DNA of 64,000 bases, taken from an uncultured Planctomycetaceae bacterium (GTDB lineage: Bacteria; Planctomycetota; Planctomycetia; Isosphaerales; Isosphaeraceae). Location: positions 6,368,001 to 6,432,000 of the forward strand of contig CAWIAD010000002.1 in the NCBI GenBank assembly GCA_963833985.1. Direction: 5' to 3'. Shown here in pieces: positions 1 through 64,000 of the stretch. The first letter of the stretch is position 1, and every line of letters begins with the position of its first letter. A program made the position numbers and the translations under genes. A model generated the notes under the pieces. That model searched no databases, was not told where the DNA came from, and was given only the letters and a program-made list of their open reading frames with translations.

Positions 1-1
1 T

Positions 2-814
2 CGTTTCCCCCTGGAGGCCACGCCCCGGGCGCTCTTGCAACTGGCCGGTGCTTTGGCCGAGCCGGCGCCTTTGAACGACGCGGCTCGCCGGCTGATCGCC
101 CCCTGGATCGAACGCCTCCATCCGGCCGTCTACGACTTCGCGCACAGCGACATGAGCGAGGAGTACATCCTCTTCCAGCTTGCCGGCCCACGGTTGCCCT
201 GGCTGGAAGAGCACGGCGACTGGATCGCCGGCCTGGTCCGTCTGGAATCCGAGCCGCTCAGCCGCGACGAGGTGCGCGAGGCCACGAAGCTGGCGCTCGC
301 CTACACGCCCAGCGACCTCGTGGTCCTGGACTGGGCCGCGGGGTTCATCGTCGATGCCGACTGTGCCGATACGCTTCAGGTCATCGAGTTCGCCAACGTG
401 CAGTTGCTCGAGTTCCGGCACATCGACGACCGCCTCGACGACCGGCTGGAAGCGGCCTACCGACTCATTCGCCCCGAGCGCCGCAGACGCTGGGGTACAG
501 GGCTCTGGGCCACCCACGGTGTCGCCGTGCGGCAGGTGCGCGAGCTCGAGATCGAGGCCGCCAGCCTCTTCGAGCGCGTGGACAATGCCCTCAAGCTCAT
601 CGGCGACCACTATTTGTCGCGAATCTTTGACCTCGCATCGACGCGGTTCCATCTCCGCGGCTGGCAGCAATCGATCCGCCGCAAGCTCGAGACCGTCGGC
701 GACGTCTACGACCTGCTCGTCCAGCAGTCCGGCGGCCAGCGCATGGAGGCCCTGGAGATCACCGTCGTGCTCCTGATCGCGCTGGAGATTGCCCTGGCGT
801 TCTGGAGGCATTAA
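2..814 (+). CDS. 5'-partial conserved hypothetical protein with C-terminal TM helix (RMD1/DUF155-like)
   Basis: Frame is open from the window edge. Helical EFANVQLLEFRHID segment and terminal hydrophobic LEITVVLLIALEIAL. Confidence 0.7.
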   Translation, partial: RFPLEATPRALLQLAGALAEPAPLNDAARRLIAPWIERLHPAVYDFAHSDMSEEYILFQLAGPRLPWLEEHGDWIAGLVRLESEPLSRDEVREATKLALAYTPSDLVVLDWAAGFIVDADCADTLQVIEFANVQLLEFRHIDDRLDDRLEAAYRLIRPERRRRWGTGLWATHGVAVRQVRELEIEAASLFERVDNALKLIGDHYLSRIFDLASTRFHLRGWQQSIRRKLETVGDVYDLLVQQSGGQRMEALEITVVLLIALEIALAFWRH

Positions 815-971
815 CGAACCATTGAAGCCCACGCGAGTCTTGCTGGCCGTGCTCGAGCCAGCCAGGTAGCATGGATCCGACACATGCACCGAGCGCTTTC
901 GCCCCTGGCGCCGGCCGGCACCGCGCCGGCCTTCCCCGCTGGGAGCCATCATTCCGTGATCAGGAGACCGC

Positions 972-1556
972 ATGGCCGAGACGTCCGCCACGCTGCTGGA
1001 GCGGTTGCACGATCGCTCGGATTCCGTCGCCTGGCAACGAATGGTTGACCTCTACACGCCACTGATCAACGCGTGGCTCCGGCGGCAGGGCGTCTCCGGG
1101 ACCGATGCGGAGGACCTCACGCAGGATGTCCTCGGCATCGTCGTCCGCGAGGTTCCCGGGTTCCAGCATAACGGCCGGGTCGGGGCGTTCCGGAACTGGC
1201 TGCGGACGATTGCCATCAATTGCCTTCGCCAGTCCTGGCGGTCCCGGCGTTCGCGCCCGAGGACGGACCCCCTGCCGGACCTTGACTCGGCACTCGATCA
1301 ACTGGAGGATCCGGCCAGCGACCTGGGCCACCGGTGGGATCGCGAGCACGACGAGTTCGTCCTGCATCGCCTGCTGCACCTGATCGAGCCCGATTTCCGC
1401 CCGGCCACCTGGCAAGCGTTCCGGAGGCAGGTTCTCGATGGGGCAGCGCCCGAGCAGGTCGCCGCCGAGCTGGGCCTGAGTGTCAATGCGGTCCTGATTG
1501 CGAGGTCGCGCGTGCTCGGGCGTTTGAGACGCAATGCAGAGGGGCTTGTCGACTGA
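972..1556 (+). CDS. ECF sigma-70 factor
   Basis: Region 2 motifs DAEDLTQDV and AFRNWLRTIA; region 4 EQVAAELGLSVNAVLIARSRVL. RBS AGGAG upstream; kinase directly downstream. Confidence 0.93.
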   Translation: MAETSATLLERLHDRSDSVAWQRMVDLYTPLINAWLRRQGVSGTDAEDLTQDVLGIVVREVPGFQHNGRVGAFRNWLRTIAINCLRQSWRSRRSRPRTDPLPDLDSALDQLEDPASDLGHRWDREHDEFVLHRLLHLIEPDFRPATWQAFRRQVLDGAAPEQVAAELGLSVNAVLIARSRVLGRLRRNAEGLVD

Positions 1557-1691
1557 GTTTCCATTTTTCTGAAAGGATTGCGCCGGTCCGGCATTCTCAC
1601 TCATAGCCGGGGAGTGAGCACGAGCGGCGACAGCCGTTGTGGCCAGAAATGTGGTGCCCGTGCCTCACGCCCGATTCGAGGAGCCCGTGCG

Positions 1692-4600
1692 ATGACGGAC
1701 ATCGAGACCCACCCCACAACCCATCAGCTCTCGGCCTTTGCCCAGGGCCGTCTCGAGGAGCCGGAGATGGACGAGATCGAGGAACACCTCTCCTCTTGCG
1801 ACTCGTGCTGCCGATGGATTCGCGCGCTGCCGGACGATTCGTTGGTTGTGAAGCTCCGTCATCGTGCCTCGGCGACGATCGCGGCGCCGGTGCCCCCGCA
1901 GCAGCAGCCCGCGGTCGACCTGCCGCCAGGCTTCCAGGTGCCTTCGTCATTCATCCTCCCCCCAAATGCTCCGCACGAGCAAGCGACTGTCGCCGACCCG
2001 CCCGTGCATCGGCCTCCCACTCTTGTGCCCCCGAAGGAGCTCAGCGATCACCCGCGCTATCGGATCGTCTCGGTTCTGGGCACCGGAGGCATGGGCACCG
2101 TGTTCCGGGCGGAGCACCGCTTGATGGCCCGGCCCGTCGCCCTCAAGGTCATTCGCAACGAGCTGCTGGGCAACCCCGCGCTCGTCGAGCGGTTCGGCCG
2201 CGAGGTCCGGTCGGCTGCGCGGCTCGGTTCCCACCCGAACATCGTGGCCTCCTACGACGCCGAGCAGGCGGGCGGAACGCACATCCTGGTCATGGAGTTC
2301 ATCGAGGGGATTGACCTGGCCCGGCTGGTCGAGCGCGACGGCCCCTTGCCCGCCAGCGAGGCGTGCGAGCTGATCCGCCAGGCCGCGCTTGGCCTGCAAT
2401 ACGCCTTCGAGGACGGCATGGTCCACCGCGACATCAAGCCCCAGAACCTGATGCGGACGACGCGCGGCCAGCTCAAGATCCTCGACTTCGGCCTCGCCCG
2501 GTTCGCCAGCGAGGCCGGATCCCACGGTGGCGTGACCGCCGACGGGATGATCCTGGGCTCGGCTGACTACATCGCCCCGGAGCAGATTGACGACCCGCAC
2601 ACCGCCGACATCCGGGCCGACATCTACAGCCTTGGCTGTACCCTCTACTTCTTGCTCGCCGGCCAGCCGCCATACCCCGCCGGCGGCCTTATCCAGAAGC
2701 TGACGGCACACCGGGAAAAGTCGGCCCAGCCGCTCGCGGAGATCCGCCCCGATCTGCCGGCGGAGCTGGCCCGAATCGTCGAGCGGATGATGGCCAGGGC
2801 GCCCGAGCAGCGGTACCAGACGCCCGACGAGGTCGCCCGGGCGCTCGTGCCGTTTCTCAACAGCCAGCGCGCGGGAACACACGAGATGCGGCTCGACGCT
2901 CCGGGCGGGGGAGATCAGTCCTCCTCCGCAATCGGCTCGTTTCAGGCCGCGATGGCGACCACCCAGAAACCATCGACAGAGCGTACCAGCGCCGGCTCGC
3001 AGCTACGAGGGCCGCGGGCGCGAAGGACCGCGCTCCTGGCCATGCTGCCCATCGCCGCGGTCTGCCTGGCTCTCATCGTCTATCGCATCAGGACCGATAC
3101 GGGCGAGATCATTGTCGAGACGGACGATCCGAACATCGAGGTCGTTGTCAAGCAGGGAGGGCGGCAGGTCACGATTCTTGATCCGAAGACGAAGGACAGG
3201 ATTGTGCTGAATTCTGGCAATTATGAATTTCAGCTCGCCGGCGATGGCGCAGGGCTCCAGGTCTCGCCCGGTTCCTGCACGCTGAAGCGCGGCGAGAAGG
3301 CTGTCGTCACCGTGCGCCACGAGCCGCTTGGGGCGCCCGTGGCGAACGGACCTTACGGCACCTCTGTACCCGAGTCCACAAGCGACACGGTGCTCCGGCG
3401 CTCGCTCTTTCTCAGTTCGCACGACCTTCCGGACAATGCATTCCTGCTTCCCGACAACCGCCATGTCCTCTATTCGACCGGCGGAGACTATCAGAGCGAT
3501 CGATTACTGCCGGGAACGGATCCTGCGCTCTGGCTCGCCGACCTCACGAGCCTCACCGACCCTCCGCGCAAGTTCACAGGCCATGAGCCAGGTTTTATCT
3601 CCCTCGCGGTCTCGCGCGACGGCCGTGTTGTCGTCTCGGCGAGCGAGGATCAGACGCTGCGAACCTGGAACCTCGAGGACGGACGATCCCGACTCATTCT
3701 CCATGAGAACGAACCTCTCGGCGCGGTTGCCGTCTCTGCCGATGGCCGGCAAGCCGCTTACATGTATGGCAAGGCCGGGAACGAGATCCGCCTCTGCAAC
3801 CTGAGCGGGGCCGTTGCGCCCAGGACCCTTTACCGCAGCCCGCTCAGCATCGCGAGGATTGCCTTCTGCGCGGGAGGCCGCCGCATCGTCGCTGGCATCT
3901 ACGATCACACCATCCGCGTGTGGGACGTGGAGACCGGAAGGGAGCTGCAACGCATGGCCTGCATGAGCAGCGTGCGGGACCTGGCCGTCTTCCCGAACGA
4001 CCGCCGGTTGATCGCCCTGGAAGAACGTCATACGCGCATCCTGGACCTGGAGACGGGCGAGGAGCTGCGCCGGATCCCCGTAACGGGCACCTGCGTCGCG
4101 GTTTCCTGCGACGGCCAACGCGTGCTGCTCGGTCATGACCTGGTCATCGACGTCTGGGATCTGAAGGGGGCCGAGACGATTGCTCGATTCCAGGGGCACA
4201 CGCAGATGGTCCAGCGCGTCGGGTTCTCACCGGACGGCCAGCGCGCCGTGTCAACTTCCCTGGACCGCTCGGTCCGGATCTGGCAGATGCCGCCGCCTCC
4301 GCTTCAACCGGTCGCCGCAGTTCTGCCGCTGGCCCATGCCAAACTGGATGAGCTGGAACCGGCCGAGCCGACCTCGTCGCGGACGCAGGCCATCCTCGAT
4401 GCGCTCGACCAGATCGTCCCCTTGAACTTCGAGGACGCGACGCTTTCCAGCGTCCTCAACTACATCAAGGTGGCCACCTTCAACGGGAAGAAACCGACCG
4501 ACCCGGGCCTGCCGATCTACGTCGACCCGCGCGTCGAACGAGCGCTGGCCTCGAAGGTCCGGATCGAGATCAACGGCGCCCGGTTGCGGCTGGGGCTCGA

Positions 4601-5042
4601 ACTTCTCCTCAAACAGGTGAATCTGGACTTCATCGTGAAGGACGATGTGTTGATCATCAGCTCGCCGCAGGGCATCGAGCAGGAGCGGAACGAGAGGGCG
4701 CATCCGGCCGCGGACGCATCGCCACGGACGAAGCAGGTACTGGCCCGGCTCGAGCAGCCGCTGCCGATGTCCTTCCCCGGGCTGGCGCCGCTGGATGAAC
4801 TGCTCAACTACGTCAGGCAGGCGATGACCACGCCACGCGACAGGGATGGGATTCCCTTCGTGACCGACCCGGCCGGCCTGAAGAAAGCGGGTTGCTCGCT
4901 GACCTCGACCGTGAGCATTGACCTTGACGGCGTGCCGCTGAAGACGAGCCTGAGGCTGGTACTCAAGCAGCTTCGCCTGGCGTACGTGGTCAGGGACGGG
5001 TGTGTGGTCATCAGCTCCGCCGAGGAACTTCGCAAGCACTGA
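1692..5042 (+). CDS. Ser/Thr protein kinase with N-terminal zf-HC2 (anti-sigma-like) domain, TM helix, WD40 repeats and two C-terminal STN/secretin-N-like repeats
   Basis: HLSSCDSC; GTGGMG, VALK, HRDIKPQN, DFG, APE; TM ALLAMLPIAAVCLALIV; GH...WD/WN repeats. Start chosen at MTDIETHP. Confidence 0.92.
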   Translation: MTDIETHPTTHQLSAFAQGRLEEPEMDEIEEHLSSCDSCCRWIRALPDDSLVVKLRHRASATIAAPVPPQQQPAVDLPPGFQVPSSFILPPNAPHEQATVADPPVHRPPTLVPPKELSDHPRYRIVSVLGTGGMGTVFRAEHRLMARPVALKVIRNELLGNPALVERFGREVRSAARLGSHPNIVASYDAEQAGGTHILVMEFIEGIDLARLVERDGPLPASEACELIRQAALGLQYAFEDGMVHRDIKPQNLMRTTRGQLKILDFGLARFASEAGSHGGVTADGMILGSADYIAPEQIDDPHTADIRADIYSLGCTLYFLLAGQPPYPAGGLIQKLTAHREKSAQPLAEIRPDLPAELARIVERMMARAPEQRYQTPDEVARALVPFLNSQRAGTHEMRLDAPGGGDQSSSAIGSFQAAMATTQKPSTERTSAGSQLRGPRARRTALLAMLPIAAVCLALIVYRIRTDTGEIIVETDDPNIEVVVKQGGRQVTILDPKTKDRIVLNSGNYEFQLAGDGAGLQVSPGSCTLKRGEKAVVTVRHEPLGAPVANGPYGTSVPESTSDTVLRRSLFLSSHDLPDNAFLLPDNRHVLYSTGGDYQSDRLLPGTDPALWLADLTSLTDPPRKFTGHEPGFISLAVSRDGRVVVSASEDQTLRTWNLEDGRSRLILHENEPLGAVAVSADGRQAAYMYGKAGNEIRLCNLSGAVAPRTLYRSPLSIARIAFCAGGRRIVAGIYDHTIRVWDVETGRELQRMACMSSVRDLAVFPNDRRLIALEERHTRILDLETGEELRRIPVTGTCVAVSCDGQRVLLGHDLVIDVWDLKGAETIARFQGHTQMVQRVGFSPDGQRAVSTSLDRSVRIWQMPPPPLQPVAAVLPLAHAKLDELEPAEPTSSRTQAILDALDQIVPLNFEDATLSSVLNYIKVATFNGKKPTDPGLPIYVDPRVERALASKVRIEINGARLRLGLELLLKQVNLDFIVKDDVLIISSPQGIEQERNERAHPAADASPRTKQVLARLEQPLPMSFPGLAPLDELLNYVRQAMTTPRDRDGIPFVTDPAGLKKAGCSLTSTVSIDLDGVPLKTSLRLVLKQLRLAYVVRDGCVVISSAEELRKH

Positions 5043-5059
5043 TCGGCCATGGCGGGTCG

Positions 5060-5440
5060 TCAGGTGGGTTTCTCCCCGCTTCCCGCTGGAGCGATGACGA
5101 TCATGCGGATGGACTTCGCGCGGACGAGGAAGCGCCTGGCTTCCGGATCCTCCAGGATCACCATGCCGTTCAGGTCGTACGGAAGATGCGTCTTGGGGCC
5201 TTCGGAGTTCGTGAAGCCGATGAACCGAACGCGCTCGAATGTGTTGCCGTCCTGCATGTGCACCGTGGCCCAGGTGTCCTTCTTGAGGACGCCCCGGACC
5301 GCGAGTGATTCCGGCTTCGCCCCGCGCTGTGCAATCCAGCTCAGCAGACTGAAGAAGAGCGCGAGGGCCATGATTCCCAGCACGATGCAGAGGATCCCGA
5401 TGCCGAACGTGCTGAGGGTGTCGATGGCGGTCGGGTGCAT
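5060..5440 (-). CDS. hypothetical membrane-anchored protein
   Basis: 126 aa ORF with an N-terminal hydrophobic helix, directly downstream of the MFS gene on the same strand. Confidence 0.65.
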   Translation of the reverse strand: MHPTAIDTLSTFGIGILCIVLGIMALALFFSLLSWIAQRGAKPESLAVRGVLKKDTWATVHMQDGNTFERVRFIGFTNSEGPKTHLPYDLNGMVILEDPEARRFLVRAKSIRMIVIAPAGSGEKPT

Positions 5441-5463
5441 GAGGCTCGCTCCGGTTGCTCAGC

Positions 5464-6870
5464 TCAGTGCACGAAACCGCCGCCTTCGCCGTGGTGGCCG
5501 CCGTCGTTTGCCGCGATACGATCCATGTCGGCAGGGAGATGACGCGAGCCGAGGAGGAAGAAGAAACAGCCCAGGGCCAGGACCGGCACGACGCAGAGCA
5601 TGGCCACCGTCAGATTCGTCTCGCCGACGGGATGCGCGCCGATCGAGGCGAACAAACGGCCCAGCGGCGATTCCGCAACACCCGGCTTGCCGAACAGGTT
5701 CGAGATCGCACCCAGCAGGATGGGCGAGCTGATGTCTCCCAGGATGTGAATCAGGAAGATATAAAGCGCATAGCCCGCGGCGCGCTGGTTGGAGGGGACG
5801 ACGTTGGCGATCACGGTGTTGCAGGGGCCAAGCACCATGGCCAGCATGACCATCGCGCCGAAGAGCAAGGTCAGCGATGAGACGCGCTCCGGGTCGAGGA
5901 TGCCGAACAGCCCCAGGGGGATTGCCGCCGTCACGACCACGACGGCCAGCAGCAAATAGGCGCGCCGGGTGAACTTGACGAAGAAATCGGCCAGGAACGT
6001 CCCCAGGGCGATCCCCACAAGACCGGCAACGGCGGTCAGGCCGCCGATCCAGGCGCCGGCCTCCTTCATCGACATGCCACGAACCGTCTGATAGAACGTC
6101 GAACCCCAGGCGGCGTAAGCACCGGTGGCGAAGGTCACGGCGGCCATGCCCGCGGTATTGAAGACGAACGTGGGTGTGCGGAAAAGGGCGAGGTAATCTC
6201 TCATCCTGGGGCGGTCCGACTTGCCGGAGTGCGTGATACCCTCGGAGGCGCCTCGGCCCGGGTCCTGGATCAAGAGCCCGGCCGCGGCGATGAGCAAGCC
6301 GGGGAAACCGACGACCAGGAACGCCCGGGGCCACCCCCATTCCTCGCCCACGAACCCGCCCAGCGTGTAACCAATCGCTCCTCCCAGGGGCAGCGCCAGG
6401 TAGTACGCCCCCATGGCCCGGCCGCGCCGGCTGGGCAGGAACAGGTCCGCGATCAGAGCGGGGGCGATGACACCGTAACTGGCCTCGCCGACACCCAGCA
6501 GCGCACGCCAGAAAAACATGTGGTAAAAATCCGCGGAAAACGCGGTCCCGACGGTCGCCAGGCTCCAGAGGGCCACGCCGCCGGCCAGCAAGATCCGGCG
6601 GTTGTACCGATCTCCGAGCCAGCCCATGAGCGGAGAGACGAGCGTGTAGACGATCATGAACGAGGCGCTGAGCACGCCGTACCAGAAATCGTCGACGTGC
6701 AGGTCGCGCTGAATCTGCGTGCCCACCGCGAAGAACGAGTAGCGGTCGATGTAGTTCAGCAGGTTCATGCCGAACAGCACCGCCAGCGCGAAATAAGGTC
6801 CGCCAATGGTCGGGATGATGCTGGCTCGGGGAGAAGACGAGACCGAGGAATCAGGACGGGGGATCGGCAT
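5464..6870 (-). CDS. MFS transporter, spinster-like
   Basis: NLLNYIDR, motif A GWLGDRYNRR, RALLGVGEASY...APALIADLF, about 12 hydrophobic segments. Confidence 0.92.
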   Translation of the reverse strand: MPIPRPDSSVSSSPRASIIPTIGGPYFALAVLFGMNLLNYIDRYSFFAVGTQIQRDLHVDDFWYGVLSASFMIVYTLVSPLMGWLGDRYNRRILLAGGVALWSLATVGTAFSADFYHMFFWRALLGVGEASYGVIAPALIADLFLPSRRGRAMGAYYLALPLGGAIGYTLGGFVGEEWGWPRAFLVVGFPGLLIAAAGLLIQDPGRGASEGITHSGKSDRPRMRDYLALFRTPTFVFNTAGMAAVTFATGAYAAWGSTFYQTVRGMSMKEAGAWIGGLTAVAGLVGIALGTFLADFFVKFTRRAYLLLAVVVVTAAIPLGLFGILDPERVSSLTLLFGAMVMLAMVLGPCNTVIANVVPSNQRAAGYALYIFLIHILGDISSPILLGAISNLFGKPGVAESPLGRLFASIGAHPVGETNLTVAMLCVVPVLALGCFFFLLGSRHLPADMDRIAANDGGHHGEGGGFVH

Positions 6871-7224
6871 CGTGAAGCAGCCTCAGCAGGGAACGTGCGC
6901 ACGAACCAAACCGACCATCCTACCTATTCGGTGCCGGGGTGGCGAGATCCCTTGCCAGGGTCGTGCCCGAGTCATCGGGGACGCCGCAACCGCTCGACCC
7001 GGGCCAATCCGGTCGCCTGGCCTGGATTTCTGCCCGCGCTGCCCATCGCCATTGATGACGAAACGAAGGCCGATGCCTTCGGGAATACGCTGAGCCTTGC
7101 CCGCGATCACGATTGGCCGGCAGAGGATCGAAGAAAGGCCCACCCATGGTCCGGCGCGGTGACGATGCGGCAGAGCGAGCGGGAGCCTGGCGGCCGGTGC
7201 GAAGTGGATAGCCCGCGGGGCGCC

Positions 7225-7324
7225 TTTGCATACGCTGATCGTACACGGTCATCACGGCGTGACCGAGGTCGCGAAGCAGATCGGCCGCGGCCGGCGGCAG
7301 ATTCTCGTCGAGCTTGAACTGCAT
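7225..7324 (-). pseudogene. truncated DUF5615-family PIN-like toxin (N-terminal ~33 aa only)
   Basis: MQFKLDENLPPAAADLLRDLGHAVMTV matches the family N-terminus, then similarity is lost. Start is coupled to the DUF433 stop (TGATG). Confidence 0.65.
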
Positions 7325-7557
7325 CAGGAGACCTCTTGCTCAAGGGGCAAGAAGCGGTCTTCCGCCATGTCCGCCGCCAACAGCATGGCCGCCTGGATGT
7401 CTTCGGGTTCGAGATGGTAGTTCGCCATCACAACCCCCGGGGAATCACCTTCGGCAAGGCTGGCAAGGATCACGCTGACCATGACCTGCCGTCCCTTGAT
7501 GCACGCTTTTCCGTGGCACAAGTCCGCCCTTCTGCTGATCCGGTCTTGCCATTTCAT
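7324..7557 (-). CDS. DUF433 family putative antitoxin
   Basis: RIS..ADLCHGKACIKGRQVMVSVILASLAEG...YHLEPEDIQAAM is a typical DUF433 pattern. Confidence 0.85.
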   Translation of the reverse strand: MKWQDRISRRADLCHGKACIKGRQVMVSVILASLAEGDSPGVVMANYHLEPEDIQAAMLLAADMAEDRFLPLEQEVS

Positions 7558-7579
7558 GGCCGGACTCCTCACCCAGGGT

Positions 7580-7828
7580 TCATTCAGAGAAAGCGTCTTT
7601 TTGTACGATAGTGCCCTGCTCGTGCCGAACGAAGGACGGGTCGGTAATGCGACCTGCCGTCTCCAAGACGAATGGTCGCCACTCTCTCCGGGTCATCAAG
7701 GATGATGCCCGTCGCACCGGGTCGATCGTGACTTGCACCTCTCGATCCGCGACTTCCTTGCCCATCGGAATGTCGATGTGCAAGATACCGTCGGAGCCTA
7801 CACGTGATTGAACCACAAGGCGATGCAT
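7580..7828 (-). CDS. small hypothetical protein, probable orphan antitoxin
   Basis: SRVGSDGILHIDIP...REVQVTI resembles small proteins usually found upstream of PIN toxins (recall, not searched). GGAGG RBS. Confidence 0.55.
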   Translation of the reverse strand: MHRLVVQSRVGSDGILHIDIPMGKEVADREVQVTIDPVRRASSLMTRREWRPFVLETAGRITDPSFVRHEQGTIVQKDAFSE

Positions 7829-8496
7829 CCTCCGCCTCCCCGGTCCATGACCACCGCGCAGTCCCATCCGATCACTTCACTCCCTTCACGCCATTGCACG
7901 GTCCGTGCATGAATTCTTCCCCCGGACTCACTTCTCCGGGGTTTTCTCACGCGTCGCGCCAGTTTTTCCACATTCGTCAGATGGATGTCGTTGACGCGAT
8001 CGCCGACGAACTGCCTGGAGTCTGTCCCACAATATGAACACTTTGAGAGTTATTTGTATAGTAATGGCATGAGAATACACCGCCGTGATCCCCGGTCGTG
8101 TTGATCGTCCCCTTCTGAGTCTTGAACCGGTGCAGTGAACCACGGAGCGTGTCGAGAATCTGTCGCTGGATATTGGCGCGCTGCCGCTTCGGAGCCGAGC
8201 CGATTGAGCCTCCTCACTGAGCATCACCTCAATAGTGGACATCGGGGTGACTCCTCTGCGTCGTTGTACTGGATGAAACCACGACGTCGCCACCTGGGCC
8301 TGGTGCCTTGAGTACCACCTCGACGAACGCAGAGCCGGTAATCGTTTTCGGCTTCGATCCGTTGCTCGTCGCTGAGGTGAGCCTCCGGCGGGCCTCTGAG
8401 CGGTGGCGACCATCGGGGCGTTCACCCGCGGCACGTCCCTTCGAGGTCGAGGGAGAGGACGAGGCACGCGCTGGCTCGCGGATCCTGGGGACGGGC

Positions 8497-11400
8497 TTAG
8501 CGGAAGGCGCCGGTGGATACGGATGTGCCGGTGAAGACGTCCCAGCCCTGGCGGAAGGTGCGCTCCAGCAACAGTAACCAGCGGGTCTTGTGGTCGGGAC
8601 GCTCTTGCAGGCACTGCGCGTAGGTGACCATGATGCCGATCTGGAGCCGCAGGTCTCCGTGGGCCCAGGCCGCGGCCTGTTCCAGGTCGGCCAGGGCCCG
8701 ATCCCAGATCAGCAAATTCACATAACAACGCGCCCGGCTCAGGTAAGCCTGGGGCAGCTCGGGGTCGCGGCGCAGGGCCATCGAGCACTCGTGCACGGCT
8801 TCCTCGTAGCGCTGAAGCGCCACCAGAGCGGCCGCCTTGTTCAGGTAGGCGAAAGCGCTGGGCGAGAGCGCGATCGATTGCTCGAGCCAGCTAATGGCCT
8901 CGCGCGGCCGCCCGGCTTCGGTCAGGATGGTCGCGCGGAGATCGAGCAGGCCCGGATGGTCGGGCTTGAGGTTCAGCCCGATGTCGATCTCGCTCATTGC
9001 CCGGGCCGCCTGGCTGGCGCGGTGGAGGATGCGGGCGCGCACGAGGTGCACATCGGGCGAGAGCGGCGCGATGGCGACGGCGCGCTCGGTTTCGGCCACG
9101 GCGGTGCGATGCTCGCCCAGCACCGAGAGGATCACCGCGCGGTTGAGCAACGCGCGGTATGCGACGCTTCGGTTGCCCGCGGCGCGGACGGCCAGCTCGC
9201 CGGCCGCGGACCGCAGGTCGGCCGTCAGTCCCGCACCGGCGGCCGGCAGGAGGAGGATCTCCTCGGGCCGGTCGAGCTGTAGCTCTTCCAGGCGGCCCGC
9301 GGCCAGCAGGGTCCGCTGCAAGAGCCGCTCGTGAGCCGGGCCGGGCCGGGTCTGCTGCGCCAGCCGGGCGTCGTCGACGGCCTCGCCGCGCAGGTTCAGA
9401 AGCAGGTGAGCGATCGCGCGCGTGGCCAGAACGTCATCGCGGTCTTCCAGCTTGACTCCCGGTTTCAGCAGGAGATCCAGGTCTTGCAGGGCGGCTCTCG
9501 GCTGACCCAGCCGCAAGCTCAGGTTGGCCCGGCTCATCCGGGCCGCCGCATCGTCCGGGCGCGTTTTGAGGATCGTCTCGTAGGTGGCCCGCGCCCGCTG
9601 TTCCCTGCCGGATTCCGCGTCGATATTAGCCAGGTTCAATCGCGCCGCACGCGCGAAGTCGCAATTCGGATCGGCGTCGATGATGGCCCTGTACTCGTTC
9701 GCGGCCTGCGTGAAATTGCCCAGCGACCAGTGCAGGTAGCCGATCTCCAGGCCGACCTGAAGCGATTCGGGCCGCTTCCCCATGAGCGCGCGGGCCTTCA
9801 TCAGGTCGTCCAGGGCCCACGACCACCGCCCCTTGGCGCGATAGAGCCGGGCACGGTTGAAGCGGACCCAGGGGGATTCGGGCTGGCAGGCCACCGCGGC
9901 GCTGTAGTGGTCCAGCGCGTCGTCGGCGAGGCCTTCACGGTCGAGCAGGTAGGCCAGGTAGAACTGGTACCAGTAATTCTCCCACTTGAGCCACACTGCT
10001 CCCTGCATCCACTCGATCGCGCGTTTGGTCTGTCCCTGGCTCGAGCAGAGCAGGCCCCACTCGAAACAGGCCGGGGCCGACTTGACTCCCCCGACGTGGC
10101 GCGGCTCGCCCTCCAGGATTGCCTGGGGCCGCGGCTGATTCAGGGCATCGACAGAACCCCGGGGCATGCCCCGGCTCCGCCTGCGGTGCTCTTCCAGGAG
10201 GGCCCGGAGCGCCTGCCAGGGCTCCTTCGGGTCGGCGAAACCGAGGATCTTGTCGCAGGTCCGCACCGCATCATCGAGCCGCATCGGGCTGGCCGGCGCG
10301 CCGCCCTGGCCCAGCCTGGCGCTGGCGGTCCGCGCCGAGATTTCCACCTGGACCATCCAGAGGAACAGCAGGTCGTTGACCTCGCGGAAGACGTTCGTCT
10401 TGCGTTCTTCGTCCAGCAGCGCCCAGCCGTACTGGAGGCTGGTCCAGTTTTCCCGGGCGGTGAGCACGCGAAATGGTGCCAGTAAGGCTTGAAGCTCGGC
10501 GATCGCTCCGGGCATGTCGTCGCCCAGGCCGATGAGGCGGAAGCGGAGGTTGTGGGATTGCTTCAGCAAGGCATCGGCATGTTCCTGGGCCGTGAGGACC
10601 TCTTCCGCCATGAATTGCTTGGTGCGGATGGCCTGTTTCAGTTCCTCCAGGTCCGGGTCCACCCAGATCTTCTCGAGTTTCCGCCGCAGCTTCCCTCCGA
10701 AGCCCCAGAAGGTCTCCCATTTCAGCAGGTTGTGGAAGGTTCCAAGCTCGGAGTGCTCGGCGCGATGTGAGGCATTCTGGAGCAGGAACTGGGCCTTCTT
10801 GAACTCATCCTGATCGATCGCATGGCTGGCCGAGAGCAAGAGCTCGCGAACTTCCTGGAACCGGTCGTAGCGCTCGATCGCGAAGTTCACATAGGCGCCC
10901 AGGATCGCCAGACCGGCCAGCAAGAGGACCGCCAGGCCGGCCAGCCGGCGGCGATTGCGGCGGACGCGCCGGCTCATACGGCTGACGATCGGTTCCCGCG
11001 CGTGGCGCAGCGACAGGTCGTCGGCGATGGCGTGCAGATCGGCCGCCAGCTCGCCGGCGCGCTGGTAGCGGTCATCCGGATCTGGCTCCAGGCAGCGCTT
11101 GATGACGGCGCGGAGAGGCGGGGGGACGTCGCTCTCGCCGTGAAACAGGTACCCCGGGTCGTGGCGGCGGTCATCCGCGGCGTGCAGCAGGGCCTCGATC
11201 ATGGACTGGGTCTTGCGGGGGGGCACGAACGGCTTCTTGCCCGCGACGGCCTCGTACAGGAGCACGCCCAGGCCATAGATGTCCGAGCGGCGATCGACCC
11301 GGTCAGAGATTCCCTCGGCCAGCGATTCCAGGTGCTCCGGCGCCATGTAATCGACGGTGCCGCCGAGCGTGGCGTCCACCGCGCGGCCTTCCTCACCCAC

Positions 11401-12474
11401 GAGTACTGACTCGCGGGCCAGGTTGAAGTCCAGGAGCATCGGCATGCCGTCGTCGATCACCAGCACGTTGCTGGGCTTGATATCACGGTGCAGGACTCCC
11501 CGGTCATGAGCATGGTCGAGCGCCTCGGCGAGGCGCGCACCCCACCAGGCGATGGCCTGGGCGAAGGTGCGCCGCGCGAGGGCCGTGCGGCAGGCCGCAC
11601 GCGCCTTGGCAGACGCGTCGGCCGGGTCCCCCAGCCGGTCGAGCGCGGCCACAAGTGCTGCGCCGGAGTGCGCCTCGCCGTCCTGCCCGACCTCGGAGAG
11701 TACGCGCGACAGGGTGATCCGGCCGAAGTAGGGCATGCAGAGCAGGTGCAACCCCGTGGCCGGATCGACCCGATGCGAGTACACCGGCACGATATGGGTA
11801 TGCTGGAGCCGGGCCAGCGCCTGGGGCTCGCGTGAGCCGCGTACGCTCACCTTCAGCGCCACGGGTCGATCGGCCAGTTGCCTCTCGCGCGCCAGGAAGA
11901 CGCGGGCGAACGCTCCTCGGCCCAGCTCCTCGACGAGGTAGAAGCCGCCGATCGTCTGGCCGGCCTCGGGGAAGAGGACGCGCGCGCAGGGCTCCAGCGC
12001 GGCCTGGGAGGCCGAGACCGACGAGCCCGGCAGAATCATCGAATTCGCGGCTGTGGCCGAGCCGATGAGGCCGTGAATGTCGAGCACCCGGCGGAGCGGC
12101 TCCGCCTGAGAACTGTAGCGCGCCAGGAAGGCTGCGGCATCCGGCTGCTGCCCGTTGTCCTCGAGCAGGCAGAATTCCTCGTAGATCAGCGCCACGACGC
12201 TGTCATCGCTGAGGTCGGGGAACCGGTCGAGGTACCACCGCGCGGTCACCCGCTCGCCGGCGTCCCAGCGCAGGGAGAGGTCGGTGCGGAGCACGGCCAG
12301 GCGCGTGCCGGCAAGCTGGCCGCTCGGCCCTTGCCGTGACAGGAACTCGCCGGGGTCCAGCCGCGAACCGTCGACCTCGGCCCGCTGCCACGCCTTCTCG
12401 TAGGCACGTGTGAGACGAAGCGCGTCCGGAGAGGACGCCTCCTCCCACGTCCGCCCCGACGCAGCCACGTTCAT
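8497..12474 (-). CDS. Ser/Thr protein kinase with TM helix and many C-terminal TPR repeats
   Basis: LGRGAFARV, VALK, HRDIKPSN, DFN, YMAPE; TPR-like helices. ATGA overlap with the upstream sigma factor stop. Confidence 0.92.
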   Translation of the reverse strand: MNVAASGRTWEEASSPDALRLTRAYEKAWQRAEVDGSRLDPGEFLSRQGPSGQLAGTRLAVLRTDLSLRWDAGERVTARWYLDRFPDLSDDSVVALIYEEFCLLEDNGQQPDAAAFLARYSSQAEPLRRVLDIHGLIGSATAANSMILPGSSVSASQAALEPCARVLFPEAGQTIGGFYLVEELGRGAFARVFLARERQLADRPVALKVSVRGSREPQALARLQHTHIVPVYSHRVDPATGLHLLCMPYFGRITLSRVLSEVGQDGEAHSGAALVAALDRLGDPADASAKARAACRTALARRTFAQAIAWWGARLAEALDHAHDRGVLHRDIKPSNVLVIDDGMPMLLDFNLARESVLVGEEGRAVDATLGGTVDYMAPEHLESLAEGISDRVDRRSDIYGLGVLLYEAVAGKKPFVPPRKTQSMIEALLHAADDRRHDPGYLFHGESDVPPPLRAVIKRCLEPDPDDRYQRAGELAADLHAIADDLSLRHAREPIVSRMSRRVRRNRRRLAGLAVLLLAGLAILGAYVNFAIERYDRFQEVRELLLSASHAIDQDEFKKAQFLLQNASHRAEHSELGTFHNLLKWETFWGFGGKLRRKLEKIWVDPDLEELKQAIRTKQFMAEEVLTAQEHADALLKQSHNLRFRLIGLGDDMPGAIAELQALLAPFRVLTARENWTSLQYGWALLDEERKTNVFREVNDLLFLWMVQVEISARTASARLGQGGAPASPMRLDDAVRTCDKILGFADPKEPWQALRALLEEHRRRSRGMPRGSVDALNQPRPQAILEGEPRHVGGVKSAPACFEWGLLCSSQGQTKRAIEWMQGAVWLKWENYWYQFYLAYLLDREGLADDALDHYSAAVACQPESPWVRFNRARLYRAKGRWSWALDDLMKARALMGKRPESLQVGLEIGYLHWSLGNFTQAANEYRAIIDADPNCDFARAARLNLANIDAESGREQRARATYETILKTRPDDAAARMSRANLSLRLGQPRAALQDLDLLLKPGVKLEDRDDVLATRAIAHLLLNLRGEAVDDARLAQQTRPGPAHERLLQRTLLAAGRLEELQLDRPEEILLLPAAGAGLTADLRSAAGELAVRAAGNRSVAYRALLNRAVILSVLGEHRTAVAETERAVAIAPLSPDVHLVRARILHRASQAARAMSEIDIGLNLKPDHPGLLDLRATILTEAGRPREAISWLEQSIALSPSAFAYLNKAAALVALQRYEEAVHECSMALRRDPELPQAYLSRARCYVNLLIWDRALADLEQAAAWAHGDLRLQIGIMVTYAQCLQERPDHKTRWLLLLERTFRQGWDVFTGTSVSTGAFR

Positions 12475-13079
12475 CCCCGCGACTCCCACTCCGACTCCAT
12501 CCGCCGCCGTAGTTCCTCGAGCACACGCTGAACGGTCCGCTCGCTGATTCCCAGCCGCTCGCCGATGTCACGGCTGGAGAGCCCTTCCGCCTTGAGCTCG
12601 AGTATCGATCGACGGTCCTGCGGCAAGAGCTCGCGAAGCTTCCCGAGCACCTCGCGCGCCTGGGCCAGCTCACTCGGTGAGTCGATCGGATCGGCAACTT
12701 CCTTGGGACGCCTGCCATCGCCCCAGAGGGGCTCCTCGCGATGCATATCCTGCTTCAGGCTGGCCGCCCGGCGATACTCGTCGATCACCTTATTCTTCGC
12801 AGCCCTCGCCAGAAACGCGACAAGGTGCCGGGAATCTTCGAAGTCCGTGGGAGCGTCCCGCATTCGCCGGAAAAAACTACCCCAGACGCTCTGTAAAAAG
12901 TCCAGCGAGTCGAACCGCGACCGCAGCAGTCGGGGGAGCTGACGGCGCACCACCAGCCTGACCTCCGGCTCGTAGCGCTGGAGCAGCTCGCGGGCGGCCG
13001 ATTCATCCCCGTTCTGAATCCGTTGCAGGAAACCCGGGAGATCGTTCTCCTCCCGCAACGGACGATCGCCGACGGTCAT
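12471..13079 (-). CDS. ECF sigma-70 factor (kinase-associated type)
   Basis: GDESAARELLQRY, RFDSLDFLQSVWGSFF, region 4 EGLSSRDIGERLGISERTVQR. AGGAGG RBS before the ATG at 13079. Confidence 0.92.
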   Translation of the reverse strand: MTVGDRPLREENDLPGFLQRIQNGDESAARELLQRYEPEVRLVVRRQLPRLLRSRFDSLDFLQSVWGSFFRRMRDAPTDFEDSRHLVAFLARAAKNKVIDEYRRAASLKQDMHREEPLWGDGRRPKEVADPIDSPSELAQAREVLGKLRELLPQDRRSILELKAEGLSSRDIGERLGISERTVQRVLEELRRRMESEWESRG

Positions 13080-13248
13080 CAAACGCCTCCTTGCCCGAAC
13101 CAGGTCCGGCGAACCTGGTCGAGCATCTCTTCCCTGAAAGTGAGATCGAGCTCGGCGTAGATTCAACGTGCACTCATCGAGCCTAACCCAAATCTTGACT
13201 CATTGCCAAGAGATGCTCGCGACTCGGAGCGTTCCAACCACTAAAAAG

Positions 13249-13263
13249 GCAATTCTCGTGCCG
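13249..13263 (-). promoter_or_regulatory. putative sigma-54 (-24/-12) promoter for the ECF-kinase operon
   Basis: Minus strand reads CGGCACGAGAATTGC, matching YGGCACG-N4-TTGC, about 170 bp upstream of the sigma factor. Confidence 0.6.
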
Positions 13264-13388
13264 CGCTCTCGACACGAGAAAAGCATGCAATCTCTGTCTC
13301 TCGCCGGGGCCACCGTTGCCCCCAGCTCCGCGCCGCGCGATAATCCGGCATCCCCGGACGAACAGGCCTGGACCTGGAGCCCGCGATC

Positions 13389-14774
13389 ATGCCCTTGCAT
13401 ACCTGGTTGCATGCCGTCCTCTGTGCCCTCGTGGGCCTGGTAGGTCTGGCCGCGCCGCGACCGGCCAGCGCCGGCCAGACGCCGGCCCCGCCGAAGCAGG
13501 GCCCGGCCGCCAGCTTACTACAGCCGCAGGCGGCGGAACTGCGGGCACTGCTCGACCATGAGATCACCGCCTTCTGGTACCCGCGCTCGGTGGACCGGGA
13601 ACACGGCGGATTCCACCAGAACTTCGCACGCGACTGGACGCCCCGGCCCGACGACGGCAAGTTTCTGGTCTACCAGGCGCGCATGACCTGGACGGCCGCG
13701 GCCTACGCCGAGTTCTCCGCGCCGCACCGCGCCGAGTTCCTGGGCTACGCGCGGCACGGGCTGCATTGCCTGGACATTGTGCTCCGCGATCGCCAGCAGG
13801 GCGGTTTCCACTGGGCAGTCGCCCCCGACGGCAGCGTTGACCCGAAACTTGGCGACGAGAAGCACCTCTACGGCACCTCGTTCGTGATCTACGCGGCCAG
13901 CAAGCTCCGCACCGTGGCGCAGGACGAGCTGGCACTCACGGTAGCCAGGGACGCGTTCGACTGGCTGGAGCACCATGCCCACGACGCTCAGTACGGCGGC
14001 TATTTCGAGGCCCTGCGCCGTGATGGAACGCCCATCGTGTCCCGGGATGAGAGCCTGCCGGTCGCTCGCCGCCAGGACCGCCTGGGCGTTTATTACGGCT
14101 TCAAGACAATGAACTCTCATATCCACATGCTCGAGGCGCTCACCGCGCTCTCGCGGGTCGATCCTCGCCCGGTCGTCAGGGAACGGCTCGACGAGGTCTT
14201 TCACCTGGTGCGCGACCGGATCGCCGTGGATCCCGGCGCGCTCAACCTGTACCTGACGCGTGACTGGCGGGCGGTTCCTGCGCACGACTCGTTCGGGCAC
14301 GACATCGAGACGGCCTATCTGCTGGTGGAAGCAGCCGAGGCGCTCGGCCTGGCCGATGACGAGCCGACCTGGAGAGTGGCCCGCAAGCTTGCCGATCACG
14401 CCCTGGACTGGGGCTGGGACGACGAGCACGGCGGGTTCTACGACAAGGGCGATTCGTTCGCAGCCGCGGCCTACGATACGACCAAGGTCTGGTGGACCGA
14501 AGCCGAGGGGCTGAACACCCTGCTGATCCTGGATCGCAAGTACGGCGGCCAGACCAGCCGCTACGCCCGCGCTTTCCAGAAGCAATGGCGCTTCATCCGT
14601 CAGCACCTGATCGACCCGGTCCACGGCGGCTGGTACCCGGAGACCCGGCGCGATGGCACTCCGCAAGGAGACCTTGCCAAGGCCAGTCCCTGGAAAGCCA
14701 ACTACCATACGTCGCGCGCCCTGATCAACGTTGTCGGCCTCTTGACGAAGCCGCCGGCGGTTTCTACTCCATGA
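13389..14774 (+). CDS. AGE-family epimerase (cellobiose 2-epimerase-like) with signal peptide
   Basis: [50 protein letters not shown]-terminal hydrophobic leader ending ASA. Confidence 0.88.
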
Positions 14775-14835
14775 AGGGTGCGAGCGGCGAGCCCGGCCTG
14801 TGCGCGCATCTTCGGCCGCCAGCTCTCGCGTCCAG

Positions 14836-15486
14836 ATGGGAGACGAGGTCTTGAGCGTTCAGGATTCCCGCAAGGACTACAGCCGCTTCCGCCTCGAGGA
14901 GACCGAGCTCGATCCGGACCCCATTGGCCAGTTTCATCGCTGGTTCGAGGAAGCGACGCTCTGCGAGGTGCCCGAACCGAACGCCATGACCCTGGCAACG
15001 GCCAGCGCCGCGGGACAGCCTTCGGCGCGCATCGTCCTGCTGCGCGGCTACGATGCCCGGGGTTTCGTTTTCTTCTCGAACTATGACAGCCGCAAAGGCA
15101 AGGATCTGCGGGTCAACCCGCAGGCGGCGCTCGTCTTCCACTGGCACGACCTGGAGCGCCAGGTGCGAATTGAAGGGATGGTGGAACGGACGGCGCCTGC
15201 CGAATCAGACGCCTACTTTCTGGGCCGTCCGGCTGGCTCCCGTCTCGGTGCGTGGGCCTCGCGGCAGAGCGAGGTGATCGCCGGCCGCGAGGTCCTGGAA
15301 CAGCGCGTTCGCGATCTCGAACTGGAGTTTGCCGATGGACCGATCCCCCGCCCCGAGAACTGGGGGGGATATCGCCTGGTCCCATCGGTGCTCGAGTTCT
15401 GGCAGGGCCGACCGAGCCGGCTGCACGATCGGTTGCGCTACACGCGGGCAGCCGGCCGCTGGGTCATCGACCGGCTATCGCCGTGA
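14836..15486 (+). CDS. pdxH: pyridoxamine 5'-phosphate oxidase
   Basis: [49 protein letters not shown]. Start could instead be the TTG at 14851. Confidence 0.95.
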
Positions 15487-15566
15487 TGATCGAGGCGTCT
15501 GGGGGAGAGGCTCCCGGTTGGATAACAGGGGGCGGCACCGCCCCGACGGAAAGGGTGTGGGCTCGC

Positions 15567-16250
15567 TCAGCGTACGCGACGCCTGCGCACCTGGTAGACG
15601 CGCGCCAGTCCCAGCACGCCCAGCGCCGAGGCGCCGAGGACCAGGCCAGTCGGTTCCGGCACCGGCGAGGCCGCCGTGATGATGCGGATCTCGTCGATAC
15701 TGCTGTGCGTGTGGAACTGGACATCGACCGTGTCGCCGGAGACCCACACGACGTAGTCTTCGGTCTTACCGAATTCCAGGCCCCGTGTGCCATCTTTCGA
15801 GGGATAAACCGTGCCGGGCGCACCCAGGATGCTGTCGGTGCTGCTGAGCGACGAGCTGAGCACAATGATCCCCAGGATGGGCGACGAGAACGTGAGCGAG
15901 GCATTGTAAGTGCTGTTGCCGTTGGGCGGGTCGGAATGCAGGAAGTAGCTGTCAACCATCGTGCCCGCGGCAATGGTTCCCGGGGTCAGGCTCGATAGCT
16001 TCTGATAGGTGCCCTGGGTGCTGACATCCACAGGCAGGGCGCTCGAGAGCGTGAGGTCGGTCCGTTCGGTGAACGCGAAGATCGTGGTGTTGCTCTGGAG
16101 GTGGCCATTCAGCAGCGAGGCCGGCGGCGTGGAGAGCACGTCCACCTGTCCCGAAGTGCTGATGATTCCCGCCCTCGCATGCCCCCCGCAGAGACAACAC
16201 GCGGCCAGGGCGGCAGCCGCAATGAGCCGGACCTTGACATGGATCTGCAT
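15567..16250 (-). CDS. PEP-CTERM sorting domain protein
   Basis: Signal peptide ending ARA; C-terminal VPEPTGLVLG + TM + RRRRVR. Confidence 0.9.
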   Translation of the reverse strand: MQIHVKVRLIAAAALAACCLCGGHARAGIISTSGQVDVLSTPPASLLNGHLQSNTTIFAFTERTDLTLSSALPVDVSTQGTYQKLSSLTPGTIAAGTMVDSYFLHSDPPNGNSTYNASLTFSSPILGIIVLSSSLSSTDSILGAPGTVYPSKDGTRGLEFGKTEDYVVWVSGDTVDVQFHTHSSIDEIRIITAASPVPEPTGLVLGASALGVLGLARVYQVRRRRVR

Positions 16251-16602
16251 CTCGTTCCTGGGCCTTTCTGTGTCACAGACGCTTCTTGATATGTTTCACG
16301 GGACTGGTTTACCCGATATCAGAAAATACCGGAATGCTCCCCATGGTTCCTAGGTTTGTGCGTTTTTTTAGACCATTGAATCGCATTATGACGAAAAAAG
16401 AGGACATCCCTCGCGCCCTGGAAACCATTGCCACGACTCCTGAACGCGAGAGGGTCTGCGGTCTGCCGCGACATCTCTCCCGCTTGACCGGTCTTGACCG
16501 CTCAGTACAAACTATGCCGCTCGACCAGATGCACGGCGGGGTGGTCCCGAGGTGGCAGGGTTGAGCCGACCACGGGCTGACCGATCTTCAGGAGACCATT
16601 CG

Positions 16603-17037
16603 ATGACATTGAGGCTGAGCGTGGCGGGAGCGATTCTGGCCGGCTTGCTCGCAGTGGCTCCCCGGATTCATGCCGATGATGCGGCTATTGCGAAGGACCT
16701 CAAGACGCTCGAGGGCGAGTGGACCGTGAAGTCCGAGGGAGGCGGCGAGATCGTCTACAAGTTCAAGGGCGACAAGCTCGAAATCAAGGCGCCCAGCCGA
16801 TCGTACAAGATGACCGTGAAGCTCGACCCGGCGGCCAAGCCGGAGAAAACAATCGACTTCCAGATCGACGACGGCCCCGACGATGCCAAGGGAAAGACGT
16901 CCAAGGGCATCTACAAGTTCGAGGACGACAACAATACCTTCGTGTTCTGCATGCGCCCGGAAGGCGACCGTCCCGACAAGTACGAGCAGGTGGGCTTCGA
17001 GCAGATCCTGTCCAAGCTGAAACGAAAAAAGGCGTGA
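16603..17037 (+). CDS. TIGR03067-like planctomycete exported protein
   Basis: Signal peptide, DLKTLEGEW, KLDPAAKPEKTIDF, KGIYKFED, RPDKY. AGGAG RBS. Confidence 0.85.
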   Translation: MTLRLSVAGAILAGLLAVAPRIHADDAAIAKDLKTLEGEWTVKSEGGGEIVYKFKGDKLEIKAPSRSYKMTVKLDPAAKPEKTIDFQIDDGPDDAKGKTSKGIYKFEDDNNTFVFCMRPEGDRPDKYEQVGFEQILSKLKRKKA

Positions 17038-17183
17038 CGAGGGTTGGGAAGGTTGAACCACAAAAGGGGATATTGAACCACAAAGGGCACGAAGGCCACG
17101 AAGAGTAGGAACCCGGTGAGCGGTGCGTGGACGGCTGATGCCGCGAACCTGGTCTATGGGTGGGGTGAAAGCGAGAAACGAAT

Positions 17184-17238
17184 CGGCGGTTCGCGCGGGG
17201 CCCGGGCGATTTTCTCGTCCGGGCCCTGCGGACCGCCG
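17184..17238. terminator. long GC-rich hairpin between convergent genes (terminator or REP-like)
   Basis: CGGCGGTTCGC..GGGCCCGGGCGA-TTTTC-TCGTCCGGGCCC..GCGGACCGCCG; no clear U-tract. Confidence 0.4.
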
Positions 17239-17262
17239 GGTCCTTGAAAGTTGAATTCGTAT

Positions 17263-17450
17263 CTACCTGGACCGTCGCCGCCGATTCCAGGCGAGGCCCA
17301 ATCCCCCGATGAAAATCGCCGTCGAGCCCTGTGTGAGGGCCCAGGGCTCTGGAATGACCACAGTGATTGACCCATCGCTGATTCCGAATGGGATCAGAGA
17401 TCCGTCAAGTGCTGTGAGCAGGCTGTCCGGTAAGGCCGCGACGGAGAACG
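17263..17450 (-). pseudogene. 3' remnant of a PEP-CTERM protein gene
   Basis: ...DGSITVVIPEPWALTQGSTAIFIGGLGLAWNRRRRSR*. Upstream there is no signal peptide and the frame runs into a REP cluster. Confidence 0.6.
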
Positions 17451-17629
17451 TGCGTCCGAGCATGCCCCCAAGTCGCACGATTATCCGCTCATGGACGGTG
17501 GGCCGGCGCGCGCCTTTCGCATTCTCCGGCGACGGCCGCCGATGTGGCTCTAAGCAAATCCGCAGAAGTCTCTGGACAGGATTGCGGTTCGCTTGCCCGG
17601 GGCCGAGAGCCCTGCCTGGCCGCTCTCCT

Positions 17630-17746
17630 CGTGGGGTACGATTCCAATCGTGCCATTCCTGGTCCATCAGATCGAAGAGGTGACACGAATGGAATCGTGT
17701 TCCACGAAAAGATTGAGAAGTGACACGATTCCGATCGTGTCCCACG
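17630..17746. repeat. cluster of three REP-like palindromes (one inverted relative to the other two)
   Basis: CGTGGGGTACGATTCCAATCGTGCCA (17630), TGACACGAATGGAATCGTGTTCCACG (17681), TGACACGATTCCGATCGTGTCCCACG (17721). Confidence 0.8.
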
Positions 17747-17819
17747 AAGAGCGGCCTCCCGGTCATCCAGGATCGCATCGACCTGCTAAATGACTGTCAA
17801 AGAACGATTGCGAACCTGC

Positions 17820-20256
17820 TTAACCCTGATATTCGTAGGCGCCAATGTCCACCGTGCCACCGACGATGCGGGGGAAGCCCTTGCCGCGCTGATCGGTGGT
17901 CAGGCGTTTGCCCGTGGTGGGGTCGATGGCCAGAGCATTGCTGCCGGCGTTGATGGCCGGGCTGCCGGCCACCAGGGCGATGGTCTGGGTCGGGCCGCCA
18001 TTGTTCTGAAGGCCGTTGGGGTCGAGCCCCGGGTTGGCGACGCCGACCTGGTTGCCGTTGACGCCGTTGACCAGCCCGCCGGAACCACCGGTGCCGATCA
18101 GGTTATACGCGCTGGACGAAGAGACCGTGCCTCCCGGGGACACATCGATGTCGTCGGGAGTGCCTGCGCCGCTCGTGTTCAGGGCAATCAAGGTATTATC
18201 GAGAGTGAGTGATCCATAATAGATCAATATACCGCCACCCTCATCACTCCCGACAACTGTGTTCTCGGCGATGGTGCAGTTGACGACCGTCATCGTGCCA
18301 GCGGCAAGAAAGATACCTCCGCCGCCGACGGCATTTAAATTGCTGGTGGACGAGTTGCCGGCGATGGTGGAGTTGACGACCGTCATCGCGCCAGCGGCAA
18401 GAATGCCTCCGCCGCTGGAGGCGGACGTGTTGCCGGCGATGACGGAGTTGACAATCGCGCCAGAGCCATAGATACCTCCGCCACCGCCTTCAAAGTTATA
18501 GCCGGTGGCCGTGTTGCTGTCGATGGTGGAGTTCATGACCGTGATGGCGTCCGTGGTGCAAACGCCCCCGCCCGACCCGTCTGTACTATTGCCGGTGATC
18601 GAAGATCCGGTGATCGTTACCGTGCCGGAATTATAGACGCCGCCCCCGCCCGTTCCGACCGAGCTTTCCCCCCCGTTGTCGAGTACGTTGTTGGCGATGG
18701 TGGAGCTCGTGACGATGAGCGCACCGGTGTTATAGATGCCCCCGCCATCCCCGTTGAAACCGAGCGCCGGCCGAGTTATACTCGACGGTAGAGTCGATAA
18801 TGGTCATCGAGCTCGTGTTGGCGATGCCGCCTCCCCAGCTGGAGCTGTTGCCGTCGGAGCTAATAACGCCAGAGGAACCGATGGTGCAACCTCGGATCAT
18901 TGCCGTCCCCGATTCATTGGCGATTCCGCCGCCCACGGCATAAACTCGGCCGTTTCCCACGCCAGTCGCGTTGCCGTCAATCGTCGAGTCGGTGAGTGAA
19001 AGTGTGCCGAAGTTGTCGATGCCCCCACCGTTAAACCAGGACGAGTTGTTGTCGATCACGGCCTTGAAGGCCTTCAGCGTCCCTACGTTGTAAATTCCCC
19101 CGCCAGGGCCCAGCGTCGAGTTGCCCTCGATCGTGGAGCCCGTGAGGGTCAGCATGCCCTCATTGTCGACACCCCCGCCATTACCGCCGCCGTTCTTCAC
19201 CAAATTGCCGGAGATTGTCGAGTTGGTGACCGTCAGTGTTCCCGAGTTTTCGACGCCGCCCCCGTTACCGGGGTACAGGAGGGAGTTGCCCGATATGGTG
19301 GAGTTCGTCACGGTGAGCGTGCCGGAGCTGTCGACGCCGGCCCCAGCGGTGTCTGCCTCGTTATCCTGCACGGTTGAACCCGCGATCCTCAAGATGTTCG
19401 TATTGTAGATGCCACCGCCCTCAACGACGTCGGTTTCATTGTAGTTGTTGGCAAGGGATCCGTTGTTGTCGATCGTCGTGCCGGTCACCGCAAGCGTGCC
19501 CGCGTTGTAGATCCCGCCGCCAAGAGTGGAGCCCTGATTGAAGCCTCCGTTGTATTCAATCTCGCAGTTCGTCACGGTGACGGCGAATGTGCCGGTGTTG
19601 TAGAGGCCTCCGCCCGAGGCAGCGGCATCGTTCTCGTCGATGGTGGTATTCGTGACCTTGAGCATGCCCGAGTTGTAGATGCCCCCGCCGTTGCCCCCCG
19701 AGCCATTGCTGGCTGCCGCGGTGTTGCCCGTGATGGTGCTGTTCAGAACCGTCAACGTGCCAAGGTTGTCGATGCCGCCACCATTCGCCCCGGCCGTGGT
19801 AAAGCCTCCCGTGATCGTGAGACCGGCAAGCTTGGCCTGAACTTTGGCATCCACCGTCAGGATGCCGAAATCCGGGGTCTGCGAGTCGGTACTGCGAGTG
19901 ACGGTCAGATTCGCAGCACCCGGTCCGACGATATTCATGAGCCCGGTGGTGTTGCTCAGGTCGGGCAGCGCCGAGTTGAGCGTGATGGTACCGGTCACCG
20001 AGAACTTGATGGTGTTGCCGCCGTGGGTCTGGTCGGCCTGGGTGATGACGTAGCGCAGGTCTCCCGAATGACCGCTGCCGGCGCCCGCATCGCCCAGGCT
20101 GTTCACGGTCCAGGTTGTTACCGACAGCAAGGCCCGGACCTCGAGCGGTTCGAGCGCGAGCCTCCTGCGATGCGAGCGGTGTTCCGGCCGGGCGGTCAAG
20201 CCACGCTCGCTCTGATGCGTCAGACGCTGGGTTCTCGATCGAGAAATGACCTGCAC
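17820..20256 (-). CDS. large exported beta-helix (GGGIxN repeat) protein with C-terminal choice-of-anchor Q domain; one frameshift near 18765
   Basis: RRRLALEPLEVRALLS leader, many GGGIYN repeats, LQNNGGPTQT..GSPAINAG..TDQRG..DIGAYE. Repeats continue in another frame after 18765. GTG start with AAGGAG. Confidence 0.88.
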
Positions 20257-21025
20257 GATTCTTCTCCTTGATTTTGCGGCCGCATGAGCGAGTCGGCCGG
20301 TCCTGCCTCGGGTTGAGGGGTCAAGTCCACGCGCGAAGGCGGCGTGTGCGGACCGTGAACGGGTCGCGGCCCGGCGCAACCTGCGGAACAACAGCCGGCA
20401 ATCGCTCGCTGCGCCGGGGCCGTCCTGGCGTGACATCAACAGCCATCCGCGGGCCGTTCATGCCTGGTTCTTCAGCGCTACCGGCCCGGTGACCCGGGAC
20501 TCATCAGAGAATTTAAGAGTGTGGATGCAATGGAAGCGCGTTTCCGCACTCGCGCCGCCGATCGGCAGGAGGCGTTTTCTGTGCGTGGCGAACAGGGCGT
20601 TGCGATACCAAATGGATCGCCAGGGCGGCCACGGCGTGACCCTTGCCGGGGATTGCCTCTCGGAGCGAACCTTGCCTGCACGACCGCTGGCTCTATGCCA
20701 GGTGTTCAATCCGAGTGCACACGGCTGGCACACCCTCGTTTTCTTGAGCGTCAGCCTGGACCACCTGGGTCTGTACCTTAGATTCTTCGGTGTCAAAATG
20801 CCACGATGTTGCAGGATAACATCATAAAGCCATCAGTGAACCCATGGGTGTGTGCATGAAGAGCGGTTCGCTCCTTCTACAGTTCATGCGACTCGACGAG
20901 GCCTGCGACGGCGCCTGGCATTGGCAATCGCAGCGCCGTTGGGTTAATCTGACCGGGACTCGACCCGAGCCGACGAAACCGTCCGATCATCCGCCAACCC
21001 AACGACTTGAGAGACGCGGCCGACG

Positions 21026-23248
21026 ATGCTCCAGATCAAGCTGACCGATGGTTCGATCAAGGAATACCCTGAAGGGACGCGCCCGCGCGAGGTGGCCGCG
21101 GGCATCGGCAAGCGGCTGGCCGAGGCGGCTGTGGCCGCGGTGGCGGGCGGCACGATCGTCGACCTGGACCGGCCGCTGGAGAACGGCAGCGCCGGGCCGA
21201 TTGAGCTGCGGATCCTGACGTCCAGAGACCGTGAGGCGCTCGACGTGCTGCGGCACTCGACCGCGCATATCATGGCCCGGGCCATCATGCGGCTCTTCCC
21301 GGGCGTGCGGCTGGCCTTCGGGCCGACCACGGCCAGCGGATTCTACTACGACGTCGAGCTCGACGGCCGCAGCCTTTCCGAGGAGGACTTCCCGGCCATC
21401 GAGGCCGAGATGGCCCGCATCCTCAAGGACGCCGAGCCCTTCGAGCGCTTCACCATGCCGGTGGACGAGGCGCGGCAGTTCGTTGCCGACCTCGGCCAGA
21501 CACTCAAGGTGGAGCATATCGACGACGAGCTGCACAGGTTCGGCACGCTCAGCTTCTATCGCCAGGGCGAGTTTGTCGATCTCTGCCGCGGGCCGCACAT
21601 CCCCCACGCGGGCAAGGTCGGCGCGTTCAAGCTCCTCTCCATCGCGGGCGCTTACTGGAAGGGACAGACCGACCGCAAGATGCTCCAGCGCGTCTACGGC
21701 ACGGCCTTCTTCGACAAGAAAGAGCTCGACGCCCACCTGGCGCATCTCGAGGAGGCGAAGAAGCGCGATCACCGCAAGATCGGCAAGGAGCTGGGCCTGT
21801 TCACCATCTCTCCGCTGGTGGGCAGGGGCCTCATCCTCTGGATGCCCAAGGGGGCCGTCGTCCGGGGCATCCTCGAGACCTTCATGAAGACCGAACTCAT
21901 GAAGCGCGGGTATCAGCCGGTGTACACGCCGCACATCGGCAAGATCGAGCTGTACAGGACCAGCGGCCATTACCCCAAGTACCGCGACGGCCAGTTCCCG
22001 CCGCTCCGGATGCTCTCCAATGACGCGGCCAAGGAGCTGCTCGACGGCCTGGTCGCCGACACGCTGAACGACGGCGCCCAGCGCATCTTGCTGGGGAAGG
22101 CGGGCATTCCCGAGCACCTGCCGGTCCTCCAAACCGGTCCCGACGGCCAGCAGGCGCCCGGGATGTCGCGCTCGTTCTTCGAGATGAACGTCCCCGAGCG
22201 CATCGCCTACCTCGAGCAGACTTGCGATTATGAAGAGTACTTGCTCAAGCCAATGAATTGCCCGCACCACATCCAGATCTACGCGGCCCAGCCGCGGAGC
22301 TACCGCGATCTGCCCTTGCGGCTGGCCGAGTTCGGAACGGTGTACCGTTACGAGCAATCCGGAGAGATCGGCGGCATGACGCGGGTGCGCGGGTTCACCC
22401 AGGACGATGCCCACCTGTTTTGCACACATGACCAGGTGCGTGAGGAGTTCCGCGCCACGATGGAGCTGACTCAGTTCGTGCTCGGCGCGCTGGGACTGAA
22501 CGATTACCGCATGCGTCTGTCGAAGCACGACCCGTCCGACCCGAAGTTCCAGGGTGTTGACGGCGACGTCTGGCGGCGGGCGGAAGACGAGATCGAAGCC
22601 GTCCTCCGGGAGATGGGCTTGCCTTTCTTCGTGGGCACCGGTGAGGCCGCGTTCTACGGGCCGAAGGTGGACTTCATGGTCCGCGACTGCATTGGCCGCG
22701 AGTGGCAGCTTGGCACCGTGCAGCTCGATTACGTGCTCCCCGAGCGGTTCGCGCTGGAGTACATCGGGCAGGACAACCACACGCATCGCCCGGTGATGAT
22801 CCATCGGGCTCCCTTCGGCAGCCTGGAACGTTTCCTGGCCATCCTGATCGAGCACTTCGCCGGCGCCTTCCCGCTCTGGCTGGCTCCCGAGCAGGTGCGC
22901 GTGCTGCCCATCTCCGAGAAGGTGGCCGACTACGCCGCCGAGGTGCTAGCTGCGCTGGTGGCAGCGGGCTTCCGCGCCACGCTCGACCACCGGCCCGAAA
23001 AGATCAACGCCAAGATCCGCGACGCCCAGCTCGAGAAGATTCCGGCCATGCTCGTCGTCGGCGCCAAGGAGGCGGATCAGCGGGCCGTCTCCTTTCGCGA
23101 CCGCACCGCCGGCGACCTGGGGGCGATGCCGCTGGAGCAGGCGCTGGTCCGGCTCAGGCAGGAAGCCGAGGCTCGTACCGTGCCCATGGTCGCCGTGGAC
23201 CCCGGGCCGGCCGTTGCCGAAGAAGGCGGCGAGCAGCACGCGTACTGA
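21026..23248 (+). CDS. thrS: threonine--tRNA ligase
   Basis: TGS domain, RHSTAHIMA, DLCRGPH, KRDHRKIG, KPMNCPHH, RVRGFTQDDAH, AFYGPK, IHRAPFGSLERF. Confidence 0.98.
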   Translation: MLQIKLTDGSIKEYPEGTRPREVAAGIGKRLAEAAVAAVAGGTIVDLDRPLENGSAGPIELRILTSRDREALDVLRHSTAHIMARAIMRLFPGVRLAFGPTTASGFYYDVELDGRSLSEEDFPAIEAEMARILKDAEPFERFTMPVDEARQFVADLGQTLKVEHIDDELHRFGTLSFYRQGEFVDLCRGPHIPHAGKVGAFKLLSIAGAYWKGQTDRKMLQRVYGTAFFDKKELDAHLAHLEEAKKRDHRKIGKELGLFTISPLVGRGLILWMPKGAVVRGILETFMKTELMKRGYQPVYTPHIGKIELYRTSGHYPKYRDGQFPPLRMLSNDAAKELLDGLVADTLNDGAQRILLGKAGIPEHLPVLQTGPDGQQAPGMSRSFFEMNVPERIAYLEQTCDYEEYLLKPMNCPHHIQIYAAQPRSYRDLPLRLAEFGTVYRYEQSGEIGGMTRVRGFTQDDAHLFCTHDQVREEFRATMELTQFVLGALGLNDYRMRLSKHDPSDPKFQGVDGDVWRRAEDEIEAVLREMGLPFFVGTGEAAFYGPKVDFMVRDCIGREWQLGTVQLDYVLPERFALEYIGQDNHTHRPVMIHRAPFGSLERFLAILIEHFAGAFPLWLAPEQVRVLPISEKVADYAAEVLAALVAAGFRATLDHRPEKINAKIRDAQLEKIPAMLVVGAKEADQRAVSFRDRTAGDLGAMPLEQALVRLRQEAEARTVPMVAVDPGPAVAEEGGEQHAY

Positions 23249-23543
23249 CGTTCCGGGGATCTCTCTGTCGATGAGCCCAAATCCGCCCGCGGCTCGATGG
23301 ATGGGAAGATCCCGGTGCGAGTCAGCTCGACGGAGAGAAAGTGGGCGTTGACGCTGGCACGCCTTCGAGTCCGGGTTATGATGTTCCGTTCCGGTTCCCT
23401 GGAACCTTGCACCGCGTGACGATCGAGTCTCCAGTGAGCGTGATCATTCCAGGGCTCTTTCTTGTTGAAGCATTTCATCGTGCCTTGCTGTCCCGTACCG
23501 TAACCTGACGAGGTTGTCGACACGCCTCAGGAGCCACATCATC

Positions 23544-25342
23544 GTGAACAAGCGGGCCACTCGCACAGTCCTGGTCATCGCGCTTGGCGCGGGTCTGGGA
23601 TATGTGACCGCGACATTTCGGACCACGACGGAACACTCTGCCCTGGCCGCGCCTGCGGAGGAACTCGTTTCCAGTTCTCCGAATCCGTTGATCTCAACGA
23701 CAACTGTGAGCGATTGTTCCAGCCGGGCCAACCGCGGCGCCATGGTGGCGCTGGCGACAACCGGACTGGTGACCACCGGCGCGGCGCCGCCCAGGCTGGC
23801 AAGAAGCCCAACATCCTGGTGATCTGGGGCGACGACATTGGCATTCACAACATCAGCGCCTACAGCCTGGGCGTGATGGGATACCGAACGCCGAATATCG
23901 ACCGGATCGCCAGGGAAGGCGCCCTGTTCACCGACTTCTACGCGCAGCAAAGCTGCACAGCCGGGCGGGCGTCGTTCATCCTCGGCCAGCACCCCTTCCG
24001 CACCGGACTGCTGACGATTGGCATGCCCGGATCGCCGCACGGCATTCCGGACTGGACCCCGACGATCGCCGACCTGCTCAAGGCTCAGGGCTACGCGACC
24101 GGCCAGTTCGGCAAGAACCACCTCGGTGACAACAACAAGCACCTGCCCACCGTGCACGGGTTCGACGAGTTCTTCGGCAACCTCTACCATCTGAACGCAG
24201 AGGAGGAGCCCGAGGGGTATTACTATCCCAAGGACCCCGAGTTCAAGAAGAAGTACGGGCCGCGCGGAGTGCTCCACACCTGGGCCACTGACCAGGATGA
24301 CGCGACCGTGGATCCCAAGTGGGGCAGGGTCGGCAAGCAGAAGATCGAGGACACCGGGTCGCTCACGAGAGCGCGGATGCCGACCATCGACGAGGAGATC
24401 TACGCCAGGGCCACAGACTTCCTGGACCGGTCCGTCAAGACAGAGAAACCCTTCTTCGTATGGTTTAATAGCACGCGCATGCACGTCTGGACGCGGCTCA
24501 AGAAAGAGAGCCAGGGGCGAACCAGCGTCGGACTCTACCCTGACGGCATGGTTGAGCACGACGACATGGTCGGCCAGTTGCTCAAGAAGCTTGACGACCT
24601 GGGCGTCGCCGACAACACCATCGTCATCTATGGAACCGACAACGGGGCCGAAACGGTCAGCTGGCCCGACGGCGGCACCACACCGTTCCGGGGCGAGAAG
24701 GGGACGACCTCCGAGGGGGGCTTCCGCGTCCCCTGCATGATTCGCTGGCCCGGCGTCATCAAACCGGGGACAATTCTCAACGAGATCGCCTCGCTGGAAG
24801 ACTGGATGCCCACCCTGCTGGCGGCCGCGGGCGAACCCGAGATCGTCCAGAAGCTCAAGAACGGCTACGAAGCTGGCGGGAAGTCCTGGAAGATCCATGC
24901 CGACGGCTATAGCCTTCTGCCCTTGTTGAAGGGCGAGTCCACCAAGAGCCCGCGCGAGGAGATCTTCTACTTCGGCCAGGGAGGAGAGCTCAATTCCGTG
25001 CGCTGGAATGACTGGAAAGTCAACTTTGCCACCATGGAGGGGAACATCGCCACCGGCACCCGCAAGGTCACCGGCTGGCCCTTGATCATCAACCTGCGGG
25101 CCGACCCGTATGAGAAAGCCCCGTTCGAGTCCGGTATGTACATCCGCTGGTACGGCGACAACCTCTGGCTCTTCGTGCCGGTCCAGAACAAGCTCAAGGA
25201 GTTCCTCAGCACCATCCCTTTGTTTCCGTTTCAGGAGGGGAGCAGCCTGAACGCCGCCGGGATCAACTACCAGACGCTCAGGGCGGCCAACGCTCTCAAG
25301 CGGCTCAATGAAATGGAGACCCTGGGGCGACCGAGCAACTGA
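23544..25342 (+). CDS. arylsulfatase (Cys/formylglycine type) with export leader; frameshift near 23785
   Basis: KPNILVIWGDDIG, SCTAGRASF, GKNHLG, TDNG, GEKGT..EGGFRVP. The leader (GTG at 23544, AGGAG RBS) lies in a different frame from the catalytic part. Confidence 0.9.
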
Positions 25343-25592
25343 GATTGATGCCGTCGAACTCCGCGATGGCTTCCCCGGCCCTGCGCTCGCCCTCCCGTGG
25401 ATCGGCCCGAACTTCGGGATGGGCGGGGCGCTGCGGGCTCCGGGGATTGTAGCGATTGTAGTGATCTTATCGCCCGATCGGGCCGATAATTGTTCAAGCA
25501 ACATCCTGTGATTGCCTCGTCGTGAGCCGCATTGTCTGGCCCTCACGACGAGACCCGACTCCGCATGTCCACTATTTCCCTGGAGGACGACG

Positions 25593-27107
25593 ATGCCTCG
25601 CCCCATGGTCGCCGCGCTGGCGATACTGGCTGCCAGCGCGACGAATGCGTTCGCGCAGGGGATCATCGCGCCCACGGCCGGACCGATCAACAGCTCCATG
25701 GCCGGGGCCTCGGTCGCGGCCCCGGTCGATTTCGGCGGCAGCTACTGGAACCCGGCCATCCTCAGCGGCCTGCCGCGCAACGAGTTCCTGCTCGGCTCGC
25801 AACTCCTCATTCCCAGCTACCACCTGACCTCCAGCCTGCCCGCTGGTGCCATCGCCGGCATCTTCCCGCCGACGGGCCGCTACGGCGTGGCCCGCAGCGA
25901 CAGCGGCGTCGCCTCCAACCTCGCCACGGGTGTCTCCTTCCGGCTCAGTGACGATTCCAGGACCACGTTCGGCATCGGCGTCTTCGGCCTGGTGGGCGGC
26001 GGGGTCAATTACGCCGGCAGCAACACCACCCCCGTCCTCACTCCCCGGCAGCCCCCCAACTACCTCGGAGTCGGACCGATCTACTCGAGCACCTCGTTCC
26101 TGGCCATCTTGCTGACGGGCTCTCAGCAGGTCACTGACCGCCTGGCCATCGGCGGCGGGCCGATGATCGTCACCGGCCCCTCGGCGTTCAACCCGGCCTT
26201 CTTCGCACCGGGGCCCAAAGATCAGTATGGTTTGCCGACCTTCCCCGCGGGGACCAACGCCCGGCCGTTCTGGGGCGCCGGGTTCCAGATTGGCCTGCTG
26301 TATAACCTGAGCGACAACTGGAACATCGGCTTCTCGTACAAGAGCCCCGTCTGGCAAGAGCGGTACGGCTTCAACGCCTCCACCCCGGACCTCGCCGCGC
26401 GGCGGATCGGCATCCAGTCACAAGTGCCGGAGATCCTCTCGTGGGGTATCGCCTACAAGGGCTTCGAGCGGGCCCTCATCGACGTCGACCTCCGCTACCT
26501 GGATTACAAGAACACCACGCTGTATGGCACCAAGCCGATCGACGGCGGCCTGGGCTGGAGCAGCGTCTTCGCCGTTGCCCTCGGCGGCCAGTACCAGGTG
26601 ACCGATCGCCTCACCCTGCGATCGGGCTACCTCTACAACACCAATCCGATCAAGGGTACGAACACGCTCTTCAACATCCAGGCGCCCGGGTTCTTGCAGC
26701 AGATGTTCGCGGTTGGTGCGTCGTACCAGCTCACCGACGACATCGTTGTCACGGCGGCCTGGACGCATCAGTTCCGCAATGAGATCTCGGGCCCCGTTCT
26801 CCAGATCCCCGGCGAACGGATCAAGCTCGACGGGCAGACTGACTCCATCATCATGGGACTGAACGTCCGCTTCGGTGGGCGCGGGAGCCGGGTGGACAAT
26901 TCCGTCTCCGAGACGCCGATCCTTGTCCCACAGCCCCCGACCAGCCCCGCCGCGACCGATCCGGTGCTGCCGGAGGACGCATCTGCACCCGCTTTACCGT
27001 CGACCGCGGCCGCCCATGCCCCTGCCGCCGTCCCGGCGCCGTTGCCCCCGCTGCCGTCCGCGGCTCCGGCCGTCGCGACAAGCCAGCCGGGGACGACACG
27101 GCCATGA
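25593..27107 (+). CDS. OmpP1/FadL/TodX family outer membrane transport protein with Pro/Ala-rich tail
   Basis: Signal peptide AFA-QG, SMAGASVAAPVD..SYWNPA hatch motif, amphipathic beta strands, LTLRSGYLYN. Confidence 0.85.
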   Translation: MPRPMVAALAILAASATNAFAQGIIAPTAGPINSSMAGASVAAPVDFGGSYWNPAILSGLPRNEFLLGSQLLIPSYHLTSSLPAGAIAGIFPPTGRYGVARSDSGVASNLATGVSFRLSDDSRTTFGIGVFGLVGGGVNYAGSNTTPVLTPRQPPNYLGVGPIYSSTSFLAILLTGSQQVTDRLAIGGGPMIVTGPSAFNPAFFAPGPKDQYGLPTFPAGTNARPFWGAGFQIGLLYNLSDNWNIGFSYKSPVWQERYGFNASTPDLAARRIGIQSQVPEILSWGIAYKGFERALIDVDLRYLDYKNTTLYGTKPIDGGLGWSSVFAVALGGQYQVTDRLTLRSGYLYNTNPIKGTNTLFNIQAPGFLQQMFAVGASYQLTDDIVVTAAWTHQFRNEISGPVLQIPGERIKLDGQTDSIIMGLNVRFGGRGSRVDNSVSETPILVPQPPTSPAATDPVLPEDASAPALPSTAAAHAPAAVPAPLPPLPSAAPAVATSQPGTTRP

Positions 27108-28387
27108 TGACGCGGTTGATGGCGATCCGGCGCATGGCTCTTCTGGTCTGCGGTGCGGTCAGCGCGTGTGCCCTGTCCGGCTGTGCGTTCGGCCCCAAGG
27201 TGCTGGAGAAAACGCACTGGCGGTACCAGGAGGCGGTGCGCCAGGTCGACGAGGAGCAGTTGCTCAGGAACCTGGTGCACCTGCGCTACAGCGAGCTGCC
27301 GCTGGCCCTGAACGTCTCGTCGATCGCGGCCCAGTACGAGCTGACCGGCGCGGCGGAGGCCCGCCCCTTCTTCCTGGCGCCCAATCCCAGCAACAGCAAT
27401 GTCATCTTCAAGACGTTCACATCCATCCTTCCCGACCTCTCCGTGAGCGGAGCCAACCGGCCCACGATCACCCTGGTGCCCGGCGATACCGGCGAGGCAG
27501 TCCAGCGCTTCCTGACACCGATCCCGACCGAGACCCTCGTCTTCCTGAGCGAGTCGAGCTGGCCAGTGGCGGTGGTCTTGCGGCTCTGGGTCGAGCGGCT
27601 CAACGGCGTGCCGAACGCGGTGACGGCCAGCGGCCCCGCGCGCGGCGTCATCTCCGACCACGAGCGCTTTCTCCGTGTGGCCGGACTGCTTCAGCATGCC
27701 CAGGACCATGAACTGGCCACGATCCGCACGGAGCAGCGCGATCGCGTCCTGAGCGGCCCGATCGCGGGGTCTTCCATGACCGCGGCCTCGCTGGTCGATG
27801 CCGCGCGTGCCGGCATGGAATACCAGGCCTCCCCGGACCGCCAGAGCTGGGTCCTGGTGCGCAAGGAAGAGAAGCTCATGATCCGGGTGAATCCCCGCGC
27901 GGTCGATGCCCCCGAGGTCCGGGAGATCGTCGGGCTGCTGAACCTGCGGCCGGGCCAGCTTTACTACGACGTCGTCGTGGCGCCCGGCGACGTACCCGAC
28001 CCCCTGCTCTACCCGCGTCCCCCGTCGTCCGAGCTGCGGATCTCACCTCGTTCCACCTCGCAGGTCTTCTTTTACCTGTCCAATGGCGTGGAGGTGCCCG
28101 CCGCTCACCAGCAGTGCGGACTGGTGAAGCCCACGGTGAACGCCCAGGGGGAACCCATGGACAGCCGGGCGCTCACCCGCGGCCTCTTCGAGGTCCACGC
28201 CTGCTCGGGCCACAAGCCGCCGCCCACCGCGTATCTCGCCGTCAGGAACCGGGGCTACTGGTACTACATCGACGACCGCGACCAGGCCAGCAAGTCCACG
28301 CTCTCCCTGGTGCTCCAGCTCAGCCGGCTCGATTTCGGCACCCAGAAGGCGACCGGCCCCATCCTCACCTTGCCGGTGGGCCGCTGA
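27104..28387 (+). CDS. conserved hypothetical lipoprotein
   Basis: Lipobox LSGC; ATGA overlap with the FadL-like gene; EQLLRNLVHLRY and YWYYIDDRD..SK motifs. Confidence 0.8.
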   Translation: MMTRLMAIRRMALLVCGAVSACALSGCAFGPKVLEKTHWRYQEAVRQVDEEQLLRNLVHLRYSELPLALNVSSIAAQYELTGAAEARPFFLAPNPSNSNVIFKTFTSILPDLSVSGANRPTITLVPGDTGEAVQRFLTPIPTETLVFLSESSWPVAVVLRLWVERLNGVPNAVTASGPARGVISDHERFLRVAGLLQHAQDHELATIRTEQRDRVLSGPIAGSSMTAASLVDAARAGMEYQASPDRQSWVLVRKEEKLMIRVNPRAVDAPEVREIVGLLNLRPGQLYYDVVVAPGDVPDPLLYPRPPSSELRISPRSTSQVFFYLSNGVEVPAAHQQCGLVKPTVNAQGEPMDSRALTRGLFEVHACSGHKPPPTAYLAVRNRGYWYYIDDRDQASKSTLSLVLQLSRLDFGTQKATGPILTLPVGR

Positions 28388-28466
28388 CCCTTCCCAGGCG
28401 GTTCGGACAATCGAATCCATTCATTCCCCACTGCCACAGCCACAGTCGCGCCGGCCAGCCTGCCGG

Positions 28467-28732
28467 AAATTGGGTTCCTTCTGCGCCCGCTCGCACCCCA
28501 TTTTGTAGACGTTACTCTTTTTATTGTATATGTTTAGAGTGTCTCACCAATTTGGCTTCGTTCCCTCGATTTGTACGTGACTTCCAGCCTTCTGTGCTGC
28601 GTCAGCCCCGGACCCTTGCGGCGTGTCGCTGCCCGGTTCGTGGGTCCAGCCCCCCGGATGTAGGTCAGCCTTCGGACCCGTGAAATTGGCTTCGATCCCG
28701 CGATCCCGGCTCGAAGCCATCGGACGTTACTT
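28467..28732. repeat. diverged intergenic repeats with AA(A/T)TTGG(G/C)TTC core
   Basis: Copies at 28467, 28549 and 28683. The first and third are each followed about 40 bp later by GACGTTACT. Confidence 0.5.
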
Positions 28733-28790
28733 GTTCCGGAACAGTGACTTACACATCGTTTTTCGATTGAACGACCGTAGCGAACGACGG

Positions 28791-28821
28791 GTAGGGTGGG
28801 TCGAGCGTTGCGAGGCCCACC
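28791..28821 (+). repeat. GTAG-type REP element
   Basis: GTAG followed by imperfect hairpin GGTGGGTC..GGCCCACC. Confidence 0.65.
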
Positions 28822-29042
28822 GGCTGGCAGAGTTCCGCATGCGCCCGGCTGCACCCGCCCCACGACATCCCGGAACGATGCCGTCCTCTGCGCTCTTTCC
28901 GGATCGTTGTCCCCGGTTGCAAGTCCTCTCCTCCTTTCCGGGACCGAGCCCGGCAGACCAGCGCGTCGCCCGGCCGCGGCTCAGCGCGCTGGTCTCAACC
29001 ATCGGCCGGATTGTCAAGGAGCAAGGAGCGTCGGACCATCCT

Positions 29043-29154
29043 GTCCTGTATTCAGTTTACGGCAGGTTCCCACCATCCGCGATCAGAATCCCACCACCCC
29101 GCCGTCTCCCATCGCGGAGTGGCCTCGATCTCATTCCCCAGGAGGCAGGGCCAA
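29043..29154 (+). repeat. ~112 bp diverged direct repeat, copy 1
   Basis: Aligns by eye with 31057-31167 at about 80% with one gap. Begins with the end-like motif TGTCCTGTATT. Confidence 0.8.
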
Positions 29155-29235
29155 AGCGCCTCCTGGTTCGTCCGCTTCGTGACATCGGAGCTTCGCGTGG
29201 CAGTCCAGATGCACCCGTGCCCTGAGCATGGAGCG

Positions 29236-29452
29236 TCCGTACACGTGCGCAGCTTCGTGGATCACGGGCATCCGTGCACGTGCGCAGTTTTGTGGAGTAC
29301 GGAACCGATAGCCAGGTGCTCCAGCGTCGTGGAGTTTGAAACGGGAGTCCACTGCTCTATCGCCGTGGGGATCCGGGCGGATGGCCACTGCTCCATCGCC
29401 GTGGAGATCCGGGCGGATGGCCACGTGCGTCAGTACGTGGTTTTCACGGGCG
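29236..29452. repeat. degenerate ~36 bp tandem array, six units
   Basis: GTGG recurs at 29257, 29292, 29329, 29365, 29401 and 29437. Units 29349-29384 and 29385-29420 are 34/36 identical. Confidence 0.75.
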
Positions 29453-29642
29453 CAGCCTCCAACCTCGGCCGTGAGGCCGACCAGAACCCAGTCGCGAATC
29501 CCACCACCCGCTTGACCGCCGTCCTCGTCGCGCCCGCGATCGTCGCATGCCGCGCCGCTCGGACACGTGCAGACGTCCCATGTCTTGTAGCAACCTCTCG
29601 TTTAGGTTTCCCCGGTGTTTCAGGTGAGCAGAGCCACGCAGA

Positions 29643-29855
29643 GTCCTCCAGCGGGGCGTCCAAGTCGGGGGCCATCCAGTGCTTCGTGTCCTTCGCTGTG
29701 CCGGGCTGACAGGGCCATGTCGTCCGAGCTGGCTTGGTAACGATGGCTTTCGGTTCACCCTCCATGGTCAGTACCAGTTCCTCGCCCGGAACCATCCCTT
29801 CGACGAGTTGGTGCAGCGAGCCGACAGCGACATCGAACGGCAATTTACGTGGCAT
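29643..29855 (-). pseudogene. type II antitoxin (Phd/DUF2281-like), 3' end replaced, toxin absent
   Basis: PGEELVLT..GEPKAIV...PGTAKD..WMAPDLDAPLED, then no stop at the expected position. AGGGAG RBS. Confidence 0.65.
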
Positions 29856-30401
29856 TTGCATGCTCCCTGAGGTTCGGCTTCTGACGACGGCTGAGCCAGA
29901 CACCCGCCACCTTCGCCACGTTCAGTCCTTCTTCATGGGGATCATCGAGGAGGGCATGGTGAGCCCTCATTGAGTTCTGCGTAACACCGGTTGAATCGGT
30001 CTCGGTTGGCCCCCGCGATGCGGCGAGGCTTCTCTGCCGCGAACGGCGGGTGCATTGATCTAACCCTTCGCGACCACATCTTGACCCCGGGTCATATCGC
30101 GTCCGGCCGAGCTGACAGACGCGTGGCTCGATCCCGGAGCGGCCCGGCTCTCCAGGCGGCTCGTCGGTCGCGCCGTCAACGCCCCGAGGTTCGATTCCAG
30201 GATCAAGTCGATTCGCCGATGCACTCAGTTTAACCGGCCCTTCGGCGGCGGGGAGAGGGTCCACCAGACCGCCGTCGCGCCGGCCCGGTCTCCGCACTCA
30301 CCATCCCGGGCAGTTCGGTCCTGGAGACCCGCTTAATGGAAGCCGGCCGATGACGGTTCGCTTCCCACGTGATCCGACCTGCCGCATGCCTCGATACGTC
30401 C

Positions 30402-30764
30402 TCATCGAGAGCGCCGTTTCGTTTGTCGCACAGGCTGTGCGACAATTTCCGGCGTCCAGTAAGCGAGATAGAACGCACGCATGCGGAATACGTTGCTGCG
30501 GGAAAACCCGCCCACGCCGGGGAGGGCTTTTTGAAGGTCATCGGCGAGCCGCTCAAGCACCTGCTGTCCCCAGTTCGCCTGTTCCTTCCGCTGGACGAGC
30601 TCCCGGCCAATCTCCCAGTAGAGGCGAATCAGCTCCCGGTTCACGGAGAGCGCTGCCTGCGTCTGGGCATGGCGAAAGCGGGCCTTCAGCGATTCCAGGA
30701 ACTCGGCGTAGTCCAGCGGCAGGTCGGGGGCCGTGGTGAGGCCGCCTTGTTTCTTGCGGGCCAT
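30402..30764 (-). pseudogene. yhcG: YhcG/DUF1016 N-terminal fragment (nuclease domain missing)
   Basis: AQTQAALSVNRELIRLYWEIGREL, WGQQVLERLADDL, GFSRSNVFRMRAFY. Stops after 120 aa. Confidence 0.85.
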
Positions 30765-30890
30765 CAGTCCCCTTCGTCCATCGGTTTGCCTCGCACCTGG
30801 CCCGTGAGCAGCATCTGTATGAGGCCTTTCTTCCTTCTGGGCCTTGAGCGCTTCCAGTTCCTTGCTCGAGAGGTCGAGATCGCGGTCCGT
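30764..30890 (-). pseudogene. hsdS: 3' remnant of type I restriction-modification specificity subunit
   Basis: DRDLDLSSKELEALKAQK/KKGLIQMLLTGQVR with an internal frameshift matches the HsdS C-terminal coiled coil. Stop overlaps the yhcG start (TGATG). Confidence 0.7.
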
Positions 30891-31056
30891 TCCCCGGAAA
30901 GAAAGGTGATCTTCCTTTGCTCCTAAATTGTGGGTAGCGGAATGACCGTCCTGGGAGAGAGGCCATCCCGAAGGAAGCCGGCTGATGACCGCACTCTTCC
31001 CATGTGATCCAACCTTCCGGCACGCCCACTATGTCTCCCTCGAATCCCCTCATCGC

Positions 31057-31167
31057 GTCCTGTATCAGTTTGCGGCAGCTTCGCAGCGCAAGCGGTCAGC
31101 AACCCACTCCCTCGACGTCTCCCCTCACTGAGTGGCCTCGATCCAATTCCCCAGGAGGCAGAGCCCA
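31057..31167 (+). repeat. ~111 bp diverged direct repeat, copy 2
   Basis: Shares GAGTGGCCTCGATC and ATTCCCCAGGAGGCAG blocks with copy 1. Confidence 0.8.
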
Positions 31168-31227
31168 ATGTGTACACGATCGCAGTTAGCGACCATGCGA
31201 TCGTGCGTAACGGTTTACGCGCAATGC

Positions 31228-31268
31228 ATGTCCCGTTTCCCCGTTTCGTCTCTGTCCCGTTTCGTCTC
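31228..31268 (+). repeat. stuttered right-end motifs of the Y1 transposase element family
   Basis: ATGTCCCGTTT (31228), CCCGTTT (31240), TGTCCCGTTT (31253). Confidence 0.75.
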
Positions 31269-31940
31269 GGGGAGGCCCTTGTCGCCGTACCCCTGCTCGC
31301 ATTGATCATTCCGGTCGAGGTCGCCGCTCCGCTAGCGGTCCTCGTGTCGGTCACGGTCGCCGGGGTCATTCTCTTACAGGACTGGCGGGACGTCCATACG
31401 AGCAGCGCTTGGAGGCTCATTCTTTCGACCACGTTCGGCATCCCTTGCGGTCTTCTGTTACTAACATCGGTCGCGGAACCGATAGTCAAGGCGGTTCTCG
31501 CCGCCGTGATCATTACCTTCGCGATGTACCGCCTGGTCGGACGCAGCCGTTTCGAGTTGGAGGACGACCGCCTGGCGTGGCTATTCGGGTTTGGGGCCGG
31601 GGTGCTGGGTGGCGCTTACGGCGTGAACGGGCCCCCGCTGGTGGCCTACGGGACACTGCGGCGCTGGTCTCCCGATCGGTTCCGGGCTACTCTGCAAGGG
31701 TACTTCCTGCCCGCCAGCCTGGTCGGCATGGCGGGTTACTGGGTGGCTGGTCTCTGGGTTCCCGCAGTGACTCGCTACTACCTCATGTCCATGCCAGTGG
31801 TCCTGGCGGCGACCGCTCTCGGACGTGTGCTCAACCGACGCTTGGATGGGCGTCGGTTCCTCCTCTACGTCCACATCGGGCTGATGGTGATCGGGTTGAT
31901 CCTCTTGATCCAGGCGGTGTGGGGTTCGGGCAGGTCATGA
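31269..31940 (+). pseudogene. TauE/SafE family sulfite exporter, 5'-truncated (may be translated from an in-frame start in the repeat)
   Basis: GEALVAVPLL, GVLGGAYGVNGPPLV, FRATLQGYF. The first TM helix is replaced by end-repeat sequence. Confidence 0.75.
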
Positions 31941-32114
31941 GCCGATCCGGCAGGCATTGAAGATCAACGACCGACCGCAGTCATTACGGCGGGTCCTGCC
32001 CATGCATTGGGGTATGGCCCAACCTGCCCCCAGGAACTTGCGGCTGATTGTTACCGCATGTATGCTCGGCCCTCCGAAACACCCTTGACTTCACGTTATT
32101 GGGGGCAAACGCTG

Positions 32115-32516
32115 ATGGACATCAATCGACGCAGGTTACTGGCGAGTGGAACGACCTTGGCGGGCTTCTCGGCGCTGCATGGCGTGGCAGAGGTGCAGGG
32201 TGGAGAAACGGCCAACGTTCCGACCGAGGCAGTAGTTCTCACGGCCATGGTGAAGGCCAGGACGGGGCAGGAAGAAGCGGTGAAGGAAGCCCTGCTCTCC
32301 CTGGTCGAGCCGACTCGGAAGGAACCTGGCTGCCTCTGCTACAACCTTCACCAGTCGAAGTCCGACCCGACTCAATTCATGTTCTATGAACAATGGGCCA
32401 GCAAGGAGGATCTGGCTGCCCACGGTAAAACTCCCCACATGAAGGCCCTGGGTGGGAAGCTCAAGGACAGAACAGAAAAAGGAGGCGGGGTGGTCTTGTA
32501 CGAGTTGCTGAAGTAA
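32115..32516 (+). CDS. ABM-family (putative quinol) monooxygenase with twin-arginine leader
   Basis: NRRRLL leader; TRKEPGCLCYNLHQS..F.FYEQW.S..L.AH.KTPH. Confidence 0.85.
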   Translation: MDINRRRLLASGTTLAGFSALHGVAEVQGGETANVPTEAVVLTAMVKARTGQEEAVKEALLSLVEPTRKEPGCLCYNLHQSKSDPTQFMFYEQWASKEDLAAHGKTPHMKALGGKLKDRTEKGGGVVLYELLK

Positions 32517-32525
32517 GGGGCAGAG

Positions 32526-32647
32526 AATACAGGACAGCAGCCGGATAGACGCGGGAGAGAAACCGGGACGTCTTTGGTATTGAAGCGGCAGATCGAAAAC
32601 GAGAGAGAAACCGGGACATCCTCAATATTGCAGTGGCGGGGGGTGTC
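32526..32647 (+). repeat. stuttered left-end motifs of the Y1 transposase element
   Basis: AATACAGGACA (32526), GGAGAGAAACCGGGACGTC (32554), GAGAGAAACCGGGACATC (32603). The latter two share TATTG.AG.GGC downstream. Confidence 0.8.
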
Positions 32648-32656
32648 GGCGATACT
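32628..32656 (+). promoter_or_regulatory. sigma-70-like promoter inside the left end; probably a leaderless transposase mRNA
   Basis: TTGCAG-N17-GATACT, with the ATG 6 nt after the -10 box and no SD. Confidence 0.6.
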
Positions 32657-32662
32657 GGTTCC

Positions 32663-33340
32663 ATGCCACGAACAGCACGATCGATCGAGGCGGGGATGGT
32701 TTATCACGTTCTCAACCGGGGGAACGGGCGGTTGCGGCTGTTTCACAAGGATGAGGACTATGAAGCCTTCGAACGCGTGCTCAGCGATGGGTTGCAGAGG
32801 TACCCGGTCGACCTGCTGACGTATTGCCTCATGCCCGATCACTGGCACCTGGTCGTCAGGCCGAGAGCCGACGCGGCACTGGGGAGGTTCATGGGGTGGG
32901 TGGGCGTGACCCATGTCCGCCGACACCAGGAGCGCTATCACCGTCGGGGATCCGGACACCTCTACCAGGGCCGCTACAAGAGCTTTCCCGTCGCCGAGGA
33001 TGCTTACTTCCTGACCCTTTGCCGCTATGTCGAGGCCAACGCGGTGCGGGCCGGATTGGTGGCGCACGCCGAAGAGTGGCGCTGGGGGGCGTACTGGCGG
33101 CGGGCGCATCGCCGCACCGACCTTCCTCTGGGTCGCTGGCCTCTGGAGCGTCCCCGGAACTGGAGGACCCTGGTCAACGGCCGCCTCTCCCCTGAAGAGC
33201 TGAGCCAGGTCCGCAAGTCTGTTACGCGCGGCCGCCCGCTCGGGACAGAAGAGTGGATTCTGTCGACAGCGGCTCGATTGAAGCTGGAATTCACCCTCCG
33301 CAGCCCGGGCCGCCCACGTGCGAATCCCGAGAATCTGTGA
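32663..33340 (+). mobile_element. Y1/HUH tyrosine transposase (REP-associated RAYT / IS200-like fold)
   Basis: MPRTAR, YHVLNRGN, YCLMPDHWHLVV (HUH), GHLYQGRYKS, CRYVEANAVRAG (catalytic Tyr), GRP tail. Confidence 0.92.
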
Positions 33341-33369
33341 TGTCCCGTTTTGTACGCCGTCCCGTTTTG
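33340..33369 (+). repeat. duplicated right-end motif overlapping the transposase stop codon
   Basis: tgATGTCCCGTTTTG (33340) and GTCCCGTTTTG (33359), inverted relative to the left-end AACGGGACAT. Confidence 0.8.
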
Positions 33370-33414
33370 CACGCCGGGTGCGATCGCGGGATTTGGCCTC
33401 TGATGAGAAGGATT

Positions 33415-33700
33415 CCAGGGATGATTACGCGGGTCGTCTACGGCCAGCCCTTCGGCGGTGGCGTCGTCGTCGGGGGCGTGGTCGGCCGAGATCAGCGTCA
33501 CCAGGGCGAAACCGGCGTCCTGCTCTTTCCAGTCGATTTCGAGGGTGGCCGCGAGCTGCACGGCGTCATAGGTGCGGAGCGCATGCGCATTGGCCAGCCG
33601 CATGGCGTCGTCGAACAGGGCTGGTGGAATTTCGAGAACCGCGTAACGGCCGGTCAGATGCTGGCGGGTGCGATAGAGGATCGACGACGCCTTGGCGGGG
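33415..33700 (-). pseudogene. 5'-truncated VapC/PIN toxin remnant
   Basis: AMRLANAHALRTYDAVQLAATL...TLISAD...AEGLAVDDPRNHP. The N-terminal half is absent and the expected stop reads TGG. Confidence 0.75.
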
Positions 33701-33871
33701 GAGAGATAATGGGACAGGAGAGGAGAGTTAACGGGACATCTATGGAGGAGAATTAACGGGACACCTTCGATATTGAAGCGGCGAGGGGTGTCACTGCAAC
33801 CGACACCGAAAATGCATGTGCAAGAGCCAACGAACCTCTTGCTTCCGTAATCCAGCGCATGCGACCGTATA

Positions 33872-33886
33872 GCTAGACAGTCTAGC
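33872..33886. promoter_or_regulatory. palindromic operator upstream of TA operon (likely autoregulation)
   Basis: Perfect GCTAGAC-A-GTCTAGC, 18 bp before the antitoxin start. Confidence 0.6.
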
Positions 33887-33904
33887 CAATCTGGAGAACC
33901 TCTC

Positions 33905-34144
33905 ATGGACTGGAATCTTGCGGATGCCAAGAATCGATTCAGTGAGGTCGTGAACCTCGCGCTCACTGAAGGGCCACAGCGGGTTCGTCGCCGAAAGGAC
34001 ACGGTTGTTGTCGTGTCCGCCGCAGAATACGAGAGGCTCACCGGAGAACGTCCGGCCTTCAGAGACTACCTCGCCCAGGGGGAATCCTTCGAGGGTCTCG
34101 ACCTGGCTCGTGACCAGAGCCCCGGTCGGGACGTGGCCCTGTGA
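33905..34144 (+). CDS. Phd/YefM family antitoxin
   Basis: WNLADAKNRFSEVV..ALTEGPQRV.RR...VVVVSAAEYERL. Confidence 0.92.
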   Translation: MDWNLADAKNRFSEVVNLALTEGPQRVRRRKDTVVVVSAAEYERLTGERPAFRDYLAQGESFEGLDLARDQSPGRDVAL

Positions 34145-34563
34145 AGGTCCTGCTCGATACCTGCGTCCTGGCGGAGCTACGCGGTCCCGAGGGACATCCC
34201 GCCGTCAAGGCCGCAGTCGCGGAGCTCGCTGACGGAGATCTCTTCTTTAGCGTCCTGACCATCGGTGAGATCGCCAAGTGCGTTGCGCTTCTCGCCGCCG
34301 GCCGAAAGAAGAAGGCCCTCGCATCCTGGCTCAACGGTCTTGAGGTCAAGTACGCGGACCGGCTCCTCGCCATCGACGCCGAAACGGCCCGGATCTGGGG
34401 CGAGTTCACGGCTCGTTCACAGCAGGCCGGGCAAATTGTGCCCGCCGTGGATGGGCTGCTCGCGGCAACCGGAATCCGTCACGGTCTGCACGTGATGACC
34501 CGCAACACTCGCCACTTTGAAGCGAGCGGGGCGCTTGTTCTGGATCCCTGGCAGGATTCATGA
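34141..34563 (+). CDS. vapC: VapC family PIN toxin
   Basis: LLDTCVLAE, SVLTIGEI, DGLLAAT, MTRNTRHF. GTGA overlap with the antitoxin. Confidence 0.92.
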   Translation: MKVLLDTCVLAELRGPEGHPAVKAAVAELADGDLFFSVLTIGEIAKCVALLAAGRKKKALASWLNGLEVKYADRLLAIDAETARIWGEFTARSQQAGQIVPAVDGLLAATGIRHGLHVMTRNTRHFEASGALVLDPWQDS

Positions 34564-34943
34564 GCAAGCACAGAACGACGAGTCACCGAGGCGACCAGGC
34601 TGAAACTCTGAGAGAACTCTCTGAAAATCTCCACGGTACTCGATCACATTGACAGTAGTCATATCGCGTTGCTTGAGTTTCCGCGTGGCTCCGTCTGGAA
34701 TCGCGACCAGGTTCGCGGACTGTTTGACTCCCTCGTTCGGCGACACCCAGTCGGGTCGGCGGCCTGCTCGCGGCCCCGGACGCCTTCGTACGAACCCCGA
34801 AAGCGAGTCATGTCCCGTATTGGACCCGTATTGGGCCCCCGTCCAGTTTTGGACCCCTTCGGTATGATGAATTCCGATGTACACTCAAGAGTCTGCGCCA
34901 GATCCGTATTTGCTTCGTCGAACTCCATGCGGGGGGAGCGTTC

Positions 34944-35531
34944 ATGAGATACGACTTCATCGCCATCCCGGACGAGGAGATCCCCCAGGCACGAGAACCA
35001 CTCTTCCAGCACCTCGTCGTCACCTATGCCAGCGAGACCAACAAGACCGCCAGCATGTGGCGGGCGATACCCGGCGATCTGCTGGACTTCAAGCCCCACG
35101 AGAAGGTGAACACCATCCGTGCCATACTGATCCACCAGATCCTTTCCGAGCGACGGTTTTTCGCCCAGTTCGTCGGCATCCAGGAGCCACCTGTCGAAGA
35201 GCTGCTTCCTCCAGGCGATCATCCGATGGTAGGAGAATACCTGGACCAGTACGTCCTGTGTGCAAAGAGACGATTACCTCAGCTTACCGAGGCGACCGCT
35301 GAATGGTGGCTGACGGAGATGCCGTTCTTTGGTGGGCGGAGCAGGCAGCGAATCTGGACGTTCTGGCGGCGTGTGCTTCATACTTGCCACCATCGGACTC
35401 AGATCCAGACCTGGCTGCGCCTGGCGGGTCAACATGTCCCCGCGATCTACGGACCATCCGGGGATGTGCAATGGGACGACGCTGATCCGACCTATTCCCT
35501 GGAGGCGGCGAGGCGGGGCGGGTCAGGTTAA
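34944..35531 (+). CDS. DinB family protein
   Basis: LDFKPHEK, ILIHQILSE, HTCHHRTQI..WLRLAG..VPAIYGPS. Confidence 0.88.
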   Translation: MRYDFIAIPDEEIPQAREPLFQHLVVTYASETNKTASMWRAIPGDLLDFKPHEKVNTIRAILIHQILSERRFFAQFVGIQEPPVEELLPPGDHPMVGEYLDQYVLCAKRRLPQLTEATAEWWLTEMPFFGGRSRQRIWTFWRRVLHTCHHRTQIQTWLRLAGQHVPAIYGPSGDVQWDDADPTYSLEAARRGGSG

Positions 35532-35628
35532 AAGGGCGGGCTCGGTCTCGTGGGGAATCTTGTAGTCATTTTGATTGATGACACAGGCTATCCAGCCTTA
35601 TCATGAAGCGTAGTACCAGAGGGCTGTC

Positions 35629-35823
35629 ATGCGTCTCTTTCCGAGGTTGGCACTGACACTCGTCCTCATCGCTTTCACGGCGTTCTGCGGGTTCGGGTTC
35701 CTTGCCAGCTTCGAGTCGCCTGGCTTTCTCGTGTTTCGGTGGCTCTACGGGGCTGTTGCCATCGCATGCGTCGTTGCCATCGTGGTAGTGTGGCTCAAAA
35801 CATACGCTCACAAGATGAACTGA
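35629..35823 (+). CDS. small two-TM membrane protein
   Basis: 64 aa, two hydrophobic helices, FC.FGFLASFE motif, AGAGGG RBS. Confidence 0.6.
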   Translation: MRLFPRLALTLVLIAFTAFCGFGFLASFESPGFLVFRWLYGAVAIACVVAIVVVWLKTYAHKMN

Positions 35824-35917
35824 CCAGTAGTTTCCGCGAAAAACCGCACAATCACGGCTTGATGCCTGCCACCCCGGTTGCTCCGGCGGCCCCACCTCGC
35901 CACCAGGCTTTTCTCGC

Positions 35918-36040
35918 GGAGAGAAAACGGGACATCTTCGGGACTCGTACGAAACCCTAAATTCAGTGACGTCCCGTCTTGGAACTCAAATTCAGTGACT
36001 TCCTATTTTGGAGCCGCTGTCCCGTTTGGGAGCCCGTTTC
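35918..36040 (+). mobile_element. empty mini-element (left end + right end) followed by stuttered right ends
   Basis: GGAGAGAAAACGGGACATC ... CGTACGAAACCCTAAATTCAGTGACGTCCCGTCTTGG, with further partial copies at 35988, 36018 and 36033. Confidence 0.7.
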
Positions 36041-36102
36041 GGCTTCATCGTCATTCAGTCCGCCCTGCTCCGTGGAATCACACGCGTACGGCGCGGCAGC
36101 AA

Positions 36103-37392
36103 TCAGCGCGGGGGACTTTCCGCCGGATCGGCTTTCTTCCAGGCCCGCACGTATTCGACGCTGAAGGTGGAGGGGAGGTCGGAATCCTCGGGCATGCCGA
36201 ACCAGTCTGGCATGGTCTCGCTGTCGAAGATCAGGAAGAGCGGCTGGTGCCAGTGGGTGTTCTCGACGCGCCGCACGGCAACACCGTCCACGTAGTACGT
36301 GATCTCGTCACTGCTCCAGTCCAGCCCGTAGACATGGAAATCCGCGGCCAGGCGCCAGGGGGCCACCCAGACCCCGCCTTCCTGCCAGTGCTTCCGCTCC
36401 GTCGGGGTGCGGAAGACGTGCAGCGTCATGTTGTCCTTGAAGTCGAATCCCCGGGCCTTGCCGCCGATCTCGAACACGTCGATCTCGGTCTGCCAGCCTG
36501 GCACCTCTTCCTGCTGGAACCAGAAGGAGCTCAAGCCGCCGGAGTCCATCGGCCTCGCCTTCACCTCGTAATAGCCGTAGCTGGACCGGGCCTTCGTATG
36601 CAGTGCAGCGCTGGTGTAATCTCGGTAGCCAAGCCTTTGAAACTCCTTCGGCACGGGCTCTTTCCGCATCGTCAGGTGCAGCTTGCCGTCCGAGACCGTC
36701 ACGTTTCCGTCCGAGAAGAGTGCCGGCTGCCGGCCCTTCCACCAGGACATTCCCATTGTCCATTTCGATGGATCGAGCGCATTGCCTTCGAACTCGTCGC
36801 TCATCGGCTCGAATCTCGTCCAGCCGCCCCTGTTCTGCTGGTCGGAGAACGGGTAAGCATGGGTCGCGTGCCTGGGTGTCTCGCCCAGTGGTCCTACCCT
36901 CGTCCAGACTTTCCCGGGGCGGCGCTCCACCGCGCTGAATGACGCCTTGCCGATCTCTCTGCCATTCTCGATGAAGCGGACTGTCCGGTACGGTCCACTG
37001 GGAACGGATACGATGAGCGGTGAGGCGAACGTGGCGCCGCCGCCGTCGCGCGGTGTCGCCTGGTACTGCACGGAGAGCGTTCCCTCGTCAGCGGTCACGC
37101 CCTCGACCCGGTACTCCCACACCCGATCGCCGCGTTTGATGAGGCCGGCGACCATCCGGCTGTCAAACGCGTTCGCCGGCAGCACGTTCGGTTTCTTGCC
37201 CTGTGTGAATGCGACTCCGAACGTCCTGTCAAACACCGCCCGGTCCCTGATGGCAAGGCAGCTCGATGCACCCTTCAGGCCGGAGTCATTCCTCTCGAAG
37301 TATCCGCTGTGGACGGTATATGGAACCGGCTGGCCCGGGGCCATCAGCAGCGATGCAGCCAGGCAAAGGCTCAAGACGGTGAGCTGGGGCAT
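36103..37392 (-). CDS. exported GH16 glycoside hydrolase with an extra N-terminal domain
   Basis: SDEFEG..LD..KW, YGYYEVKA, EIDVFE catalytic motif, FHVYGLDW, YYVDG, VEYVRAW. Signal peptide and GGAGGAG RBS. Confidence 0.88.
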   Translation of the reverse strand: MPQLTVLSLCLAASLLMAPGQPVPYTVHSGYFERNDSGLKGASSCLAIRDRAVFDRTFGVAFTQGKKPNVLPANAFDSRMVAGLIKRGDRVWEYRVEGVTADEGTLSVQYQATPRDGGGATFASPLIVSVPSGPYRTVRFIENGREIGKASFSAVERRPGKVWTRVGPLGETPRHATHAYPFSDQQNRGGWTRFEPMSDEFEGNALDPSKWTMGMSWWKGRQPALFSDGNVTVSDGKLHLTMRKEPVPKEFQRLGYRDYTSAALHTKARSSYGYYEVKARPMDSGGLSSFWFQQEEVPGWQTEIDVFEIGGKARGFDFKDNMTLHVFRTPTERKHWQEGGVWVAPWRLAADFHVYGLDWSSDEITYYVDGVAVRRVENTHWHQPLFLIFDSETMPDWFGMPEDSDLPSTFSVEYVRAWKKADPAESPPR

Positions 37393-37637
37393 GTTCGTCT
37401 CCTCCCGGTTGTTCGACCGGCCATCGAGGAAGGAATGTTCGGCGGCCCGGCTTCGGCCTGAGGGCTCGTCGGCTCTGGCCTGAGGGCTCGCCGGCATCGG
37501 CATCGGCATCGGCGGCAGCGGGCATCGCCGTCACCATTCTTGATTCTGCCTGTTCCGGTCGGCCGGGTCAAAGGAGGGGTCGCCTGGCGCGGGGCGGACC
37601 GCGGGTGCCTGCGCGGCACCCAGCGCGTCCGGGACGA

Positions 37638-38461
37638 TCAGTCCTGGCGCGGGTGCAAGAGCCGGAGGCTGAGTGGCATCTCCAGTCCGTGGGTTTCCAT
37701 CAGGCCTGAATCGCCAAGGATCGTGCGGCTGGGGCCGTCGGCGACCATGCGGCCGCGGTCGAGCAGGACGGCGCGGGGGCAGATTTCCAGGACCAGTTCG
37801 AGGTCGTGCGTGGCGATCAGCTTGGTCGCGGTCAGGCCGCTGATCAGCTCGATGAACCTGCGCCGGCCGCGCGGGTCAAGGTTCGCCGTGGGCTCGTCGA
37901 GCACCAGGATCGCCGGCCGGCAGGCCAGCACGCCTGCCAGGCAAACGCGCTTCCGCTCGCCGAAGCTGAGGTGGTGGGGCGGGCGTTCGGCGGCCTCGAG
38001 CAGGTTCACGCGCGCCAGGCACTCGCGGGCAAGCGCCGCGCCTCGTTTTGGCTGAGGCCCTGGTTCAGTGGGCCGAAGGCGACGTCCTCGAGCACGGTGG
38101 TGCAGAAGAGCTGGTCGTCGGGATCCTGGAAAAGCAGGCCGACCTTGCGGCGGACCTCGGCCGCCGTGCGCTGGTTCACCGCAACGCCGTCCACCCAGAC
38201 ATGGGGAGTGGCGCGGCCGTTGCCGCCGCCGAGCCGCAGTCCGTGCTGATGGCCAAGCTCCGGCCGTCCCTTGCCGGGAAGCAGACCGTTGAGGTGCAAG
38301 AGCAGCGTGCTCTTGCCCGCACCGTTGGGGCCCACCAGCGCCACGCACTCGCCCTGCGCGAGCTCGAGGTCCACTCCCCGGAGCGCCGGGCTGCCGTCGG
38401 GATAGGAATACTCCAGCCCGCACAGGCGAAGGGCAGGTGCAGCGGTGATCTCAGTGGTCAT
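37638..38461 (-). CDS. nikO: ECF transporter ATPase NikO/CbiO; frameshift near 38036
   Basis: GPNGAGKST, FQDPDDQLF, DVAFGP in one frame; LSFGERKRV, LDEPTANLDP, ATHD in the next. Confidence 0.88.
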
Positions 38462-38554
38462 GAGACTTGAACACGGTTACGAGGTTTATTACGTGAAGGC
38501 AGACCATCGAGGTCCAGGTCTTGCGACGGCGTCCGGGGACGGCCCTCGGGGCGT

Positions 38555-39214
38555 TCAATCCAGGTGATGGAATTCCCCATCCCATCCACGGGCAAGCATG
38601 GCCAGGTGCACGCGCTCGGCCCGGTCGACCGAGCGCAGGAACAGCGAACCGATCATGCCCGTGAGCGGCCTCCAGGAGCGGACCGCGCGTGCCGTGGCGA
38701 ACGTCCGTGCGCGGCGGGCCTGTGTCATCCGCGCCAGCTCATCGCCCAGGACGTGGATGTACCGCTCCATGAAAAGGAGCGTGGCCACCAGTGCCCGGGG
38801 GACGCCCAGCCTGGCCATGGCGCGGAGCAGCCGCGGCCACGAGCAGGCGGCCGCCAGCACCAGCATCATGAGCAGGGCCAGACTGTTTTTGGCCACAATG
38901 GAGAGGACGACCGTCAGCAATCCGTGGCTCGTCCGCGCGGGCAGGCCAGGCGCCACCAGTGCGGCAAGGAAGGCGATGAGGATCCCGAATCCCGACCAGC
39001 GGAGCAGAAGCGACCGCACCGAGACGCCGGAGATCCCAGCCACCAGAGCCAGCACCAGGCCCAGCCCGCCCAGGACCCGCCACTGGCCAATCGGCGTGGC
39101 CACCACGGCGATGACATACACCAGGGCGAGGAGCAGACCGTAGCGCGCGTCGAGCTGTTGCAGGCGGCCCGGCGGGCGGGGCCGGAGGCCAGTCTCTTCC
39201 GCGTCAGGCGGCAT
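38555..39214 (-). CDS. nikQ: ECF transporter T component NikQ/CbiQ
   Basis: ERYIHVL..E..RM..ARRAR, LFLRSVDRAERVHLAMLARG. Confidence 0.9.
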   Translation of the reverse strand: MPPDAEETGLRPRPPGRLQQLDARYGLLLALVYVIAVVATPIGQWRVLGGLGLVLALVAGISGVSVRSLLLRWSGFGILIAFLAALVAPGLPARTSHGLLTVVLSIVAKNSLALLMMLVLAAACSWPRLLRAMARLGVPRALVATLLFMERYIHVLGDELARMTQARRARTFATARAVRSWRPLTGMIGSLFLRSVDRAERVHLAMLARGWDGEFHHLD

Positions 39215-40214
39215 CCGCGGCAACCCTTTCCGTTCGCTTCTCCGGGCCGGCGAAGATGCGCGCGAGCGCCCAGGAGAGCGCAAAGACAATCAGGGTGCCA
39301 ATCAGGCCGGCGGCCGCTGTCGCCATCTTCACATGCTCCATCCTGGGCAGCGGGAGCTGGTAATCCGGCATGGGCACGGGCAAGGGCAAAGGCGAGGGGG
39401 CGGGCTCGGCGGCAAGCAGTCCCAGCTTCGCGCCCACGAACTCGAGGCCGTCGGGGAAGTCGGACGCCAGCGGAGAGAGGAACACGGCCACGGCCAGCGC
39501 GACCCCCAGTCCGCCGAGGATCGTGGCCGCCCAGCGCCGGGGTGGACGGCCTGCCGGCACGCCGGCTTCCAGACCCGCGGGGCTCTCACCGGTGATCAGC
39601 TCGGGCCGCGTCAGGAGGATGAACCGGACGACCAGGCCCGTGATGAATGCCTCGCCCAGGCCGATGGCCGCATGCACGAGCGTCATCCAGGTGAGGATCC
39701 GGAAGAAGTTTTGCCGGTCTCCCGTGGCCGCCAGTTCGACGGCGCAGGCACCCGATGCCACCAGCACCGTGAACCAGGCGGCGATCATGGCACCGATGAG
39801 GATCCCCCGCTGGCCGCCAATGGCCCTGCGGATGGGCGCGTAGATGGAATAGCCCAGGACCGAGCCGATCAGCCCCATGTTCACGAAGTTGGCACCCAGC
39901 GCCGTGAGCCCGCCATCACCAAACAGGAAGCACTGCACGATGAGCACGGCGGCAATGACCACGGCCCCGGCCCACGGTCCCAGCACCGCCGCGGCCAGCA
40001 CGCCGCCCAGCAGATGCCCCGCCACTCCCGGTCCCACGGGGAAGGTCACCATCTGGGCCGCGAAGATGAAGGCGGACATCATGCCCATGAGGGACGTGGT
40101 CCGCTCGCCGAGCTGGCGCTCCACGGACCGCAGGCCGTACGCCAGGCCGGCGGCACCCACGACCCCCGTGGCCGCGGCCACCCGGGGATCGAGAATCGCG
40201 TCCGGAATGTGCAT
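39204..40214 (-). CDS. nikMN: ECF nickel/cobalt transporter S component, fused NikMN (CbiM + PDGLE domain)
   Basis: N-terminal MHIPD, AFIFAAQM, GHLLGG, DGGLTALGAN, ASDFPDGLEFV. Confidence 0.9.
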   Translation of the reverse strand: MHIPDAILDPRVAAATGVVGAAGLAYGLRSVERQLGERTTSLMGMMSAFIFAAQMVTFPVGPGVAGHLLGGVLAAAVLGPWAGAVVIAAVLIVQCFLFGDGGLTALGANFVNMGLIGSVLGYSIYAPIRRAIGGQRGILIGAMIAAWFTVLVASGACAVELAATGDRQNFFRILTWMTLVHAAIGLGEAFITGLVVRFILLTRPELITGESPAGLEAGVPAGRPPRRWAATILGGLGVALAVAVFLSPLASDFPDGLEFVGAKLGLLAAEPAPSPLPLPVPMPDYQLPLPRMEHVKMATAAAGLIGTLIVFALSWALARIFAGPEKRTERVAADAA

Positions 40215-40274
40215 GAGTCGAACCTCGAACCGTCGGTCGTTGCGCGCTCAGCCGGGGATGCCACAACCCCTGCC

Positions 40275-40314
40275 ATGATACGTGCCGTATGCCGTTTCGT
40301 CAAAAACTTCATAC
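40275..40314 (-). promoter_or_regulatory. sigma-70 promoter overlapped by a NikR-type operator
   Basis: Minus strand TTGACG-N17-TATCAT. Plus strand GTATGC-N16-TCATAC (40287-40314) versus the NikR consensus GTATGA-N16-TCATAC. Confidence 0.78.
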
Positions 40315-40358
40315 CGAGAAGAACGGCGAGCTGCGCTGGCTGACCGCCGCTGGTGCGC

Positions 40359-41600
40359 TCACCGGAGCTGCCTTTCGCATGCGGGCATATTGTTCAGCGC
40401 GAAGGAGAACTTCTCGTCAATTTGCGCGCGGGCGTCGTCGTAGAGCAGGCGCTCGAATTCCTCGATCCGCTCCGGCGACAGGGCGACCCGCGCGGAGTAG
40501 TAGCCAGGGAGGTTGGGCAGGGGCACACGGGTGCGCGCGGTCGGGGTACTTTGCCAGATCTCGGTGCTCCTGAGGAAGAGCTTCAGCCGCGCATCGATGC
40601 GCGTCAGGCGATTCTTCGAGGCCATGTAGTTCCCCTCGTTCTGCTCGCGGAGCTCCAGGCGCAGGCGATAGGGCGCGGCCGACCAGAGGTCCTTCCATGG
40701 CGACTTCTCGGGCTGCGGCAGATAGCCTCTGGCGCGCAGCATTTTGAGGAGCGCAGGCACCATGGTCTTGTTGTACCTGGCAATCGACCCCGCGAGGAAC
40801 TGGCCGCGTGGCGGCTCGACCACGATGCCCTGGCTCTCCACTCCGGCGCGGACGATCCGATCGGCTTCGGCCTGGAGCCGTGAGCGCTCCGACTCATCCA
40901 GGTGCACTGCCAGCGGGGCCGCGCGTTCGCAGTGCTCGAGCGCTTTCGAGGCGTCACCGGCGTGGGCGCACGAACTGGCCTCCGCCAGCGCGGTCTCGAT
41001 GTGGACGCACAGCGACCGGCGGAACTGGTCGGCCACCGGCTGCCGGAGGGGCGTCAAGTCGGGGTCGGCGGCCACGCGGGCCTCGAGGCCGAGCCAGTCA
41101 CCCATGGGGAATGGTGCGCCGGCAGCCGCATGGAGCCGGTCGAGCAGGCTCTGGGCATCCTTCCGGACCAGCGTCTGGCGCCTCGAGCGAAACGCGTCGA
41201 GCTGCTCCGGGTTCGAGCCGCCCGCGGAGGTGCCGAGCTGGATCGCGGTATCCAGGTCAAGCACCGCCTGGCCGAACCGGCCGGCATGCTCGTGCTCGTC
41301 GGCGGACGCCACGAGCCGCTCGATCGAACGCATCAGCCCGAGCCGCGCCTGGTGGCCCACGAACCGGACCGCCGCGGCCGCCAGGATGAGGACTCCGAGC
41401 AATGCCAGGGCGGCCCACGACCAGACGACCCACCAGGGCCGCTGGTAGCGCCTACGTTTCCAGCCTGGCGTGGCCACCCTGGGAAGGTAAGGCACTTCCA
41501 GGAGCCGGTGGCAGAAGCCACAGCGCACCTGCCGGCCCGGTGCCAGCCTCTTGATCTGGACCGTGGTCCCGCAGTCGGGACAGGCAAAGGCCTGGTCCAT
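40359..41600 (-). CDS. hypothetical membrane protein with N-terminal zinc ribbon
   Basis: CPDC...CGFC, single TM, helical/TPR-like extracytoplasmic part. Confidence 0.8.
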   Translation of the reverse strand: MDQAFACPDCGTTVQIKRLAPGRQVRCGFCHRLLEVPYLPRVATPGWKRRRYQRPWWVVWSWAALALLGVLILAAAAVRFVGHQARLGLMRSIERLVASADEHEHAGRFGQAVLDLDTAIQLGTSAGGSNPEQLDAFRSRRQTLVRKDAQSLLDRLHAAAGAPFPMGDWLGLEARVAADPDLTPLRQPVADQFRRSLCVHIETALAEASSCAHAGDASKALEHCERAAPLAVHLDESERSRLQAEADRIVRAGVESQGIVVEPPRGQFLAGSIARYNKTMVPALLKMLRARGYLPQPEKSPWKDLWSAAPYRLRLELREQNEGNYMASKNRLTRIDARLKLFLRSTEIWQSTPTARTRVPLPNLPGYYSARVALSPERIEEFERLLYDDARAQIDEKFSFALNNMPACERQLR

Positions 41601-41816
41601 GCGAATTTCCTCGACGACCCTCAAGCGTTTGCCTGGCCTGGATGCGATGGTGGCGGAGTCCCTCGCGGCGCAGTGCCGCGCCGGAACGAATGGAGGCCCG
41701 GGCGACCACGGATGCCGCTGTCGTCATCCATCATACGGGATGAGCCGGCGCAGGGGCAGTCTCGGAGGGAAATCGCAAGGGCCGGAGTCCCCGGTCCAGG
41801 CGCATGGGCCCGGAGC

Positions 41817-42602
41817 TCAGAGGGTGGTCTGGCCCGTGCAATGGTTCATCAGCCAGGTATCCACGTCCCCCAGCATCTGGCTGTTCAGCCGGTGGGTGGA
41901 GGGATACGACTGGAAAGCCACTCTGAGGCCGCCGGCTCGCAGTGCGGCAACGTCCCGCCGGGCGTTCGAGAGCGGATGCCTGGAATTCCAGGCACCATGG
42001 ACGACCAGGAGGGGCAGATCGCGGCAGGCCTTCATGCGGCCGAGGGGGCGGAATCCCGTCGGCAGCCAACCGTTGACGGCCACGACGCCGGCGAAACGAT
42101 CGGGATAGCTCAATCCGAAGCGGTAAGCCACCGCGGCACCTTCGCCGCAGCCCACGAGGAAGATTCGCTCCGAGTGGATATGGAGCAAGCTGCGGGTTTT
42201 GCGGATTGCCGTGAAGATACCGTCTTCCAGGCGATCGAGGTCGTCAGGCTCGGGGTCGAACAAGCAACGACGAACGGTCTCGGCCTCGGAAGGGCGCGGC
42301 CGCGATCTCAGACCGGTGCGATCCGGCAGCTCGAAGTCGCGTCCCCAGGTGAAGCCGGCCAGCTGGTCTCGCCGGGTGACCGGGGCGGGCCCCCGCAGGC
42401 CCAGGCCGACGTAATTGCGCCAGCTCAGGGCAGGCATCGCCCGTACGAGCTGATCCTCGTCTCCCCCCCGTGCGTGCAGCAGCACGAGCAAGGGGTACGC
42501 GTAGTTTGGCTCGTACTGCCGCGGGATGAACCGGGCTTCCACCAGCACGCTGGTTGGGGCCGACGTCGAGGACAGAGGAGCATTCACCCGATCATTGGTC
42601 AT
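41817..42602 (-). CDS. alpha/beta hydrolase (phospholipase/carboxylesterase-like), catalytically degenerate
   Basis: YPLLVLLH.RGG.E, ERIFLVGCGEGAAVA, PDRFAGVVAVNG, LVVHG. Confidence 0.82.
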   Translation of the reverse strand: MTNDRVNAPLSSTSAPTSVLVEARFIPRQYEPNYAYPLLVLLHARGGDEDQLVRAMPALSWRNYVGLGLRGPAPVTRRDQLAGFTWGRDFELPDRTGLRSRPRPSEAETVRRCLFDPEPDDLDRLEDGIFTAIRKTRSLLHIHSERIFLVGCGEGAAVAYRFGLSYPDRFAGVVAVNGWLPTGFRPLGRMKACRDLPLLVVHGAWNSRHPLSNARRDVAALRAGGLRVAFQSYPSTHRLNSQMLGDVDTWLMNHCTGQTTL

Positions 42603-42921
42603 TCCTGAAGACCTCCCTTGTCGACGCTTCGGGGGGCGGTCGCGTCTCAACGGTGCTGGGGACAAGCAGGGTTCGTGAAATTGCTCATCTTGCCATGACG
42701 GGTGTGACCGGACTCGCAAAGCATAGCCACGATCTTGCCACCCTTCAATAAACCGCCCAGTTATTTCCAATTTTGTCTCAAGTTTCCTCGAATGCGATCC
42801 GAATAGTCTCCGAATTCCCGAAAGCTGCTTGGGTTATGTGGGTTGGTTGCGATCCGGAAGATAGGAGAGGCGGGCTAACGGCGGACTCCAGGGGCTGGAG
42901 GCTTTTCTCCGGCACGGGCCG

Positions 42922-44472
42922 TCAGATGTACTTCTTGATGAGGCTGTTCACCCGCGTGGGGAAGACACTCAGATTGTGGACCAGGCCGCTTGGTTTGGGC
43001 GGTGGTCTGCGGAAGAGCAGCTTGCTGCCCGTTGAGCTGGACTTCATGATAGGCTTTCGCGCTCCCTTGGCCACGACGGGGGCCTGCACGGGGAGAAGCT
43101 GTCCTGGAGCCGGCAAGTTGGGCACGAAGCTGGCGCCGTCGGTGCCGAGCAGCTTCAAGGTGACCGGTCCGGAGACGGCGACGTTGTTGTTCTTGAAGGT
43201 CTCGCTGAGCAGGTTCAGAGGGTCCGCGATCGCGGCGATCCGGGCGGTACCCAGGCTGCTCAGCGTGAGGTTGGCGGGCAGGCGAAGCGGCAAGGTTTCC
43301 GTCTGGCTTACCACTGTGGCCGACCCCGGATCCAGACCCGGAAGCGTCACATCACCAAGATAAATTGCATGGGTGATGTCGCCGCTTGCACCGGTAAGCA
43401 CAAAGCGGACGTCGAACGGGCCGGGATTGATGTCTCCCAGGTTCTGGACGACGGCCTGGGCGGTGAAGCTGTGGCCCCAGTTGAGGATGGATGCAGAGGT
43501 CGTCACGGCGCCGGTGGCCAGGTCGGAGAGAGGTCCCAGCGAAGGAGGGGTGGTGCCTGCCGGGACCGTGATGTTCACGGCCTGCTGGTCGACTCCATTC
43601 TGGCCGCTTGGGTAATGGGGATAGACGGGGTTGGTCGTGTAGTTCACGTCCGGTTCAACCCAGAGGGTGAACTGGCTGTCGTTCGCAATCAGTGACGGCG
43701 GGGTCACCGGCAGGTTCACGGTCTTCTCGACGTTGACGCTCGACCAGGCGGGGATTGGCGGCACATTGATGCTGCCGATGACCACGTCCGACCCGGTGTT
43801 CGGCGTCACGCCCGCGGGGGTGAGCACGATGGCCTCGGTCGTGGCGGGGGCAGCGCCGTAGGCCTGGTTGTTGACCTGGGCGGTCACGGTCAAAGAGCCG
43901 CCCCACTGGGCCGAGGCCGAATAAACGCCGATCGCGGTATTGACCAGGTTGGCAGGCTGCGCAGGAGCGATCTGCACGGCCGATTCATCGTAACCCGGGC
44001 CAAGGCCGGACTGGTTGAGATGGTTGCTCTCCGGAACCACGTGCTGAGGATCAATCTTCATGTTGATGTGGACCTGGCCGTTGAAGTTCATACCGGGCAA
44101 CGGCGAGGAGGGAAGCTTGACGGTGGTGGTGAATGAGGTCGACTGGCCGGGTGCCAGGCCGCCGGGGATGGTGACCTGGCCAAGCAATACGGAGTAGGGA
44201 CCGATGGTGTAGCTATGCGAGGCGTAAATTGCCACGTTGAACGATGTCTTCACCGCTGCGTTGCCCTGGTTGGTGACGGTGCCGGTGGCCGTGATCGGCT
44301 GGTTCCAGTCGGCATTCGGGGTGGTCACGAAGGACGAGCCAACCAGGTTGGGCAAGGGCACGCTACTGGCGGCCAGGAGCTCACGCCGCTCCAGCGACTC
44401 GAACTTCAGAATGATGGGGCCCCGCCCCCAGGCGCGACGGCGTCCGGCAGCCCTACGGTCCTGGGATGACAT
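42922..44472 (-). CDS. exported CARDB/Ig-like repeat protein with LEPR-XLL-type leader
   Basis: FESLERRELLA; three repeats of P.NL/DL...TV.NQG...IDP...E...NN. Confidence 0.82.
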   Translation of the reverse strand: MSSQDRRAAGRRRAWGRGPIILKFESLERRELLAASSVPLPNLVGSSFVTTPNADWNQPITATGTVTNQGNAAVKTSFNVAIYASHSYTIGPYSVLLGQVTIPGGLAPGQSTSFTTTVKLPSSPLPGMNFNGQVHINMKIDPQHVVPESNHLNQSGLGPGYDESAVQIAPAQPANLVNTAIGVYSASAQWGGSLTVTAQVNNQAYGAAPATTEAIVLTPAGVTPNTGSDVVIGSINVPPIPAWSSVNVEKTVNLPVTPPSLIANDSQFTLWVEPDVNYTTNPVYPHYPSGQNGVDQQAVNITVPAGTTPPSLGPLSDLATGAVTTSASILNWGHSFTAQAVVQNLGDINPGPFDVRFVLTGASGDITHAIYLGDVTLPGLDPGSATVVSQTETLPLRLPANLTLSSLGTARIAAIADPLNLLSETFKNNNVAVSGPVTLKLLGTDGASFVPNLPAPGQLLPVQAPVVAKGARKPIMKSSSTGSKLLFRRPPPKPSGLVHNLSVFPTRVNSLIKKYI

Positions 44473-44736
44473 GGGTTTCTCCTCCTTGAGAACGGAAATC
44501 GCACGGGCGGAGCCAGCAGATAGGTCTTTCGAGCGCGGCGCAGTGCTTGCGGCCGGCTCGCTCGTCCCGTGCGTCGAGCGTGTGTCGGGATCAACCCCTT
44601 CCTTGGGCGATGGGGAAATCTACAGGCTTGCTCCAAAACGGTCAAGCCGGCTCGAGAGCGAATCTCCCCCTGGCCGGCAGGTTGCGGCCGCGCGGCGCTC
44701 ACCCAGGATTGCCTGATCCCCTGTGCCACGGCCGGG

Positions 44737-46808
44737 TCAACCCGGTGGCGGCAAGACATCCAGCAGCGAGTACTCTGCCGATTCGCCGGGCCCGCTGTTT
44801 TCCTGATCGCCCCGCGCGGCACGCTCGATGGCCATGTAGACCGATTGGCCCAGTCCGCGCTGGCACACCTCGTAGACATCGTAGCGGCAGGCGAACAGGC
44901 TCTGGACGATGTCGCTGTCCCACTGGCTGCCGGCCCCAGCCGCGAAGATGTCCTCGATCCGCGGCTGCGAGAGACCGGGGCGATACCGCCGGTGCGACAT
45001 CATCGCATCGCAGGCGTCCGCCACGGTGAGGATCCTTGCCATCAGCGGGATGGCGCCGCCGGCCAGCCCGTCCGGGTAACCTGTGCCGTCGATGCGCTCG
45101 TGGTGGCTGCGGACTCCCGGGCGGAGGTACGCCAGGCGCGGAACACTGGCAATGATGCGCTCGCCGATCACCACATGTTCCTGGATATGGCGGAACTCCT
45201 CGGGGGTCAGGCTTGCCGGTTTCAGGAGCACCTGGTCCCGGATGCCGATCTTGCCCACGTCGTGCAGGAGCCCGGCGAGGTAGAGGTCGCTGATCTCGCC
45301 GCCGGAGAGGCACATCTCTTTCCCGAGGCGTACCGCGATGCGGGCCACGCGCTCGCTGTGGCCGCAGGTGTAAGGGTCTTTGGCGTCGATCGCCGTGGAC
45401 AGGCAGCGGATCGTGCCGAAGAGCGTTTCCTTGAGGTTGTCGTGGACCTTCGCGTGGCGCTTCTTCTCGATGTGCAGGCACCAGAGCATCTGGGCGAGGC
45501 GCAGGTCGGAGACGACGAACGGGCTGCTCTCGCCGAGGCGGAGGGCCACCACCCGGCTCGACTTCGGGTCCTCGGTTTGAAGTGCCAGCGCCGAGGCCAG
45601 AACAACTTCGCCCGCTGAAGATTGGGGCGTACCGGCATGGCTCTTCCAGATCCCGCCTCCGGGAAGCTCCGCCGCCAGTTGCTGGACGACCTGGCGGAGC
45701 CACAAGTGAGGCTGCGGGTTGTCGCCCACGGTCTCGACCACCTCGCCGTCCGGATCGGCGCAGGCGAAGACGATGTCGGCCTGCACAGCCTCCTGGATGG
45801 CCACCAGCGCAGCCCGATAACTGGCCGGGACCTTGCGGCTGTCGCGGATCATGCCGAAGGAGCGATTCAGCGGTTGCTGGCACGCGGCCTCGACCGGCTG
45901 CCAGCCTCGGGAGCGTGGGCCGCCCTCGGAGGCGACAGCCGACCCACCGCCGCCTGCCTGCCTGCTGGGGACCGCGCCGAAGCAAGCTGCCGAGGCCGAT
46001 TCTTCAGTGCCACCGGGCCCGGTCGCGTGTTCTCCAGAGGAGCCTGCCGGGAACGCCCTCGAGACGGATTCGGCCTCGTGGTGATGAGTCACGCGATTGC
46101 GGCCCTGGCTCTTTGACATGTACAGGGCCCGGTCGGCCTGCCTGAGCAGGGCGTCTGGGTCCTCGGTCCCAGGATCGAGGGTCGCCACGCCAAAACTTGC
46201 CGTCACCCCAGCATGCTGCCAGGGGTATGATGCGATGGCTTTCCTCAAGGTCTCGGCATGCGCCAGTGCCTGGGCGCGTCGGCGGTCGGCAGCAGCACCG
46301 CGAATTCTTCGCCGCCGATCCGCGCTGCAACATCATAGGTTGTGCAATTCTTGACAAGCTGTTCGGACACGCCGCAAAGAACCGCATCGCCGGCCGGGTG
46401 TCCGTAGCTGTCGTTGTACCCCTTGAATCGGTCCACGTCGAGCATGATGACCGAGAGGGTCGAGCCCTGGCGGATGGCCAGTGAGAAGTTCGCCCGCAGC
46501 GCCTCGTCAAACCGCCGCCGGTTGTCCAGCCCTGTGAGCATGTCGGTCGAGGCAAGTTCGTTGAGTCGAGCGATCGTGTCAGTCAGGTCCACCTGGAGCC
46601 GGGTCAGCTCGCTGATGCGCTCGTGCGCCCGGGCGAGTTCCTGGACCAGGTGCTCACGCTCGGGATCCGCGTGCACAACCGCGGAGCGTTCCGAGTCCTT
46701 GCCCGAGCCCCGGCTCCAGTTGATTGTCGGTGAGCTGCAAGCGGCAGCCTCCGCGGGTTGCTCCGGAACCATCCGGTGCCTGATCCAGCTGAGCGGCATC
46801 CTCGTCAT
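44737..46808 (-). CDS. GGDEF + HD-GYP domain protein; frameshift near 46275
   Basis: TDMLTGLDNRR, DVDRFK.YND.YGHPAGD, GGEEF; next frame TASFGVA, ADRALY.SK.QGRNR, HSERVA, LLHDVGK, HHER.DGTGYP. Confidence 0.88.
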
Positions 46809-46945
46809 CCTCCCCTGCCGAGCGGACCGTTTAGTCCAAAGAAACATAGCTCTCGCCGAGGCGGTTGAGCGATCCGCAGCCTGTGTCTTTGATGCAATAC
46901 CGTTGAAAAAGCGTGCAGGAAAAGGCGCAAGAGGCTTGCGGCAAA

Positions 46946-47075
46946 CTTGTTCCCACGCTCTGCGTGGGGACACCGGTCGGGACGCTCGGCGTTGCCTGGA
47001 TTTCCCAGCCTCAGCACGGGACCAATCGACGCGGAGCGTCGCAGACGGCATTCCCACGCGGAGCGTGGGAACGAG
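46946..47075. repeat. REPIN/MITE-like inverted repeat element
   Basis: CTTGTTCCCACGCTCTGCGTGGGGA ... GACGCGGAGCGTC ... ATTCCCACGCGGAGCGTGGGAACGAG. Confidence 0.8.
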
Positions 47076-47524
47076 GGACAAACCTATGCCTGCACTCAGC
47101 TTATCGCTATTTCAATATTTCAACGGTATTGGCCTTTGAAGCTTTCGATGCGGGCCAGTGCGGGATCGAGGAGAGAACGATGTCGAGTTTCCGGCCCCTT
47201 TGAGAATCGTTGTCGGTCCGGTCCGATGCGGCGAATGCGGAACAGAAAGGTGCATGGGGACAACAACCATCGTTGGATGATCTCGCAGGTGCTCATTCCA
47301 CCGCATCTCTCCCGACTGGAACTTAGAGTGCTCATGGGGACATTCGCGCAACCTCTCGGGGATGTGGAAGCGATGGTCCCGGCCGCAGTATACGATCCAC
47401 CGGATTCCGAACTCCATGTCGAGAACTCCGACGAGCGACCGCGCCACTGACCTGGGGTGGCATCGCGGCACCGCCCGAGCGTGGAGCGTTCCAGATCGAT
47501 TGCCAGGGGAAAGCGTCGATTCAC

Positions 47525-50500
47525 ATGGCGAGTCGCGACTGGATCAGGCCCGGTTCCTCGCTGAGTCTCCTGAGAGCGACCGGATCATCGGACGACTCGT
47601 TGACTGGTGATCTGATCCACGACTTCGAAGTCGGCGGCTCGAGCTGGTCGCGTGCCGCCCAGGTGGCGCGCGCCGAAGCCGGTCGTGGTCGGGAGCCGGC
47701 CGACCAGGCGCAGCGCACGAGTCACAGCCTATCGTCTGTGTCGCGATCCATTCCGGGCTTCGCGAACGGCCGGCGACCCAAGCCGGAAGTTCCCGGCTAT
47801 GAGATCCTCGGCGAGCTCGGACGCGGTGGGATGGGCGTGGTCTACCAGGCGCGTGAGGTCCGGCTCAACCGCCTGGTGGCGCTGAAGATGATCTTGACCG
47901 GCGAGCACGCCAATCACGAGGCCCTCGAGCGCCTGTTGAGCGAGGCCAAGACGATGGCCCAGCTCCACCATCCCAACATCGTGCAGATTTACGCGACCGG
48001 AGACTGTTGCGGGCAACCGTTCGTGGAGCTGGAATTCGTCGAGGGTGGCAGCCTGGCATCGCGGCTGGACGGAACGCCCTGGCCTCCTCGGGCGGCCGCG
48101 CGGCTGGTGGAGCGGGTGGCGCGGGGAGTGTCCGAGGCGCACCGGCTGGGTATCGTCCATCGCGATCTCAAGCCGGCCAACATCCTGGTGACGCCCGCGG
48201 GCGAGCCCAAGATCTCCGACTTCGGGCTGGCCAAGACGTTGACGAACGAATCCGGATTGACGCGCACCCAGGCTATCATGGGCTCGCCCAGCTACATGGC
48301 TCCGGAGCAGGCCGAGGGGCACACCCGGGAAGTCGGACACGGGTGCGATATCTACGCCCTGGGCGCGACCCTGTACGAGCTGGTGATTGGCCGGCCTCCG
48401 TTCGTCGGTCTGACTCCCCTGGCCACGCTGGATCTGGTGCGTCATAGCGAGCCGGTACCGCCCCGGCGGCTGCGCCATACGTTACCACTGGACATCGATA
48501 CCATCTGCCTGAAGTGTCTGGAGAAGGACCCGCGGCGGCGCTACGGCTCCGCCGAGGCGCTGGCCGATGACCTGGCGGCGTTCCTCAACCACGAGCCGAT
48601 CCGGGTGCGCCGCCCGCCCCCGTGGGAGCGGTCGCTCAAGTGGGTGCGCCGCCGGCCTTCGCTCGCCGCCCTGGTTCTTGTCTCGATCCTCGCAGGCTTC
48701 ATCTGCACCGCGGCCATCTGGGGCCATGCCGCCGAGGTTGCGCGTCAGCACAGGCAGGCCCGCCTCCACGACCGGGCGCTCTGCGCCGAGATCGAGCAGT
48801 TCATCGGGCACGGGTGCGCGGCCGTCGCCGGCAGCGACTGGGAGGCGGCCAGGACGCATTTCAGCAGCGCGCTGGCCCTGATCCGCTCGGAGCCCGGGCT
48901 CGGTACGATTCGCGCCACGGTCGAAAGTCTGCTGGCGGCCAGTGAACGGAACATCGCCGAACGCAAGGGCCGCGAGCTCTCGCGTGGCCGGCTCGCCAGG
49001 TTCCAGCAGCTCCTGGATGAGGCGATCTTCTGCGCGTCCGACTTCACGGGCATGGCGCCCGAGACGAAGCTGCGGGCAGGCCGGGCCGCGGCCCGTGCCG
49101 CGCTGGAGCAGTTCGGGCTCAGGCCTGGCGGCCCGGATCGGCTTGCGCTGCAACTGGACCCGAAGCACTTCAGCGTCCAGGAACACGGCGCATCGCTGAT
49201 AGCTGCTATGTTCTGACCCTGTTGCTGGCGGACGCCGAGTCGCAACCGCTCGGTGATGAAAACGCCAGCGTGCAGCTTCGCAAGGCCCTGAGTCTGATCG
49301 CGGGGATGGAGACGATCCGCCCGTTGACTCCGGCCTATCATCACCTGCGCGCCGGTTACCTGGAACGGCTGGGTGAGCACGCGGCCGCCCGGGAACAGGA
49401 CGCGCTCGCCGCGCGGACGTCGGCATCCGCGTCATCGATCGACGAGTTCCTGGCGGGCGAGCAAGCCTATCGCCAGGGCGACCTGCCGGCCGCCATCGCC
49501 GCGCTGCAACGCGCCCTCTCGCTGGAGCCTGACCATTTCTGGGCGCTCTACTTGCTGGCCGTATGCCACCTCAAGCGCACCACCCCGGTGAAGCACAGGC
49601 CGCACTGGTGGCCTGCCAGAGCCGCCGGCCAAAGTTCGTCTGGACTTACCTGCTGCGCGGCTTTGCCGAGGGCGAAATGCACCAGTTCGAGCTTGCTGAA
49701 ACCGATTTCGATCACGCTCTGGAGCTGGGCCTGAACGACGATGAGCGGTACGTGCTGCTGGTCAACCGCGGTGTGTTACGCGTCCGTCGTGGCCTGGACG
49801 TTCAGGCCATCGAAGACCTGTCCGCGGCGATCGCGCTGAGGCCCGATCACTTCGAGGCCTACCTCAACCGTTCCCAGGCGTACATGGACCTGAAGCGGCC
49901 GGAAGACGCGCTGGCGTCGCTGGCCCAGGCAATGGAACGTGCCCCGAACCAGCCGGTGCTCTCTCGGCGCGGCGCAGATTGAGCGGACACTGGCACGCAC
50001 TGACGCGGCGCTGCTGGATCTGGCCCGAGCCATCGAGTGCTCCGGCGGCGCGACCCCGCCGTGGCCGCTGACCATGTGGAACGTGCACTCATCTACCAGC
50101 AGGCCGGGAAGTTCCAGCAGGCGCTGGAGGCTTGCGACCTGGCCATCCGCCTGGCGCCGGATCGGTCCGACGCCCACCGGCTGAGGGGAATTGCACTGCT
50201 CGGTCTGAAACGCTATGACGAGGCCGTGCGGGCGCTCGATACGAGCCTCGGCAAGGGTGCGGCGCCGCAGGCGATCCACGAGATTCGCGGGCTGGCGCAT
50301 TCCTGGTCCGGCGCCTATGATCGGGCCATCAGCGATTACACCCTGGGGCTCTCGAAGGGGCGGCCCAGCTCGTCGCTGTACGGGAACCGGGGCTGGGCGT
50401 ACCTCATGGCCGGTGCGCCGGGGCCTGCCATCCGGGACTTCAACGAAGCCCTGCGCCTGGATGCAGAGAATGCCCATGCCCTGGGCGGCCGGGCCCTGGC

Positions 50501-50915
50501 CGGCGTGCAGCAGCGCAGGGCTCATGAGGCCGTGGCCGACACCCGCAGTGCCGTTCGCTTGAGCCCGCGCGACGAGCGGCAGCTCTACAACGCGGCGCGG
50601 GTGCTGTGCCAGGCGGCCGTCTGCCTGGAGACCGATCCCGTTCACGTTCGAGGCGCTTGGGCCGCCGCCGACCGTTGCCGGGCTGAGTGTCTGGACTATC
50701 TGGCGCGTGCCACCGAGCTTCATCCGGAAGCCGGTCGCGCGCGGTTCTGGGACGAGGTCGTCCGTGCGGACGCGGCGCTCGCGCCGGTGCGAAAGTCGCA
50801 CAAGTTCCTGGAGATGGAAGCGCGCACGGCCCGCCTGCCGCGGTCCTCGCTTTCCGAGAAAGAGAATCGCCATGATGCTTCGGTCGCCGCGCACGGGTTC
50901 AGCGCGGGCCATTGA
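47525..50915 (+). CDS. Ser/Thr kinase with TM and TPR repeats; about four frameshifts (near 49188, 49577, 49965, 50038); start uncertain
   Basis: LGRGGMGVVY, VALK, HRDLKPAN, DFG, YMAPEQA. TPR text continues across successive frames. Confidence 0.85.
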
Positions 50916-53900
50916 GCGGCTCAGCCAGCGACACGACCGCCGCCATACACTGCCGGTGATCGAGACTCTCGAAAGTCGCTGCGTGCTGAGCGGGACGAAC
51001 CTGGCCGCGTTGTCGGCGACCGCGTTGCCGACCGACCCGAGCCTGGCTCTGACCGGTCAGCTCGGAGCCGCCAGCCGCAGCGTGCTCTACCGTTTCACGA
51101 CCGACGCGGACGGGCAGGTCAAAGCCCTGGTCCAGCCGGCTGGTTTCGGGGTGCTTCTCTCTCTGCTGGACGCTGGAGGGAACGTCCTGGTGCAAAGCGA
51201 GGCAACCTCGGCCACGAACCCCAACGCCCGGATTGCCGAACACTTGCCGGCCGGTAGCTATTTCCTGTCAGTGGCTGATCGCAACGGAGCGGGTACGTTT
51301 CAGTTGAGCACCACGTTCACCCAGTCCTCGCTGCCGAACCAGCCGCTCGTCGAGGGCGAGGGGTCCCTGTCGGTGGCGACGGCCGACCTGAACGGCGATC
51401 GCATTCCCGACATGATCAACACGGACTATTACGACTGCCAGATACTCATCAATTTCGGCCTCGGGGACGGCACGTTCCAGCCGCCGGTGGCGATCCCCGT
51501 CGGCGTGTCGCCCTCGTTCGTGTTAGCGGCCGACCTGACCGGCAACGGGGTTACCGACCTGGTCGTCGCCAACGAGTCCTCGAACAACCTGACTGTACTC
51601 GTGGGCAATGGCGACGGCACGTTCCAGGCCCCGGTCACGGTTCCGACCGGCGCCGGGCCCACGAGCATCGTCGCCGGCGACTTCGAAGGCGACGGCCGCA
51701 TCGACCTGGCCGTGGCCGATACGCTCGGTAATTGCGTCGACATCTTCCATGGCAACGGTGATGGCACGTTCACCCGGATCGAGGAGCTGGCCGGGCTCAC
51801 AGGTGCATGCTCGCTGGCCGCCGGCGATTTTCAGAAGAACGGCCGCATCGACCTGGCCGTCGCACAATCGGGCCCGGGCGTGCTGACCATTCTCCAGGGG
51901 CTTGGAAATGGCAAATTCGTCGCGAGCCAGACGCTTCCGGTCGGTCCGGCTGCCTGCGGGGTGACTTCCTGCGATTTCAATGGGGACGGATGGCCCGACC
52001 TGGCCGCCCTCAGCACCACGGACGGTACGGTGGCGGTGTTTGCGAACCACGGCGGTCGGTTCACCGCCTCGGCCTCGCTGAACTCGAGCGAGGAACCTTT
52101 CGGCCTGGTTGCGGACGACTTCAGCGGCGACGGCCGCATCGACCTGGCCGCGTGCAACTCCGGCTCCAACAGCGTCTCGGTGTTTCAGGGGCTGGGCGAC
52201 GGATCCTTCCAGACGGCGGTGACGGTGCAGACAGGCGGCGGCCCGGCGGCCATCGCCGCCTGCGATTTCAACGGCGACGGCAGGCTCGACCTGGTGACCG
52301 CCGATTATACGGGAATGACCCTGTCCGTCTTGATGAACAGGGGCGACGGCACGTTCCTGTCGCCGCCCCCGACGCCGCTCTCCCTCGGTCCCGAGGGCAT
52401 AGTGGCCGTCGACCTGACCGGCAACGGCATCCTCGACCTGGTCACCCCTGACTACAACCTGAACGAGGTGTCCGTGCTCATGGGCCGGGGCGACGGCACC
52501 TTTCGCCTGCCGATCCAGGTCCCCGCGGGCGCCGGCCCACTCGATGTGGCCGTTGGAGATTTCACCGGCGACCACATTCCTGACCTGGCGGTCGCAGACA
52601 GCCTCACGGACACGGTCATGATCCTGCAAGGCCGGGGCGACGGCACGTTCTTCCCCATCAATACCCTGGCCGCGGGCGGTGCTCCCTCCTATGTGCGGGC
52701 GGCCGACCTGGACGGTGACGGCAAGCTCGACCTTGTCGTCGCCAATTACCTTTCCAACACTGTGTCTGTTTATTACGGGCTCGGTGGAGGGAAGTTCACG
52801 AGCCAGCAGGTCTATCCCGTCGGGCTCACGCCGTCGGGACTCGTGGTCGGCGACTTCAACGGCGACGGCCGTCCCGACATCGCGGTCTGCGATGCCGGCA
52901 CCAGCGACGTGGAAGTGCTGCTGGGCACGGGCAATCGCACGTTCGCGGCGCCACTCTGCTTCCCGACCGGCGCCGAGCCCTGGGCGCTCGGGGCGGCGGA
53001 CCTGAACCACGACGGCCGCATCGACCTGTTTCTGACCGATGGCGGATCGTGGCAGACCCCGTGTGTCGCGGTTCTCCTAGGCAAAGGCGATGGCACCTTC
53101 CAGACCGCGGTCCAGTACAGGGTCGGCGCCACCCCCTACCCCGTGGCGGCCGGCGACTTCAACGGCGACGGCAATCTCGATCTCATCTCGGGCAACGACG
53201 GGTCGAACGATGTCTCGCTCCTCGTGGGCCGTGGCGATGGTACCTTCGCCCCCGAAGTCCGGTTGCCGGCCGGGGAAACACCGTACGGAATCGCCGTGGG
53301 TGACTTCAACAGGGATGGGCATGCCGACTTCGCGGTTGTGAACACGCGTTCCGACGATGTCACCGTGGAACTGGGCAACGGAAGCGGCGCGTTCCAGGCC
53401 CCGATCACGCAGAGCCTGACCGCCTCGACCTACCCGACGGTGACGGCGAACTTTGACGACGACGGCAACCTGGACCTGGCAATCGCCAACCCTGACATGG
53501 GGACCGTCACGATCGAGACCGGAGACGGCAATGGCAGGTTCACCTTGAGCACGACGATCCAGACCGGCGGTCGTCCGTCCGGCCTGCTCGCGGGCGACTT
53601 CAACGGCGATGGCCGCACCGACCTGGCCATCGCCGACTCGGCACTGAACCAGATGCTGATCCTGCTGGGCAACGGCGACGGCACGTTCCAGCCGCCTCTG
53701 TCATACAATGTGGGCATCGCGCCCGGGTCGCTGGTCATGGGCAACTTCTTGGGCAGCGGTCATACGGATATCGCCGTTGCGGACGCGCGCTCCAATGACA
53801 TTGCCTTGCTCTACGGCAACGGTGACGGCACGTTTCGGGTCGGGCCGCGACTGCCGGTCGGCTCGGAGCCGGTGGCCCTGGCCGCCGCCGACCTGGCGGG

Positions 53901-56900
53901 CAACGGCCTGGACGATCTGGTCACCGCTGATCAGAGCTCGGACGACCTGACCGTCTGGTGGAACCTGGGCGCGGGACATTACCAGCGCCAGACCATCGGG
54001 ACGGGGGTTTCGCCCGCGACACTGGTTGCCGGCGACTTCTTCCAGAACGGTCGTGTCGAGCTGGCCTACACCGAAGCGGTCGGCGACCAGCTCTTCGTGG
54101 TCGCCCCCGTTGGCCCTGCCGGGTCGTGGACAACGCTCACGGTCAATCTGGGTCTGAACGCGGCGCTCCTGGCCGGCTGCGGACTGAACGCACAGGGCGC
54201 GCTGCCCGATGAACTGGCGGCCGCCGACCAGAACGGGAACGTGGTGATCGTCCGCAGCCAGAGCTGCGGCGCGTTGAGCGTTCTGCCGTCCATTCCGCTG
54301 GGGGTTCGCCCCGGCTGGCTCGCCTTCGGCGACGTCACGGGACGCGGCCGCGCCGATATGATCGCCATCAGCGTCTCCTCGGGCGCCGTCGAGGTCCTGC
54401 TCAGCCTTGGCAATGACCAGTACGCCCAGCCCCAGAGCACGGTGCCGCTACCGAACCCCGCGCCCTGGTCTTCAGGACACCCTCAGGTGGGACTGACATC
54501 GTCACGATGAATTTTCAAGGCCACGTCCGGGAGCGGAACGCCAGCGCCGCGCGCCGGGGCAGTTCAGCTCGGCCTTCGACCCCACAGCGGGCAACCCGAT
54601 TACGATCACGGGCTGGGCCGTGCTGGTGGACGGTGGAATTCCGGCGGTTGCGGTCCTCGACTCCCGGGACTCATTGATCCTGATCCTGAGGACGGACATG
54701 GAGGCGGTCGTCGCGATCATCGGGTCCATTCCCTTGCCGCCGGGCGCCGTGTACACCACGCTCGCGGCCGGCGACCTGAACCGGGACGGCCGCGACGATC
54801 TGGCCGTGGTGGACCTGGGGTCCAACCGCGTGCTGGTATTCGCCCAGGACGCAAGCGGAGGCTTTCGTCAGCAAGGCGCACCCATCGCCGTGGGTTCCGG
54901 GCCCACCGCGATCACGATTAACGAATCGACCAGGAGCGGCTGGCCGGAGATCCTCGTCTCCAACGGCTCGTCGGGCGATCTCAGCATCATCCCCGTCGGC
55001 CCGAATTTCGCGTTCGGGGCCGAGGTCCGCATCCGCGCCGGCCTGAGCCCGGCAGTCGCCGTCGCGACCGCATCGGGCTTGCAGACGACGAGCACCGACG
55101 AGCCGGTCGACGTGACGACCGGGGTCTTCGACGCCTCGAGGCTGACGAGCGTCGTCATCGTCCTGCAAGGCGCCAACAGTATCTCGGTGCTCCAGGAAAT
55201 AGCGAATGGCGGCGTGGCCGATCCCAGTCCAGCCTCTTGCTATTCGACCGGAATCGAACCCGTCCAGGCCGTCGTCGCGCCGCTGGGGAGCGATGGCTTG
55301 AACGACATTGCCGTGCTCAATGCCGGCAGCCAGGACATCTCGATCTTCATGAACGATGGGCACGGCGGCTTCGTGACGATGCCCCGGGTCGACGCCGGCA
55401 ACGACCCCACAGGGCTGGCGGTTCATGACGTGAACGGGGACGGCATCCCCGATTTGCTCGTGGGCAACAGGTTCGGCGATCTGCTCATTCTCCTGGGCAA
55501 CGGCGACGGCACGTTCCGGCCCTACGTGCGGGCGGATCCGACAGTGAGCTTGGCCGTCGGCGACCTGAACGGCGACGGCAAGCTCGCCTTCGTTTTCAGC
55601 CAGAGTGCGCAGGACGCCCTGTCGGTGAGCTACCAGGGATCCAATGCCTTCTTCGTGCAGGGCCGGAGCGAGGGAATCCTCGCGCCTGGCCCGGTACTCC
55701 TCGCCGACCTCAACGGCGACGGCGTCCCCGACCTCATTGTGGCCAACACCGGCGCGAACGACGTGCTGGTTTACCTGGGACAGGGGCACGGCCGGTTCTC
55801 CGCCCCCCTGCGCTTCTTCACCGGCATGTCTCCACTGGGCCTGACCGTGGCCGACCTGAACGGGGACGGCATCCCCGATCTGGTGGTCACCAACGAGGCC
55901 TCTGACGACCTGACGATTCTCTTTGGGCAAGGACGGGGAGCGGACTGGACGTTCGTGCCGGGACCCCGGCTGAAAGCCGGCGACCGCCCCGTATCCACCA
56001 CCGTGGCCGACCTGAGCGGAGACGGCATCCCTGACATTCTCTGCGTGGACCAGGGGAGCAACGACGTGTTGCTGCTCAAGGGTCTGGGCCGCGGCTGCTT
56101 CGACGACCGGAACCCCGTGGTCTTCCCGTCCGGCCAGGAGCCGATCCAGGCGTTCGTGGGGCGGTTCGGTTCCAGCCGGTCGGCCGGTCTGGTCATCCTC
56201 AATGCAGGCTCGAGCACGATGACTTACTACCCTGGGCCAGTTGTTCAGGGTGAGGCTGCGATCACGCTCTCCAGCGGCGGGCTCGACCCGGTTGCCGGGG
56301 TCATGGGAGACTTCGCCCAGAACGGATTCGACGACCTGGTCATTGCCAACAGCGGCGATTCCCGCCTGGCGGTCTTCATCGCCAGCGCACGGGGGCTCAT
56401 ACTCTCCAACATCGTCTCCCTTGCCGCGACCAGCCAGGTGACGGACCTGGCGATCGTGGCCAATGGAGGGGGTGGATTCGAGCTCTTCGTCAGCACCCAG
56501 AAGGCAGGGCAGGTGATCGGCGTCACGCTGATGGCAACGGGCTCGGAAGGCATCTTGCCGGGGCAGTCCGGTGTCGCAACCGCTTCAACGTGGGCCGGCT
56601 CGCTCGGCCCTGGAGCGGGTGCCTTCAGTTTCCTCGCGACGCCCGCCAGTGCCATGCTGACCGAGGAGTCTGCCCTCGGGCAGAGCCAGTCCGCCACAGC
56701 CACCGTGACCCTGTCGGAGAGTTACGTCGGCCAGATTGCAGCGACCGTCGCCACCCTCACGCAGGAACTCTTGCCCATTCTGAACGCTCCGCTCTCCTCG
56801 CTGGCGAGCTTGACAGAGAGCCTGATCCAGGTCGCGCAGCTCCAGATCTCGGATATCTTGCCGCTTGGTCAGACCGAGGCCGCCATGGTCGCGGTGCTCA

Positions 56901-57625
56901 CGTCCGTCACCCAGACGGTGGACCAGGACTCCTCGGACGCCGCAGAGAGCCAGGGCGCCGAGCCTGCTGCGACGGGCCAGATCGCGCACGAGGGCGGAGC
57001 ATCGCCACCGTCGGCCGTGGACCTGTTGCTCTCCTGTCCCGGGGTGCCGCCTGACCTGCTTCGTCGTGACCTTCTCGATGCGCGGCCAGGCGGCCGACCG
57101 AGCTGCGAATGGGTCTGGAATGCCCGCACGGCCCCTCCCGGTCAGGCTCCTCGGCCTGCCGTCGATCTTGCCACTCTCCAGCTCGCCGCGCTGGGCCCGA
57201 TCGTCCCCGATCAGGCCCCGGGTGCAACAAGCGACGCCGGGTTCACCCCGAACCTCGAGGCGGTGGTCTGGGGCGAAAGCAACGGGCTGGAGCTGCCGCC
57301 CGCAGATCCGGGTGACTTCCGGCCCGGCCTCGCGTTTCCCGTCGCCGCGGCCACCGTGGTGTCAGGTGTCGTGATTGGCGCCGCTCTCTGGAAGTGCCGC
57401 GAGCGCATCTTCCGGGCCGCCCGGCTGCTCGGCGACGACGGTCCGGATGAACCACCTTTCACTGTGTCACCCGGACAAAGGGCGAGTCGAAGCTCGAGAT
57501 TCTCGGAAATGAACTCGCGGCCGAGTCGCGACTTGCCGCCCTGGGTGAACTCACCGGTCTCCGAACGCCTCGGCAAGAATGGCAGGAGCCGGCTCTCCGG
57601 CTGGCTCGTGTCCATGACGTACTGA
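50872..57625 (+). CDS. giant FG-GAP/VCBS repeat surface protein with LEPR-XLL-type leader and C-terminal TM; two frameshifts near 54465 and 54552
   Basis: IETLESRCVLS; dozens of DFNGDG..DL..GNGDGTF repeats; TM VAAATVVSGVVIGAALW. Confidence 0.88.
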
Positions 57626-57785
57626 GTGTCCTGGCGCAGTCGATGCGACGGGCGCGGGTTGGGTGCCGTCTCTCAGGCTCTTGCGCCGCGCCGTCGCGAA
57701 TTCCTTGGCAAGCTCCTGCGCCACGGTCCTGGCGAACCAGGACCGCGCACGCGGCCGGGTCGCCGTCACGGCGCCCGGTCCAGGT

Positions 57786-58883
57786 TCAACCCACGTTGGC
57801 GACGAAGCCATGGAACACGCCGTTCGCGTCGGAGTAGAACCCGGTGATCTCGCCCGAGTTCGTGATCCCCGTGATCTGGGTCACTTCCACGCCGTTGCTG
57901 AAGGCCTCGCTGGGATCGTCGAGGAAAGTGTACTGGCCGGTATTGGTGTTGTAGATGAAGCCGTGCTGGCTCGTGGTCGAGTCGCCATAGTAGCCCACGG
58001 CGATGCCCTTGTCGTTCACGGACAGGATCTGCGAGAACACGAACGTTGCACCCGGCTCGCCGGGGACGTTCGGGATGCTCGGGTCGGCCACCGCGGCTCC
58101 CGTCAACGTGTGGTGTCTTGCTTTCGACAGACTGGCCGTGAAACCGTGGTCCTGGCCATCCGTCCCCACGTAAAAGCCGACCACCAGCCCATGGTTGTTG
58201 ATGCCCTGCGCGTTGACCATGTTCGGACCGGACGGGGCATTGACCGTGGTGTAGCTCCCCCCCTTGCTCAGGATGAAGCCCGGCATCTGCCCATTGACCG
58301 TCTCCTGGCCGACGATCATCGCCTTGTCGTTGATTCCGAAGGCAACCGCCGAGGAACTTCCCGGAGGAACGAACGTCTGTAGCTTGCCACTCGCGGAAAG
58401 CGTGAAGGCGTTTCCGTTGCCATCCGTTCCCACCACGGTGCCATAGTTGTTTGTCCCAAACGCCTGGGCCGCCGTGGAGCCGTTGATGTTGAGGGCTTTC
58501 ACTTTCGTCGACTTCAGCGGGTTGACTGTGAAGTTGTGGAACCCTCCGTTGTTGTCGATCGTGAAGCCCACGGAGTTGCCGATGTTGGAAATGCCGTTCT
58601 GATTGGTACCGGCGCCCGCCATGTTTCCGGCGCCCGGTCCGTCAAAGTTCGTGAACTGGTAACCCCCCGCGCTCACCTGACCCAGGATGGTGATTCCCGG
58701 GCCGGACACGCTCGGACTGACCTTGTGATTGAGATGCCCTTGCACGTGCACCTCCGCGGAGACGTGCGAATGACTCAGGCCGTGCGGCATGTGGGCGTTG
58801 AGCAGGACTCGCTCCTCCAATGATCCCACAGTGGGGCTCAGTTGACGATTGCGTTCCCGAGTGGACCGGTTGGTACGCAGCAT
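57786..58883 (-). CDS. exported repeat protein (HAF-like beta-propeller) with LEPR-XLL-type leader
   Basis: VGSLEERVLLN; repeats A.GINN.G.VVG.Y....HGF. AGGAG RBS. Confidence 0.82.
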   Translation of the reverse strand: MLRTNRSTRERNRQLSPTVGSLEERVLLNAHMPHGLSHSHVSAEVHVQGHLNHKVSPSVSGPGITILGQVSAGGYQFTNFDGPGAGNMAGAGTNQNGISNIGNSVGFTIDNNGGFHNFTVNPLKSTKVKALNINGSTAAQAFGTNNYGTVVGTDGNGNAFTLSASGKLQTFVPPGSSSAVAFGINDKAMIVGQETVNGQMPGFILSKGGSYTTVNAPSGPNMVNAQGINNHGLVVGFYVGTDGQDHGFTASLSKARHHTLTGAAVADPSIPNVPGEPGATFVFSQILSVNDKGIAVGYYGDSTTSQHGFIYNTNTGQYTFLDDPSEAFSNGVEVTQITGITNSGEITGFYSDANGVFHGFVANVG

Positions 58884-59403
58884 CGAAATAGCTCCTGGTG
58901 AAAATCAACTGACGTCTAACGAATGCAAGGGCGACACGATCCCGCCCCAGAGACGGATCTGGAGGATTTCAAGACCGATGGTGCGCCCGAAGTCCCCGGC
59001 ACCGGTGATCATTGCAGCCGAGGACAGGGGTCAGTCAGGGCAGGTCGAGCAACGCCCTCGACAGGCGAGAATCTGCGGAGCAGACCAGCGTCTCTCCGCT
59101 CCACCAGGAAATTGCCAGTTCGCGAGATTGTCAGACAGGACTGACATTTTTTTTTCGGAATGTGTCAGAAAGGAGCGCCCGCTCCGTCACGGGCAGGGGC
59201 AACGTCACCCGTTCCGAGCGCTTTGCCAGGATCAGCGGTGCCGGGAACCTGAGCGGCATCACGTACTGGAGCTTCAGAGACTGGCTCCCGGTACCGCTTT
59301 TTTCAAGCTGCCTGGTGACGGCGTTTTATCTAAATGGATCCTCGCCTCTTGGAATGTGGGCCAGCCGCCCTCGGCTGGCCCACACTTTCCCTCTCACGGG
59401 CAG

Positions 59404-59895
59404 CTATTTAGGCGCCACGATCACCTCGGTCTTGCCCGGGACAACGACCTTCGTCTCGGTCTTGCCGGCCGACGTGACGTCGATGACGCGCACCTCGGGC
59501 TGGCCCTCGATCACCTTGACTTCCTTGACGACGGCCAGTTCGTCGATCACCGTCGTGACGCCCAGGGTGTTCGCAACCAGCTCGACCGCGGTTTGCTTTG
59601 CCGAGTCGCTGATGACGGAACCGCGCAGGACGATGGTACCGCCTGCCCGGGCTTCGAACTGGAGCGCCGAGCCCGCGAACCGCTTGTCCCATTCAATCCG
59701 GCGCATCACGCGGCCAAGAACTTCCCGCTCCTGAGCAGTGATCTGCCCACGGGCGATCTCCGATTCCACGCGGTAACGGATGTTCTTGCCCATGTTGTCG
59801 AGCGCTTGCCCGGCCCGCTGAATCGGTCCCTCCTGGGCAGACGCCGCGGAAATGATCGTGATCGCGACCAGTGCTGCGGAGAGCAGTCGAGCCAT
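59404..59895 (-). CDS. BON domain protein
   Basis: Signal peptide ASA-QE; GGTIVLRGSV...K..AVEL..NTLGVTTVIDELAV. GAGGAG RBS. Confidence 0.85.
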   Translation of the reverse strand: MARLLSAALVAITIISAASAQEGPIQRAGQALDNMGKNIRYRVESEIARGQITAQEREVLGRVMRRIEWDKRFAGSALQFEARAGGTIVLRGSVISDSAKQTAVELVANTLGVTTVIDELAVVKEVKVIEGQPEVRVIDVTSAGKTETKVVVPGKTEVIVAPK

Positions 59896-60016
59896 GGTCG
59901 TGCTCCTCTCTGTAAAGGAAAGAGGTTTGTGGTTGGACTGGAGACTATGCCGTGGAAACCGAGCGACCCCGGAAGCATCCGATGTGCCGCCCTCACGGTA
60001 TTCCGCGCGCACCAGG

Positions 60017-60052
60017 ATGACCCGGAGTCCGGATATGACCCGGAGTCCGGAT
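60017..60052. repeat. exact 18 bp tandem duplication
   Basis: ATGACCCGGAGTCCGGAT x2. Confidence 0.85.
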
Positions 60053-60261
60053 ACTCCGGCCCTGAGATCTGTGCCTTGCCGACGCCACGGGATATCCGAT
60101 TCCAACAGCTGTCCTGCGTGGCAGCCGGGAGAGAATCCCGTTCTGCCTGGAGCTCGATCGGGATCGCGATCACGGACGGGATCCGGAAACCCTGGCACGA
60201 ACTCTTCTCGGCGGGCGGCCGTTCGCTCGAGCGGCTTTCGCCCGGATCGCAGACTGAGACC

Positions 60262-60340
60262 GGGGGCAGGCATTCCTGCCTGCCGGAGCAGGCCTGCCCT
60301 GGCAGACAGGAATGTCGGCAGACAGGAATGTCTGCCCCCC
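60262..60340. repeat. REP-like inverted repeat cluster
   Basis: GGGGGCAGGCATTCCTGCCTGCC ... GGCAGACAGGAATGTC GGCAGACAGGAATGTCTGCCCCCC. Confidence 0.8.
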
Positions 60341-60379
60341 GAAACTCAGAAACTGCCTGCAACGCGTCAGAAAACTGCT

Positions 60380-61165
60380 CTAATCGAGCCTTCCGAGTCC
60401 TTTTTCCCGGCTGCGCTCGAACATCCAGGCGAAGAAGAGGATGGCCAGGGCCAGGTAAAGGATGTTCAGTGCAAAGCTGAGGAACAGGTCGTTCAAGGGC
60501 ATGGGGCCACCCCGGAGGACCTGCCGCATGCCCTCGAAGATGTAGGTCATCGGCAGGACCATGGCGATGGCCCGGGCCCAGCCGGGAAGGACATCGAGCG
60601 GATAATAAACGGCGCTGAACGGCGCGAGCGCAAAGCCGGCGATCCAGGCGATGCTCTGGACCTTGCGGCCGTAGTAAACGATCACGCCGGCCCCGGCGAA
60701 ACCCATGAACCAGCCCGAGATCAGGAGCGAGAACAGGAACGGCAGCATCAGCCAGCCGATGGCGAAGATGTTCAGCCGGTACAGTACCCACACCGCGCCC
60801 GCGCCGATGATCAGCGTCAAGATGTTCTTGATCAGCCCCAGCAGTACCAGGCCCACGCACCATTCCCAGACCGAGAGCGGCGTGGCAAAGAGGTTGACCA
60901 TGTTCTGGTTCCAGAACTCTTCCAGCAGGTTCACCGAGATCTCGTAGTTGGCTCGCCAGACCACCTGCCAGAAGACCACGCCGGTCAGCAAGATGAGCGC
61001 GAGCTGCGGCACCTCGGAACCGGCCGTCTCCACCCACCTGCTGGTGAGACCCCAGATCACCAGGTCGATCACCGGCCAGTAGACCGTCTCGGCCCACCGC
61101 TCGAGCGTGCGGGGGAACAGGTAAAGGTGGCGCATGACCACGGCGCCAATGCGATGCAGCCTCAT
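60380..61165 (-). CDS. ABC-2 type transporter permease
   Basis: Six TM; LEEFW..N..NLFATP, FSAVYYP...LP.WAR.IA..LP.TYIFEGMR. Confidence 0.9.
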   Translation of the reverse strand: MRLHRIGAVVMRHLYLFPRTLERWAETVYWPVIDLVIWGLTSRWVETAGSEVPQLALILLTGVVFWQVVWRANYEISVNLLEEFWNQNMVNLFATPLSVWEWCVGLVLLGLIKNILTLIIGAGAVWVLYRLNIFAIGWLMLPFLFSLLISGWFMGFAGAGVIVYYGRKVQSIAWIAGFALAPFSAVYYPLDVLPGWARAIAMVLPMTYIFEGMRQVLRGGPMPLNDLFLSFALNILYLALAILFFAWMFERSREKGLGRLD

Positions 61166-62184
61166 GATCCGAGGGATCTCCCCTCGCCCGCGGCCGGGAC
61201 GGTTCCCGCGGCCCTTGCGCGCACTGCACGCGTAGTCCGTCCCCGCGCCAGCATGATGAAGTAGTCTTCCAGCGTCGGCTTGAAGAGCGCGATGCCGGTG
61301 TACCGCACCCCCCTGGCGGCGAGGTCCTGAAGGAAGCCGGCGACGTCGTGCTCGTCGATCTCCACCTCCGCCGTGGTCCCGGAGAACGTGGCGGCCAGCC
61401 CGCACGCGGCTGCGGCGTGCAGCAGATCCGGCAGGCCCTGCTCCATGGTGAACCGCGCTCTGGTGGCGTCGGCCTGGGCCGCCAGCTCCTCGGGCGTTCC
61501 CACGGCGGCGATCTTGCCGCCGTCGAGGAAAAGCACGCGATCGCAGATCTGCGCCACTTCATCCATGTTGTGCGAGGTGTAGAGGATCGACACCCCGGCA
61601 TCATCACGCTGCTCGCGCACGAACCCGCGGACCTCGTGGGCGATGTCCGGGTCGAGCGACGCCGTAGGTTCGTCCAGCAGCGCGATCCGCGGACGGGCAA
61701 GAAACGCCTTGGCCAGCATCACGCGAGTTGTCTGGCCGGCCGACAGTCCCGCCATCGTGCGCCGGCGCAGCTCCCACACGCCGAAGCGTGTCAGCAGCTC
61801 CTTGATCCGCTCCTTCCGTTCGCTCGCCGACATGCCATAGAGCCGGCCGAAGACATCCAGGTTTTCCTCGATCGCCAGGTGCGTGGGCAGCTTGGAATAG
61901 GCGCTGGCGTAACCCACCCGGGCCAGGATTGCCTCCCGGTCCCTGTCCAGCGACTTGCCGAAGTAAGCGATCCGCCCGGAAGTCGGTTTGAGCGTGCTCA
62001 GGAGCATCTGGATCGTCGTGGTCTTGCCGGCGCCGTTGGGTCCTAGAAGGCCCAGGACCTCGCCCCGGCCCAGCTCGAAGCTGATGTGATCCACGGCCGT
62101 CACCGGCTTGCGGCCGCGAAAGACCTTGGTCAGGTCGCCGACCTCGAGCACGGGAGCCGGCGCGCCGCGGCCTTGCATCATCAC
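61162..62184 (-). CDS. ABC exporter ATP-binding protein
   Basis: GPNGAGKTT, LSAGQ, LLDEPTASLDP, TSHNMDE, PTLEDYF. Confidence 0.93.
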   Translation of the reverse strand: MMMQGRGAPAPVLEVGDLTKVFRGRKPVTAVDHISFELGRGEVLGLLGPNGAGKTTTIQMLLSTLKPTSGRIAYFGKSLDRDREAILARVGYASAYSKLPTHLAIEENLDVFGRLYGMSASERKERIKELLTRFGVWELRRRTMAGLSAGQTTRVMLAKAFLARPRIALLDEPTASLDPDIAHEVRGFVREQRDDAGVSILYTSHNMDEVAQICDRVLFLDGGKIAAVGTPEELAAQADATRARFTMEQGLPDLLHAAAACGLAATFSGTTAEVEIDEHDVAGFLQDLAARGVRYTGIALFKPTLEDYFIMLARGRTTRAVRARAAGTVPAAGEGRSLGS

Positions 62185-62559
62185 TTCCCTTCACACACGA
62201 GGCCCGGACGCAGCGCGAACACACGGCAGCCGGCTTCCCGGAAAGCTGGACACACCCGGCCGCGTCCGGGTTCGCTCTGTTCCGGCATCGCCCGAGGCGA
62301 GCCATACACCCGGCCGGAACCACGCGCCACTCGACGCGTCTGCCGCGTTATGATACCAAGGCTAAGGTCGGCAATTTGAGGTCACCCGGCCTCGGCGGCG
62401 GTGCGTTGGCTCCGATTGGCCGAACCGGATATCGGGTTTCCTTCTGCCCAGGCCATCTATTGCCCCCAGTTTCTTGCCGGTCCGGCCATTGCCTGCCGTC
62501 CTCGCGCCCGCGAACGATGCCCGACCGGCCCCGGAGTCGTGCCCGACCAGGAGTCAGGA

Positions 62560-63576
62560 TTGACGGAGCAGATCGTCTCTCATCTCGGATACGTCGGCAT
62601 CGCCCTGATCTTGATCCTGGGCGGCGTCGGTCTTCCCATTCCCGAGGAAGCCCCCGTGATCCTGGCGGCCGTCCTGTCGCGGAGCGGCAAGATGGTCCCC
62701 GCGCTGGCCCTGGCCACATGCCTGATCGGAGTGCTGCTGGGGGATTTTGTGGTCTACTTCCTTGGGTTTTATTATGGCGAGAAGGTGCTCAGCCTGCCTT
62801 TGACCCGGCGCTTTCTGACCCGCGCCCGCGAAGCCCAGATCAAGGGCTATTTTCACCGTCACGGTTTCAAGATCCTGATCCTGGGCCGGTTCGCCGTGGG
62901 CTTTCGCACGGCAGCCTACATGACCGCCGGCATCCTCAAGCTCCCTGCGCTCAAGCTTTTCTTCACCGACCTGATCGCCGCGTCGCTGAGCACGTTCCTG
63001 ATGTTCGGGCTCGGCTTCATCTTCGCCCAGCAGATCCAGAGCGGGATCCGCGAGATGCAGCAATACTTCGCACTCGCGCTGGCCCTGGGACTGGCGTCCT
63101 GGCTGCTCTACCGCTTTTACATGGGCCGCAAGCGGGCCGGGCTGCCTGTTGGCCCACCAGTGCTCTACGGTGACGAGCCGCCCCTGCCGCCCGACGATCT
63201 CTCGGCGTTTTCCGGGAAGCGGGAACGACTGGCGGAATCACAGGCCGGGCCCGCTCGTTCCCGGACGATCGAGCAAGCGGAGCCGGAGCCGGCACTCACG
63301 GTCGCGGCGCCACCGCCGGCTCCCCCCGTCGCGGCGCCACCGCCGACTGCTCCGGTCGCGGCCCTGCCGCAGGATGCCCCGGTCGCGGCCCTGCCGGCGC
63401 CACTGCCGGAGGTGCCGGCCGCCTCCCAGCCAGACGGCGCCGGCCCGTGTCCCAGCCCGGCGCACCGGCTCCCCGGCGATGAGGCGATGGCCGTGGCGTT
63501 CCAGGAAGCGCACGCAAATTCGCGTGCCGGTGCGCACGCGCCATTGCCAGGTCGGGCAGAGCCAAAGTCGTGTTGA
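62560..63576 (+). CDS. DedA family protein with Pro/Ala-rich C-terminal tail
   Basis: GLPIPEE, GD.VVY.LG, GRFAVGFR..AY.TAG. TTG start after AGGAG. Confidence 0.88.
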   Translation: MTEQIVSHLGYVGIALILILGGVGLPIPEEAPVILAAVLSRSGKMVPALALATCLIGVLLGDFVVYFLGFYYGEKVLSLPLTRRFLTRAREAQIKGYFHRHGFKILILGRFAVGFRTAAYMTAGILKLPALKLFFTDLIAASLSTFLMFGLGFIFAQQIQSGIREMQQYFALALALGLASWLLYRFYMGRKRAGLPVGPPVLYGDEPPLPPDDLSAFSGKRERLAESQAGPARSRTIEQAEPEPALTVAAPPPAPPVAAPPPTAPVAALPQDAPVAALPAPLPEVPAASQPDGAGPCPSPAHRLPGDEAMAVAFQEAHANSRAGAHAPLPGRAEPKSC

Positions 63577-63950
63577 CCGATGCGGCTCTTCCTGATACTT
63601 TCCCGCCGTCTTGACCAGTCTCATCACTGGATCAAGTCATGCTTGAAATGACGGAGCTGTCGTTCTGGCCAGCAGAGGCGTGTCCGCTCGCGCAGGAAAC
63701 TCCGGGCCGCTCCCGGCGGATGCCGAGGCAGGTGGCTCATCATGCCGCGGGTCGGGTTGCAAGGACGGTGGTTCCGCGAGGAGGCCGCGGCTCGCCTGGC
63801 CGTGCAGGCTTCCTCCCCCCGGGCTCGATGCAAAGCTGCCCGCGGGGCCCGTCCGGAGTCGTTCTCCGGCCGGCGAGTTAAGGATCGACTCGCACGGGGG
63901 AAATCATTGCCTCGATGACTTCCCCGGATCAACCCTGGAAGATCGCTCGA

Positions 63951-64000
63951 ATGAACAAAATTCCTTTCGCCCTGGCCCTGGGGGCTGGTCTCGTGCTGAG
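63951..64000 (+). CDS. 3'-partial CDS, probable signal peptide
   Basis: MNKIPFALALGAGLVL runs off the window edge. Confidence 0.5.
   Translation, partial: MNKIPFALALGAGLVL

Follow-up and report, generated by a model that had tools for sequence, protein, structure and literature searches.

Y1 transposase genes of the TIRYT/TIRtron type are a described class of RAYT-like genes accompanied by terminal inverted repeats (TIRs), most of the TIRs described having a GGGGWSAS core (Di Nocera et al. 2013, PMC3733652). The element reported here was compared with this class, with TnpA-Y1 subclass 2.1, whose genes are recorded in about 15% of species (Quentin et al. 2018, PMC6006769, Table 1), and with RAYT Group 1 (Bertels et al. 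2017, PMC5581495). The portions of these three papers drawn upon contain no biochemistry of TIR cleavage and no reaction or mechanism, and describe no cut genes, stuttered ends or arrays. The locus lies in a 64,000-nucleotide stretch of DNA (the window) from an uncultured Planctomycetaceae bacterium. A first-pass annotation had proposed that a Y1 enzyme builds a gene array here without an integrase, using ends that are neither IS200/IS605 hairpins nor REP palindromes; such ends have in fact been described, as those of TIRYT/TIRtron genes, in the part of PMC3733652 consulted.

The transposase and its ends

The Y1 gene at 32663..33340 is a TIRYT/TIRtron. Like the described members it is a RAYT-like gene within TIRs that have a GGGAC core, with no REP and with TIR dimers or clusters dispersed elsewhere in the genome. 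It differs from them in its core, CGGGACAT, which matches GGGGWSAS at 6 of 8 positions (7 of 8 for the genus core GGGGACAT, and 8 of 8 for a P. aeruginosa relative), and in that Pfam detects no C-terminal HTH. Residues H59, H61 and Y121 are invariant across 97 aligned sequences, and the predicted structure (pLDDT 90.5) has its best fold match in TnpA-REP 4er8 (Z 16.1, VIA search), with IS200/IS605 TnpA at Z 9.4; a PDB sequence search with the protein gave 0 matches. The catalytic residues and the predicted HUH/Tyr fold are intact, and the enzyme is probably active. It shares this fold with IS200/IS605 TnpA and TnpA-REP, and would likely nick and rejoin single strands as they do; in contrast to theirs, its ends are inverted repeats and its flanks are not left contiguous. 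Of the marks of TnpA-Y1 subclass 2.1, the Y---NP motif reads YVEANA in this protein and has NP in several homologues, and where an HTH-like tail would be expected the model has a helical C-terminal tail (residues 176-211) that the fold search barely covers. The protein scored 13 against 55 bits with the IS200/IS605 profile NF033573, and 64 against 80 bits with the RAYT profile NF047646. The gene is flanked by TIRs and not by the GTAG-type REPs of a RAYT/REPtron, the subterminal hairpins and Y---Q motif of IS200/IS605 are missing, and single ends show no more folding than shuffled sequences (z 0.4), which upholds the earlier view that the ends are neither IS200 hairpins nor GTAG REPs. IntI gave 0 matches over the cut-off in the genome (96% complete) and none in the window, and Rfam no match over 27000-38000.

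The ends in the tract are terminal inverted repeats of about 23-28 nt. Their core, [AT]2[CT]GGGAC[AG], occurs 12 times in 29001-36100 against 0.58 expected (833 copies genome-wide), and the next-best 7.1-kb interval of the genome has 5, so the clustering first noticed is far above chance. The right form TGTCCCGT[AT]T has 6 of its 23 genomic copies within the tract. The 14 motif sites originally listed all read as stated except 31057, which is GTCCTGTAT and not the right form. A weight matrix trained solely on 27 ends from relatives gave scores of 7.9-24.2 to 32554, 32603, 33340, 33747, 34810, 35918, 35969 and 35988-36010, the last an end absent from that list, which supports the claim that the motif represents the ends of this enzyme family. 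Scores below zero were obtained for 29042, 31057, 31228, 32526, 33699, 33722 and 36018; of these, 31228, 32526, 33699, 33722 and 36018 are interpreted as brief stutters of an outer end, lying next to true ends or resembling them, and gene cuts are also marked by 31228-31268 and 33699. End pieces start at a constant outer point and stop at varying points further in, and end sequence differs with the Y1 subfamily.

Architecture of the tract

An array delimited by Y1 ends is genuine over 31228-36040, while 29042-31170 is not established as part of it. It contains a full element, an orphan end, an empty mini-element and an end pair filled with phd-vapC and a truncated gmrSD gene; besides the Y1 gene between its inverted repeats there are three gene-less end sets, and all sets have one orientation wherever it is readable.

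28958..31168, no strand: other dispersed repeats, a 119-nt local duplication and a yhcG fragment; not established as part of the array
31228..31268, + strand: orphan right end, three stuttered pieces, outer edge joined into tauE; negative matrix score, accepted on stutter form and breakpoint
31267..31940, + strand: tauE/safE without 5' codons (Pfam PF01925 from profile position 18)
32007..32516, + strand: ABM monooxygenase, intact (Pfam); the left end comes after its stop
32520..32630, + strand: left end of the full element, three tandem pieces (scores -3.2, 16.0, 13.5)
32663..33340, + strand: TIRYT Y1/HUH transposase (PF01797; H59-W-H61, Y121 and N125 intact)
33330..33370, + strand: right end of the full element and one stutter (score 24.2)
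33397..33705, - strand: PIN gene, 5' part lost at the second left end; homology ends at 33705/6 in 4 loci
33699..33792, + strand: second left end, three pieces and promoter stub, matching the full element at 83% over 36 nt
33858..34563, + strand: phd-vapC toxin-antitoxin pair with its own promoter, within the second end pair (Pfam)
34622..34770, + strand: GmrSD (DUF262) gene, 5' fragment, cut at the start of the transposase 3' stub
34769..34850, + strand: transposase 3' stub and second right end with stutters (score 9.8)
34944..35531, + strand: dinB-family gene, intact, between elements (Pfam)
35629..35823, + strand: 64-aa hydrophobic ORF, without family assignment in Pfam/NCBIfam profile searches
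35825..35917, + strand: start of another dispersed repeat, truncated at the third left end (repeat matches)
35918..36040, + strand: empty mini-element: left end, transposase 3' stub, right end, stutters (scores 12.7, 19.0, 16.5)

The last piece of the full element's left end extends into the promoter. The second right-end stub is identical to the full element's end at 40 of 55 nt, and the three right stubs are only 34-40/55 nt alike, so the events are old. Most cargo sits between elements, outside left-right pairs, and is cut rather than captured whole. The ABM monooxygenase is not adjacent to tauE in relatives.

The array had been taken to begin at 29042, and its start is now placed at about 31228, the left third being other dispersed repeats. 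Site 29042, of which 31057 is a copy at 79%, occupies the homologous position of a motif in a different dispersed repeat, both sites lying within the 119-nt local duplication; neither is therefore established as an end. The 11-mer common to 29042 and 32526 occurs only twice in the genome. The duplication has no real match among 13 genus genomes, and yhcG/'hsdS' is bounded by another repeat and not by the TIR motif. As to the cargo labels, Pfam supports yhcG, tauE, ABM, PIN (its fragment only at E 0.075), phd, vapC and dinB, whereas 'hsdS' and the left 'antitoxin' are fragments without Pfam/NCBIfam match (DUF2281 at E 0.054 for a longer frame), and the gmrSD fragment had been missed.

Three mid-sequence cuts, in tauE, the PIN gene and another repeat, fall no more than 1-6 nt from outer edges, which were entered by hand, partly by eye, and cover about 3% of the tract. 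Homology to tauE begins at 31267 in 7 genomes and at 31264 in one; for the repeat, 11 of the 13 matches listed end at 35917, and the copies inspected continue beyond. The idea that cargo breakpoints lie on the motif thus holds for several joints and not for others: 7 of the 11 joints listed are 80-530 nt from any outer edge, and several carry no motif. Among 50 cargo-homologue loci of relatives there is no end scoring 13 or more, and the genes here are therefore not portable cassettes.

Elements in relatives

TIRtron elements are mobile in relatives: full elements 94-95% identical lie at different flanks within one genome, and mini-elements are dispersed genome-wide across the genus. Two copies have a common 159-nt flank, which could be co-mobilised DNA. 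Neighbours include the housekeeping genes acrB, rpoN, recJ and acs, and in a wider scan three or more end sites were present in only 11 of 69 loci. In the window's genome another TIRYT family shows stutter ladders of 11, 22, 14 and 8 pieces, nearly all of which begin at the outer tip.

A flanking gene is cut at 7 of 58 elements of genus relatives, and none of the 7 continues at the other edge, against 6 of 15 when ordinary IS were tested likewise (6 of 9 once one mis-bounded family is left out; IS4-like copies alone yielded no testable cut gene). The contrast has a Fisher p of 0.12 or 0.011, and of 0.05 or 0.003 with the window's three cuts added, in a sample that is small and cross-genome and whose control IS are younger than the TIR elements, so that later host deletions could also produce it. 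No target duplication was found at TIR elements (flank LCS 4.93 against 4.90, n=56), and this, with the lack of continuation, argues that the ends likely join one at a time. None of 8 relatives has DNA in common with the locus beyond the lipoprotein stop, and the comparison yielded no empty allele; nor was an empty site found for 63 elements among the compared loci and the window's genome.

An IS4-like element and a group II intron-like insert also target TIR dimers, so that some filled pairs of ends need no capture to explain them. Long left-right pairs in relatives were considered as cargo carriers and rejected, since they proved to be minis broken up by other elements, or pairs arising by chance.

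Orphan CdiA arrays of Pseudomonas

Arrays of orphan cdiA-CT/cdiI modules are known (PMC3150448, PMC4725963, PMC9086364), those of immunity genes reaching 15 genes in P. aeruginosa (PMC9086364) and being protective (bioRxiv 10.64898/2026.09.30.755834). The portions of the first three papers used here credit array assembly generally to horizontal transfer and recombination, and speak of 'transposable elements' without naming this one or its place at module joints; in the wider literature, mainly open-access main texts, we met neither a description of TIRYT-built arrays nor one of TIRYT ends in cdi loci. A Y1 relative 31% identical to the window's enzyme, with the same end core, punctuates these very arrays. 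The Pseudomonas element lies beside a cdiA-like gene in 17 of 28 places, the pattern having been taken originally from a cdi locus, so that the link is partly descent. In 53 spacers from 15 loci the longest ORF is on the array strand in 52, and GC is under 0.52 in 51. Modules are shuffled between genomes, the common ones being bounded by elements. One module common to three genomes occupies different array positions and is cut differently in each, its open frame running 136, 55 and 44 codons from the element edge. Rhs fragments are joined to TIRYT-type ends in two genomes of the window's own family. Since so distant a relative likewise separates modules, this little-studied enzyme is likely to assemble gene arrays with no need of an integrase.

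A proposed mechanism and its alternatives

One-ended capture by IS91/ISCR elements and Helitrons, and adjacent deletion by IS1/IS26, provide precedents in which a single end joins or deletes neighbouring DNA; TIRYTs differ in having a small Y1 enzyme, two symmetric ends and no target duplication. With a probability of roughly 0.58, the enzyme joins each end singly to new sites, the ends patch unrelated DNAs together, and repetition builds a mosaic array. The enzyme would nick one strand at the outer tip of an end and transfer the tip to a target 3'-OH; copying inward from the tip would halt at variable points, and the other side would be closed through the second end, microhomology or host recombination. 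Such a reaction would produce adjacent deletions (tauE, PIN, the repeat), stutters and pairs of ends that are filled (phd-vapC-gmrSD'); under selection that retains the trapped genes it would also yield ordered arrays, those of orphan CdiA immunity genes being an example.

It is unlikely that the tract is instead a passive hot spot, where TIRtrons and minis insert cleanly into dispensable repeat-rich DNA and host recombination and replication slippage at the repeats later remove and reshuffle flanking DNA. Such a history would suit the adjoining dispersed repeats, the post-lipoprotein DNA that differs in 8/8 relatives compared, the genome-wide scatter of minis and the age of the right stubs, but random later deletion should not halt at outer edges, 0 of 7 testable cases show clean insertion, the ladders are one-sided, and one module is trimmed progressively up to element edges. 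The regularity of the Pseudomonas arrays, their frequent cdiA-like neighbours and element-bounded common modules, and the Rhs fragments might suggest a dedicated integron-like system of the kind envisaged in the first-pass annotation, maintained to capture, excise and reorder cassettes at its ends; integrons do resemble these loci in having co-oriented accessory modules split by a repeated site, most clearly in Pseudomonas. We think this somewhat less probable still. No IntI scores over the cut-off in the genome; modules are cut at variable points and lack sites of their own in relatives; in place of whole-gene cassettes each with its own site, three genes are cut; the window's cargo is mixed; the element is itself mobile; multiple end sites are rare; and the Pseudomonas link is in part inherited.

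Little credence is given to movement of the ends by a DDE transposase with the Y1 gene as passenger, or to ladders as assembly errors. In their favour, 3 of 11 IS4-like copies are flanked by inverted TIR-like cores, and the ladders are known from assembly alone. The remaining IS4-like copies, however, show 11-bp duplications of their own and TIR elements show none, end sequence tracks the Y1 subfamily, and an isolate record shows stutters too, as do fragmented assemblies.

The original proposal of an enzyme-built, integrase-free array is therefore retained as regards motif and cuts and modified as regards cargo, most of which is cut rather than captured whole and whose homologues lack strong ends. 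Its best support lies outside the window, in the Pseudomonas cdi loci; in the present genome the outcome resembles a patchwork that selection has not shaped. Tentatively, and with rather less assurance than for single-end joining itself, TIRYTs may be an integrase-free gene-acquisition machine, with one HUH-joined end and the other side recombining, that builds and trims the CdiA arrays of Pseudomonas, the present tract recording the same reaction unselected. If the ends of subclass 2.1 elements do join singly and patch unrelated DNAs, HUH chemistry would be put to a new use and would commonly give rise to deletions and mosaics, and the assembly of orphan CDI immunity arrays would have an explanation that can be tested.

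Terminal inverted repeats of the transposase family

The ends of the window's Y1/HUH transposase family are those of the TIRYT/TIRtron arrangement outlined by Di Nocera et al. (PMC3733652), in which the transposase gene (TIRYT) is framed by terminal inverted repeats (TIRs), the whole being a TIRtron. TIRYT is tentatively equated with subclass 2.1 by Quentin et al. (PMC6006769); Bertels 2017, Bertels 2022 and Corneloup 2021 serve as background only.

The motif sites reported in the first-pass annotation are present in the sequence, and their clustering greatly exceeds chance: 12 cores fall within 7.1 kb where 0.58 would be expected, the next-best stretch of that size in the 10.16-Mb genome having 5. 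Near-perfect inverted repeats of ~23–28 nt frame transposase relatives at 66–78% identity. A weight matrix built from 27 ends of relatives gave 42 matches scoring at least 12 genome-wide, six of them within the tract (31228–36040); those outside are gene-less mini-elements, pieces or weak matches. Of 13 other genomes, 11 contain the genus end pattern, in many cases arranged as ~124-nt dimers; the pattern has no match in the window's genome, where a variant with C for G occurs instead. In the relative G009, full elements 94–95% identical have different flanks, and because near-identical full copies occupy different flanks there, the TIRtron is judged mobile. Paired ends of a mini-element from the genus fold into a long stem (z −7.8), whereas single ends show no such fold, and therefore the substrate of the enzyme may be a paired or duplex repeat.

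TIR dimers are also hit by other elements. An IS4-like element has 11 copies in the window's genome (G000, contigs C1 and C2), most with 11-bp duplications, and its preferred targets look like the TIR core. At three copies (C1:292134–293647, C2:1901063 and C2:3541180) the flanking sequence is TIR-like and inverted, and at two of these it has stutters (tandem short pieces of one end); these copies and their flanks perhaps moved as a unit. Two different TIR mini-elements (L111:3333–6687 and L112:4635–5551) carry inserted sequence at the same point, which we take to be group II intron-like.

The transposase and the anatomy of the tract

The residues H59, H61, Y121 and N125 of the transposase are invariant. 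Its predicted model (pLDDT 90.5) has TnpA-REP as best fold match (Z 16.1, rmsd 2.9, 159 aligned), followed by IS608 TnpA (Z 9.4). The tail of the protein (encoded within 32666–33337) carries two conserved GRP motifs, at residues 187–192 and 212–218, which resemble AT-hooks and might recognise the A-tracts within the ends. The tract reads as follows.

Order of features in the tract
From 31228: orphan right end
Between orphan right end and full element: tauE without its first codons, then ABM
After ABM: full element
32663–33340: Y1/HUH transposase gene (basis PF01797)
Between full element and second left end: PIN without its 5′ part
Second end pair: left end with promoter stub, phd-vapC, 5′ piece of gmrSD, 3′ stub of transposase, right end
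After second end pair: dinB, small ORF, cut repeat
Last: empty mini-element, then GH16

The 'hsdS' label given to window cargo is presumptive. Three right ends carrying a transposase stub point in the same direction and are alike at 34–40 of 55 nt. Several joints lie close to outer edges: with joint positions entered by hand, homology to tauE begins 1 nt from an edge (31267, in seven genomes), that to PIN ends 6 nt away (33705/6 in four loci, earlier in others), the dispersed repeat ends 1 nt away (35917, in 11 of the 13 matches listed) and ABM terminates 3 nt short, while seven further joints lie 80–530 nt from outer edges. The cut in gmrSD coincides with the inner end of the transposase stub.

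An array had been proposed to start at 29042; that boundary is doubtful. The DNA left of 31170 consists of other repeats with ~120 and 7 further matches. Site 29042 lines up with a motif belonging to one of these; speaking against its dismissal, the 11-mer it has in common with 32526 has just two occurrences in the genome. The segment 28958–29500 belongs to an unnamed dispersed repeat that has internal tandem units and ~120 genome matches. The yhcG fragment is bracketed by two partial copies of another (30118–30415 and 30944–31050), a further copy of which, at C2:4771731, has in turn been cut by an end of TIR-like sequence. A local duplication of 119 nt at 79% (29037–29155 and 31051–31168) was not found in 13 genus genomes and has a short inverted match at 35538–35558. 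A GTAG-type palindrome at 28790–28830 has ~60 genome matches and is unrelated to the ends of the transposase gene.

Cassettes or end-driven joining

The tract had been read as an integron-like array of cassettes. Cargo carrying its own ends was not found: 50 loci with cargo homologues yielded no end scoring at least 13 (three weak matches of 12). It also counts against cassettes that tauE and ABM are not adjacent in other genomes and that housekeeping genes, too, adjoin genus elements (86 of 134 called ORFs scanned). Comparison of the locus gave no support either: eight relatives have nothing in common with the window beyond the lipoprotein gene, although two of the eight have an end within ~1 kb of that gene. 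At L083:2534–3552 (relative G002) the lipoprotein orthologue is followed by an insert of two genes, next by 129 nt that repeat its own 3′ end, and then by a TIR-like right end.

Joining driven by the ends themselves, which we would label IS91/ISCR-like capture, was compared with ordinary insertion by following cut genes across 58 elements (5 of 63 were set aside, being duplicates or having the transposase itself as flank). In seven, a gene in the flank is cut no more than 12 nt from the element edge; for six of these the missing part was not found in 1.5 kb of the opposite flank, and for the seventh the match there, 530 nt away, is to an intact paralogue. Among ordinary IS of the window's genome, 15 of 62 had a cut gene and 6 of the 15 continue; a single family, its boundary having been placed within the family's own gene, accounts for six of the 15, and leaving it out gives 6 of 9 (Fisher p 0.12 with it or 0.011 without, the IS being younger than the TIRtrons). 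This contrast favours end-driven joining and is suggestive, not decisive. TIRtron flanks gave no signal of target duplication. A second TIRYT family in the window's genome forms ladders of 8–22 end pieces with outer-tip starts and variable inner stops. Very long ladders lie at C2:2427053–2428400, C2:3098465–3100056 and C2:4723800–4724400, and some pieces include the gene start or end. Two element copies at different places in G009 (L070:9323–9481 and L075:8441–8598) have 159 nt of left flank in common, possibly co-mobilised DNA.

Arrays in Pseudomonas cdi loci

The same anatomy, probably built by a distant relative, occurs on a larger scale in Pseudomonas cdi loci. A search of a plasmid collection (28 records) led to a P. 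aeruginosa record with a cdiA-like gene, downstream of which modules are separated by four mini-elements and by three copies of a gene at 31% identity. A haemagglutinin-repeat gene is cut by a left edge, and the frame of a nuclease toxin begins at the right edge. The pattern from this record gave 47 loci, by our count 28 distinct places, and a cdiA-like gene is present at 17 of them. Among 15 loci selected as arrays (two without a cdiA match, oriented by neighbours; the end pattern missed degenerate ends), the longest ORF lies on the array strand in 52 of 53 spacers between elements, and GC is below 0.52 in 51. Three genomes that have one flank in common at 96–97% differ in the content and order of their modules, and most block edges fall at elements; one module common to all three has different cut points. 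Under a wider end pattern, only 11 of 69 loci reached three sites or more, and arrays are thus found in a minority of cases. Orphan CdiA toxin/immunity modules at L188 and L326–L369 are separated by TIRtrons and TIR dimers, and at L367 about a dozen elements alternate with single low-GC genes. In two genomes of the window's own family, Rhs gene fragments are joined to TIRYT ends (L375:7172–7417 and L376:5052–9318).

Proposed mechanism

HUH enzymes nick DNA, form a 5′-phosphotyrosine and rejoin it to a 3′-OH (PMC8266576). Structure, cuts, ladders and the absence of target duplication are observed directly. We propose that each element tip would be transferred on its own and that copying inward from it would end at variable points, and therefore an end or mini-element may be a patch between two DNAs. 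Repeated patching at one spot would give deletions and mosaics, which selection on immunity genes might order into arrays. TIRYT/TIRtron is a known but unstudied class, and the behaviour seen here was not found in the literature searched. Taken by itself, the window shows a modest patchwork; it is the family-level pattern that makes the end-joining behaviour worth testing.
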